Below are positions 1 through 64,000 of a stretch of 64,000 nt of DNA, one piece after another; the stretch's first letter is position 1; the number at the start of each line of letters is the position of its first letter. The notes below the pieces were generated by a model. That model had not been told where the DNA came from. It did not search any database and saw only the letters and a program-made list of their open reading frames with translations. The position numbers were made by a program, and so were the translations under genes. The stretch is from Eledone cirrhosa (taxonomy: Eukaryota), in the NCBI GenBank assembly GCA_964016885.1, contig OZ024743.1, positions 12,958,001-13,022,000 on the forward strand, given 5' to 3'.

Positions 1-12
1 TCCGGAGTTATA

Positions 13-257
13 ATAGTGACGAAACATAAGTCAATTGCATGAACTCATAATCCTTTATTTACTGCTATATATATTTCGATGATAGCCTTGGGACAACGCT
101 CTGAAACCATCAACACCAAAAACACAGAGGTGGCATATCTAAGAACTGACTAACTGCCTGATGAGGTCATACCCATTTAATGACTATCATCGAAATATAT
201 ATAGCAGTAAATAAAGGATTATGAGTTCATGCAATTGACTTATGTTTCGTCACTATA
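13..257. repeat. Fold-back inverted repeat (arms about 13-84 and 184-257) of a ribozyme-bearing pLTR-like element
   Basis: atagtgacgaaacataagtcaattgcat...tttcgatgatag is the reverse complement of ctatcatcgaaa...atgcaattgacttatgtttcgtcactat; the right arm recurs at 54207-54261. Confidence 0.9.
153..208 (+). ncRNA. Type I hammerhead ribozyme, atypical (6-nt insertion before GAAA)
   Basis: Stem I actgc/gcagt; CTGATGA 158-164; stem II ggtcat/atgact; extra atcatc; GAAA 192-195; palindromic stem III ATATATAT; UA cleavage after 203. Confidence 0.6.
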
Positions 258-447
258 GATTGCTATCTTGACCTTCACTTTCTTTCTATTGGTCAATTCA
301 AAACCTGTTCCCAAACAGACCTCTTGTATTGAATCTTTGTCTTTTCAATAAACAAATATCATTATTTGTGAAGACAGCATATATATGTGTAGGTATGTAT
401 ATTCCCTCTGATAGGTTGTATAAATATTTTACATAGATCTATAGAAT

Positions 448-2572
448 ATGCATACCCTATTGGATCTAAAAAAATCTAAAAAAATCCATGTCCACTCGGA
501 CAAAACTGGAAATCTGTATCACATGGATATTGAAAATTACAACGAGTTCATATATAAAGAACTCAGGAAGAATTATAGAAAAACAAACAATGCGTCACTT
601 ACCAACATAAACAACAAAACACACAACATAGTGAATAGACTTAATATTGAAGATAGAACTGAACCTTTGGCACTGAAAAGACCACATTTCAACCTGAAAG
701 ATCATAAATGCCCTTCCAAATCTGATATTGGAATCATTAGTAAAACTTTTTTAGATAGAGTCATCCCATAACTAAGAAAACATGTTAATTTACCACTCTG
801 GGAAAACACAGCCCAGGTAATTAACTGGTTTAATAACATTAGAAATAGATCCTCTGCTTCATTTCTACAATTTGATATAGATAATTATTATTCTTCTATA
901 TCACCTATACTCCTGAACAAAGTCTTGATATTTGCTAAAAATAGATCTAACTTAACTTTGGATGACATTAATATTATTACACATGCCAGACTAACACTAT
1001 TGGAATTTCAAAATGAATACTGGACAAGAAACACATATAGTAATCTATTCGATATTACTATGGGCTCAAGTGATTCTGCCCAAATTACGATCTTGTGGGC
1101 CTCTTTCTTCTTTTCAACATAAATGCTTCCTTTCCCCACCATAAAGGTGGTTTATACCGTGACGACTGTCTTCTTCTTTCCAATAACCTTAGCCTTTCAG
1201 AGATAGAAAAAAATAAAAAGCTTATTAGAACTTTCCTTAAAGACTATTATAGTCTAGATATTACATTTGAAAACACAAGTAAAGTAGTTAATTTCCTCGA
1301 TATAATATTAGACTTATCTACGGGTATCTACCAACCTTACCATAAACCTAACCAAAATTTACACTACATACACTCACAATCTAATCACCCTAAATCTATC
1401 CTTAAAGACCTTGCATATAATATATCACTTAGAATTTCTAACCTTTCGTCTAACCAGGATGTATTTGATAAAAATGCGACCTTTTATAACGAAGCTCTAG
1501 CGAGAAGTGGCCACAAAAATAAATTAGTATATATACCTTGTACCAATAACACTACAAACACACAACCTAATATTACCAACAAACACCAAATGAAACATAC
1601 ACACCTAAATGCCACTCACACTATACCCCAAAATACAAACATAAAACCAAATTTCTCTAAGTCTTCTAATATACAATATAGTAACTCTCAAAAAACCACT
1701 CATCCTACAATTCTAATAAATGGTAATAATAAAACTCCTAATAAACAAGCTAAAACACCTAAATCAATAAATCTAACTAAAAATGTGTGTGGTGAAGTCA
1801 TTAACAATAATTCTCTTAATAAACATCAGGATACATCCTATAAAAACAATAAACAACATCGAAACCGTAATAGACGAGTTACTTGGTATAATGCTCCATT
1901 TAATTTACAAATTAAGGATAATATACCTAAAAAATTCTTTAATATCCTAGAGAAGAACTTCCCGCCAAACCACAAATACCATCAAATTTTAAATAGATCA
2001 ACGGTTAAATTCTCCTACTCAACAACGAAAAACATAAAACAAAATATAAGTGCCTACAATGCATATAAATGTAAAAAAAACCATGAGTATACCACCAGTA
2101 CATCAAACTAACCATAATATCTCCTCGGATACAGGATTCAAGAAAAGTTGTAACTGTAGAAACAAGGCAAACTGACCATTAAAAGGAAATTGCCTTGTTA
2201 ATAACATAGTATATAAATGTAAAGTTAACACTAAAGACTCAATTTATTCATATATAGGAGCTACCTGTAACAAATTTAAGGTAAGATTTAATACCCACAA
2301 ACATAGCTTTAAAAATTGCCGCACTAGCTAATACAACATCTCTAGCTGAAATAATTAATAATTATAGAAAGAGGAATATAAATTATGACCTGACCTGGAG
2401 TGTGCTCAAAAGGGCCACCCCTTATCAAAATAATAGATATGAATGTAGATTATGTTCCCAAGAACTCTTTGAAATAATGAAATCTAAGGATATCCTATTA
2501 AATAAGCGACAGGAATTAATAATATCGTGTAATCACAAACTGAGAAAAACCTTTAAATATTATAAACCTAAT
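448..2572 (+). pseudogene. Penelope-like (Naiad) RT + GIY-YIG endonuclease, disrupted by stops and frameshifts
   Basis: SDKTGNLY, FDITMGSSDSAQ, GLYRDD, VNFLDIILDL, YHKPN, SNHP, TWYNAPF, CNCRNKAN*PLKGNCL, IVYKC...YIGAT, CRLC. Confidence 0.93.
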
Positions 2573-2843
2573 TAATATACATCTTAGAAATTAATATATA
2601 AACTGTTTTTAATTTAGTTAACCTATAATTAATATTCTACTACTGACGAACTACATCATTTTACTTTCCTCCTTACAACTATCATTTCCTAAAACTGATA
2701 CCATTAAGTAAACATATAATGTTTTAATTTCAGGTTATGACTCTATGTTCATTGAAATCTCTATATATTTATTATAAATTTAACTCCTCCCCCCAATAAT
2801 TATATCTATGTGTATGTATGTATGTGTGTTTATATATATGTGT

Positions 2844-2899
<56 letters not shown>

Positions 2900-2937
2900 A
2901 TGTGTGTGTATATGTATGTATATACATATATATATAA

Positions 2938-3033
<96 letters not shown>

Positions 3034-3726
3034 TTTGTATTCTTTTAATTTCCCCTCATCTTTAACAGCACTCTTCAACTACATCTAAATCTTATTTATC
3101 ATATCTATATGCATCAGTATAATTTTATCAATATAAATATACCCATCAAATAAATTAATTTATATTCTTTTCATGGATGTATTTTTTTCACTAACACTCT
3201 TATCGTAAAATTTTAGTCTCCTTAAATATTTGCATTGGCATTACTATTTTATAACAGCAACTGTTCGTATACCTTTCACTGACCTGACCTATTTTCACCC
3301 CTAAAAAAACCTTCTCATTCTTCACACTCCATTCAAAACTGAATTCTACCTTCATCTACCCCTAAAATAAACTTCAATTACTACTATTTTACCATTTGGC
3401 CAATTATTAACTTTCTATTGGTTAATTCTAAACCTGTTACCAAACAGACAGACTATATCAAATCTTTGTTGGTTTTATTCAATGAACAAATATAATTATT
3501 TCTGAGATCAGCAAACGACCTATTTTCATCGCTAAAATATTCTTTCATTCACAATATTCTTTTCCATCCAAAACTGAAATCTACCTTCCTCTACCCATAA
3601 ATTAAGGTTCTCTTACTACTAGATTGCTATCTTGACCTTTACTTTCTTTCTATTGGTCAATTCAAAACCTGTTCCCAAACAGACCTATTGTATTGAATCT
3701 TTGTCTTTTCAATAAACAAATATCAT

Positions 3727-3862
3727 TATTTCTGAAGACAGCATATATATGTGTAGGTATGTATATTCCCTCTGATAGTTTGTATAAATATTTTACATAG
3801 ATCTATAGAATATGCATACCAACACTAACACACATATATATCCTAGAAACGATCGTAAAATG
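3727..3862 (+). ncRNA. Type I hammerhead ribozyme with long stem II in the Naiad pLTR
   Basis: tattt/aaatg; CTGAAGA 3732-3738; 15-bp stem II agcatatatatgtgt/acacatatatatcct; GAAA 3846-3849; palindrome ACGATCGT; GUA. Confidence 0.85.
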
Positions 3863-3912
3863 AATTTTTTTAATATAAGGAACTGTTTCTTTGTTTATTC
3901 ATTACTTTATTA

Positions 3913-3987
<75 letters not shown>

Positions 3988-3988
<1 letters not shown>

Positions 3989-5289
3989 GATGGCTGCTGC
4001 AAACTCTGCCAAGAGTATTGCAATCGCTTGTCAGATTCAGATGTGTGACGCTTGGATATGGCTTTTCAAGCCTGCTAGAGACTTGCACTCTTTCACACAC
4101 TGACGACAACTATGGATCTCGCTGGCTTGAGGTCCTGCATCTGGTTGCCCGTGAACCCTCACAACACCGTGGAGATCATAGTTCACCGGTTCTTTTTGAA
4201 CATGGCTGCGATTGTGGCGCCTGAGACCAGATTTGCTCAAGCAAATTTTTCCACACTCAGGGCACTTCAATTAAATGGAGACACCGATCGTTTCGAGAGA
4301 TACACCAGGGCATTGCTTACGCACATCTCGTTTGATCTTCTCGTGCTCTATGCGTCTGTCCTCAAAATTATGGACCCCATCATTCACCATTCCACGCCAA
4401 GTTTCTCTTTTAAGAACTTCTATCTCCCAGTCAGCCATCATCAAACCAGTTTCTTTCAATGAGTCCTTTACACAATTCCCAAGTGTTTTCACATTCCATG
4501 AGACCTCGACAGCTCAGCTCTGACTTTCTCTGTTTTCAGACGAGCCACCTTTAGTTGTTTTAGAAGTGCAACCTTCTTCCCTCTTACTTTGGGCTTCACA
4601 ACAAATTGAAATTTGGCGCGCACCAGACGATGATAAGTTCAACATTCCGCGCCTCGCAATACACGAACCAATGTGATATCCCTGATATCACGTTTTCTCG
4701 TTAAAACAAAGTCAATAAGATGCCACTTCTTGGAACCTGGATGCATCCAAGTTGTCTTATATTTATCTTTCTGCTGAAAGAACGTGTTCCCAACAACAAG
4801 ATCCATCTAAGTGCGGCATCTGCAACAGAAGTAGGCCATTGTTATTGCACTTACCTACTCCATACTTGCCCATCACACTTCAAGCTTCCCAGTCATTACC
4901 AACACGTGCATTAAAATAACCAAGGATGACAATCTTATCTGCATAAGGTATACCATGGATGACCTCTCTCAAAGACATGTAGAAACTTAGTTTTTCTGGT
5001 ACAAACACTACACTTGTGACAATTATTGACACATAGTGCTGGGCCCATGGTACCATGTGATGACAAGTGCAGAGAGATCTCTAGATATAAAGCAATGCCT
5101 GTGCCGTGAAGTTTTTATAGCGAGCAAAGGCACTGCACAAAGACAGTCCCTCTCTCTCAACCAAGATGATATTTACCAAAAAGAAGAACAAGTCAACATC
5201 ATTGGATACCATCAGGGTTGCAGGTGTTATATCAGAGTTTTCCTTCTCCTAGAATTCTGCCTTGACAAAGGCTAAGGAGTCATCTCTCC

Positions 5290-5290
<1 letters not shown>
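3988..5290 (-). pseudogene. RTE-clade LINE remnant (AP-endonuclease piece plus C-terminal zinc fingers), internally deleted
   Basis: CPECGKICLSKSGLRRHNRSH and CRQCVKECKSLAGLKSH; WRGMVNDGVHNFE; IVILGYFNARVG-like endonuclease motif near 4900. Confidence 0.8.
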
Positions 5291-5356
<66 letters not shown>

Positions 5357-5357
<1 letters not shown>

Positions 5358-5759
5358 CTAGACCTGAAAAATGGGCAAGCTCAAAAGAGCCACAGTATGT
5401 TATAATAAACCTTCAAAAGTGTGGGACTAGAGTTGTTGCTAAAAATATTTTAATCATTATCTATCGTACACTCTGTGGCATCCTTTTATAAAAAAGAGTC
5501 TCATAACGAACTCAAGACGCCACGATAATTATTTAAGCTAATGTTCAATATCTCAAATTAGATGTTTAGTAATGATTAATACGAAATGCACTTAAACCGG
5601 ATTCTATATTATAAATTCACTTAAATATAAAAGGATGCCACAGAGTGTCTGAGAGATAATGATTACAATATTTTTGAGTAACAACTCCAGTCCCACACTA
5701 TTGAAGGTTTATTATAACATTCTGTAGCTCTTTTGAAGTACGCATTTTTCAGGTCTAGT
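5357..5759. repeat. Diverged inverted repeat (about 133-bp arms) next to (TA)n
   Basis: actagacctgaaaaatg...tggcatccttttata versus tataaaaggatgcca...catttttcaggtctagt. Confidence 0.85.
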
Positions 5760-6527
5760 TCAATATTTTTTAAGGCAACGCTTGTAATAACTCTAGTTAA
5801 ACATGATATATATTAATAATAAATTATCGTTGTAATGTAATTAGATTATATAATTGTTATTTTATAAATGATCTTATAAATATTATTGTAAGATGTATAA
5901 ACATATTTTCAGACTTTTAATAAAAACAACTACAAAAACAATCAATATTAAATAAATATATTTTACATAATAATTGTTATAGTTGAATTAATAAAAATTA
6001 AATATTACATACAAATAGTCTAACATAATAATAAAAAATAATCTAACATAATAATAATAAAATAATCTAACATAAAACGAACAATAATATGGACAAATAT
6101 ACAAGTAAATATGATATGCCAATATTATAAGCATGTTATAACTAACTGAAAAAAAAATAGTTAATATAGATTTAAAAAATCATATATAAATTAACAATAT
6201 AACTTACCAAAACGAGAAAAATATTTTAATGATAAACGACGAAATACAGGAGGAAGATTCGAAAGCGAAACGATAAATAAACGTGCAAACAAAATGGCGG
6301 ATGCTTTTGAGCAACAATTACTCTCGTTGGTTGATTAGCCAATAAGACGATGAAATTAGCCAATAAGACGATACATTACAAAACATGTTTGGCAGCGATC
6401 ACCACGGCCAGCGACACCCGTTGAATTTTTTTATTCACAAGCTAGCATATATGTTAGACACGCAGACATTCTGTTGTTAGTCACTGCGTGTCTAACACAC
6501 ACACATATATATATATATAGAGAGAGA

Positions 6528-6727
6528 GATAACAAAGGAATTGTGGTAAGGAACCAGATGGACCATAACGTACCAGAGTATGCAATACGTAGGATAGTAG
6601 AGTGGGAAATAGGAAAAAGTATGACCCCGACGGCAGAGCTCAAGCCTTTTCGACGGCTATTTCTGTTCTCCAGAAATAGCCATCGAAACGGCTTGAGCTC
6701 TGCCGTCGGGGTCATACTTTTTCCTAT
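6528..6727 (-). mobile_element. Family B fold-back element carrying the 3' half of a hammerhead (other copies 8740-8940, 42301-42433, 60217-60358)
   Basis: Palindrome 6609-6726 containing GAAA-CGGC-loop-GCCG-TC (stem III + GUC site); shared tail tggtaaggaaccag...gaccataacg. Confidence 0.8.
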
Positions 6728-6730
6728 ATA

Positions 6731-7290
6731 CATCTGTATACATATGTCGGTAGATATATTAATTCTTTATAATTATCTCCAAATTATTTGTTGAGCAAAA
6801 TTTGCCGAAATTACCACTCTGATTAATAGTAGTGGCTAGGCTCTGTCTTAATAGCACCCCCACTCCTAGCTGATTAACCTCAGTGTCACGTGATTGATTC
6901 TTTTGAATTTGCCACTTGACCAAGTAGGCAGTGAATTTTTCAATGTCCTGGAATCTAGCCCCGCTCGCTTTTTTCCATCCACTGAATTATTTTTATATAA
7001 GTTCCCAGTGTCCCCGCATTGCCTGGAAGCTTAGTTGAGAATAGACTCCCTGATGACGTAAGGCTTCTCTATGGGTACACTCCGTAACCATATTTATCCC
7101 CCTTACAGAAACTAATTAGTTGGAGTGAAATTTTTGTAAGTAAGTCAATTTTCATAACTTTCTTATTTACGTCTTTCATATAATTGTTCTGCATCCCCTT
7201 GCATAGAACCACAAAGTTATTAAGACAAAACATATATATCTGCTAGCATAGGTATGCATCTGTATACATATGTCGGTAGATATATTAATT

Positions 7291-7297
<7 letters not shown>
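6731..7297 (+). mobile_element. Retrozyme-like unit J: 526-nt period, 41-bp terminal redundancy, one hammerhead
   Basis: catctgtatacatatgtcggtagatatattaattctttata at both 6731 and 7257; followed by (TA)n. Confidence 0.85.
7045..7126 (+). ncRNA. Type I hammerhead ribozyme
   Basis: actcc/ggagt; CTGATGA 7050-7056; stem II gtaagg/ccttac; GAAA 7108-7111; palindrome ACTAATTAGT; GUU. Confidence 0.88.
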
Positions 7298-7366
<69 letters not shown>

Positions 7367-7396
7367 GTGTGTGTGTGTGTGTGTGTGTGTGTATGG

Positions 7397-7467
<71 letters not shown>

Positions 7468-7561
7468 GTGCGACGTTACTAGCTAATCATAACAATACAT
7501 GCGAGTTCATTTTTCAACTCTAACTCCCAGTGGATAATAATTATTTTGCAGTACTAAAAGA

Positions 7562-7663
7562 CATGCTGATGATGACCATTGTCTTACATTTACTGATTAT
7601 CTGGTTTATTTTAATTATGGTAATTGGTATAGTTTTTCTTTTGTTTGGAAACTGCAGTATAAG
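7562..7663 (+). ncRNA. Decayed hammerhead in a pLTR-like unit (about 7466-7888; its end recurs inverted at 8224-8265)
   Basis: CTGATGA 7566-7572; GAAA-CTGCAG-TA 7648-7659 with palindromic stem III; stems I and II imperfect. Confidence 0.5.
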
Positions 7664-7883
7664 CAAGAATTTAATTGTAATGTCAGTGAGTGAAAAGTTT
7701 TGTCTTAGTCAATTACCTGGTTCGTTATATTACAAAATTTAATTATTGTTGTTTCTATAATAACATTGTATGGGTATGTTCTGAATAATTATATTTTTGC
7801 AAATAATAGTTAATGAACTTTTATGGTGCAAGTAAATCGAGATAAATAACAGGAGGCATGTTCTGGTGTAAATCCATGAAAGG

Positions 7884-7980
<97 letters not shown>

Positions 7981-8155
7981 ACTAGAAATTGATTAACATA
8001 TAAATATACACGAATAATCATATAAATATACATGAATAATGCTCAGATTTATCTTAGAGCTTAATTTCCAGGATATATGGCGCATGCCTTATGACATTAC
8101 ACCCACAATTTCGATTTAGATTAAATACATTTAATTTAATTTATCTTAATTTTGG

Positions 8156-8228
<73 letters not shown>

Positions 8229-8417
8229 TTTCAAGGATTTACACCAGAACATGCCTCCTGTTATTTTGTAATAATTAACTCCGTACTCGCACCACCAACT
8301 ACACAAACGAAGACGGGTGGTTGCATTACGTTGAGTGCTTTCCATAACATTTCATCGTGGCTGACCACACAGAATGACCAGCTCTATCCAGTGGCGAACC
8401 AGCAAACCTAAATAAAC

Positions 8418-8488
<71 letters not shown>

Positions 8489-8492
<4 letters not shown>

Positions 8493-8691
8493 AGAAAAAC
8501 CATATACCCTCTATCTCAACTCTACTTTTGAAAAGCAGAAGAACTGCGAAACCGGTAAAGGAACCAAATAAATATATATATATTTTTAAAAATAAGACTC
8601 CAGTTGCATTTTCGATTTCATCTTTTTTTCTTTATACTTTCACTCGTGTAGGACACCTCGGTTATTTTTCATTTTGTAGAAAAACCTCACT

Positions 8692-8694
<3 letters not shown>
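8489..8694 (+). mobile_element. Family C element with a U3-A8 hammerhead at 8525-8560
   Basis: ctt-TTGAAAA-gcag aagaa ctgc-GAAA-ccgg-TA-aag; homologous to 36631-36975; flanked by (GA)n/(TA)n. Confidence 0.75.
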
Positions 8695-8739
<45 letters not shown>

Positions 8740-8741
<2 letters not shown>

Positions 8742-8940
8742 CAAAGTGTGGTAAGGAACCAGGTGGACTATAACGCACCAGAGTACTCAATACTAGTGGG
8801 TAATAGGAAAATGTTGAAGACTCCGACGGCAGAGCTCAAGCCGTTTCGACGGCTATTTCTGGACTAAATTAGATATATTTCAGAAATAGCCGTTGAAACG
8901 GCTTGAGTTCTGCCGTCGGGGTCTTGAACATTTTCCTATT
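8740..8940 (-). mobile_element. Family B fold-back element
   Basis: Palindrome 8802-8940 with apex in the putative stem II; GAAACGGC...GCCGTC; between (TA)n tracts. Confidence 0.8.
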
Positions 8941-9115
8941 ATATATATATATATATATATATATATCCAGGGACTGTAACGCGGAGTTACTGTAGGTTCA
9001 CCCGGGTGAGCATTCGATGTTTAGGTTCACTTCTGTATCGAGGTGTAGATCTAGACAGAGTGTAGTATAATAAAATAAAACAAGGACGAGTGGTTACTCC
9101 TTACGTTTATTGGTT

Positions 9116-9200
9116 GGTGACGCGCGTTTCGCCACCGATCAGCTCAAGGTTCGATCTGTATCGATCTAACCCGACTCTGTAATCCGTGGATCGTCAGACC
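9116..9200 (-). ncRNA. Type I hammerhead of a Penelope pLTR (pLTR about 8968-9280, with inverted copy 9222-9279)
   Basis: Minus strand: ggt-CTGACGA-t ccac...gtgg c-GAAA-CGCGCG-TC-acc; lies next to a Penelope RT fragment. Confidence 0.85.
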
Positions 9201-9289
9201 CTTTTAGTGGTAATAAAAAAAAGCTGATCGGTGGCGAAACGCGCGTCACCAACCATTAAACGTAATGAAGGAGTAACCATATATATATA

Positions 9290-9918
9290 TCGGCTTGGAT
9301 CAGAGTAGGTGGACATTCACGTCTAATGAAAAGTATGGCCATGTAATGGGACTGAACCTCACAATCATGGGTTTGACTATACAGGCGGCGTAGACTGGGA
9401 ATAGGGAATAGGGATGGAGTGTTTTGAGAGGGTGGCGTGTGAGGAGGAGAAGGCGTGGGAATCCGAAGGCTTGAAGTAGTCGGAGGTGACTAGGGTGCAA
9501 TTGGTGGGGTCAATGGTTACAGAGATGTCTAGGAAATTGACAGAAGAAGTGGAGATAGAGGTGGTGAACTCGAGGGTGGGGTGGAAAGTGTAAAGAAAGG
9601 ACAAAAAGGAGTCGAGCTGGGGGTTCGGGTGAGAGACGTGGCGCCAAAACAGTCTTCAATAGAGCGACCGTACAGCGCAGGGGTTGGGCCAATGTATTGT
9701 GAAAAGATCTGAGCCTAAACGTAGCCAACAAATAAGTTGGCTTAGCTAGGGCCCAATCCTGTACCTATGGCCACCCTCATCTTCTGTCGGTCAATCTCAC
9801 CCGAGAAGGAGAAACAGTTGAGTTAGAGGACGAACTCGGCTAAGCGAATAAAAGAATAAGGGTAGAGGTGGAAGGTACAGGGGAGGGGCAAAGGTTAAGG
9901 AAGTGTTGTAGTGCTAGG
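9290..9918 (-). pseudogene. Penelope-like RT fragment (non-Naiad type)
   Basis: VAIGTGLGPS*ANLF, FHPTLEFT, VNFLDISV, YFKPSDSH, SIP-YSQ motifs. Confidence 0.85.
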
Positions 9919-10229
9919 ATATATATATATATATTAATAATTAAGGTGTTCGCTCCAACATAGCTGTATCCATATAAGCATGTGTATTTTGTATATCAAA
10001 TGGTATATGGTATGTTTACGAATAAACATTTCAAAGCCTTTAGGTATGACTTTTGGAAGCTGATGCCTGGGCGCTATCTAGCTAGTTCCAGCAAAAGCAA
10101 AGGGAGGATTACCGGGGGCCCTTTCTAACTGATGGTCGTTTTCAAGGCAATGCTCCCTTTACCTTGTTTTCTGATGGAATTCAATGGCGACGAAAATATA
10201 TAGTTTTTGAACATTTCATCAAATATTCG

Positions 10230-10815
10230 TCTAGTTTACTTTCTGCCATATTAATACAATCTTCAATAAATATTAACCCCTCCTTGTTTCCTTACTAATC
10301 TATCCTCACTGTCTCTCGGATGAAATGTTCTTCATATCTTCATAGTCCTACTTATCTTTCTATCAATCTCTTTGAGTTGTTCTCTTTACCAATTAAAGAA
10401 TGCAGCGGAGTACCACAATAAGATAATGCACAGGTGTTATTGATATGATACTTTTCCTCCATTAAGTTTAGAAATTAATAGTTTATTTACTCCGAAATAT
10501 ACTTTTGTGACATTTCCTTTTATCTCTTCACGTAGTATTTTATCCGCCTTTAAAACACGCAGGTACTTGTAACTTTCATCTTCTCTCATCTCTTTGATCG
10601 CTGTAAAATCATGTAGCTCTATATCTTCAGATGTTGTCATTTTTTCTCACTTAATTACTATCATTGCACGTTTATTCATTTTAAATTGAATTTCTATATC
10701 ATTGCTCACTTTTCGTATTGGTTGGACCAATGAGTCTAGCACCTTCTCACTTTTAGCAAATAGTTTCAAATCATAACATAAAAGGCAAGTGATTTATTAA
10801 CCTTTTATCGCTTGG
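10230..10815 (-). pseudogene. Non-LTR RT fragment, R4/Dong-like
   Basis: RLINHLPFM, ESYKYLRVL, KLLISKLNGGK. Confidence 0.6.
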
Positions 10816-10829
10816 TATTTCCCTAGAGT

Positions 10830-11790
10830 GGTACCGATCCACGTCGTCGGCATATGCTGACACCGATCCCTCACATCCTTGTTCGTGTGGGAAGCCTCTC
10901 AGCGTCTCCAGTATATGTAGTAGTGGCTCGAATGTCAATACTACAGCAATGATAAGAGGGGACAACTTTGGCAGTCAGAGCACATGATGTTGAACGGTTC
11001 CGAGAGTAGGCTGTTCACTCTGACCACTGAGCAGATATCGCTGTGCATTGCAGCTTTCAATTGACTGAAAACAGGCCCGAAGTCGGCTACCTTGAAGACT
11101 GCCGCCAGGTACCGATGATTGACATTAACGAAAGCTTTCGATTGATCTAAGTTGATCAGGGCCCCACCCGTGTCAGATTCCTGAGCCCCACTCTCTATGA
11201 TATATCACATGATTTGGAGGTTGTCGTGGATGGAGCTAACCGGAATCACACCTGGTCGCACCTTCCCTACCAGACCACAGTGACCAGCGCCAACCTCGTT
11301 ATACTTTGGCCAACATTTTAAACTTTGCATTTAGCAGAGTTGTGGGCCTAAAATTATCATTATTGTCCCCTTGTTGTGTCCTTTCTCAACAACATCGCTG
11401 TCCCTATGCTCACGAAACTGGGAATACTCCCTTTCTGTTGCCAGTTGGCGTAGATGTCAACCAACATGTCACCGAACAAGTATGGCATGTTTGCGTAAAG
11501 CTCGTAGGGCAGTCCATCAAAACCAGCACATATCTGCTTGTAATCGAGTACCAGGCGACCGCCATGGTCCACTAATGACTGGATTGTGGCTTTGCTGCAG
11601 TTCCGTGCCTCTGCCACTATGGCCCATCAAACGGCTTTTGTCTCCTCCTCGTGTCCAAGAGCACGTACCCCAGCTCTGACAACGTAGCCTTCGTTCTTCT
11701 CCTTGAAGAATTGCTCGAGCGCCAGCCTCGCTGCTAGCACCTCCGTTGCAATGCCATTTTAACTAGCTCCCCCTCTAGTCTAATTTCTCT
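10830..11790 (-). pseudogene. Tx1/L1-like LINE RT fragment
   Basis: GFDGLPYELY, LINLDQSKAF, SAYADDV; same family type as 32604-34290. Confidence 0.8.
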
Positions 11791-12996
11791 ATCACTACTG
11801 CTTACTAAACCTTATCTATTCTATTCAAATTAATAATAATAAGTACAGCAATAATAATAATATTTATTAAAGAGTATTTGATCTGGAAAGGAAGAACAAT
11901 TATATATGTATATTTTTCTCTCTGGGTCACTTTTCCCAGCGAAGTACTTTCTTTTCTTTGGGAAGCACACCCACCCACGCATCCACACACACACCTACAC
12001 ATCCACAAACACACACACGCACACACACGCACGCACACGCACACGCGCACACACACACACACACACACATACATACACATAGATCTATGTGGGTGTATTT
12101 TCGTGTTGTAGTTTATGAGAGTGGTCGATAAATTTCATATAAAAATTAGAGCGTAATCAATGCAAATGAATAGAATAGCAAATACCGAAATGCATATTGT
12201 AATAAATATTTATTATTATTCCAGATGTAAGTTTACGTTTCATACCTCCTGCAGGGCAAATGATATACATCGTGATATGTTTGCTGTGTTATATATTCAC
12301 TAGAATACGCTACAATTATTGTAAACGGAAATGAATCGAAACAAAACGAATTGAAACGGAGCGGATATACATTTACACTAAAATAATAATACTTTGTATG
12401 TAAACTACACCCGGAGCAGTCACCTGGCACTAGATTTAAGATTTAAAACCATTTCAAATTCATATAGAATGTTATATAAATAAATATTTCACAAAATACA
12501 TCATTATGTATATTCATGTTTGACTTAACGAGAGAGCTCTCTCAATTTAGAGCATAAATAATGTAAAGAATGAGATATGAAAATAGAAATCATCAACTAC
12601 ATATATAAATATATAAATTACTTTATATAAATGATATAAACTAAAATGTTATTGCTTTTTTCATTACTTTATAATACACACACGCATACACTAACGAACA
12701 CACACACACACACATGCATACATAATACATACATGCATACGCACATACACGCACATAAATGATATAGACATATACATATATGACAAGAAACCAAGAAATA
12801 CACGTTAAATCTAAAATGAAGTTGAGGGTTTGGAGTGTCTTTAAATGGACATAGTGTCTCTTCCCAGTTGTAATTGTGATGTGACAGCAAAGCACCCCCC
12901 AAAACTGTTTACATCATTTTACATATTGCTTATACATATACTTACGTGCATCCATGTGTTGATGCGGGTGAATATATATATATATATATATATATC

Positions 12997-13355
12997 AACT
13001 AGAAATTGATTGACATATATATATGTATAATAAACTTATGAAACAATCACAGCGAATAATTTGTAAAGTGTGTAAGCACACACAGCTAGGTAGGTAACTA
13101 ATTAAAGTTCAACTAGAACTTGTATATTTGAAGTTCTAGTTAAACTTTAATTAGTCACCTACCTAGCTGTGTGTGCTTACACACTTTACAAATTATTCCA
13201 TGTGATTTTTTCATATGTTTATTTTATATATATATATATGTCAATCAATTTCTAGTTGATATAAAATGCTCGGATTTATTCATTGGAATCTTTGAGCATA
13301 TTCTGCAGTGGATATGGCGCATGTCTCTCAGACATGACACCCTTAATTTAATTTT
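12997..13355. mobile_element. Family F fold-back copy (palindrome 12997-13257); a smaller fragment lies at 7978-8158
   Basis: aactagaaattgatt...aactagaactt / aagttctagtt...aatcaatttctagtt; homologous to 37051-37938. Confidence 0.8.
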
Positions 13356-13410
13356 GTATATATATATATATCAAAGGATATATCTGTGTTCGTTTTTCTT
13401 TTATATTCAA

Positions 13411-14478
13411 CTAGCAGTAAAGCCCGGCGTTGCTCGGGGTCGCTCAGTAGCTGTGTTAAAGTTACAATGTTAAGTTTCTTTATTGGCTTAAAAACTGTAG
13501 TGTCTAATGTGCAGACTTGCATGTGGTGTTTTTGATTAATATTCCCTCAACCAACAATATGCCTTATGAAGTGAAGAAAACATAACTATAACCCGAATGT
13601 TATAACAAAAGAGGATGCTGGGGATAAAAACTGCACTGGTTATTTATTAACAAAGATCGAAAATGTAAACACTGCAACGCAGAGAATAACATTAGCGTAA
13701 CCAAATTATCAGTTATGTCTGTCTGCACGCCTATATCACCTCTCTGCACGACTGTCTGTCTGCACGCCTATATCACCTCTCTGCACGACTGTCTGCACGC
13801 CTATATCACCTCTCTGCACGACTGTCTGTCTGCACGCCTATATCACCTCTCTGCACGACTGTCTGTCTGCACGCCTATATCACCTCTCTGCACGACTGTC
13901 TGCACGCCTATATCACCTCTCTGCACGACTGTCTGTCTGCACGCCTATATCACCTCTCTGCACGACTGTCTGTCTGCACGCCTATATCACCTCTCTGCAC
14001 GACTGTCTGTCTGCACGCGTATATCACCTCTCTGCACGACTGTCTGTCTGCACGCCTAACGACGAAATATTTGCTTGTTTTACGTAGTCTTTAAATAGAC
14101 TTGTTTTCAAGTAAAAATATTGTTTTAAAATGCTTTTAAATGGAAATGAAGCAAAACGGAAGCTTAGTGTTCAACTGTTCGTGTATTGTGTTAATGTCAT
14201 TTTAAACGCTGAGAAAGCCAGCGTAATTTTTTACGTAAGACGCTCAATGTAAACAGAACAAAGGGAAATAACTGATAACTTACGCTCAAAAATCGATACA
14301 TTATATTCGATTTCGTCACATAGGGTGGGTCAATTTGAAATTTATTTTTTCCGATGTCTTCGCTAGGGCTCAATGTACAAGTATAGCAATTTCGGTGCAA
14401 TTCCGTGAGAGATTCTAAGAGGAGATGTGTGCCAAAAATCGATAGACAGACAGACAACCACAGTTTTATATATATAGA
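13411..14478 (-). mobile_element. Non-autonomous Helitron
   Basis: Minus strand begins A|TCTATATAT...(CTGT)n and ends with hairpin cccgagcaacgccggg...CTAG|T; no TSD. Confidence 0.88.
13716..14058. repeat. 37/33-bp minisatellite (about 9.5 copies) inside the Helitron
   Basis: tgtctgtctgcacgcctatatcacctctctgcacgac in direct tandem, no spacers. Confidence 0.95.
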
Positions 14479-14736
14479 TTATAATATACGGCTCGGAAAA
14501 ATCTCTTTCTTAGAGCTATTTTATTGTAAAAGACTATTTTCAGTTCCTAACTCAATATAAACATTTGATATATTCGGCTCCGTTAATTTGTTGAACTATT
14601 TCAAATGTCGAATAAACCTGGCTGCTATTTTTAGTGGTGTAAGTTTGTGAGACACCCTAAGATACTATGTGCGTTATTATATATAGGACACTATTTAGTG
14701 TCTTAATATACTTAGAAGTGTCTAGGAAACTAATTC

Positions 14737-14814
14737 ATCACCCACCGATGAGCAAGAATTAGTAATTCTATTCACAATTAATATTGCGAAACAACACCAA
14801 GTTGTCTGAGTGAT
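14737..14814 (+). ncRNA. Type I hammerhead, core CCGAUGA (U4C, probably decayed)
   Basis: atcaccca/tgagtgat; stem II gcaa/ttgc; GAAA-CAAC accaa GTTG-TC. Confidence 0.75.
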
Positions 14815-14993
14815 TAGTAGTTACCACAATTCCGGTTTGTATTTATTTTCTTGATTTTTTTCTTAAATTGAGACAGGCAAACCCTATTGTCTATAGTTAG
14901 TATTCTTTTCACCTTAGCAAATCTGGTCCCTTACGATTTGAACACATATATCTATATATCTGTGTTCCTTTTTCTTTTATATTCAATTATAAT

Positions 14994-15346
<353 letters not shown>

Positions 15347-15384
15347 CCCCCTCTCTCTCTCTCTCTCTCTCTCCCCTCTCTCTC

Positions 15385-15473
<89 letters not shown>

Positions 15474-16146
15474 CTGACAACGCAGCCTTCATTCTTCTCC
15501 TTGAAGAATTGTTCGAGCAACGTGAAATAAAGTGTTTGCTCAAGGCCATACTGTATCGCCCGGTTTGGGAACCGAAACCACAACTTCACGAATCGAATTC
15601 TCTAACCACTCCTCTTACCGCCCCTTCACTTATCTATATTTATCTACACACACAGACACCCACCCACTCATATATATATATATATATACTTTGGGAGGGT
15701 CATGCTACCAATAAAAAACACACGCACCTTTCGGTTTTCACTTCAATTTATTATAAATTTCCAGTTGCTTGGTTTGATAAACGGATGGTTGTTTATATAT
15801 ATTGTCAGAACTCTTTAGTCACACATTCTGTGACCTCCTCAGTGACTAGGTATTATTTTGTGTCCCTCCTTTGTTATGTCCTACACCATCTTGATTTTGT
15901 GTGTTGCAAAACAAATTCCTAAACGAAATATATATATAATAAAGTGTATTATCTCACTATGCAACTATGTATGAATACTTCGAATAAGAATAATAAATAA
16001 ACGAGAAAAGAATGTAGGTGACATGTACTTTAGGTCCAAAATGTTAACAGAAAAATTGCGACCGATAATAAATAAAACCTGGTTCATGTGGATCCATATT
16101 TGCAAACGTTAATAAGTACGTACGAATCGAATGACGCACATACAGC

Positions 16147-16193
<47 letters not shown>

Positions 16194-16197
<4 letters not shown>

Positions 16198-16907
16198 AAC
16201 AATGAAACGAAATTTCATTTCTCACTCTTAGTACGGCTGATACTTAAATGTAAGTATGTATACGTACATACATATATGTATACAGTCATACAGTAGTATG
16301 TATATATATACATACATACATGCACATATATATATATATATGTACGTATGGCTTTACCGAACATTTATGATAATGTTCGGTTTGCTTGTAAACAAACAGC
16401 CCGAATTACGCCGTACAGTGTTCGGCAACCATCGTCGCCCTTTTTGTTCAACACTGACACAGGAACGATGTACATACATACATTTAAGTATCAGCCGTAC
16501 TAAGAGTGAGAAATGAAATTTCGTTTCATTCTTTTCCATTTATCATTTTCGGTACGCCCGGCCGACTAACTCACTCGATATGCAAATTAGGCTGCTCAGC
16601 TGTTAATATGCATAAGGAAAGTATGTACTTTCAAACGTTCTATCATCTGACAGGAAGGTATACAATGCTGATGATAGTTAATAAGCTTGAAACTAGTACA
16701 TTGTTCCTCTGTCAGTGTTGAACAAAAAGGGCGACGATGGTTGCCGAACACTGTACGGCGTAATTCGGGCTGTTTGTTTACAAACAAACCGAACATTATC
16801 ATAAATGTTCGGTAAAGCCATACGTACATATATATATATGCATGTATGTATATATATACATACTACTGTATTTCTGTATACATATATGTATGTACGTATA
16901 CATACTT

Positions 16908-16910
<3 letters not shown>
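16194..16910. mobile_element. Family E: about 430-nt unit (16474-16910) plus an inverted permuted copy (16194-16473)
   Basis: The left arm on the minus strand runs from the cleavage triplet across the unit end-to-start junction; flanked by (TA)n/(CA)n. Confidence 0.88.
16662..16704 (+). ncRNA. Minimal type I hammerhead ribozyme
   Basis: acaatg-CTGATGA-tagtt aata agctt-GAAA-CTAG-TA-cattgt. Confidence 0.92.
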
Positions 16911-16972
<62 letters not shown>

Positions 16973-17402
16973 GAGAAGAAAGAGGAATACTGCGTGGTTG
17001 CACATGGGTTACATATTATAAAATTAGTCCCTCGTCAGTGATTTGCCAACCATCATTGGTATTTCATCGCATTAAAAATCATATACCTCAGGTTGGTGCG
17101 AGCAATAACTAAAAAAAGCTATTGGGAGAATGAATCACGTAAAGCGAGTGAGACAAGTAAACAACATAGAAGGATAAAAGCAAATATATATATATATACA
17201 TTATTTGTATCTACCCTATATAAGTACAAAGAATTCTATAAAGATAGCTTATAGAATAGGGTGACGACACTTAAAAGAGGGGAAAAATCTTGCCATCTTC
17301 CATAGATATGGTGTTCAATTCGTCATAGCGACCAAATGCAACATTTTCTCCTGTCTTTGAATAAACATACATCCATACATTCACACACACACACACACGC
17401 GC

Positions 17403-17505
<103 letters not shown>

Positions 17506-17613
17506 TGGGATGTAACGTTCAGTTACTCATGGTTCACCAGTTTAAGCACACAATGTTAAGTTGGACCCGCCTTTGTGTCGTCACCAGCTTTGTTATCAAT
17601 AAGAAGCAGAGTT

Positions 17614-17681
<68 letters not shown>

Positions 17682-17730
17682 ACTTTGATACATTTTGGCT
17701 GGTTTTGGCCCAGGCCATGTCTAACTTAAT

Positions 17731-17938
17731 GATTTCTACTATAGACACAAGGTCAGCAATTTAGCGAGAAGAAGGGATTAAATCTACCTCAGTCGATTAC
17801 TGGTGCTTTATTTATCGACCTGTAAGGAGGAAAGGCAAGCTAGGCTCGGCGGGATTTGATTTCAGAACGTAAAGGGCTGTAACTCTATGCCATAAAGCAT
17901 GTTTCCGGTGCTGTACTGATACTGCTAATCCACCGCCC
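17731..17938 (-). mobile_element. tRNA-derived SINE, diverged
   Basis: Same layout as 41818-42007: tactggtgctttatttatcgacc...aaaggcaag...ctcggcgggatttga. Confidence 0.7.
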
Positions 17939-18271
17939 TAATAATAATCTATATTATAATAAGAGCGCTGTCTGTTCGTCCATCCGTCCCTCCGGCCGTC
18001 GTGCCTACTTTATAGAGAGAGAGGGAGAACCAAGTGAGAGATATGTACATAGATAAAGAGAGAAAATGGAACGCCGTATTTTCGAAGTAACAGAAAGAGG
18101 TAGATAGACAGAAAGTTACGACGCCACCCTTATCTATATAGGGAGGTGGGGAGCACCAAGCTAAAGAGATGTACATCAATAGAGAGAAAAAAGGAAAGTC
18201 ATTTGTTTAGAGAGAGAGAGGGGTTTGTATATACATACATTATATACATATATAAATACACCCACACACAC

Positions 18272-18362
<91 letters not shown>

Positions 18363-18791
18363 TATGCACACACAAGTATATATATATATATATTAGTATG
18401 CACACACACACAAGTATATATATATATATATATATACTTGTGTGTGTGTGTGCATACTAATATACATAAGAATGTATTTATGAATATGCATATTCATTAT
18501 CTTTAGTATATCCCTGAAAGTATTCTGTAATGAATGAAGCATTTTTCTTCAAATGATGAAACAGATAAACTACTCCATTATGACAAAATGCATCTTAAGA
18601 ATACCAGAAAACAGAAGCGAAACACGAGGAAGAATGGAATTAAAACGACAACAAAAGTAACAATAACAATAACAAAATAGCCATATGATAACAAATATAT
18701 AGAAACATTGAAAATATTTGAAAGATCCCTTAAATTTGACTAATATTATTCATGATGCAGAGTAAGAAGACTAACAACTCCCCTCTGTCTC

Positions 18792-18822
<31 letters not shown>

Positions 18823-19974
18823 GACGCACATACACGTACACACACACGTACATACATATATATACACACATACACTAAGCGAAAACAAAACAAACCAACC
18901 AGAACAATACCTACACCACAAAGAAAAGAAAATATAGCAGTTATCGTTTTACCTTTTGTCTTTTTTCTATGCTCCACCATTTCTATTTTTTTTTTAAATA
19001 CTCAGAATTGAATAAAAAAAAAACATAACCACAACTACAAGAACAAGAACAACAACATATCCGCAAAAATAACGTACGACAATGGAAATCAGAAAATGAT
19101 AAAAGAATTAAGAGAGTAGCGAAAATATACAGAAAACAAAACATATTCATCTACTCCTCTTTCCACTTCACAAAAATTATAGCAAATAACAAAAATGGCG
19201 ATGCTGTGAACGAGTCAAAACTAATCAATTTACCTTTCTTTGTAGATTACTGCGAATACTTTATTCATATATGCTTTTTGTTGGTGTTTTTATTTAATTC
19301 TTTCTTTTTTTATTTTTTTATCTATGATTGCAAAACTTTTCAAAGGTTTTTGTTTTGTCAGTAAAATTCGGTTAGTTATACAGAAGATAGTTAACGTGGA
19401 TCCCAATCCATTTTATCGCATAGCTATAATGAAAGAATTACTATTGATTATTTTTGCCTTGTTTCTTTTTTTTTTGTATTTGCAAAATGGTTGATACAGG
19501 GAAAAAAATTACTGAATAAATATAAAACTACTGTCGTATAGTTTCTTTACAAATAACGTTAGTTAATTAGTTAAAGGAAAGTTGAAGAGAAAAAAAGCAA
19601 AATAAAAAAGACAAAGAAAAACATAACTAAAAAATAGAAAATATAACACAAACAACAAAACACTGAATTCAGAATTAGAAAAAAACCCAAAAGAAAACAA
19701 AAACAAAAAGAAAATCATCAACAACCAATTCATAATGAAATCCCAGTTTTGTATCATATATTTTAAAATGCTTTGATGAGAAATAATGATAAAAGTTTAG
19801 AATTCTCAGACTCTAGATTTTGCAGTCTGCTTCCCTTTGAAAAATAAATTAATATTGCAGTTGGGTGTCATAAACAGATTTAGATGTCGTGCGATGTTAT
19901 TTATATAATGTGGTTAAAACAATACGACATCAGTATGCTAGTATGTGAGATACACATATACAAAGACCCCCTTC

Positions 19975-20080
<106 letters not shown>

Positions 20081-20092
20081 ATATAATATATA

Positions 20093-20135
<43 letters not shown>

Positions 20136-20198
20136 TATATAGTAAATATATATATATATATATAATATATATATACATATATATATGTATAGTAAATG

Positions 20199-20305
<107 letters not shown>

Positions 20306-20904
20306 TTGTGTGTGTGCAGTGAAAATATATTTGGAAAAACAAAAGTGGGCATTGTACTCAGACAGAACATATATAGAATAGAAATGATCGTCATTTTATA
20401 GAATGATCATGTTCTTTCATTAATAATCTTCACTATTTCAAGTCATAATGGAGCAAACATATGTGTTTGAAGTCGGTTAAAATAACTAACAGGACTAAAG
20501 TTAATAACACAATATAACAACGGCAACGGACATGCGCACTAAAAAAACAAAAAAAAACACAAAAAAAAAACAATAGAGAACAAGAGTTGATGGATTTTCC
20601 ACCATTAATAATGGTGAAGCTGACAATTAACTTTTTAAGCGAACGCCGTATTGGAGGAAATGAATATGTCTGCCAGAATTGCCAACACCACAGGTACAAA
20701 AATACATGGGCTAAAATAAATGAGAGGCAATCAGTGACAAAAATTCAACCCGTTTTTATTATTTTCCTATTTTTTTCGTTTCCGTTTACTAAGGGAAGCG
20801 ATTCTTATTTAAATGCGTATTATTGTGACGTAGTGTATATATATATATTTGTGAATATTCGAGTAATTTGGTAGTGAGTTGTAGCTTATAGAATATATAT
20901 ATAT

Positions 20905-21672
20905 ATACAAGTTAATATATATTAATATATGATAAACACATACGTGTTTGTATTGCAAAAGACGAAGTTAGCTAGAATGAAATAAATACAGTTTGTCTGT
21001 CTCGATATAAGTCAATAAAGACAAGCTTATATTGGCAAAAGCCGCGATTCCTGGACAAATTTAAATTTCAAAATCCAAACCTGCTCCGTAGATGAATTTG
21101 AACTTCGAAATCTAAATATGTTTCGCAACGATGGTATAAAGAGTGAAATATAAAAAGTGAAATATTCAAATCTTCTGTGCTTATCAACAGGAATCCAGTA
21201 AAATTAGTACATTTCACCTCCAAAAATGTTGTAGGACTGATTCACAAGTACAAACGCACGAGGTACAATCAGCTATACTAGCCATCCCATACTCACAGTG
21301 CTAGAAATAACAGCCGTTTATATGGGATTAAAAATTAGCTCTACAATTAAGGAGCCTTAATATTATATTATATTTAGAGTTTAAACTCAAAGTCATTTAC
21401 AATTAATTAGCTCAAAGAAAGAAGCATTTCTGAGCAGTGAAATACAAGTTAATATATATTAATATATGATAAACACATACGTGTTTGTATTGCAAAAGAC
21501 GAAGTTAGCTAGAATGAAATATTTCATTCTAGCTAACTTCGTCTTTTGCAATACAAACACGTATGTGTTTATCATATATTAATATATATTAACTTGTATT
21601 TCACTGCTCAGAAATGCTTCTTTCTTTGAGCTAATTAATTGTAAATGACTTTGAGTTTAAACTCTAAATATA

Positions 21673-21680
<8 letters not shown>
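20905..21680 (-). mobile_element. Retrozyme-like unit G: 537-nt period, about 79-bp redundancy, ending in a perfect 320-bp palindrome (21361-21680)
   Basis: atacaagttaatatatattaatatatgataaacacatacg... at 20905 and 21442; spacerless palindrome centred at 21520/21521. Confidence 0.88.
21084..21193 (-). ncRNA. Putative U3-A8 hammerhead with long stem III
   Basis: Minus strand: ttcctg-TTGATAA-gca...tgc-GAAA-(imperfect hairpin)-TA-cggag. Confidence 0.5.
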
Positions 21681-21751
<71 letters not shown>

Positions 21752-21791
21752 GATATTAACAAATGGAAACTATATTTATAAAACCATATTT

Positions 21792-21854
21792 ATTTCATTA
21801 TACATATTTCAAGGACACCAAGTTAAATTATAGTGTGCTTTCATCAGATAAAAT
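21792..21854 (-). ncRNA. Type I hammerhead in the Naiad 3' pLTR
   Basis: Minus strand: attttat-CTGATGA-aagcac...gtgtcctt-GAAA-tatgta-TA-atgaaat. Confidence 0.85.
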
Positions 21855-23277
21855 ATAATATAGATCAGTTTTATAAATAAATATTGACATACCCTTAAAG
21901 AATGCAACAATTACTGTTGGAAGCTCCCGGATAGTGGAGTTGTAGCTTAATTATATTATTATTGGATATTTTTAAAATAACCCGTTGGGTTACGGAAAAA
22001 GAGAAAGATAGAGAAGGAAAGAGAGAGAACGAACAGAACAACAGAGAGAAAAATAAAGAGAGAGAGGAGACAGAGAAAATGAGAGAGAACGAAAACTCTA
22101 AAGTCATATCTTGTTGAGTTAACTTAACAATTGAGATGAAATGAGTAAATAATCATGAATGGATTATACATATATAAAATGAGAAATTTAACCATTGTTT
22201 AAATATGATTAGATGTTTAGTTAATCAGTTAAATATTGAGATCAATATATAAAAAAATTGGGATCTATATATTAAGAAATCCATATATTATTAAAGATCT
22301 AAATATTATATAACACGTATACACACGCAAAAATACATAAATATAAATATATATACACACTTATAAAATACATATATATATCTAACTACGTATATAATAT
22401 ATACATACAAAACATAAAGGATTCTTTGATTTAATTTAAGATATAGGAATCTTATAAACTGTTATAATTGTTAAGATATTAAACAAATTTTTTTAATATA
22501 AGTTTTATAACATTACCTGTTATGTATTTATGGCTGTTATTATATGTCTATCTGTCACGAATCTTGGGATAATCACTATACATAAGTGTAATCGAATTGT
22601 ATGGATATACACGCACATGTACATACACAATTCCCACATATACATACATACATGTACCCTCACAAATAGGTAGATACGCATCACGTATATATATACATAC
22701 AGATAGACATATACGCATAAAACATATGTACATGTATGTCAATACACACATATACATATATACACACATATAGAGAGAAGTATATATAAATACAGTACAT
22801 AGTATAATTGAGTACCTAAAATACAAAAGAATTATATTACGATTTGGAAATATAATTATAAGCAATATAACTTTAAAAACAATATAATTTTAAAATATTA
22901 TAGAATATTTTAAGTCATAATTTCAAAATAATAGTATGTTTAATAGATTTAGTATAGAAATTGTCTACTTATATTTAACTTAATATTATATCCATAAGAG
23001 AAACAAACTGAAACTTTGAAAGGATAAACTTTCGAAAATAGGAGAAGCTATCAGACAATAAAAATAAAAGTAAAAATATAAGAAATATTTTCCCCTTTCA
23101 AGAGCTCTCAGTATATTTCTCTAGAATAGTTTATTAAATTGTTTTCATTATATTTATTTATATTTAGGAAGAAAAGTTATTTTTATTTGAGTGTATAATC
23201 AGTAAAAAAAGGTGAAGGAATCTAATGATTTATCGACAGGTTCAATATATTAATAAAATTAATAAATTAATTATATA

Positions 23278-25581
23278 TTACATTTTCAATTTATATTTAT
23301 ATTTAAACGTTGAGTTTAATCTATGTCTACAGAAACTGAATAAATTATTTCTTAACTTCAGGGAATTTTTGGTCTTTAATATAAAGAATATTTCCTCTAT
23401 ACAAAGATCACAATTTTCTGAAGAGGAGTTAAAAGGAATAGCTTTTGAAATAATATTCCAAATCAACGAATATTCAACGTTCTTTAGTTTGAGATCCCAT
23501 AATAGGCTAGCTAGAGAAGTTGAAGATTTTTTGTTTGGATCTGTAAAAGAATTTTTATGATTATTGAAGCGGGATTTAAACTCTGTGGAAGTGGATCCTA
23601 CATAATTAAATGAATTTAAATTAGTTTTTACATTACAATTATATATTATATTTTTAGCTAAGCAATTGTTATTTAACGGACAGTTAGATTTATTTCTACA
23701 GTTACATTTATCAAATTGGATATTGCTTGGGTTACTAGTGGTATTTTGGTTAGGTTTTAAATTTCTATTATTAATTCTATTAATATTTTGCGCTAAATTT
23801 TTGGTGGAAGAATAAGTTAATTTTATAGTATGTCTATTAAAAATTGAGTAATATTTATGTGTTCTAGGGAAGCATTTGTCAAGAGCTTTAAAAAATAGTT
23901 TAGCAATAGGGGTTTTAATATTTAATGAGAAAGGAGGAGCGAACCATAATATGTTCCTAGTTCTATTTCTTTTACCGCTTTAGGAATTAATGTAAGGTTT
24001 TCTATTATAGTTGTTAAAATTGTTACCATAGTTAAAATTGTTACGATTATGGTTGGTTGTTATATTATTATTATTATCGATGTATTTAATTTTATTTCTA
24101 TACCCAGCTCTACCTAACGCTTCGTTGTAATAATGTGCTTTTTCATCAAATATAATCTTATTAGCTGAAATTCTCGAAATTCGTTCCTGTACAGAGTTCA
24201 CTATAGTATTTTTAACGGATCTGGGGTGATTAGAGTTAAAATTGACGTAGTTTAAGTTCTCATTTAGTTTGTGAAATGGATAATGAAGACATGTGTTAAG
24301 ATTTAGTGTTACATCTAGAAAGTTAACTATTTTATGGTTATTCTCTATTTCTACTTTTAGATTAAGGTAATTAAAAAATTGTATAATTTGTTTTCTTTTT
24401 CTATTTAGTTCACAGTTATTATTTTCTATAAGTAAAAGCATGTCGTCACGATATAAACCTCCGGTTATCTCAGGTATTTTTCTATGTAGAGAATTATTTA
24501 TAAAGAGGCCCACAAGATCCGTTACCTGAGTGGAATCGGATGATCCCATAGTTATATCGAAATTATTATTTCTATCTACCCTAGTCCAGAGTTGGTTATT
24601 AAATTCTATTAATGTTTTCCGTGCCGATAATATAATGTGCATTTCATTACTAGTTAGGTTTGTATGTTTAAATGCATAAGTTAGTGCTTTATTCAGTAGA
24701 TTAGGAGTGATAGATGAGTAATAGTTAGCAATATCCAACTGAATAAACTTATTATTATAGTTATATTTAATTTCTTTAAACCAATCGATAACTTCACTAG
24801 TTCCTTTCCATAATTTTAAATAAGATAAATTCTTAATTTGTGGTATTATTCTGTCTAGAATATTTTTGCTAAGTCTGCCAAGGTCCAATTTAGATGGTGC
24901 AATTAATCTGACTGGTAAATCAGTTTCGAAGTTCCTTTTATGATCCTTCATATTGATCTTAGGTTTCCTTGGCATGAACGGTTGTGTCCTATTTTCAATG
25001 GCTAGTTCATGCATTATATAAGAGGCATCTGCATTCAATTTTTCAAGGTCGTCTTTATTTGCTACTTTGTATTTCTTCCTTAGTTCCTTTAATATAAGAT
25101 CGTTATAAATGTCCTTTTGTATTCCGTAAAGATCATTGGTTTTGTCAGATTTGACTAGAATTTTCTCCGTTCTCTCCAAGTTTTCAATATTATTTTTAAT
25201 ATTTCTTAAGTAATCCTGGCCTTTGAAGTTGTTTTTGAATTTGATGCTTTGGATAATAAATATGATATCATTTTCAAAATCCATTAGTAGTTTGTTGGGT
25301 GGTGGTGGTGGTGGTGGGGTGGGGTGGTGGTGGGGTGGGGTGGGGTGGGGTGGAGAGAGATTTTTTTTAGATTTGAAGATTTCATCCAGATTGGAGACAT
25401 TTTCATTTAGATTAGATTTATCGAAGTGGAAAGCGTGCCACCTTATTCTTCTTATAAAAGAGTCTGATTTTTCTATTAATTGTTTAATAAAATCTTTATT
25501 CCTAGGTAAAGGTATGTCCTTTAGAGAAGAAGAGATCTTAAAGAATTCCATTTTCCAGTTATAATATAAAGCGCTCGACAA
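23278..25581 (-). CDS. Penelope-like (Naiad) RT-GIY-YIG protein, about 760 codons, one in-frame TAA at 23980-23982
   Basis: SLKDIPLP, KSDKT, FIQLDIANYY, MGSSDS, GLYRDD, NFLDVTL, SNHP; the same frame continues ILWFAPPFS, CNCRNKSNCPLNNNCL, IIYNC...YVGST, RFNNH, CDLCIEE, CRHR. Confidence 0.93.
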
Positions 25582-25844
25582 TACAGGATCAGAATATATG
25601 TAAAAGTTCTATTTAAATTGTTGGGATACAACAAGCAAATATTTTTATAACTGATATAAAGCACTCAACAAATGAAAGCACACCCTAATTTAACTTGGTG
25701 TCCTTGAATATAATTAAATAAATATGGTTTTATAAATATAGTTTCCATTTGTTAATATCGTATTTTTACTCCAAATATTTGTTGAGTGCTTTATATTAGT
25801 TATAAAAATATTTGCTTAATGTATCCCAACAATTTAAATAGAAC

Positions 25845-25950
<106 letters not shown>

Positions 25951-26258
25951 CGGGTCCGGGTAAGTTTTTTTACATTTATTTAATTTATTGATTTATTGAT
26001 ATTTTATTTGAGTGACCCGAATCTTCCTGGTCGTTCTTTTTCGGCTGCACGGGTGATTTTAGGCATAATCTCTATGTGTTGGTAATTTAACGATAGTTAT
26101 AGCTCTGATTTATCCAAATTATTGAGCCCTCTGCCACTCATATCGGATATTGTTTATCGTTAATTCGTGAGCTGATTTTCCGATACTCGATTATTCTATT
26201 ATATATATATATATATATGAAAATATCAGTTGTTTAGTATAGAAATAACATGAAATTT

Positions 26259-26299
26259 TCTTTACGTGTTTAAGAGATTATTGACTCCTCATCAGAAAA
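26259..26299 (-). ncRNA. Decayed minimal hammerhead
   Basis: Minus strand: tttt-CTGATGA-ggag...ctct-TAAA(for GAAA)-cacg-TA-aaga. Confidence 0.4.
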
Positions 26300-27442
26300 T
26301 AATTACCCCTATTATTTTCCGTACAAGAGAGACCTTGATAAAATCGCTATTCATGCCAAGCAAGGTAGAAAACACACCTGTGTTCTGTATAAACATTTAT
26401 TCTCAACTCAATTACGTTGTCAATTGAATGCACGCCATGTAAATTAGACACTATTTTAGTAATGTTCAACCTAATGCAATTATCAGTAGCTATACTCCAA
26501 CGAAGTTGAAAACATTACGTTCCTTGAAAATATTGATTTTATTGTAAATTTTACTCCGGCAAATTAAAAGCTTATTATATTTCGCGATATTAAGGTGCTA
26601 GTTGGGAACGACTACAAGGGTTCAGAAGGTGCAATAGTTGTAGAAATGCTTGTGAAGATGAATAAAAACATAGGATACGTTTATTATCCATGTATGTTAA
26701 GAAGCACTAAACCATCACTAACAGCTTCCTTTACATGACCAACAAATACAAAACATTCAGGCATTTTATGTGGAAGTAGCCCTAACTCATAGATTATGCC
26801 ATATTTGAAGCTGCTGTTTTCTAAGGCGTTGTTATGATATAAAGCTACAGCACCATCTGCTGCATACCTCTATACTCATTAAATGTAAAAATCTAACATT
26901 TTAAAAACCTTTCTAGCAGTTGTATATAAATACTTTCTAACCAACTATAAATTTAGTAAAGATGTAGTAGAAATTGTTTGAAAGTAAGTTATTGTAGAAA
27001 CCTAAATATGAAAACATTATTACTAATAAACCATTAAAACCTTCACATGTAAGGCATTTGTGTATGAAGTCTCTACGAATTCAAACGATGAACTGATAGA
27101 AATATTACATGGGAATGATAGAGTGCAAATTGAAGCCCCTAACTACACTAGAGGAAAGCAATAAGCTTGTCATATTACATATAGTGACGAAAGGAGAATA
27201 ACATATAGGAATACGAAGCCTGTTTGTTTGCCTATAAAGTACCTACCATATTATTGTGGTAGGTACTTTATAGGCAAACAGACCTTCAAGATCGTCCACA
27301 GTTACACAATGTGTCTACTTTCACAGAAATCACCACATTATCCCAAGATAATTGCCTCATACATTTTATGAGACCACACGCCCCTATACCTTTTTAAAAA
27401 TAAATTATTTCCCCTTGCTTTATAAATTCTAAATAATCTGTA

Positions 27443-27806
27443 ACATTTCACCAAATAACGGCGAAATTAGATATTTTGAAACGGATCATCAGTGAGGGAA
27501 TTTCAAAATCATCTAATCTCATTCAATACAGGGTATCAACACATGGATTTTAGCACCCGCAACGACACGAATGGCTCTCTTCTACTAGAAATAGCAGTCC
27601 AACCTCTCGACATACATAGCTCACCAAATAAGAAGCAGACATATTCATGTGTTGTTGATACCATGTGCGTTTAACCACTTTCAACCCTGTATTGAGTGAG
27701 ATTAGATGATTTTGAAATTCCCTCACTGATGATCCGTTTCAAAATATCTAATTTCGCCATTATTTGGGGAAATGTATTCTGATTTTGTGGAGAGTACATA
27801 TGAGGG
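27443..27806. repeat. Inverted repeat (27443-27534/27684-27775) overlapping a decayed hammerhead at 27720-27806
   Basis: Arms nearly perfect; ccctca-CTGATGA-tcc...gga-(gagtaca)-TA-tgaggg, with GAAA lost. Confidence 0.7.
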
Positions 27807-28071
27807 AAATATATTGATCGTTATCAAGTATTTTGTTTTAAATTTTTTTTATTAAATTTAATAAGATACTCAACGAATTATTTAATTTTACTTTCAGTGC
27901 AGATTTTCTCTAGTCTTAAGCTTTGATATATCTTAATGCACACTTATATCTGCTTTCAAGAAACCACTGGTAAATGAAATAATTATCTTATGTTGTTTAT
28001 TACATAACTAATAAGCTCTGTAGCCTACATAGAGCACTCTTTTTTCCTGTACCTTTCCGACGGAATTACTT

Positions 28072-28110
<39 letters not shown>

Positions 28111-28731
28111 TTATATATATAAACATGATGCTCTTAGAGGGGAATTACAGTTCTCAGAACAATAAGTGACATAGTGAGAACAGTGGTGAAGTAACGTGCA
28201 ACATACATTATTGTACTGAAAACGTTACTCTCTCTCTGAAATCCAACCTGGTGAGAAAAAGTAAGAAAAAAGTTTCGTCTTTCATCTTCATTTAGTCTTT
28301 TTCCTGTTTATAAAATGAGTACCAGTAAGATACCAGAATTGATTCAAGTCATCCATTCTATCTACCTGAATTGAATTGTGCGTTGTACTAAAATATCGGA
28401 TAGCGTGAAAAAAGGAATAAAAAAATTGAATAAAAGAAACCATTTAATACAATATTTGACATTTCCTGCCTAATACTAGAATTGGCGCCATTATGTGTGT
28501 TCTAAGCTCCTGTTTGTTATGCTCCTAATTCGCCGACATATTGTTTTTTTCTTCTTCTATGTATTATTGCATGGAAGATGGCTTTCGGCATTATTTGCCA
28601 GAATAGATGTTTAGACAAAATTCTTCAAAATGTTTCACACACACACATACACACACGTACTCTCACACACAGACACACACTTATACTTATATACATACAC
28701 ACACATATATATATATATGTATAAATATGTA

Positions 28732-28835
<104 letters not shown>

Positions 28836-28847
28836 CATCTACATATT

Positions 28848-28905
<58 letters not shown>

Positions 28906-28919
28906 CATACACACACATA

Positions 28920-28991
<72 letters not shown>

Positions 28992-29921
28992 CACACATAT
29001 ATGTGTATATATATATATAAATATATATATATATACATATATATATACTTCGGATGTTCAACAACAGTATGAAAAACTACAACATAGACTTCGACACTAA
29101 CAAAAACAAAACCAACTGTTGCAAAGCTAAAATAAAATGAAAAATGAAAATGATACTATTTCTCTGAAAATAAGAGAATGTTTTCTTTTAATAGAAATAA
29201 CACAATAGAATTTTTTTGTCTTTGTTTAGTTTTTTTTTTTGCGCATTTTTTCTATTCCTTTCCTCCTTCCTTCCTGCCTTCATTGTCTTCTCATTTATTT
29301 TTTTCACTCGGACATTCATTCGGTATTGTGTTCTTTTTGAGTTTTCTTCATTGTATTTATTCTTTCTCCAACCCCATTCTCTTTTTGGACTTTCTTATTT
29401 GCTTTTCTGTCCAAATTCCCGTCTTTCCTTTCTACCATTATTCGTTCAGTCGTTCTTTTCTGCCTTTCTTGGAACTCTCACTGCTTCTTTTTGTTTTCTT
29501 GTTTCTTTTACATTCAATTTTCAAAGACCTTTTCTAACAGAATTTTATTTCTACCCTCCCGTTTTCTTTTTTTCCCCCCAATCATTCTTTCAATTTATTA
29601 TAGCAAGTACTTTCGTCTTTCTCACTCTCATTTCTTCTTACTTCTTGTTTTTGTATGTTTCTTTTATTTATTTTATAAATAAATAAATAACCATAAAATA
29701 AAATTCTTTTGTTTAATAACAAATATTTAATTTTCATTCCTTTTCCACAATAACAAGGATAGGTTTCGATTGGCAAGTAGCAAAGTAAATGATGCAGGCA
29801 GTTTCAGTAGAGGAATGACATTTCTGGTTCACTAACAGTATTACTTTTATACCACGATGACTACCATTAGTGCTACATTCTAGCCAATAGCACATTCTGC
29901 CACAGTTGCAACACTTCAACG

Positions 29922-29922
29922 T

Positions 29923-29994
<72 letters not shown>

Positions 29995-30005
29995 CAACAG
30001 TAGTA

Positions 30006-30054
<49 letters not shown>

Positions 30055-30058
30055 CAAC

Positions 30059-30096
<38 letters not shown>

Positions 30097-30143
30097 CAAC
30101 AGTAGTAGTAGTAGTAGTAGTAGTAATAGTAGCAGCAACAGTA

Positions 30144-30178
<35 letters not shown>

Positions 30179-30196
30179 ATAGTAGCAGCAACAGTA

Positions 30197-30237
<41 letters not shown>

Positions 30238-30251
30238 ATAGTAGCAGCAAC

Positions 30252-30298
<47 letters not shown>

Positions 30299-30469
30299 CA
30301 GCAACAGTAGTAGTAGCTGTAGTAGTAGTAGTAGTAGTAGTAATAATAGTAGTAGTAGTAGTAGTAGCAGCAACAGTAGTAGTAGCTGTAGTAGTAGTAG
30401 TAGTAGTAGTAATAATAGTAGTAGTAGTAATAGTATCAGCAACAATAGTAGTAGCAGAAGTAGTAGTAT

Positions 30470-30504
<35 letters not shown>

Positions 30505-30801
30505 ATAGTAGTAACAGTAGTAGTAGTAATAGTAGCAGCAACAGTAGTAGTTTATAGTAGTAGTATTAGTAGTAGTATTAGTAGTAGTAGTAGTAGTAGT
30601 AGTAACAGTAGTAGTAGTAATAGTAGCAGCAACAGTAGTAGTAGTAGTAGCAGTAGTAGTAGTAGTAGTAGTAGTAGTAATAATAGTAATAATAGTAGTA
30701 GTAGTAATAGTAGCAGCAACAGTAGTAGTAGCAGAAGTAGTAGTATTAGTAGTAGTAGTAGTAGTAGTAGTAACAGTAGTAGTAGTAATAGTAGCAGCAA
30801 C

Positions 30802-30859
<58 letters not shown>

Positions 30860-30937
30860 GTAGCAACAGTAGTAGTAGTAGTAGTAGTAGCAGCAGCAAC
30901 AGTAGTAGTAGTAGTAGTATTAGTAGTAGTAGTAGTT

Positions 30938-30968
<31 letters not shown>

Positions 30969-31041
30969 CAGCAGCAACAGTAGTAGTAGTAGTATTAGTA
31001 TTAGTAGTAGTAGTAGTAGTAGTAGTAATAGTAGCAGCAAC

Positions 31042-31084
<43 letters not shown>

Positions 31085-31129
31085 GTAGTAGTAGTAGTAA
31101 CAGTAGTAGTAGTAATTGTAGCAGCAACA

Positions 31130-31189
<60 letters not shown>

Positions 31190-31270
31190 ACAGTAGTAGT
31201 AGTAATAGTAGCAGCAACAGTAGTAGCAGCAACAGTAGTAGTATTAGTAGTAGTAGTAGTAGTAGTAGTA
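29922..31270. repeat. Compound (TAG)n microsatellite with higher-order gcagcaacag interruptions
   Basis: Directly visible. Confidence 0.97.
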
Positions 31271-31651
31271 TGATGGTGATGATGAAAAGGAGGTTGATCG
31301 TGATGATGATGATGATCACGACGATCGTCATGATTGTGATGATGTGTATGGATGTATTAGTGTTACACGCGGTGGTGACAGTACGCTAATGATCATCATT
31401 AGCACTATCATATCCTTATCACCTCCCACTGCACGTCCCCCTCTTCACACCACCACCACCACCAATGTCGTCATCGTCATTATTATCATCATCATCATCA
31501 TCATCAACAGCAATGATATTATTTTCTTAACATGAAAGGCAAAGCTGAACTCGAAAGGATGGGATCCCAGAGTGCATAGAACCAGAACGAATTCCACTAA
31601 GCATACTACCCGAGGTACTAACGTTTCTGACAATTTGTCTGACATCCATCC

Positions 31652-32213
31652 ATTGTCGCGGGTGGGACCAATCCGGTTGACCACCCAGTCCATTGTCGTG
31701 ATCAAACCGCCACCCTCCTTCAAAAACGAAGGAGAGGCGGTTTTCCTTTGTGTGATAGCTATGGCGAAAGAGGTTGTATGGTGGACAAGGTTGAAAGGGC
31801 TGAGGTCAGACACCTTTCTCTCCGGCCAACAACTGATTCTTTTTTTCAAATACCACTTTGGAAGAAGAATCAGTATGGAGAGAGAGGTGCTGTACCCCAG
31901 CAAGTTTTATGAAAGGTGGGTGAAAGTGGCGAGAATGGCCCGAGTGAATGGGCCTTCTCTCTATATCAGCCTGTAGGTTGAGGAAAAGGAGGAGGAGGGG
32001 AAAGGAGTACAAACTCTTCGTAACTCCTGGAGATGAGGGCTGCACATTTTTTCGGGGGTATGTATTACCCATATGAACTGTCTCCCCCTATTGGGGAAAA
32101 TCGACTAATTTTTTAAATTGCATTTGTGATAATATTTTACACGTTTTTATTGTATGTAAACTTTTATTGTATTTGTCCCCTTCTTTTGTGCCACTGTGGC
32201 TAATAAAGAAACA

Positions 32214-32298
<85 letters not shown>

Positions 32299-32300
32299 CT
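31652..32300 (+). mobile_element. 5'-truncated Tx1/L1-like LINE with (TATC)n tail
   Basis: LSRVGPIRLTTQSIV...WVKVARMARVNGPSLYISL; aataaagaaac followed by (atct)n. Confidence 0.88.
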
Positions 32301-32603
32301 CTATCAGACGTGTGTAACTTCGCAGAGAAGTTTCCGTTAATTTATGTAAGAAAAAAACGAGTTTTTAGTTAAATTTTATATTATTGTGTAACTTGACCCC
32401 CCGTCTGGACCTTCAAGTGGTGGGTCAACTCATTTTTGCCCCTACAGGGGCGAAATATCCATTTGAAAAATTTTTTCTCCATCGAATCTTGGAAAAAATA
32501 TTGTAAAAGTTTGATTACGTTATGAACGCTGCGTCCAACGATAATGGTGGTGGAGAGGCGGTAGGACTACAAAGCTCGCAGTCAACAACGTCTTCTTCAC
32601 TAG

Positions 32604-34299
32604 TTGGAGTTGTTGCAGGGCATCCCGTTGGAACCGGGATTGCGGAAAGCGGTGTCAGCCTACGCCGATGACGTAACAGTAATGGTGTCGACGGCCTCGG
32701 AAATCGGGGCGATCGGCACCTTACTGGAGGAGTACGAAAGGTTTACAGGGGCTAAGCTGAACCGGGACAAGTCGATCGGTCTGCAACTCGGCACATGGAG
32801 GGGCAGATCGATGCCCTCAGATGGCGTCGTCGGGCGCTGGACGGAGGGCCCGGTGAAGTTGCTCGGGGTCTGGTTCGGACCAGGGTGAGAAGAACTGGGG
32901 TGAGGTAACGAACAGGGTGTTTGCACTGACCCAGAAGTGGGCCGAGTGCAAACTGTCCCTAAAAGGTCGGGCGGAGGTGGCGAACACTTATATAGCGTCC
33001 GTCATCTACTACCGCCTGACCGTTGTGCCTTGCCCAAGGGAAACGCTCGCCAAAATGGAGCGCGCACTCTTCCAATTCCTTTGGAAGAAGCGGGCTCCTA
33101 TGGTGAGGAAATCCATCTGCTGTCAACACCCTTCGAAAGAAGGGCTGGGGATGCCGTGGCTAATGATACGTAAACACGCATTAAGGCTACGGCACCTTCA
33201 GGTATTCCTCTCCGGTCAACCGGTGTGGGCCCCGTTTGTGAGGCGAGCCTTTCCCAGACTCGTCTCACTCACCGAGCTGCAATCCTGGGTCAAGCAAAGA
33301 CCGAGAAAACTGGGCGCCTAGCACACCGAGTGTGCCCAGGCGCTCACGGCTCTCTGGCAGGCGGACCCGGCTGTCAGTGGAGAATCCACCTCGTCATTCT
33401 ATAGGGGGCTGGTGGTTAGCAGGTGCGACGACGCCCTCGGAGAAGCCCTAGGCATGGAGGAAGACGAACTGGCCAACCTGTTCGGTAGGACATTCAGCCC
33501 GGGACCCATGGATAACTTCCAGAGGTCCCTGGCCTGGCAATGCTACAGAAGGGCTCTGCCCGTTCGAGAAAGGCTCTACAGATACGGGCGCCCGGGTAGG
33601 GACCCCTCGAAAAAGATCTGTCCCAGATGCGTGTGCGACGAGGAAACCGTTGCACACGCATTGGTACACTGCTCGGGCATTGCCGATCTGTGGGGCTATG
33701 TCGAACAACTGCTGTCAAGGGTGGGACCGATCCGGTTGACCACTGAGTCTATTGTAACGATCAAGCCGCCTCCCCTCTTCAAAAACGAAGAAGAGGCGGT
33801 GTTTCTGTGCGTAATAGCCATGGCGAAAGAGGTTGTATGGTGGACGCGTCTGAAAGGACTGAGGTCAGACACCTTTCTCTCTGGCCAACAACTGGTCCTT
33901 TTCTTCCGATATCATTTCGGAAGAAGGATCAGGATGGAGAGAGAGGTGTTGCACCCAGCCGTTTTTATGAAAGATGGGTGAAAGTGGCGAGAATGGCCCG
34001 TGTGAATGGGCCTTCACTCTACATCAGACTATAGGTGAGGAAGATGAAAGACCAAGGGAGCATCCCTTCTCTGTGCTCCCGAGGAAAAGGGTTGCACACT
34101 TTTTTTCGGGGATGTGTGCGACCCCCCAAGGCGCCTCCTCTCTATTGAGGACTTTGTTATAAATTTTATTTTTTGTTATATTTTATTTTATTTTTATATT
34201 TTGTTATTGCCTCCTCCTTATTGAGGACGCCTTTTTGTGTAAACTCCCCCCATTGTACTTGTCCCACTTTTGATGCCCTGGTGGCAAATAAAAGAAACA

Positions 34300-34378
<79 letters not shown>

Positions 34379-34397
34379 TTATCTATCTATCTATCTA
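32604..34397 (+). pseudogene. Tx1/L1-like LINE ORF2 3' part (RT, C-terminal CCHC domain), 3' UTR and (TATC)n tail
   Basis: SAYADDV, GAKLNRDKS, KLLGVWF, LSLKGRAEVAN, GLGMP, CPRC...ETVAHALVHC; frameshifts and a stop. Confidence 0.92.
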
Positions 34398-34800
34398 CAA
34401 TATATAACTCAATATATAAGCTATGCGTTTATGCGTGTTACCCCTGCAAACGCTATGATTGAATGTTTCCTTTAGATGATTCAGTATATATAATATTGTG
34501 CCACATAGATTCATGTGCGTCTGTCTACTATATATACTTTACACACACATGCACACATGTATGTATGTATATCTATTTTCTCAACCTGGTAGTTCTTTCG
34601 TTACTTTGGTATATTGTGTGTTAGATTTTGCAACCACAATGTTCGATTTGTCAAACTATTTAAACGTATTTAAACGTTATTACTCTAAGGACCTACCTTA
34701 TCGAGTGGTTTGCTAACTCATTATTTCATATAGTAGGCCGAATTTGCTTGCAAGCCGCCAGAGATTCGATTTTACTAAGTATCCAATTATATATATATAT

Positions 34801-35522
34801 AGTACGGATGTTACTTAAATATAAGTATGTACACGTACATACATATATGTATACAGACGTACATGCACACATATATATATGTACGTATGGATTCACCGAA
34901 CATTTATTATAATGCTCGGTGTGTTTGTAAACAAACATCCCGTATTAAGCCGTAGTGTCCAGCAACCATCGTTGCTCGTTTGTTCAACACTGACAAAGGA
35001 ACGCTGTACTAGTTTCAAGCTTATTAGCTATCGTCAGCAACGTATACCTTCCTGCCAGATTGTTGAACGTATATATATACTAAGAGTGGGAAATGTATAT
35101 ACTAAGAGTGGGAAATATTTATACTAAGAGTGGGAAATGAAATTTCGTTTCATTTTTTCCGTTTATCGTTTTCGTTGAACCCGGCCGATTAACCCACTCG
35201 ATATGCAAATTGGGCTACTCAGCCGTTAATATGCATAAGGTAAGTATATACGTTCAACAATGTGGCAGGAAGGTATACGTTGCTGACGATAGCTAATAAG
35301 CTTGAAACTAGTACAGCGTTCCTTTGTCAGTGTTGAACAAACGAGCAACGATGGTTGCTGGACACTACGGCTTAATACGGGATGTTTGTTTACAAACACA
35401 CCGAGCATTATAATAAATGTTCGGTGAATCCATACGTACATATATATATGTGTGCATGTATGTATATATATATACATACTACTGTACGTCTGTATACATA
35501 TATGTATGTACGTGTACATACT

Positions 35523-35523
<1 letters not shown>
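34801..35523. mobile_element. Family E palindromic copy with two hammerheads (35001-35043 minus, 35277-35319 plus); further fragments at 36392-36610 and 38303-38400
   Basis: acgttg-CTGACGA-tagct aata agctt-GAAA-CTAG-TA-cagcgt on both arms. Confidence 0.9.
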
Positions 35524-35615
<92 letters not shown>

Positions 35616-35618
35616 TTT

Positions 35619-35815
35619 AATATAGAAATGGCTTCTACAGGACAAGAACTGTTTCATTAGAAGGAAACCACGAGGAAAGCCCTGACGCTCCCGATGATTT
35701 CCTTCGAATGAAACAGTTCTAGTCCTGTAGAAGCCATTTCTATATTGAAAAATTACACACTGCTATGTATTGACTACCTTACTTAATGTGGTTACTCTCG
35801 ATTGAACCCGGGATA
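35619..35815. mobile_element. Family A fold-back copy (core CCGAUGA at 35691)
   Basis: Homologous to 15128-15308; between (TG)n and (CA)n. Confidence 0.82.
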
Positions 35816-36330
35816 CACACACACACATGCATATGTGTGTGTGTGTGTGTTTATATGTGTGCGCGTGTGAGTGTGTGTTTCTCATATAAATATATAAATA
35901 TACATGCACATATCAGTATCTCTTTTTCCCGGCAACGAATGAAAGTGAAAGACCTTTGTGCAGACATCGCTCTTGTTTGCACCCATACAAGTTACTGTTC
36001 TAAAAGCGACAGCTAGGCTCTCTATCGCGCGTACAACTCCGGTAGTCTGTTAATTCTACCGATTCAATCCTTCACTTTTATCAATATCCACTGTTAATTA
36101 AAGCTGAAGGCGCGCTATTTGATTCTGTTTGACGTTTAGAACAAAACAAATAACTAAGAAATACATTATCTTTTGGTAAAGAGTGAAGAAAAACAAACAA
36201 CGTCCAACACGTTGAGTTGTTTAATATAATATATTGAGTCGGTGGTCGCCATAGATATGCACGCGTATTCATGTGCCTGCGTATCTAAGCATAAAGTCAT
36301 GCATACGCCCCCCCCCTCACATATATATAA

Positions 36331-36396
<66 letters not shown>

Positions 36397-36630
36397 GGAA
36401 AAGATGAAACGAAATTTCATTTCTCACTCTTAGTACGGCTGTTACTTAAATATAAGTATGTACACGTACATACATATATGTATACAGACGTACATTATAA
36501 TAAATGTTCGGTGAATCCATACGTACATATATATATGTGTGCATGTATGTATATATATATACATACTACTGTACGTCTATATACATATATGTATGTACGT
36601 GTACATACTTATATATATATATATATATAT

Positions 36631-36970
36631 AAAGAAAAAAAGATGAAATCAAAAATGCAACTGGAGTCTTATTTAAAAAAAAAATATATATATTTATTTA
36701 TTTGGTTCCTTTACCGGTTTCGCAGTTCTTCTGCTTTTCAAAAGTAGAGTTGAGATGGAGGGTCTGTGGTTTTTCTCACATCAGACCCTCCACCTCAACT
36801 CTACTTCTGAAAAGCAGAAGAACTGCGAAACCGGTAAAGGAACCAAATAAATGTATATATTTTTTTAAAAACAAGACTCCAGTTGCATTTTCGATTTCAA
36901 CTTTTTTTCTTTATACTTTCACTCGTGTAGGACACCTCAGTTATTTTTCATTTTGTAAAAAAACCCTCAC

Positions 36971-36975
<5 letters not shown>
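36631..36975. mobile_element. Family C palindrome with two hammerhead variants (36709-36744 minus UUGAAAA; 36804-36839 plus CUGAAAA)
   Basis: Arms about 36631-36764 and 36783-36914; gcag aagaa ctgc GAAA ccgg TA. Confidence 0.8.
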
Positions 36976-37050
<75 letters not shown>

Positions 37051-37052
<2 letters not shown>

Positions 37053-37933
37053 AAAATTAAGATAAATCAAAATGAATTTAATCTAAATCAAAATTATGGG
37101 TGTCATGCCAGAAAGACATGCGCCATATCACCCGCAAAATAAGCTCTAAGATTCTAACGAATAGGTCCGAGCATTTTATAATAACTAGAAATTGATTAAC
37201 ATATAAATAAGCATGAATAATCACAGGAGATAATTTTTACAAGTGTGTAAGCACACATAGCTAGGTAGGTAACTAAATAAAGATAACCAGAACTTCAAAA
37301 ATAGATACCTTATAATATGATTAATCTTCCCTGTATATATTCCATTGAAGAAATATATTTTACTAATTAATCGAATGGTAAACCACGGATGCCGATACTT
37401 GGATTTTCAACAAGGAAGAAGTTTCAGCGATCTATGTTTACGCTTCAAGTTCAAATCAGCGACTGGCCAGCAACACGTGCTGTATCTACTAGAAATACAT
37501 CCATCGTACCAGCTTTATCCCAGTGGCGTGAATAGGGTTATTGACAACTAGAAACAGCAGTCAAGTCCTTTCAAATGTTAGCTCTACAATTAAGGAGCCG
37601 TATTTATATATCTATATCCAAAATTAAGATAAATCAAAATGAATTTAATCTAAATCAAAATTATGGGTGTCATGCCAGAAAGATATGCGCCAATACCACC
37701 CGCAAAATAAGCTCTAAGATTCTAACGAATAGGTCCGAGCATTTTATAATAACTAGAAATTGATTAACATATAAATAAGCATGAATAATCACATGAGATA
37801 ATTTTTACAAGTGTGTAAACTTTATTCTGGTTAACTTTATTTAGTTACCTACCTAGCTATGTGTGCTTACACACTTGTAAAAATTATCTCCTGTGATTAT
37901 TCATGTTTATTTATATATTAATCAATTTCTAGT

Positions 37934-37938
<5 letters not shown>
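37051..37938 (-). mobile_element. Retrozyme-like unit F: 567-nt period, about 200-bp redundancy, plus a fold-back end
   Basis: ccaaaattaagataaatcaaaatg... at 37051 and 37618; 37819-37938 is inverted; (TA)n on both sides. Confidence 0.88.
37328..37416 (-). ncRNA. U3-A8 hammerhead, G12 decayed to A
   Basis: Minus strand: tccttg-TTGAAAA-t ccaa...ttag t-AAAA-tatatttc ttcaat ggaatata-TA-caggga. Confidence 0.6.
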
Positions 37939-37995
<57 letters not shown>

Positions 37996-37999
<4 letters not shown>

Positions 38000-38107
38000 T
38001 ATTCAAAATGTTAATAAATGAAAAATATTGTCATAATCAAAATATACACTAGTAGTATATATTTTGATTATGACAACATTTTTCATTTGTTAACATTTTG
38101 AATAATA
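37996..38107. repeat. Fold-back hairpin beside (TA)n
   Basis: attattcaaaatgttaa...tcataatcaaaatata / tatattttgattatga...ttaacattttgaataat. Confidence 0.8.
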
Positions 38108-38201
38108 TCAAAAACTCTAGGAAAACTTTTACTGTTAAGTGCTTCTAATCTATTGTAAAATTGTATTCGTTGAGTAATCAACGAATCATACTAATCTTTG
38201 G

Positions 38202-38251
<50 letters not shown>

Positions 38252-38421
38252 GTAATAATAATAAATTTCAAGACTAAAATCCATATATATATATATATAT
38301 AATTAAAATCGGGCCGTTTGTTTACAAACGAATCGAACATTATTATTAATGTTCGATATAACCCATACGTATATATGTATATGTATATATGTCTGTGTAT
38401 GTACATATGTATATGTATATA

Positions 38422-38468
<47 letters not shown>

Positions 38469-39143
38469 GTAAGATTATATATATATGTAAGATTATATGT
38501 GTAAAATTGCCTCCTTTGTTTTGTTTGATCACTTTCAACTGTATATATATATTGATTTGTTACTGTTAGTAAATACATCGCACGCATACACATACAAGAT
38601 ACAAGCACATTCAAACTCAGACTCTCACATATATGTAATTTCTTAGTTCTTACGAAACAAATCTCGATAACTTTACCTCATCATAAACTTATTTATTGTT
38701 CTTTCTCGTTGTAGTTTCCGATATTGTTGTTTAGCCCTAGGTCAATCGAGCAGACGAATGGTCAAAGACGGATAAGCCATGACCATACTGCCATTACTAG
38801 ATGTAAAATTACACTGTTCAATGTGACCTTCCATTTTTCACAGGATAGGTTGTGATTCAAAGATGGCACTTCTATTTCTAACAGATCGTTGATTATTTCT
38901 CATCAATATTGTTCATGTTATAGTTGTAGTCAGTGGCGGACTGGGTCTAAAAATATTGTTTGTCAGGAGATGAAGGCGGCTCACCTACATATAGAATCTA
39001 TCATTTAATATTTATAATGAATAAATAACATTTTCGAAAAATACATAAGCGGAAACAAAACGGTGCAATCAAATTTTTGCGGAAAAATATCTTACCTTCG
39101 TCAATAAAAAATATGTATTTTGCGAAATCCAGAGACTTTCAAT

Positions 39144-39616
39144 AATGACCAGAACTCGACCCTAAATATTACTAATAGGTCTAGGAAATCCATGAACGAC
39201 ACCACATCATTTTAACTTTGATTTGGAAAGTAGGTTTATAATTATCAATTTTCATTATACTTTTGTAGCTGTCTCGGTGGCCTAGTTGGAAGAATCATAG
39301 ACGGTGGTGATCCTGTTCTGAAGTTCGATCCTCGTCGGGAGTAAGGTTCCCAGTAAAACTTTTCAGTTTTTTTTTCTATTGGTTGTAAAATAAAAACCGA
39401 AAAGGCTTACATGTACCTCTTGAACAGGATTGAACCCAAGGTCAGGATCTCTACCGTCTTTAGTACTTACCGCTAGGCCACAGAGACAACGACGAAAATC
39501 TTATGAAAATCATACTTATAAACCTACTTTCAAACTTTTCAAAACAAAGTGTTGTGGTGTCGTTCATGGCTTTCTTAATGTTATTGCTCCTACTTAGGGT
39601 CGACTTCTAAATCATT
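39144..39616. repeat. Diverged long inverted repeat with convergent tRNA-like A/B boxes
   Basis: tggcctagttgg 39278 and gttcgatcc 39323; mirrored ggattgaacc 39427 and ccgctaggcca 39470. Confidence 0.7.
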
Positions 39617-39950
39617 TGGGTGTACCATAAACTACATCGTCGTTTTGTTTCTCATCAATCTAGACTACATTTTAACCTGTAATCCATGTTTCATTTCTGT
39701 TCCACCTCATTTCTCCCCCCAACTCTCTCTCTTTCTCTCTGTGATATTTGAATCTACTATGAATTGGGCTTACCTTATTCCTATATATATGTTTTTGCAT
39801 GTCAGTTAGATTCAAACTTAAATGATTGGCATTATATATATATATATATATATACAGTGGCAGACTAGAATATATATATATATTCTAGTAGTAGTAATAG
39901 CGTCAACAACAAAAACAGTTGTAGTAGTAGTTAGTAGTAGTAATAGTAAT

Positions 39951-40664
39951 AATTGTTTCTACTTTTGGCAAAAGGCCAGCAATTATGAAAGGCAAAGTTA
40001 ACCTCGGCGGGAATGGTTTCTTATATAGGCACAAGGCCAACAATTTTGAGGGGCGGGGAAAGTCAATTAAATCAACCCCAGTATGTTACTGGTGCTTTAT
40101 TTATCGAGCCCCGTATGGATGAAAGGCAAAGCTAACCTCGGCGGAATTTGAATTCAGACCGCAAAGGGCCGTAACTCTATGCTGCAAAGCATAGCATCCG
40201 ACCCTCCACCGATACTGCCAATCCACCGCCCTTTTAGTAGTAGTAATAATAATTGTTTCTACACCTGACACAAGGCCAGCAATTACCCAGTGCATTACTG
40301 CTACTTTATTTTATAGACCCCGCGAGGATGAAAGGCAAAGTTAACCTCTGTGGGTTTTGAACTCAGAAAGCAAAGGGCCATAACTCCTATGCTGCAATGC
40401 ATGGACGCTCTACCGATACTACCAATCCAGTTGTTTATTCTTGTTTTCATCTGTTTAATTTGCTTTAATCTTACTTTCTCCAATGATGAGATTGTTGTTG
40501 TGATTGCTAACGTTGTTATCATTAGCACTGGTTGTTATGATTGTGATTGTTGTTGATATATTAGTTAATTCTGTTACTGGTACTGATGTTTACTGTCGTT
40601 GTTGCTATAGTAGAAATAGCAGCAGCAGCATCAGTAATAGTAGTAGTAGTAATAGTAGTAGTAA

Positions 40665-40695
<31 letters not shown>

Positions 40696-40707
40696 TGTAG
40701 TAGTGGC

Positions 40708-40752
<45 letters not shown>

Positions 40753-40833
40753 TGCTGTTACTGTTTCTGTTGATGCGTTGTTCATAGTAGAAACAGCAGC
40801 AACAGCAACACTAGTAGTAGTAGTAGTAGTAGT

Positions 40834-40913
<80 letters not shown>

Positions 40914-40981
40914 TAGTTGCTGTTATTGTTTCTGTTGATGCGTTGTTCATAGTAGAAACAGCAGCAACAGCAACACTAGTG

Positions 40982-41018
<37 letters not shown>

Positions 41019-41538
41019 CAGCAGCAACAGCAGCAGTAGTAGTAGTAGTAGTAGTTGCTGTTATTGTTTCTGTTGATGTTGTGCTGTTCATATTTTGTTG
41101 TTGTAGTGGTTGTTGTTTTGGTCTCAGTGGTATTGTTGTTGTTGTAATTATTATTCTTAGTTGTGTCCATCCAAGGGAAAATTACGTTCCGTCTCATGTA
41201 TTGCTCAATTCAACAAACCTGCATTAATCAAACATTAATAAGCGAAATTTCCTTAATAAATGCAGACAATCTTTCAATTCAGACTCACAGACAAGCCGAC
41301 TATTGGCTAATAAACTATTATAGAGACAGAGAGAGAGAGAGTGAGAGAGAGAGAGAAGACAGAGAGAGAGAGAGAGAGCTAGAGAGAGAGAAGACAGAGA
41401 AATAGAGAGAGAGAGAGAGATTTCCTGACATGCATATATATATATATACATGTGATTATTTAACTATCTATCGATCTATATATTTCTCTCTCTCTCTCTC
41501 TCTCTGTATATATATACACACGCATATATATATATATA

Positions 41539-41591
<53 letters not shown>

Positions 41592-41655
41592 CATGTGTGA
41601 ACAGCATTAATTAATATTTATATGCATAAATACATACTCACGCATATGCACACAC

Positions 41656-41703
<48 letters not shown>

Positions 41704-42201
41704 ATATACATGCACACATAAAACGCATCGACGTTGTTGTCTAAATTCCACTGATGAAGCTTTGGTTCTTTTTTCAGGAAACCAGCCCATTATAAGAAGA
41801 ATTCAAATATCAAAAATAATTGTTTCTACTTTTTGGCACAAGGCCAGCAATTATCCCAGTGCATTACTGGTACTTTATTTTATCGACCCCGTAAGGATGA
41901 AAGGCAAAGTTAACCTCGGCAGGATTTGAACTCAGTCCGTAAAGGGACGTAACTGTGCTACAAAGCATGGTGTCCAGCCCTCTACCGATATTGCCAATCC
42001 ACAGCCCTCAAATATAAAAAATAATATAGAGATACATTATATATATCTAAATATATTCTAAAATACACATTGCCTCGTTAGCAAAACATTATAATGAATG
42101 ATTTCCTAGGGAACACTGCATGGAGATGAGCTGGTCTCGGTTCCCTCCTGTATGTATACAGATATAAATTCTTTACACACATACACAATCGCGTACATAC
42201 A

Positions 42202-42300
<99 letters not shown>

Positions 42301-42429
42301 GTAGTGTGGGTAATAGGAAAAGAGTCAGGACTTCCACGGCTGAGCTCCGGCCGTTTTGACAGCTAGATCTGAACTCAGATCTAGCTGTCGAAACGGCCGG
42401 AATTCAGCCGTGGAGGTCCTGACTCTTTT

Positions 42430-42489
<60 letters not shown>

Positions 42490-44934
42490 TATATACACGT
42501 GTGTGTGTCTGTATGCGCGCGCGTGCGCGTATGTGTGTGTGTGTGTGTGTATATAGGTAAAGAGTAAGCGTAAATGGATCTCCATCGATTTCGATGATGA
42601 GCATTTATTCGATCAACTGAATTTTCTGCACATTGAATTCACACGTATCACCCTCTCCTCCACCCCACCCCCAATAACAACATATACCCTGTCTTCATGC
42701 AGAACCAGTATGATGTAATCATTGATAAGCCTGGATCTTTCAATTACAGGTAAAATTTACCTGACAAGGCTCCATAGATTTTCTCTCAACCTGATTTCAC
42801 TGAACGTTGGTTGACTAGAGTCTATGTTAAAAGACATTTCCTTAAGATAACATAGAGTAGAACCAAACACGGGACCTCCTATTTATGAAGTGAATTACTT
42901 AAGCATTCGACCATGCTGCTTCTATATATACACATCCCATGCACATATTCATATATTCAGAGGCGCATACATGTACTTGTAAGACACTTTAAAAATAGAT
43001 TAATCTTTCGAAAGATTGGACATGTGTTTGTCAAGACATGCAGGAATATTATATAGAAAAATAATTAAATTCGGATCGCAGTATGAGTAAGTGTTTGTAC
43101 CTCAACGTAGAGATGTTAAGATACAAGGACGTGGATGCATCTGATGGCAGAAGTGGCATGCAGCTTGCCAAGTCAGACGGATTGATAAACTGGTTACTTG
43201 TACATATATACAGAGATATATATCTTATACGCAAATGAAAATAGAGGTCTGACAAGAGATGATGATATTGACAACACCGATGATGGGGATGATGGTTATA
43301 GCTGAATGCTCAAACAATTTGAGAGTCATCAGTAATATCGTTGGACTAATTATATATACCAAATATGAATATCTAAATAGATGATGACGACGACGACGAT
43401 GGCAACGCTGAAGATGATGAAGAAGATAATTGTTTCTACTTTTGGCACAAGGCGAGCAATTATCCAGTACATTACTGGTACTTTATTTTATCGACCCCGT
43501 AAGGATGAAAAGCAAAGTTGACCTCGGCGGGGTTTGAACTCAGAATGGAAAGGGCCGTAACTCTATGTGTCAAAGCATGGTGTCCGACTCTGTACCGATA
43601 CTGCCAATCCACCGATGACGAAGAAGATAATTGATGGATGGATTCACCAGAAATTGTTTAACATGGTATTTGAACCAAAGATTCCTCAAACATGTCAATG
43701 TGCCGAGCTATCACAGCCTTAGAGAGATGTAACCTGATCTCACCAATACACTCAGTAAAATAGTAAGTTAATCTCGAAATTATGTAGAAGAAATTATGGA
43801 AAATCTTAAATATTCCAACATAGTCAATTTGCTTGAAATAACAACAAATCATTCCCTAAAGTCATAAAAAGGAAGGACAAAAAGCGGGATTCTCACGACT
43901 GGAAGGCTCTGTGTCATAAGTCTTCTTGCTTCAGGCAGATATGGTCTCAAAAAATAAAAAATTAACAACTACTTCAAGCTGTGTGACTCAAGGAGAAATA
44001 TTTACAATTACGATGTGTGTTTATCCAGTGCGCGTTTTTGTGAGTAAAATGACTTCAGTACCGACATCACAAATAGAGCGTCGTTTGGATACGAACTTCT
44101 CATGGCTGTTCGGCAATTTAGAGATTAAGGAAACACCAGCTTATCAATGCCAGTGTATGTTTTCGCTTCTGGCGAAAGAATACACTCTTCCACTTAAAGC
44201 AGAAGAATGTACACTTCCACTTTAAGTAGAAGAATGAACATTTCTGCTGAAGGTGGAAGAAGTGAAATCTGTCATGAACATAACATGAATTCGTCTGTCT
44301 ATTGACCCATTTTTTCTTTGCTCTTTAGACTGAGAGCATTGCTGTATTCTATTGTATGAACTACGAGAACTTCCAATAAAATTATATTGAAGCATATATT
44401 TACTCTAAGCGTTGTTTGTCTATGTGTCTTCTGTATTTGACTAGCATTCTTACTCAAATTGAAATTCCCCCTGTCCCCAATCCAGCTCTCTTATCTTTAC
44501 CCACTTTCTTTCTCTCCTCTTCACTATATCACTTTGTATGTACTATGTACGTTTCCACTTCTCTTTTCCTATATATGTCTATATATATATACATACACAC
44601 ACACACACATACACTCGCGCGCGCACAGACACACACACACACACATATATATATACGTATATCCATATGTGGTGGTCGGCTCAGAGGAAAGAGTACTCAA
44701 TACCGAAGTAGATTTTTAATATTCATTTTAAGACTCACTATTTATCCATAATTGTTTCTACTTTTGGCACAAGGTCAGCAATTATCCCAGTGTATTACTG
44801 GTACTTTATTTTATCGTAAGGATGAAAGGCAAAGTTAACCTCGGTGGGACTTGAACTCAGACCTCAAAGGTCCGTAACTCTTTGCTGCAAAGCATAGCGT
44901 CCAACCCTCTATCGATACTGCCAATCCACCGCCC
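39951..44934 (-). mobile_element. Cluster of tRNA-derived SINEs: 39951-40231, 40251-40428, 41818-42007, 43428-43614, 44749-44934
   Basis: Shared ggcacaaggccagcaatt...tcgaccccgtaaggatgaaaggcaaagttaacctcggc..atttgaactc (B box on the minus strand). Confidence 0.85.
40605..41110. repeat. Compound TAG/CAG microsatellite with about three higher-order copies
   Basis: gttgctgtta.tgtttctgttgatg at about 40751, 40916 and 41054. Confidence 0.85.
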
Positions 44935-45361
44935 TTATTTATCCATAATAAAATGAATATATATATGTATATCAAAAGTATATATTGAGTTAGAAACTCA
45001 GAATAGTCTCTTACAATTAAAATAGCTCAAGAAAAAAAATTTCCGAGCCGTATAATATAATTTAATAGAATAAAGAGAGATAAATACAGATATATACATA
45101 TATGTGTTCAAATCATAAGGGACCTAAATCACCCTAGAGATTCAGATCCCTCATGATTTGAACACATATATGTATATATCTGTGTATATATATCTGTGTA
45201 TATATATGTATATATGTATATATATATATGAAAATTGAAAATTGTGCAAATGATCATAATAAGAGTTGATCGCTATAAATAATAGTTGAGAAAATTTGGT
45301 AAAGACGGAAAAAGTTGACAGAGGCCCCTCACCATACCGAGAACAATTGTTGTGTTACCAC

Positions 45362-45400
<39 letters not shown>

Positions 45401-45406
<6 letters not shown>

Positions 45407-46083
45407 ATGTTGAAAAGGTAACACACCAGAGAGAGATATACAGTGCTTTATCAATGTATTTTAAAGAGCTCGGGATCTCTTCTCCTTTGAGCACATTATT
45501 TACAGGGAATAACGACGGCCTATGCCTCCGTTAATTTATCGTGATATTTCGCTCCTAATAACAGTCTTTCCTATCTCTGTTTGGTTGAACACACTTCTCT
45601 GAGTGGCTTTGGGCTGCCCTTTCTAGCAGTTCGTGCCTCAGAGGCCACTGGTTCACTGCCCTTAAACACGCTGTGACTTCTCTCTCCCACGTGTAGCTGG
45701 ACAGTCAATTTTAAAATTCTCTTAGTGTTGTCTGAAATGTATAGCCTTACACACGCTGATGAACCGAGACTAACCCATTTCTTTCAACAAATTTTTGGTG
45801 AAACATATCTTTGGATTTGTACGTGTATTATATAGTTATAGATGTATTTATTTACGCTTTAATTTATATTTTTAATTCTCGTGTCTATAGTCTGCCTTTC
45901 ATAGGTTATAGATTCCATACACTGGTGGTTTTTCCCCTGTATTATTGATAACGCACTGTATATCTCTCTCTGGTGTGTTACCTCTTCAACATATTGTATT
46001 TTAAAGAGGTCAGGATCTCTTCTCCTTTGAGCACATTATTTACAGGGAATAGCGAGGGCCTATGCCTCCGTTAATTTATCGTG
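45401..46083 (+). mobile_element. Retrozyme-like unit I: 540-nt period, about 89-bp redundancy, 46-bp inverted 5' cap
   Basis: 45455-45543 repeats at 45995-46083; 45401-45446 is the reverse complement of 45953-45998; (TA)n on both sides. Confidence 0.9.
45751..45826 (+). ncRNA. Type I hammerhead ribozyme
   Basis: acacg-CTGATGA-accgaga...ttttggt-GAAA-catatc tttg gatttg-TA-cgtgt. Confidence 0.9.
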
Positions 46084-46084
46084 G

Positions 46085-46115
<31 letters not shown>

Positions 46116-46378
46116 CGCTAAACTCCTCCAGTTGCAGACTGCGCATCAACATGAAATATTTTTCTCCACAAAGTTCGATCACCAGCAGCAGAGTTTAAAG
46201 AGCAAAAATCAAGTCCAGTACATAAGTTGACATTATTTCAAGCCATCATTTTGGCTGCCGGCCTCTGCTTCTCTTACCAGCCAACCTTCCTTTCAAGCAT
46301 AACCTACGGTTTTATTCTTCATTCTTCATTCTACTACCTAATACCATTATACATATTTGTATAAATAAATAAAAAAAG

Positions 46379-46433
<55 letters not shown>

Positions 46434-46434
<1 letters not shown>

Positions 46435-47494
46435 CTACTATATAAATTGGAAGTGGTCGGATATTGTATATTTAAGTAAGTAGATGTAGTCGGATAAACG
46501 TCGAAACGGCTTGGTGGAATGCAGCGAAAATTTACACAGTTATGCAGAATGACCCGAGGAGGCGTTGAGTCGACTTTCAAGCTACAAGCTACCATGGTTA
46601 CGGAGAGAATCGATGAAACAGGAATTTCCCATTCAAATTGAACTGAGAGTAATCTATGAACGCAGAAGTAAATATTTCGAGAAACGTTGCAACCGAAGGA
46701 AAACAGGAAGACGATGTTTTGGTTCGTGAAGACGTTCCCTGGCAATGAACGGAAAAAAAGCGAGGATAATACGTCGTTATGTGGATCGAGAAGAGCAATT
46801 TCATGCAAAGACAAGACCAAGTTTATGGTATAAATGGAGTCGTTAGACTAATATTCTATTTAAAATAACAGAATGATTTCCAGCCCCGCAGTTTAGGAAT
46901 GATGTAAATAAAATTGAAAACGAAAATGACAGAGGTTATTAAAATAGTAAAAGTAAATAGTGAAGATTTAGGCCAGTACATACGTATGCCCCGACGGACA
47001 TATACATACATACGCACACACAAATACATACACACCCAGACACACACACGCACGCCCGCGCGTATGTATAAACCTTATGCATTTCTACAGTATTTTCACC
47101 AAACTTAAGACATAGGTTACTTATGTACTCCGGATGGTCATAGGCACTTTCATTTTTCCAGATATTGATTATAGGGCCTCCTGGCAGATAACCCCCTTTA
47201 ACCACTTCCTTGGAGTCGACTGAAGCACTGCAGTGCAATGCAACAGAACGTCATAACTTCTGGAGTTCGCAACCGATTTTCACAAAACTTGACACATGGG
47301 CTACGTTTGTCCTACAGATGAATGTGAACTCTCAGAATATTTTGGGTAGGGGACCCCTGGGGGCAGGAACTCCCTTTTGGAAAAAGCCGATGATTTTGTA
47401 AAAGTATAGTTTTCGAAGTAGCACTGAAGCATTGACATAAATGGTATACACAATTGCTATTTAATATCCGAGCAACGCCGGGTAACTCTGCTAG
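46434..47494 (+). mobile_element. Non-autonomous Helitron (sister copy of 54819-55893)
   Basis: A|TCTACTA start; ccgagcaacgccggg hairpin; CTAG|T end. Confidence 0.9.
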
Positions 47495-47602
47495 TATATA
47501 TATATATATATATTCAAAAAGTTTCGATGAAAATTATAGGAAAACAGAGTCAAGATAAATTAATAAAAACAAAGAACAAGTTCCTTATATTATAAAATTC
47601 AT

Positions 47603-47728
47603 CATTTTACGATCGTTTCTAGGATGTATGTGTGTTGGTATGTATATCATATAGATCTATGTAAAAATATTACAAATTATCAGAGGAAATATACATACCT
47701 TCACATATACATGCTGTCTTCAGAAATG
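47603..47728 (-). ncRNA. Hammerhead of a solo Naiad pLTR fragment (homologue of 3727-3862)
   Basis: cattt-CTGAAGA-c agcatgtat...atacatcct a-GAAA-CGATCG-TA-aaatg. Confidence 0.85.
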
Positions 47729-47991
47729 TATCTTCTCTTTTCATGATATTTGGATTACATTGAGTTCTTCATACGGATTGGACACTACCCCATATTTTGG
47801 TAGATTTATCTACACACACATATATATATATAGTGGTAGAACACTGGAAGCTAATATCCGTAATGGTAGAGCACTCAGTCCATGGGACGAGTTAGGTATA
47901 TATATATAGTTGTACACATTATAATGTGTAAAAAGATCAACAAACACTGTAAGTAGAATTATATATTCTTCAGTTTTGATAATCGGGTGAT

Positions 47992-48091
<100 letters not shown>

Positions 48092-48312
48092 CGTGAATGT
48101 TCGTTAGTGACGAGCACACATTACAATAAATACAACTTTGTAGACAAATTGTTGTATTGTAGGAAAAAAACTAGTGTGATAGCCGCTATCTCTCCTAACT
48201 ATCTTTTTAACCATCAATCCAACTAAGCGTCTGTTCATGTCTGAGTGTTTTTCTTTATTTCTAAATTTATTCATGCATATATATAGTTAAACCCCTCACA
48301 AACATATACACA

Positions 48313-48370
<58 letters not shown>

Positions 48371-48376
<6 letters not shown>

Positions 48377-48731
48377 TAAACGGAAAAGAAAATGCTGACA
48401 AATTGTTCACAGTGAAAAATAGTTTAATTAGGAATAAGTGAGAATTAGTAATAGTATTGGTTAGTATTCAGTTTTGGTTTTAAGTTTTACCGGTTGCGCA
48501 TTTCTAATGCTTTTCAAAAATAATTAGAGCAAACATCACGGACGCTCTAATTAGAGCAAACATCACGGACGCTCTATCTCAAAATTATTTTTGAAAAGCA
48601 TTAGAAATGCGCAACCGGTAAAACTTAAAACCAAAACTGAATACTAACCAATACTATTACTAATTCTCACTTATTCCTAATTAAACTATTTTTCACTGTG
48701 AACAATTTGTCAGCATTTTCTTTTCTGTTTA

Positions 48732-48737
<6 letters not shown>
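48371..48737. mobile_element. Near-perfect palindrome (about 155-bp arms) with a hammerhead variant UUGAAAA...GCAA and a duplicated 27-bp spacer
   Basis: ttt-TTGAAAA-gcat tagaa atgc-GCAA-ccgg-TA-aaa at 48588-48623; related to family C (ctctatctcaa). Confidence 0.8.
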
Positions 48738-48814
<77 letters not shown>

Positions 48815-48994
48815 GTATATATATATTCATATAATACAATTTGTTATATATACGTAAAATGATAAAAGAAAAATGCTTACATGCAGGCGCATATATTCAT
48901 ATTCAGCGTTCATATTTATATGTATAAACTCTCTCAACAATGCGTCTTCTTTACTTTCCTATTTACTCTCCTGTCTTTTTGTGCCTCTTCATTA

Positions 48995-49032
<38 letters not shown>

Positions 49033-50631
49033 GAAGTTCTATTTAAATTGTTGGGATACAACAAGCAAATATTTTTATAACTGATATAAAGCACTCAACA
49101 AATTGTTGGAGTAAAAATACGATATATTAACAAATGGAAAGTTTCCATTTGTTAATATATCGTATATATATATATATATATATATATCTTTAAGTCGTTT
49201 GTTACCCGGAGATTTACCCACTGCATTGTCGAGGCTTCCAAACGACTTAAAGATATTTACTTATTGTTCCACAATGCTTCAAGCAAACTTCAATACTCTC
49301 TTATATATATATATATGTATATATATATACACAGACACATACCTATGCATATAATTGTTTCGTGTGTCTATCCAAAACATTTGTTCACAGAGACTAAACT
49401 GTTTTTCAGAGGAATCGGCGTTTAATATCTGTGTAGAACTGACATATCTTTTATGAACGTACGTGTATTTAGTATTCATCCCTTATCAATGGTTAATAGA
49501 AAGTACACATGTTCTAGTAGTAGAGTTGTATGCATTATGATAGGAAATTGTGAGCGTTCCTACTGTGTATTTATATATCTATTCATATATTTTAACTCTA
49601 CTTTGTATCGAGTACTGTAATTTTTGTACACACACACACACGCGCGCTATCATATATACATATATACATAATACATACATACATACTGATTCTCGTTTCT
49701 TACGTGATATATATATATATATATCACGTCTCTCCCAAGTGTATTATATGTAGATATGAAATAAAATATTTGCAACTAAAACATTTCCCAAACGACGCTC
49801 ACAATAAAACATATTTTTCTAGTTTATTGATTATGGTTTCTGTTTATAATATTCTCAGCTCAACTTAGATCTGATATCAAAAGATTTCTAGTCGAGGGTA
49901 TTTTTTCGTTCTCTTTTATATTTTTAGTTTTGTTTTAGATCGGAAGTATATCTAGGCTTATGTTATTAAATATTCTTCAGTTTTTTTTTGAAGTGTGTAG
50001 GAGATGCGTTATGAGAGATATTTGACTGTTATTTGTATCACGCGGAGTCTTTCACGTTGACTCTAGCAATATGATAGTGGGATATAAAGGATTCAATTGA
50101 ACTCTCTATATTACTATAGAGTATGATATACACTGCTTAAAGAAAAAAAAAACAATTAAAATAATATAAACCTTTTAAGGTGGGAATTGAAACAAGAACA
50201 TAAAAAGATCAAATAAAATACTACATAGTTATTATGTTCAGATCACAATCATTTCTGCTATCTACAGCGCTATAGGATATACGTGATCACCTAGAAATTA
50301 TGAGGTGCTCTTGCTTTGATTTCTGTTCCAGATGTGGGACTGAATTAAACGTGTCGACACTATATTTCTAATGAAAGAAACTGCCTATGATTTTCAAATT
50401 ATTCTTCAAAATATTAATGAATTTGAGATATTTTGTAAAATAATTAACTTTCTCAATAATAATCTGATTTTTAGAGCATAACTTAACAAAGGTTCTGACA
50501 TAAAATTATGATTAAATCACAGAACCTGGGACAGTTTCAAAAGGATTAACATTAATATCATTTACATGGATATTATACCCAGGATGATATCCATAGGTTC
50601 GTAATGCCCATGTATACACACACACGCACAC

Positions 50632-50702
<71 letters not shown>

Positions 50703-52104
50703 CACACAGACACACACACATATATATATACACAGTGTCATATGCCAAAGAATTATAGATGAACCAACAAACTTTAATCCAATTTCAATACCATTTGGAT
50801 TCGCTTCACTTGTGACATGAACACTTTTCAATAAATCATGATTTTAATTGTTTTTTCCTTTTGCAGTTCGGATATTTATTGTTCGTTGCAAGAAAATATT
50901 ATTAGTGGAAGATGTGAAAGTAATTTCTGTGATTATACAATTCTCAGTGATTATGCTACAAGCCGGAATATGTTTACGTTTGGAATACTTAAATTCAATG
51001 TTTTCCTTTGTGTGTATGTGTGTGTGTGGGGGGGGGGGACTCTGTGTGTGTGTGTGTGTGTCTGTGTGTCTGTGTGTACGTGTGCATTTTCATCTGACTT
51101 TGACAGAACACAATATGCTACAATAGATATAAAAAATATGAACTAAATCAACAGGAAATCTTAGATGAGATACAACACCATCCTATGTCGTAATGATGGT
51201 GGTAGCGAAATTTACGTCCTATCCGCACATCACCATGAAACCGGAGCCAAATAATTGGGCAAACAACATCATGGTGTCTTATGAGGAATTTATATTTCTC
51301 TTTTACATTCAGGTAAATGTATAGTATCACAAAACCCCAGCCGGGAAAGAACTAATAGAATTAAAGATATGAAATTTCGTCGTTGTCGTATATAGAAAAT
51401 CAGAGAATAGAGTACTTGAAACTTCTTAAGTGCAGTAACATCTCATCTGTGATTGACCAATATAAATACGTTGCTCTTTATTCATCAAACTTTCTCATAC
51501 CAAATAAAAATTGACAGTTCTTTAGCTTTTCCATGGATCACTTACAAAGTGAGATGTTTTGTATCTCGAATCGACTTTTATAGCTAACCTTTGGTGCTGT
51601 GTAACCGTTATCTTCACATCTAACTTATCATGCGTAGGTATCTATGTGTATATTTTATAGTAACACGATATATACATGCATACATACACATATCTGGTTA
51701 CACACACAAAAACACACACACAAACACACACACAAACACACACACACACCCACCCACACACAGACATATATATGTATATATATATTTATGTAAATATATA
51801 TAGATATCTCACTATATATATTTGTATATATATACACACACACACTAACACACTCACACGTACACACACATATATATATATACTGGATATATATATATAT
51901 ATACATTCTCCTCATGCACACACACATACATTTATATATAATCTTGAAAATTGTAAATAGAGAAGACACATTTCTAGAGTTAGGTGATCTGAATGGTCGT
52001 GTTGGATGTGATTCTACTACATGGAGCAGCATAGGTTGTCATGAAATGAGAATATATAATAGCAATGTACCAAGAATTCAACCTTGTCATAGGAAACACA
52101 CAAT

Positions 52105-53050
52105 AATATGAACCCTAACATTCAATTCACTATGGATTTTAGCAATGAAAAACACACCTACTTAGATATACTAATAACAAAACAAAACAAAAATCTAGAG
52201 ACTGATATATATTTCAAACCCACTGACTCCCGACAAAATCTCCTTTTATATCTTCTCATTCAACACTCACCCGTACCAATATTCCACCTAACTTAGATAA
52301 ATGAATCTGCACAATAGTTTCGAATACAACAATAATAGACATCAGCCGAGAAGATATGAAATCTACTCACTAAGAGAAAATACCCTCATAATCTAATCAA
52401 TAATAGCATTCAAAAGGCAAGACAAATCAATATCCAAGTACTCCGAGAAACAAAACCAAAAACAGAAAAAAGGTCATATACATTTCAGCTTTTAACTCAA
52501 AAAACAATTCTACACACATACAACTAAACCTACCTATCATACTGAAGGACAAAATATGAAAATTCTCTTACAAAAATCTCCAATTATAAAAAGTAAACGA
52601 CAACCTAAATCACGAAAAAATATACTAACAAATGCAAAACTGAAGTGAAAAGATACAACCGACCTAACTGCGGGATGTGCAGCTATCTTTTAGAAGGCCA
52701 CGAATTCCATTTCAAAGAAGGTCCCATTTTCAAACTTAAAAATGACTTCTCGTGCAACTCAGAAAATGTAATATATATTATAATATGTAAGGGTTGCCAC
52801 ACTATATTGGTTACCACACTATATTGGTTAAAGAGGATTAGCACTCAGACAAAGAATGACCGTTCCCGGCCCACAAATTAAAGATCCATACTCATGATAT
52901 ATCCTTCTTAGTCAACATATAGAGGAATGCGGAGTGTGTTATTTACCACATTTCAATGTGTTTCCATTCTACCAATGTTTCCAGTCAAAATCAGAGGAAA
53001 AACGCATTAACATAGAAAAATTTAGGCCAAAGCTGAACGCTTTGCTTACA
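52105..53050 (+). pseudogene. Penelope-like (Neptune-like) RT thumb, zinc finger and GIY-YIG remnant, preceded by an RTE endonuclease scrap (51960-52100)
   Basis: PNIQFTM, YLDILI, TDIYFKPTDSRQ, RPNCGMCSY, FSCNSENVIYIIICKGC; LGDLNGRVG upstream. Confidence 0.82.
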
Positions 53051-53311
53051 TAACCTTTAATATCTGGTCAGACCAGACTAATGTCCCTTGTAAAGAATTA
53101 TGTTTTTTTTCCTCGACATAAGGGACAAAGATGTAACCAGTTGCGCCCCTTTTTTTCAGAAATACATAAACAACAATAACATTACAAATGGAAAACTAGT
53201 AAATTAAACATGAGAAATGTTTGAAAAAATATTTTAAGCAAAACCACTCAAGTACAAAAGTACAAAAACTATTCTTTTTGATGTAACAATTTTTTTTCAT
53301 GTATATAAAAA

Positions 53312-53344
<33 letters not shown>

Positions 53345-53374
53345 AACACAATAGTTGCTTTATATATATATATG

Positions 53375-53462
<88 letters not shown>

Positions 53463-53517
53463 CGGCGATGAATTAGTTTTGCGAGGTTTTTTATATGAAA
53501 TCGTGTGTCGAAACAGA

Positions 53518-53911
53518 TATTGTTATATTTGGGGAGGGTCATATTTGCGTAATATTGCCAGAATTAATAACAGAACACACTCACTGTTTGGTTGGTTTTC
53601 GCTTCTCGCTGTCTTTTATATATATATATCTGCGATCTAACTTACTCGGTCCTCAATGTTGCCATTGACTGACCGGCGGTCAAAAATAATACAGATACAA
53701 TATAGACAAACACATATATATATAGTTTACATAAATCTTTCGTTGCACATCTGCAACATCGTCAGTGGTGTTATATTCATTGTTCCTCCTGTTGTGTTGT
53801 ATGTCTACGCCATTTTTTTTTTTTTTTGTTCAGTCTGTCTATATATTTATAGTGAGTGTGTTCTGTTATTAATTCTGGCAATATTACGCAAATATGACCC
53901 TCCCCAAATAT

Positions 53912-53918
<7 letters not shown>
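53518..53918. repeat. Inverted repeat with about 68-bp arms, pLTR-like, in (TA)n
   Basis: tattgttatatttggggagggtcatatttgcg...cactcact versus agtgagtgtg...ccccaaatataacaata. Confidence 0.85.
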
Positions 53919-53969
<51 letters not shown>

Positions 53970-54702
53970 TTTGTGAAATGGGTGGTGGTTGAAATTCAGA
54001 TGTGCACGGTTAAATGGTAGTAGACGTGGTCGGACTGACATGAAAATTTACACACCTATGTAAAAAGTGCCAAGGAAGCAAATAGACGAGGTTTCAAATC
54101 TCTAACTTGGAAAATGTGGTGCCTGGGACCCCCAAACTATCGCGTTCGGTGAGTTATTTCCCCCTGTTCTAATACTTTTGTCTCATTTACAATTTCATAC
54201 AAATAAAGCAGTAAATAAAGGATTATGAGTTCATGCAATTGACTTATGTTTCGTCACTATATATATATAATATGAAAACGCTTTAATAAAAAAAAATATC
54301 AACTGTAATGTATGTATGCATGTATTTATGTGTTTATATGAGCGGGGATATGCAAGTAAATCTTACTTTGTGGACAGCTTATCCTTAGCATAATATTCAT
54401 GCTAGAACAGCATATATTTGAAAGTTTTCAGGGAGTTAAATTACTGATTTTGGATCGGCAGCTTTAGCTTTGAAAAAATGAAATGTACAGTGTAAATGTG
54501 CAGTGAATCTTCTCTGCATTTTTCCATCTCTTTCTTTCTCTCTGGAAGAAATCAGCCGTAGTAAGACCTAAAAAAATGGTTAGATACACCATGACGCACA
54601 GTGCATCACGGTGGAGTTGAAAAGCAGACTCAGAACATGGCGTTGTGTGGGGTGGTAGCTCGCAGTCCAATGAAGAAGAAGAAGAAGAAGAAGAAGAAGA
54701 AG

Positions 54703-54734
<32 letters not shown>

Positions 54735-54818
54735 GGTTGTGTCTTAAATTGAAGGTTTAGTAGAAACAATTCATGTATAGTTTTGTACTTTTCTTTTTGT
54801 CATTCATATATAAACAAA

Positions 54819-55893
54819 TCTACTATCTAAATTGGAAGTGGTCGGACGTTGTATATGTAGGTGTAGTCGGATAAACGTCGAAACGGCTTGGTGGAATTCA
54901 GCGAAAATTTACAGTTATGCAGAATCACCCGAGGAGGCGTTGGGTCGACTTTCAAGCTACAATCTTCCATGGTTACGGAGAAAATAGATGAAACAGGAAT
55001 TTCCAATTCAAATTGAACTGAGAGTAATCTGTGAACGCAGAAGTAATTATTTCGAGAAACGTTGCAACCGAAGGAAAACAGGAAGACGATATTTTGGTTC
55101 GTGAAGACGTTCCCTGGCAATGAACGGGAAAAAAGCGAGGATAATGCGTCGTTATGTGGAGCGTGAAGAACAATTTCATGCAAAGACAAGACCAAGTTTA
55201 TGGTATAAATGGAGTCGTTAAACTAATATTCTATTTAAAATAACAGAATGATTTCCAGCCCCGGAGTTTAAGAATGATGTAAATAAAATTGAAAACGAAA
55301 ATGACAGGTTATTAGAATAGTAAAAGTAAATAGTGAAGATTTAGGCCAGTACATACGTATGCCCCGACGGACATACACATACATACGCACACACAAATAC
55401 ATACCCCCCTCCCCCCCACACACACGCACACACACGAACGCACGCGCGTATGTATAAACCTTATGAATTTCTACAGTATTTTCACCAAACTTAAGACATA
55501 GGTTACATATGTACTCCGGATGGTCATGGGCACTGTCATTTTTCCAGATATTGATTATAGGGCTCCCCGGCAGATAACCCCTTTAACCACTTTAACCACT
55601 TCCTTGGAGTCGACTGTAGCACTGCAGTGCAGTGCAATGCAACAAAACGTCATAACTTCTGGAGTTCGCAACCGATTTTCACAAAACTTGACACATGGGC
55701 TACGTTTGTCCTACAGATGAATGTGAACTCTCAGAATATTTTGGGTAGGGGACCTCTCGGGGCAGGAACCCCCTTTTGGAAAAAGCCGATGACTTTGTAA
55801 AAGTATAGTTTTCGAAGCAGTACTGAAGTATTGACATAAATGGCATACACAATTGCTATTTAATATCCGAGCAACGCCGGGTACCTCTGCTAG
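54819..55893 (+). mobile_element. Non-autonomous Helitron
   Basis: Colinear with 46434-47494; TC...hairpin...CTAG. Confidence 0.9.
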
Positions 55894-55924
55894 TATATAT
55901 ATATATATAAACACAATAGTTGCT

Positions 55925-55956
<32 letters not shown>

Positions 55957-56836
55957 CCGGTATTGCCTAGGAATGAAAATGGTCTTTATATATTAGAAGA
56001 AGAAATAAAACATGTAACATAGAAATTAGTTATTTTAAATAACCATTTATTTTTCAATTGAGGTACATGATGAATTCAATTCTACATTCATAATACAAAA
56101 ATAATAAAAAATGAAAGTACAAAATATATATCACTTTTATGAGGGTAGATAAATTCTATCACGTATTTTGAAGGAAATTAAGAACTTCTGGGTAAACAAC
56201 ATTCTTTGATTTCTGGTTTGCTGCATACACTAATAAACTTTGTAAACTAGCAACCTTGGCGTATTCTGTAAGGTGGCAACGCCTGAAGAGTTTGAGGACA
56301 GTAAGAACTTTCTTCTCTTTGAAATCTTTTTAGAATTTAAAATGTCGAATAAATGAGAAATGAATGAAAATTCTATGAATATCTTCACGAGGGAGATATA
56401 AACAATTGACAAAGCTTACTTCATTTAATATGTCATTGTAAATGGAAGGCTAGGACCATTGGAGCTCAGTGTGTTATTGTGCTTATTTTTATCACCTCAC
56501 TTTGATAAACTCCAAATAGCTCAATGTCTTTTTGTGGTAAAGTGCGTTTGCACTGTAGTTAGTGTCACTTCACTTTGCTTAGCTTTCTATGGCGGATGTG
56601 AAACGACATTATAAGAGCTAACAAAAACGACATTATAAGAGCTAACAGCTAGCTGTTATTCAACAGATACTTTGTTCTTACAATATCGTGCTTTTATATC
56701 TTTTAAGAGGATTCTAGATTCTTTTGAAACACAAACGATCATTCCTGAAAAATACGAACTTTCATGATAATTCGCGTACATTTGTTTTGATATTACAAAG
56801 TGTTATTTTTAATGAGTAAGCGAGAGAAATCGAAAG

Positions 56837-56939
<103 letters not shown>

Positions 56940-57098
56940 AGAAAATAGGAAGAAAAAGAGAGTGGAAAATCTTCAAAACGATTATGTCTTGTGGAACAGA
57001 CATACACATACACAGATATTTGCAAATATTATATAGATAATATATGTGTGTGTATATATATTATACACACACATGTAGATAATAACCATGTATGTATA

Positions 57099-58228
57099 TC
57101 TCCTTATAATATATAACCACCAATTTCTCTGTCTGTCTGTCCGACGCGTAGAGAGAGAGTGAAAGAAAGAGACAGACTACAAGAGGGGGATAGCGGGAGG
57201 GAGAGAGAGAGACGCTGGAAGAGGGGAAGGAAAGCTATGTCTTGCTGTCTGCATTACGATACATATATATATACACACACACACTGAGCGCGTCATAATG
57301 ACGTAATGCAGACAGACAGAAATACAGACAGATATTATAAGGGTGCAACGTTATATCTATGTATCTATCTAAAAAGAAAGACTAAGAATTATATAGAGAG
57401 AACGCTAAATCGCCTAATGCGGTCCCTAGGGCATTGAAAATTTGAAATAATTTTTGCTCAAAACACTCACAGGACCATAATTTAGCGATATCTCTCTATA
57501 ATTCTTAGTCTTTCTCTCTTTAGATAGATACATGCATATAACGTCGCGCCCTTATAATATATGTCTGTATGTCTGGCTGTCTGCATTATGTCACTTCCCT
57601 GAGGATGTCTGCCTCTGTGTGTGTGTCTGTGAGTTTGAATCCCTAAAACTCGAGAAGTACCCAACCGATTTATTTCAAACTTTACATGTGTATTACTTAT
57701 GTTTCAGGGAGTGTTATACACATAAACAATTCAACTTTTTGATATCTTAGGGCTTGTATTAGGTGAAAAACTGCGTTTTTTAAGTTTTTAGGATTTTTTT
57801 TGAGGCGTTACGTCAGACCGATTTCCTTGAAATTGTAACTATGTATTAGTCAGTCACTACTTCATACCGTGAGCAAAGAAAATCCAACTTTTTTATGGCC
57901 TAGGACCCGCATTAGGTGAACGACTTCATTTTTTTCAGCTTTTTAGAGCTTTTTGGAGGCGTTACGTCTAGCCGATCTTCCCCAAATTTCAAGGCATATT
58001 ATGCACATAAAAAAATTCATTTTCTTGATCCCCTAGGGCCCGCATTAGGTGAAAACCTGCATTTTTCCTGCTTCATCGAAGAAAATCTTAAAGATTATCC
58101 AGCCATCAGAGTATTCGGTTTATTTTCTTTACATATTGTCCATGCATGCAGTTTTTCCACGATTAGGTCTGTTGGTGGCCCGCCTTCCAAAATACCTTAT
58201 CCTGTGCAACGCCGAGTACCACTGGTAG
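57099..58228 (+). mobile_element. Degenerate non-autonomous Helitron with an internal inverted repeat (57299-57410/57480-57593)
   Basis: TC start followed by (CTGT)n; end cctgtgcaacgccgagtaccactgGTAG resembles the other Helitron ends. Confidence 0.6.
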
Positions 58229-58340
58229 TATACAATATATACATGTATTTATGTATATATATTATACATATATGTATATAAACACTCTAAGTTCTCTTGA
58301 TATATGTAAGAAGGTCGTTAACCATGGGTATATATATATA

Positions 58341-58376
<36 letters not shown>

Positions 58377-59575
58377 GTCACTTCCCTACTAATTTACGGT
58401 ATATAGACCACCCTATCTTTTCCTTCACTGGGTCCACTTGGTCTTCCTGTTACCCCCTTTCGTTCTAGGTACCACCTACCCTAAGTGTTTAATGGAGGAT
58501 ACGTTGTGTGGCACTACAGGTGTGTTGATGTGTTAGTGTTCATTCATGTCCTCTTTTGGTGTCTGTGTGAAATATTCAGCCTTCTCAAAAAACTGTGTCG
58601 TGCTGAGTCTACCTGATCATTACATTGAAGGGTACACATGTCTGTATGTACAATAATCATACTTGCCAGACAATGTGTCTTACTGAATTTCTATGAGAAT
58701 TAGATTCAAGGGTACACACGTCTGCGTATAGAATACTTAGCCTTGTCACACACATTGAGTTATGCTGAATCTCCTTGAGAATTATATTTAAGTGTACACA
58801 TGGTAAATCTCCCTGAGAATTACATCTATGAATTCTAATACACTTGCGCATCAACTCGTTCTTCGAGAAAAATTTGTTTATATATATATATACTTACACA
58901 CACACGCACATACACACACACACATACACACACACACGCGCACACACACACACATATATATATGTGTTTGTGTGTGTGAGTGTCTGTGTGTGTATATATT
59001 TATTTAAGTATAGTATATATAAATGTTTACTTATACGAAGTCGTTTGTAACTATTTGAAAGTGTTTGTAACTATTTCCTCTTGAATAAATGTTTACGAAT
59101 ACTTACTGTATGCTCTTATATACATACACAGAAAGCCCAACACAAGCACAAAAATATACATACGTACACACACATATACGCTACCCACAATAACCATTCC
59201 ACTTCCAGGTTTAGTAATGTGTACTTTTGATGTCATTGTTAAAATGATGAAAACAAATTAAAGTATATACTCATGTATAAATTATATATTTAGAGTAAAC
59301 AGCTATTTTCTTTCTCAGCTTATCAACCTTATAACGTATGTATGGTCAAAGCTTTGAAATATTATTTTAACTATCTATAATAAATCTACGAATCATTCTT
59401 GAATTTTCATTTGATGCAGAGTATACAGTGTAAAATCTCTTAGAACTTTATAAATCATTATAGCCACAGTTAATGGCAGATAATATACTGTCTTACATTT
59501 TCATCTTCTATATCCCCGTTTTTCGCTCTGTCTATCTGTCTGTCTCAACTCTTTTACAACCGAATTTGCTAAAAA

Positions 59576-59806
59576 TATAATTATTAAGGCCAGTTACTAT
59601 AACGGCGCCAAACCAGGTACGTACGTTTCCTTAGCTCTGAGAACCAACTTGTACAACTTGTGTCGATGGAAATAAATCGGAAAATGTTAGTACAACATTT
59701 TTCTGTTTATTTTCATCGGCACAAGTTGAACAAGTTGGTTCTCAGGGCTAAAAAAATGTACATAATTGCTATGGCTCCGTTGTAGTAACCGAACTTAATA
59801 ATTATA
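59576..59806. repeat. Diverged fold-back palindrome
   Basis: ctgagaaccaacttgt.caacttgtg / cacaagttg.acaagttggttctcag; ends tataattattaag / cttaataattata. Confidence 0.75.
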
Positions 59807-59870
59807 TTTAAACTCGCCCTATGAACTTGATTTGGTCCATACGTTGTATATTTTACTTACCTATTGCTAC

Positions 59871-59935
<65 letters not shown>

Positions 59936-60367
59936 GTGTGTGTGTGTGTGTGTATATGTATGTGTGTGTGTATGTATATGTATGTGTGTGTGTGTGTATG
60001 TATATGTGTGCTCACAGACACATAATATTTTATTTAAGTTGAAGTTGAATTCCATTTCCTCACTGAAGAGTACGGTGATGTCAAACTCAAGTCGTGCGAA
60101 AGGAGTTTAAATAAAAAAAAATATTTATTCGATAATATGAAAGAGTACACTCTTCCTCATTTCTTAGAACATTATATATATCTATATATATGTATGTATA
60201 TATATAAATATATATATAGGAAAATGTTTGACCCCGACGGCAGAGCTCAAGCCATTTCGACGGTCAAACATTTTTCTATTACCCACTCTACTACCCTAAG
60301 TATTGAGTACTCTGGTGCGTTATGGTCCTTCTGGTTCCTTACCACACCTCTTTCGTTATATATATAA

Positions 60368-60404
<37 letters not shown>

Positions 60405-60488
60405 TCGTTGACAAATATATCAATATGCCCAGATGGAGCATGCAACTATGCGATGGAGCATGCAACAACTGATATACTCTTGTTTATA

Positions 60489-60535
60489 GGCTCTGATGAT
60501 TCCTGCCATGGTGTATAGATGAAACACTGTTAGCT
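60489..60535 (+). ncRNA. Minimal hammerhead, partly decayed
   Basis: ggct-CTGATGA-ttc...gat-GAAA-cactg-TT-agct. Confidence 0.55.
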
Positions 60536-60576
60536 AATAAAACAATGTATTTCTAAGTACTCTTTGGTTATTCCTC

Positions 60577-60903
<327 letters not shown>

Positions 60904-61499
60904 CACGCACACACACACATATATATAGGTTAAAATGTTGAAAACCTTATGTTATTGTTGGTTCACCAACTTGAGCACTCGATACGTTGGTGCACCCGTT
61001 TAAGTATAGTACGTGGGATATACATGTGGCGTTTTACTAAGGTCGGGCTCCTTCAGAAACAGAGTGTAATATTAATGATAAGTAGGAACGAAGTGTCAGA
61101 GTATTATCATTAAGTTTATTCAAGTGTGATGCACGCTACACGATTGATCAGCTCAAGTTTCGATCTGTATTAATCCGCTCCGACTCTGGAATCAATAGCT
61201 CCTCAGACTCTTGGATTCGTAACTGATTGGCGATATCCGCGTACAGCTTTTGAAAAATTATTTGCTTTTTTAAGGCTGTATGCATGACCATCCAAAGAAT
61301 AATAAGAGAAAGATCTTCGTTCCAAACTCGATGTTGCTGTTTTCTAAAGAAATATCCCATTTTGGATAATCTATTTTCACGTGGTCACCCAGAGAAAGAT
61401 TTGGCGTAATTAAAATACCCAAATATAGGATCGATTTTACATACTTTGAATCATGGCTATCGAATATTTTGTTAGTAGAATATTGGTAAAATGAGTATA

Positions 61500-62350
61500 T
61501 TTTGCTCCTCCTTGGTTAAGTGTTGGTCATTTACATCTCACACAATTATCAAAGCTTTTAAAAGCGTAAACAGCAACAAAACACGGAGCTAAACATAACG
61601 TTATTTAGTATATTGACACGGAAGGATTCAGATTATTCTTCGCCTAACATAACTGCAATTTTTATATCCCCATGAAAGGAAATAACACTTAGTATATATA
61701 TCGGATACCGTATCTTATAGTGTCTAATGCCTTTGTGAAGTTCATAAGAATAATATTCAATACTTAATTTCACTCCTGTACTTTTCTGTGATCTCTTTCA
61801 AAGAGTACATTACATCGATCGTCACTCTGTTCGACCTAAATGCACACTGGGATTCATAGCAATTTGTTTTCTACAAGTTTAGGATAAGACGTGCCAGGAA
61901 TTTAGAAGCAATAGAAAGAAAGAAAATATCAGGATGGTAAACACAAATTATGTTATAGCCTTTGCATTTGAAAAATATCTTTGTTGGAAGCTTTCTTAAA
62001 GTTCTGGGGAAAATATCCAAAGTTTTATGACTCAATTTATTGCTACCATATATATTGACTTCAAGATGTATGTCAGTACATCATATCGAACGTCACAAAA
62101 TCCATTGTAAAAGACAACAGAAGTAATAGTCTATTGTTATTCAGTTTCCCTACATTGCTTAGAAGTATAATTATTGTTAATATTGTTACACAAAGTGATC
62201 AATGCACTATTATTGTTCATTTGTTAGACGTAGACTCCGTTTCTAAATTGATGTTACGTAAAATGTTTTGGCTATCTAATCCAACCTCAATCTTAGGTGG
62301 GCTCATTTACTGTGAGCGTGTTCCCATAACATTTTACGTTATTTGAATGT
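61500..62350 (-). pseudogene. Highly decayed RTE-like RT fragment
   Basis: Minus strand SQCAFRSNRVTIDVMY...EKYR...NFTKALDTI resembles QxGFR...DLTKAFDTV. Confidence 0.55.
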
Positions 62351-62940
62351 ATTTATTACCTTTACTTCATTCTCTTTATCACTTTTCCCATCCTCCCACA
62401 GTCTAGCTTGCTTTCTTACCTTATATATTTCTATTTTATCTTATATTATATAATTTTATTTCATTCTCATATTTCATTCTATTTTTTAGTTCAAATCTTA
62501 CCGAGGAAACTTTGCATTTCATAATTTCGGGGTGGATAAAATCAGTACGGGGGTCGATATAAATGCCTGTCCTGCCTAAATTGCTGGCATTGTGCATAAA
62601 TTTGAAACCATTCTTCCAATATATTTCTTATGGTTTTCATTTATACATCAAATTATGTCCCGGGTAACATGCCATAATAATAATTTCCTAATATGCCAGA
62701 ATATTTAAAAAAAACTTTCATAGCAGTAGCAAAGAAAACTCGAATAAACAAGTTATCAGATGGTCATCTAACTAACCAATAATTAAGACACGGATCTCGG
62801 TTAGTTATACTGCTTTGTAAATACACACATATACATATAAAATACACACACATGAAATAGATGGTAAAATATTAATGTTCTAAATATAAATTATATATAA
62901 AACAAATATTCAGACTTAACCAATATAAACAAAAATGTGT

Positions 62941-63014
<74 letters not shown>

Positions 63015-63068
63015 GTCAGTCCCTCTCTCTCTTTATCTATTTAACTATCTATCTATTTCTCTGTCGGC

Positions 63069-63964
63069 GATCAGTGGAGACTCCACTTCGACATTCTATA
63101 GATGGCTGGTCCGCAGCAAGTGCGACGACACGCTCGGAGAAACTCTAGGCGTAGAGGAGGACGAACTGGCCAGTCTGTTCGGTAGGACCTTCCGCCCGGG
63201 ACCAATGGACAATTTCCAAAAATCCCTGGCTTGGAAGTGCTACCGAGGAGCTCTACCAGTTCGAGACAAGCTCTACAGACATGGGCGCCCGGGCAGGGAC
63301 CATTCGAAAAAGATCTGTCCGAGATGCGTGCGCGACGAGGAAACCGTCGCGCACGCATTTGTACACTGCCCGGGCGTTACCGACCTGTGGGGCTATGTAG
63401 AACGACTATTGTCGCGGGTGGGACCAATCCAGTTGACCACCGAGTCCATTGTCATGATCAAACCGTCACCCTCCTTCAAAAACGAGCGAGAGGCGGTTTT
63501 CCTATGTGTTATGGATATGGTGAAAGAGGTTATATGGTGGACGAGGTTAAAAGGGCTGAGGTCAGATACCTTTCTATCCGGCGAGCAACTGATTCGTTTT
63601 TTCAAATATCATTTTCGAAGAAGAATCAGGATGGAGAGAGAGGTGCTGTACCACAGCAAATTTTATAAAAAGTGGGTGAATGTGGCAAAGATGGCCCGAG
63701 TGGTTGGGCCTTCTCTCTATATAAGCCTGTAGGTTGAGGAAAAAGAGGAAGAGAGGAAGGGAGTACTCACTCTGGTGATCCTGGAGATAAGGGTTGTACA
63801 TTTTTTCGGGGTGTGTACAACTCCTGTGTAACGCCTCCCCCCTATTGGGGATATTAATTGTTATTTGTTATTTTATTAATAGTTTTATTTTCATATACCT
63901 GTATGTAAACTCCCCATTTGTATTTGTCCCCTTCTTTTGTGCCATTTTGGCTAATAAAGAAATT
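63069..63964 (+). mobile_element. 5'-truncated Tx1/L1-like LINE with a 19-bp TSD
   Basis: Homologous to 33370-34290; tatctatttctctgtcggc at 63050-63068 and 63965-63983. Confidence 0.92.
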
Positions 63965-64000
63965 TATCTATTTCTCTGTCGGCCTATGCCGACGACATAA

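What the first reader, a model, noticed from the sequence alone, without database searches (positions are those of the whole stretch)
16194..16473. An inserted copy starts exactly at the ribozyme cleavage site and runs across the unit end-to-start junction
Seen: the minus-strand arm begins gta-catcgttcct, matching GUA|cattgttcct at 16696-16708. It passes the unit end (catacttaca) and continues into the unit start (tttaagtatcagccg). Inference: the template 5' end was generated by self-cleavage and the unit is circularly permuted.
Basis: partly seen in the sequence, partly recalled or inferred. Interest (0 to 1): 0.72.

Follow-up and report, generated by a model that had tools for sequence, protein, structure and literature searches.

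The report
Back-to-back Penelope-type ribozyme repeat insertion
This is one of many thousands of insertions of a 429-base repeat that carries a self-cutting RNA motif and was likely copied by a Penelope-type jumping gene from both sides of a DNA break; its start at the ribozyme cut site is probably chance, because the family's starts show no peak there.

Summary
The observation mostly holds. The minus arm (16195-16473) runs from unit position 215-218 through the unit end into positions 1-55; 218 is the first base after the predicted hammerhead cut. 'Exactly' cannot be shown: three bases (16471-16473) are shared with the facing plus arm.

In 187 arms chosen without regard to their start, 3.0 starts fall at 215-221 against 4.6 expected, and 122 of 133 arms reaching position 228 run on through the site. 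A small bump at the GTAC of the site (9 of 53) is matched at a non-ribozyme GTAC (12 of 46).

What is fixed is the 3' end: two sites about 60 bases apart, followed by (TA)n. In 75 of 81 head-to-head pairs one arm ends at each site (p about 1e-16). A Penelope-type RT/endonuclease element in the same window has the same layout. Arms share rare alleles, and young arms hold up to seven near-identical units.

Verdict: a non-autonomous Penelope-mobilised hammerhead repeat (non-LTR retrozyme), likely copied from an uncleaved or circular RNA. The scan noted this layout before on other DNA of this genome.

The parts
16148..16194 (.). (TA)n tract, left flank, likely target
   Evidence: sequence; 138 of 150 arm ends of mixed pairs have (TA)3 within 24 nt
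16195..16473 (-). inverted arm: unit 215/218 -> 429 -> 1-55 (270 nt); ends at the tail site (T end)
16195..16249 (-). tail: unit positions 1-55, the stretch between the two fixed 3' ends
   Evidence: TA loose ends behind the matching plus-strand position 16543 in public contigs
16471..16473 (.). 3-nt microhomology at the head-to-head junction; 16470 is the first base that belongs only to the minus arm (unit 218, first base after the predicted cut)
16471..16908 (+). direct arm: unit 419 -> 429 -> 1-428 (439 nt); ends at the unit-end site (U end); runs through an intact cleavage site
16662..16704 (+). type I hammerhead motif: helix I 16662-16667 with 16699-16704, CUGAUGA 16668-16674, helix II 16676-16687, GAAA 16689-16692, 1-2 bp helix III with palindromic loop, predicted cut after 16698
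   Evidence: core intact in 221 of 270 gap-free copies; no Rfam hit
16909..16966 (.). (CA)n(TA)n tract, right flank
   Evidence: sequence
21748..25851 (-). separate family in the same window: Penelope-type element with RT-like ORF (23980-25608, YRDD motif), GIY-YIG-like ORF (23278-23979), 3' repeat with a hammerhead-like motif ending in (TA)n, and an inverted copy (25672-25851, +) carrying an 88-nt tail; same one-tail layout
   Evidence: no Pfam hit; clade not determined
34800..35527 (.). second head-to-head insertion of the family: arms start at unit 154 and 17
36397..36614 (.). third head-to-head insertion: arms start at unit 387-390 and 311-314, one T end and one U end

Best explanation
The locus is a head-to-head pair of 5'-truncated copies of a 429-base hammerhead-bearing repeat, likely inserted in one event by a Penelope-type RT/endonuclease borrowed in trans. 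Inferred steps: the enzyme cuts both strands of a (TA)n tract; each 3' end primes reverse transcription on the same, or a sister, head-to-tail RNA (uncleaved multimer or, more likely, a ligated circle); one end starts at the unit-end site and the other about 60 bases further on (the tail site); both stop at random and are joined through a few shared bases. The left arm's stop at unit 215-218 is then an ordinary random stop, helped by GTA microhomology, that happens to include the cut site. Shown: layout, two fixed ends, one-of-each rule, flat distribution of starts, shared alleles. Inferred: enzyme, two-sided priming, nature of the template, ribozyme activity.
For: Flat 5' starts: 3.0 observed vs 4.6 expected at 215-221 in 187 arms; 122 of 133 arms run through. 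GTAC bump at the site (9 of 53) matched at control GTAC 270-272 (12 of 46). Genome-wide, 227 filtered copies are native from 218 against 427 from 222, of about 29,700 anchors, which leaves no room for a spike. Fixed 3' ends followed by TA. Mixed ends in 75 of 81 pairs, 40.5 expected. Microhomology of 1-10 nt at 86 of 148 junctions. Arms share rare alleles 88 vs 15 expected, successive units 58 vs 11; the two window arms are 97.7% alike over 173 nt, closer than to any other arm compared. Young arrays of 2+7 and 6+1 units differ by 0-2 bases per 210. Same layout in the ORF-bearing element at 21748-25851. Papers: inverted 5'-truncated copy and one-sided tail (PMC8557442, PMC3846280, passages); two RT start sites bounding the tail, both strands cut and extended, hammerhead cleavage not needed in vitro (PMC11167929, parts 1-2 of 4).
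Against: No autonomous element sharing this unit was found in 282-287 loci, so the enzyme is inferred. The tail (55-62 nt) is longer than the 30-40 nt in print. Allele sharing is modest (33 of 113 pairs share at least one rare allele) and could reflect subfamilies or gene conversion. No strand bias of A>G that would mark an RNA step (238 vs 247 T>C, p 0.27). This arm has exactly the length that run-off on an RNA cut at 218 would give, and a second locus (L125) has a tail arm starting at 215-220. No target-site duplication could be shown (1 direct match of 12 nt or more in 75 pairs).
Confidence: 0.72

Rival explanations
1. One reading: the template was a linear RNA whose 5' end was made by hammerhead cleavage; the RT that started at the tail site ran off that end at 218 and was joined to the other arm through GTA.
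For: The junction interval 215-218 has its inner bound exactly at the cut. Arm length 270 equals the run-off length. Five of 53 breakpoints in the enriched set have intervals that include 218. Both arms share rare alleles, as from one RNA.
Against: No family-wide peak; the equivalent count at the control motif is 3 of 46. The partner arm passes an intact site, so the RNA would have to be cut at one site and not at the next, and unit 419-55 would be copied twice. The motif has a 1-2 bp helix III and U-U at the base of helix II in 254 of 270 copies; such motifs cleave poorly as monomers (PMC4209133, parts 1-2 of 4).
Confidence: 0.15
2. The inverted arm was made by fold-back or self-priming (template switch to the nascent cDNA, or priming on an antisense RNA, as proposed in PMC3846280) rather than by a second priming event on the target.
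For: Arms share rare alleles. Some junctions are perfect hairpins at palindromes (L211, L260, L307).
Against: The left arm carries the tail (1-55), which the right arm's end lacks, so it cannot be a copy of that cDNA end. Both outer ends sit at fixed sites next to TA, one of each in 75 of 81 pairs, and the two inner starts are unrelated in most pairs.
Confidence: 0.08
3. The structure is a DNA-level rearrangement (inverted duplication, repair) of an ordinary satellite, or an assembly artefact.
For: Some loci show later inverted duplications (L032). Microsatellite-rich, quasi-palindromic sequence.
Against: 148 dispersed head-to-head junctions with different inner points but two fixed outer ends; the two window arms differ at several bases, which a read fold-back artefact would not give; the tail end is also seen in public contigs of another data set.
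Confidence: 0.05

Closest known systems
Metazoan non-LTR retrozymes (Cervera and de la Pena 2020, PMC7229834, passages; Li, Clavereau and Pollet 2026, bioRxiv 10.64898/2026.07.22.740005, parts 1-3 of 5)
   Same: Non-coding unit of a few hundred bases, low GC, type I hammerhead in each unit, dispersed monomers to multimers, co-occurrence with Penelope-like elements; mobilisation by Penelope enzymes and circular templates are proposed there.
   Different: Unit 429 nt, slightly above the 170-400 nt given for RNAs in the first paper; the passages I read do not describe head-to-head arms with one-of-each fixed ends or a flat 5' truncation profile; expression, cleavage and circles are untested here.
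Insertions of endonuclease-bearing Penelope-like elements: pseudo-LTR, inverted 5'-truncated copy, one-sided tail (PMC8557442 and PMC3846280, passages; PMC11167929, parts 1-2 of 4)
   Same: Inverted truncated copy at the 5' side, tail at one end only, AT-rich or (TA)n targets, microhomology junctions, two fixed initiation sites, hammerhead in the repeat.
   Different: No ORF in this family; tail 55-62 nt rather than 30-40; arms can hold several whole units; no cognate autonomous element found.
Minimal and small-helix-III type I hammerheads of Penelope pLTRs (PMC4209133, parts 1-2 of 4)
   Same: Conserved core, 6-bp helix I, 4-bp helix II, very short helix III with palindromic loop, predicted to work as a dimer.
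   Different: Base of helix II is U-U (254 of 270) or C-A (10) rather than the G-C described as highly conserved; no activity data.
L1 twin priming (recalled, not from a call)
   Same: Inverted 5' segment joined by microhomology, two priming events at one break.
   Different: Here the second arm starts at a fixed site, not at a chance internal annealing site, and the two arms overlap in template sequence rather than fitting end to end.

Membership tests
Type I hammerhead ribozyme | Core CUGANGA / GAAA / NUH in order with three helices | tested here: met
   16662-16704; core intact in 221 of 270 gap-free copies; helix I and II pairs kept in most copies, with wobble variants. No Rfam hit.
Type I hammerhead ribozyme | Canonical pair at the base of helix II (10.1-11.1) | tested here: not met
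   U-U in 254, C-A in 10 of 270; an atypical variant
Type I hammerhead ribozyme | Self-cleavage after NUH | not testable with these tools
   needs in-vitro transcription of monomer and dimer
Non-LTR retrozyme | Non-coding tandem unit of a few hundred bases with a type I hammerhead in each unit | tested here: met
   429-nt spacing; arrays of up to 7 units; no coding ORF over the unit
Non-LTR retrozyme | Dispersed high copy number | tested here: met
   837 exact matches of a 25-nt anchor, 29,746 of a 21-nt anchor that includes related subfamilies
Non-LTR retrozyme | Expressed as linear and circular RNA | not testable with these tools
   no RNA run available for the stretch
Penelope-like element insertion (non-autonomous) | Fixed 3' ends at two sites bounding a tail, tail at one end only | tested here: met
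   75 of 81 pairs mixed, p 1.4e-16
Penelope-like element insertion (non-autonomous) | Variable 5' truncation with adjacent inverted copy; AT-rich or (TA)n target | tested here: met
   115 of 187 arms are in head-to-head pairs; 138 of 150 ends next to TA
Penelope-like element insertion (non-autonomous) | Sequence shared with the pLTR of an autonomous RT + GIY-YIG element | tested here: inconclusive
   RT or endonuclease fragments lie near some copies but no recurrent pLTR junction was found; the window's own ORF element has a different repeat
Autonomous Penelope-like element | RT and GIY-YIG ORF between the repeats | tested here: not met
   no ORF within 16195-16908
Retroelement whose 5' end is set by ribozyme cleavage (R2-like, recalled) | Full-length copies pile up at the cleavage nucleotide | tested here: not met

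The most novel reading that the evidence does not exclude
These insertions are the DNA footprint of rolling-circle, two-ended target-primed reverse transcription: a Penelope dimer holds both ends of a break in (TA)n, its two halves start at two different fixed sites on one ribozyme-processed circular RNA, and each copies round the circle until they are joined. The ribozyme would then serve to make the circle, not the 5' end, and the one-of-each rule would explain the long-noted one-sided Penelope tail.
Probability: 0.45. Interest if true: 0.65.

Novelty: new member of a known kind. Interest (0 to 1): 0.36.

Why it matters
How Penelope-like elements form their inverted ends and tails, what their hammerheads do, and what mobilises animal retrozymes are open questions in the papers read. 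This family answers one of them negatively (the cut site does not set the 5' end of inserted copies, in line with the in-vitro result in PMC11167929) and gives a sharp, testable rule (one arm from each start site, 75 of 81). The specific coincidence that was flagged is ordinary.

Tried and rejected
Rfam: no hammerhead family at gathering threshold or at E up to 10; the miRNA hits lie on the TA/TG microsatellite part and were rejected. My first reading of the junction as a 6-nt microhomology (note) was wrong; the best split is 3 nt. My label 'Naiad-like' for the window's ORF element (note) was wrong: its endonuclease lies behind the RT; clade not determined. Search for an autonomous partner: none found; the endonuclease fragment facing the unit in L032 is antisense and has an unrelated 3' region. 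Pfam and solved-structure searches of the window's RT-like and endonuclease-like ORFs found nothing; the Atlas gave a GIY-YIG lead, on 23% of that cluster's members. RNA-editing bias: none. Target-site duplications: not detectable in TA tracts. No RNA holder listed. Public contigs X1-X3, of unknown kind, hold the family, but no listed piece spans the window's junction; position 16699 is not among the 18 loose ends shown of about 477, which is no evidence. A paper search for Penelope-like + truncation + 'ribozyme cleavage site' + insertion returned one unrelated paper (listing only). The look-up of earlier findings by sequence and by words found nothing.

Full report
Setting. The window lies in a 3.0-Gb animal assembly rich in microsatellites. 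The flagged stretch belongs to a repeat whose natural tandem spacing is 429 bases (L007/L009). I number the unit from L009:1501; the first base after the predicted hammerhead cut is then 218. A 25-nt anchor has 837 exact matches; a 21-nt anchor that also catches related subfamilies has 29,746.

Anatomy of the locus. From left to right: (TA)n; a minus-strand arm 16195-16473 covering unit 215/218 to 429 and then 1-55; a plus-strand arm 16471-16908 covering 419 to 429 and 1-428; (CA)n(TA)n. The arms face head to head and share three bases, 16471-16473, so the minus arm starts somewhere in 215-218 and the plus arm in 419-422. The plus arm holds a whole type I hammerhead motif at 16662-16704. Among 270 gap-free copies the core is intact in 221, helices I and II are mostly kept, helix III is 1-2 pairs with a palindromic loop, and the base of helix II is U-U in 254. 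Rfam does not score it. Activity is untested.

(a) Unselected sample: loci picked only for an anchor downstream of the site (90 of the first 100 of 639 matches, fetched; the first 30 of 458) gave 187 distinct arms. Starts are spread over the unit at 0.47 per 100 arms per base; 215-221 holds 3.0 starts against 4.6 expected, 213-222 6.5 against 6.6; 122 of 133 arms that reach 228 also cover 205; 111 arms pass the site once and 14 twice (first version). One bin, 341-360, in the microsatellite part, is high (20 vs 8.4), where alignment is least reliable. (b) Enriched sample: a pattern demanding non-native bases upstream caught 66 of the 837 anchors; 55 were analysed, 11 were dropped by eye as native copies with small indels. 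Of 53 breaks in 198-234 (about seven of them internal deletions or duplications), 1 starts unambiguously at 218, 5 have intervals that include it, and 9 reach back to 214-215 over the GTAC motif. The same design at a GTAC without ribozyme (277 matches, first 100 listed, 64 analysed after dropping indel copies by eye from rows 31-100) gives 12 of 46 at 270-272 (one duplicate pair among them) and 3 intervals that include the equivalent base. The bump is therefore a microhomology effect. The window's own arm is not in that set because it carries an extra A in the anchor (15 matches). (c) Wider family: 530 filtered matches; the 29 scripted gave 19 true breaks spread over 210-225 with one at 218, and my count by eye of the 100 listed rows gave about 4-9 per position from 213 to 224 except none at 220, with 5 at 218. 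Genome-wide, 227 filtered copies are native from 218 and 427 from 222. About 29 of the 100 listed rows are indel false positives by eye, so positions 213-218 hold no more breaks per base than 219-222. A run-off class, if it exists, is below roughly 1-2% of copies (inference).

What is fixed instead. 3' ends cluster at two places, the unit end (U, 415-6) and 45-64 (T), and are followed by TA (138 of 150 ends). From 287 loci and two window pieces, pooled from all searches, 148 head-to-head junctions were resolved (one duplicate dropped). Of the 81 with both ends at canonical sites, 75 have one U and one T, 4 two T, 2 two U, against 40.5 mixed expected (p 1.4e-16); 62 more have at least one end elsewhere, and 4 are cut by the locus edge. 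Junctions show 1-10 nt microhomology in 86, blunt joins in 22, short inserts in 40. An ORF-bearing element of another family in the same window (21748-25851, minus; RT-like ORF with YRDD, GIY-YIG-like ORF, hammerhead-like motif in its 3' repeat) obeys the same rule: its main copy ends at one site before (TA)n and its inverted copy runs 88 bases further, into the leader of the ORF.

Template. The two arms of an insertion are more alike than arms of different insertions (median 94.9 vs 93.2%, 60 of 68 pairs) and share rare alleles 88 times against 15 expected; successive units of one arm 58 against 11. The window's arms share two rare alleles and the rare extra A. Young arrays hold 2+7 and 6+1 units that differ by 0-2 bases per 210, in L318 only by private changes, and keep the U/T rule. 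A linear monomer cut at 218 could give at most 211 or about 273 bases, so most arms came from an uncleaved multimer or a ligated circle. DNA alone cannot separate these; I lean to a circle because long arms are near-identical inside while most loci are under two units long, but this lean was strengthened by earlier notes of the scan and by the proposal in PMC4209133, and is not shown. Against an RNA step I found no A>G strand bias, which is neutral at best.

Mechanism. Most likely (0.72): a Penelope-type enzyme in trans cuts both strands of (TA)n, primes cDNA from both ends, one at each fixed site, and the two random stops are joined by microhomology. PMC11167929 (parts 1-2 of 4 read) reports for an anole element that both strands are cut and extended, that RT starts at two internal sites bounding the tail, that the protein is predicted to be a dimer, and that hammerhead mutants insert normally. 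PMC8557442 and PMC3846280 (passages) describe the inverted truncated copy and the one-sided 30-40 bp tail. PMC7229834 (passages) and bioRxiv 10.64898/2026.07.22.740005 (parts 1-3 of 5) describe retrozymes and propose Penelope mobilisation. The cleaved-template reading for this one copy stays possible (0.15): the arm has the run-off length, and L125 has a similar arm, but it needs one site cut and the next not. No autonomous partner of this unit was found.

Novelty. A new member of a known kind. I did not find the flat truncation profile or a count of the one-of-each rule in the passages read; supplements were not read, and those of PMC11167929 and PMC4209133 may bear on this. Earlier notes of this scan describe the same two-armed layout for 310-, 422- and 467-base units in this genome; one of them favours copying of cut RNA units, which this family does not show. 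Interest 0.36.

Noticed in passing
window 21748-25851 (-): Near full-length Penelope-type element: RT-like ORF and GIY-YIG-like ORF separated by one stop codon in this copy, about 1.4-kb AT-rich 3' region, hammerhead-like motif at about 21847, inverted copy with an 88-nt tail; relatives with 40-59% identity lie in many fetched loci.
   Followed up: partly
window 1074-2111 (+): Fragment of another Penelope-type ORF with an asparagine-rich linker.
   Followed up: no
window 15133-15309, 35618-35827, 60578-60835; also 6505-6759, 8695-8966, 42175-42466, 60188-60401; 36628-37021; 37034-37959: Several further repeat families arranged as back-to-back pairs beside TA tracts; the first carries CUGAYGA/GAAA motifs on both strands.
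   Followed up: no
L319:1533-1556 and 5241-5270: About 28 bases of unique left flank recur in inverted orientation just beyond the right end of a young 6+1-unit insertion; unexplained, possibly copying of target DNA during insertion. Two of 75 other pairs had inverted flank matches of 12 nt or more.
   Followed up: partly
L179, L182, L188 (unit 199-206): Recurrent 8-nt deletion between the two AGCT strands of helix II, which removes the helix; seen in several independent loci.
   Followed up: no
L071, L205, L227, L252, L204 and others, 3' flanks: The family often sits in the TA tracts that end other repeat families, giving nests of TA-targeting elements.
   Followed up: partly
window 31652-34391 and 63065-63980: Two related fragments (79-83% alike) of a LINE-type ORF C-terminus; label from recall, not tested.
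   Followed up: no
G000:C1:5.54 Mb, 11.82 Mb, 14.40 Mb (L319, L320, L322): Related subfamilies with 466-500-nt units share the hammerhead region and the fixed ends but differ downstream of it.
   Followed up: partly
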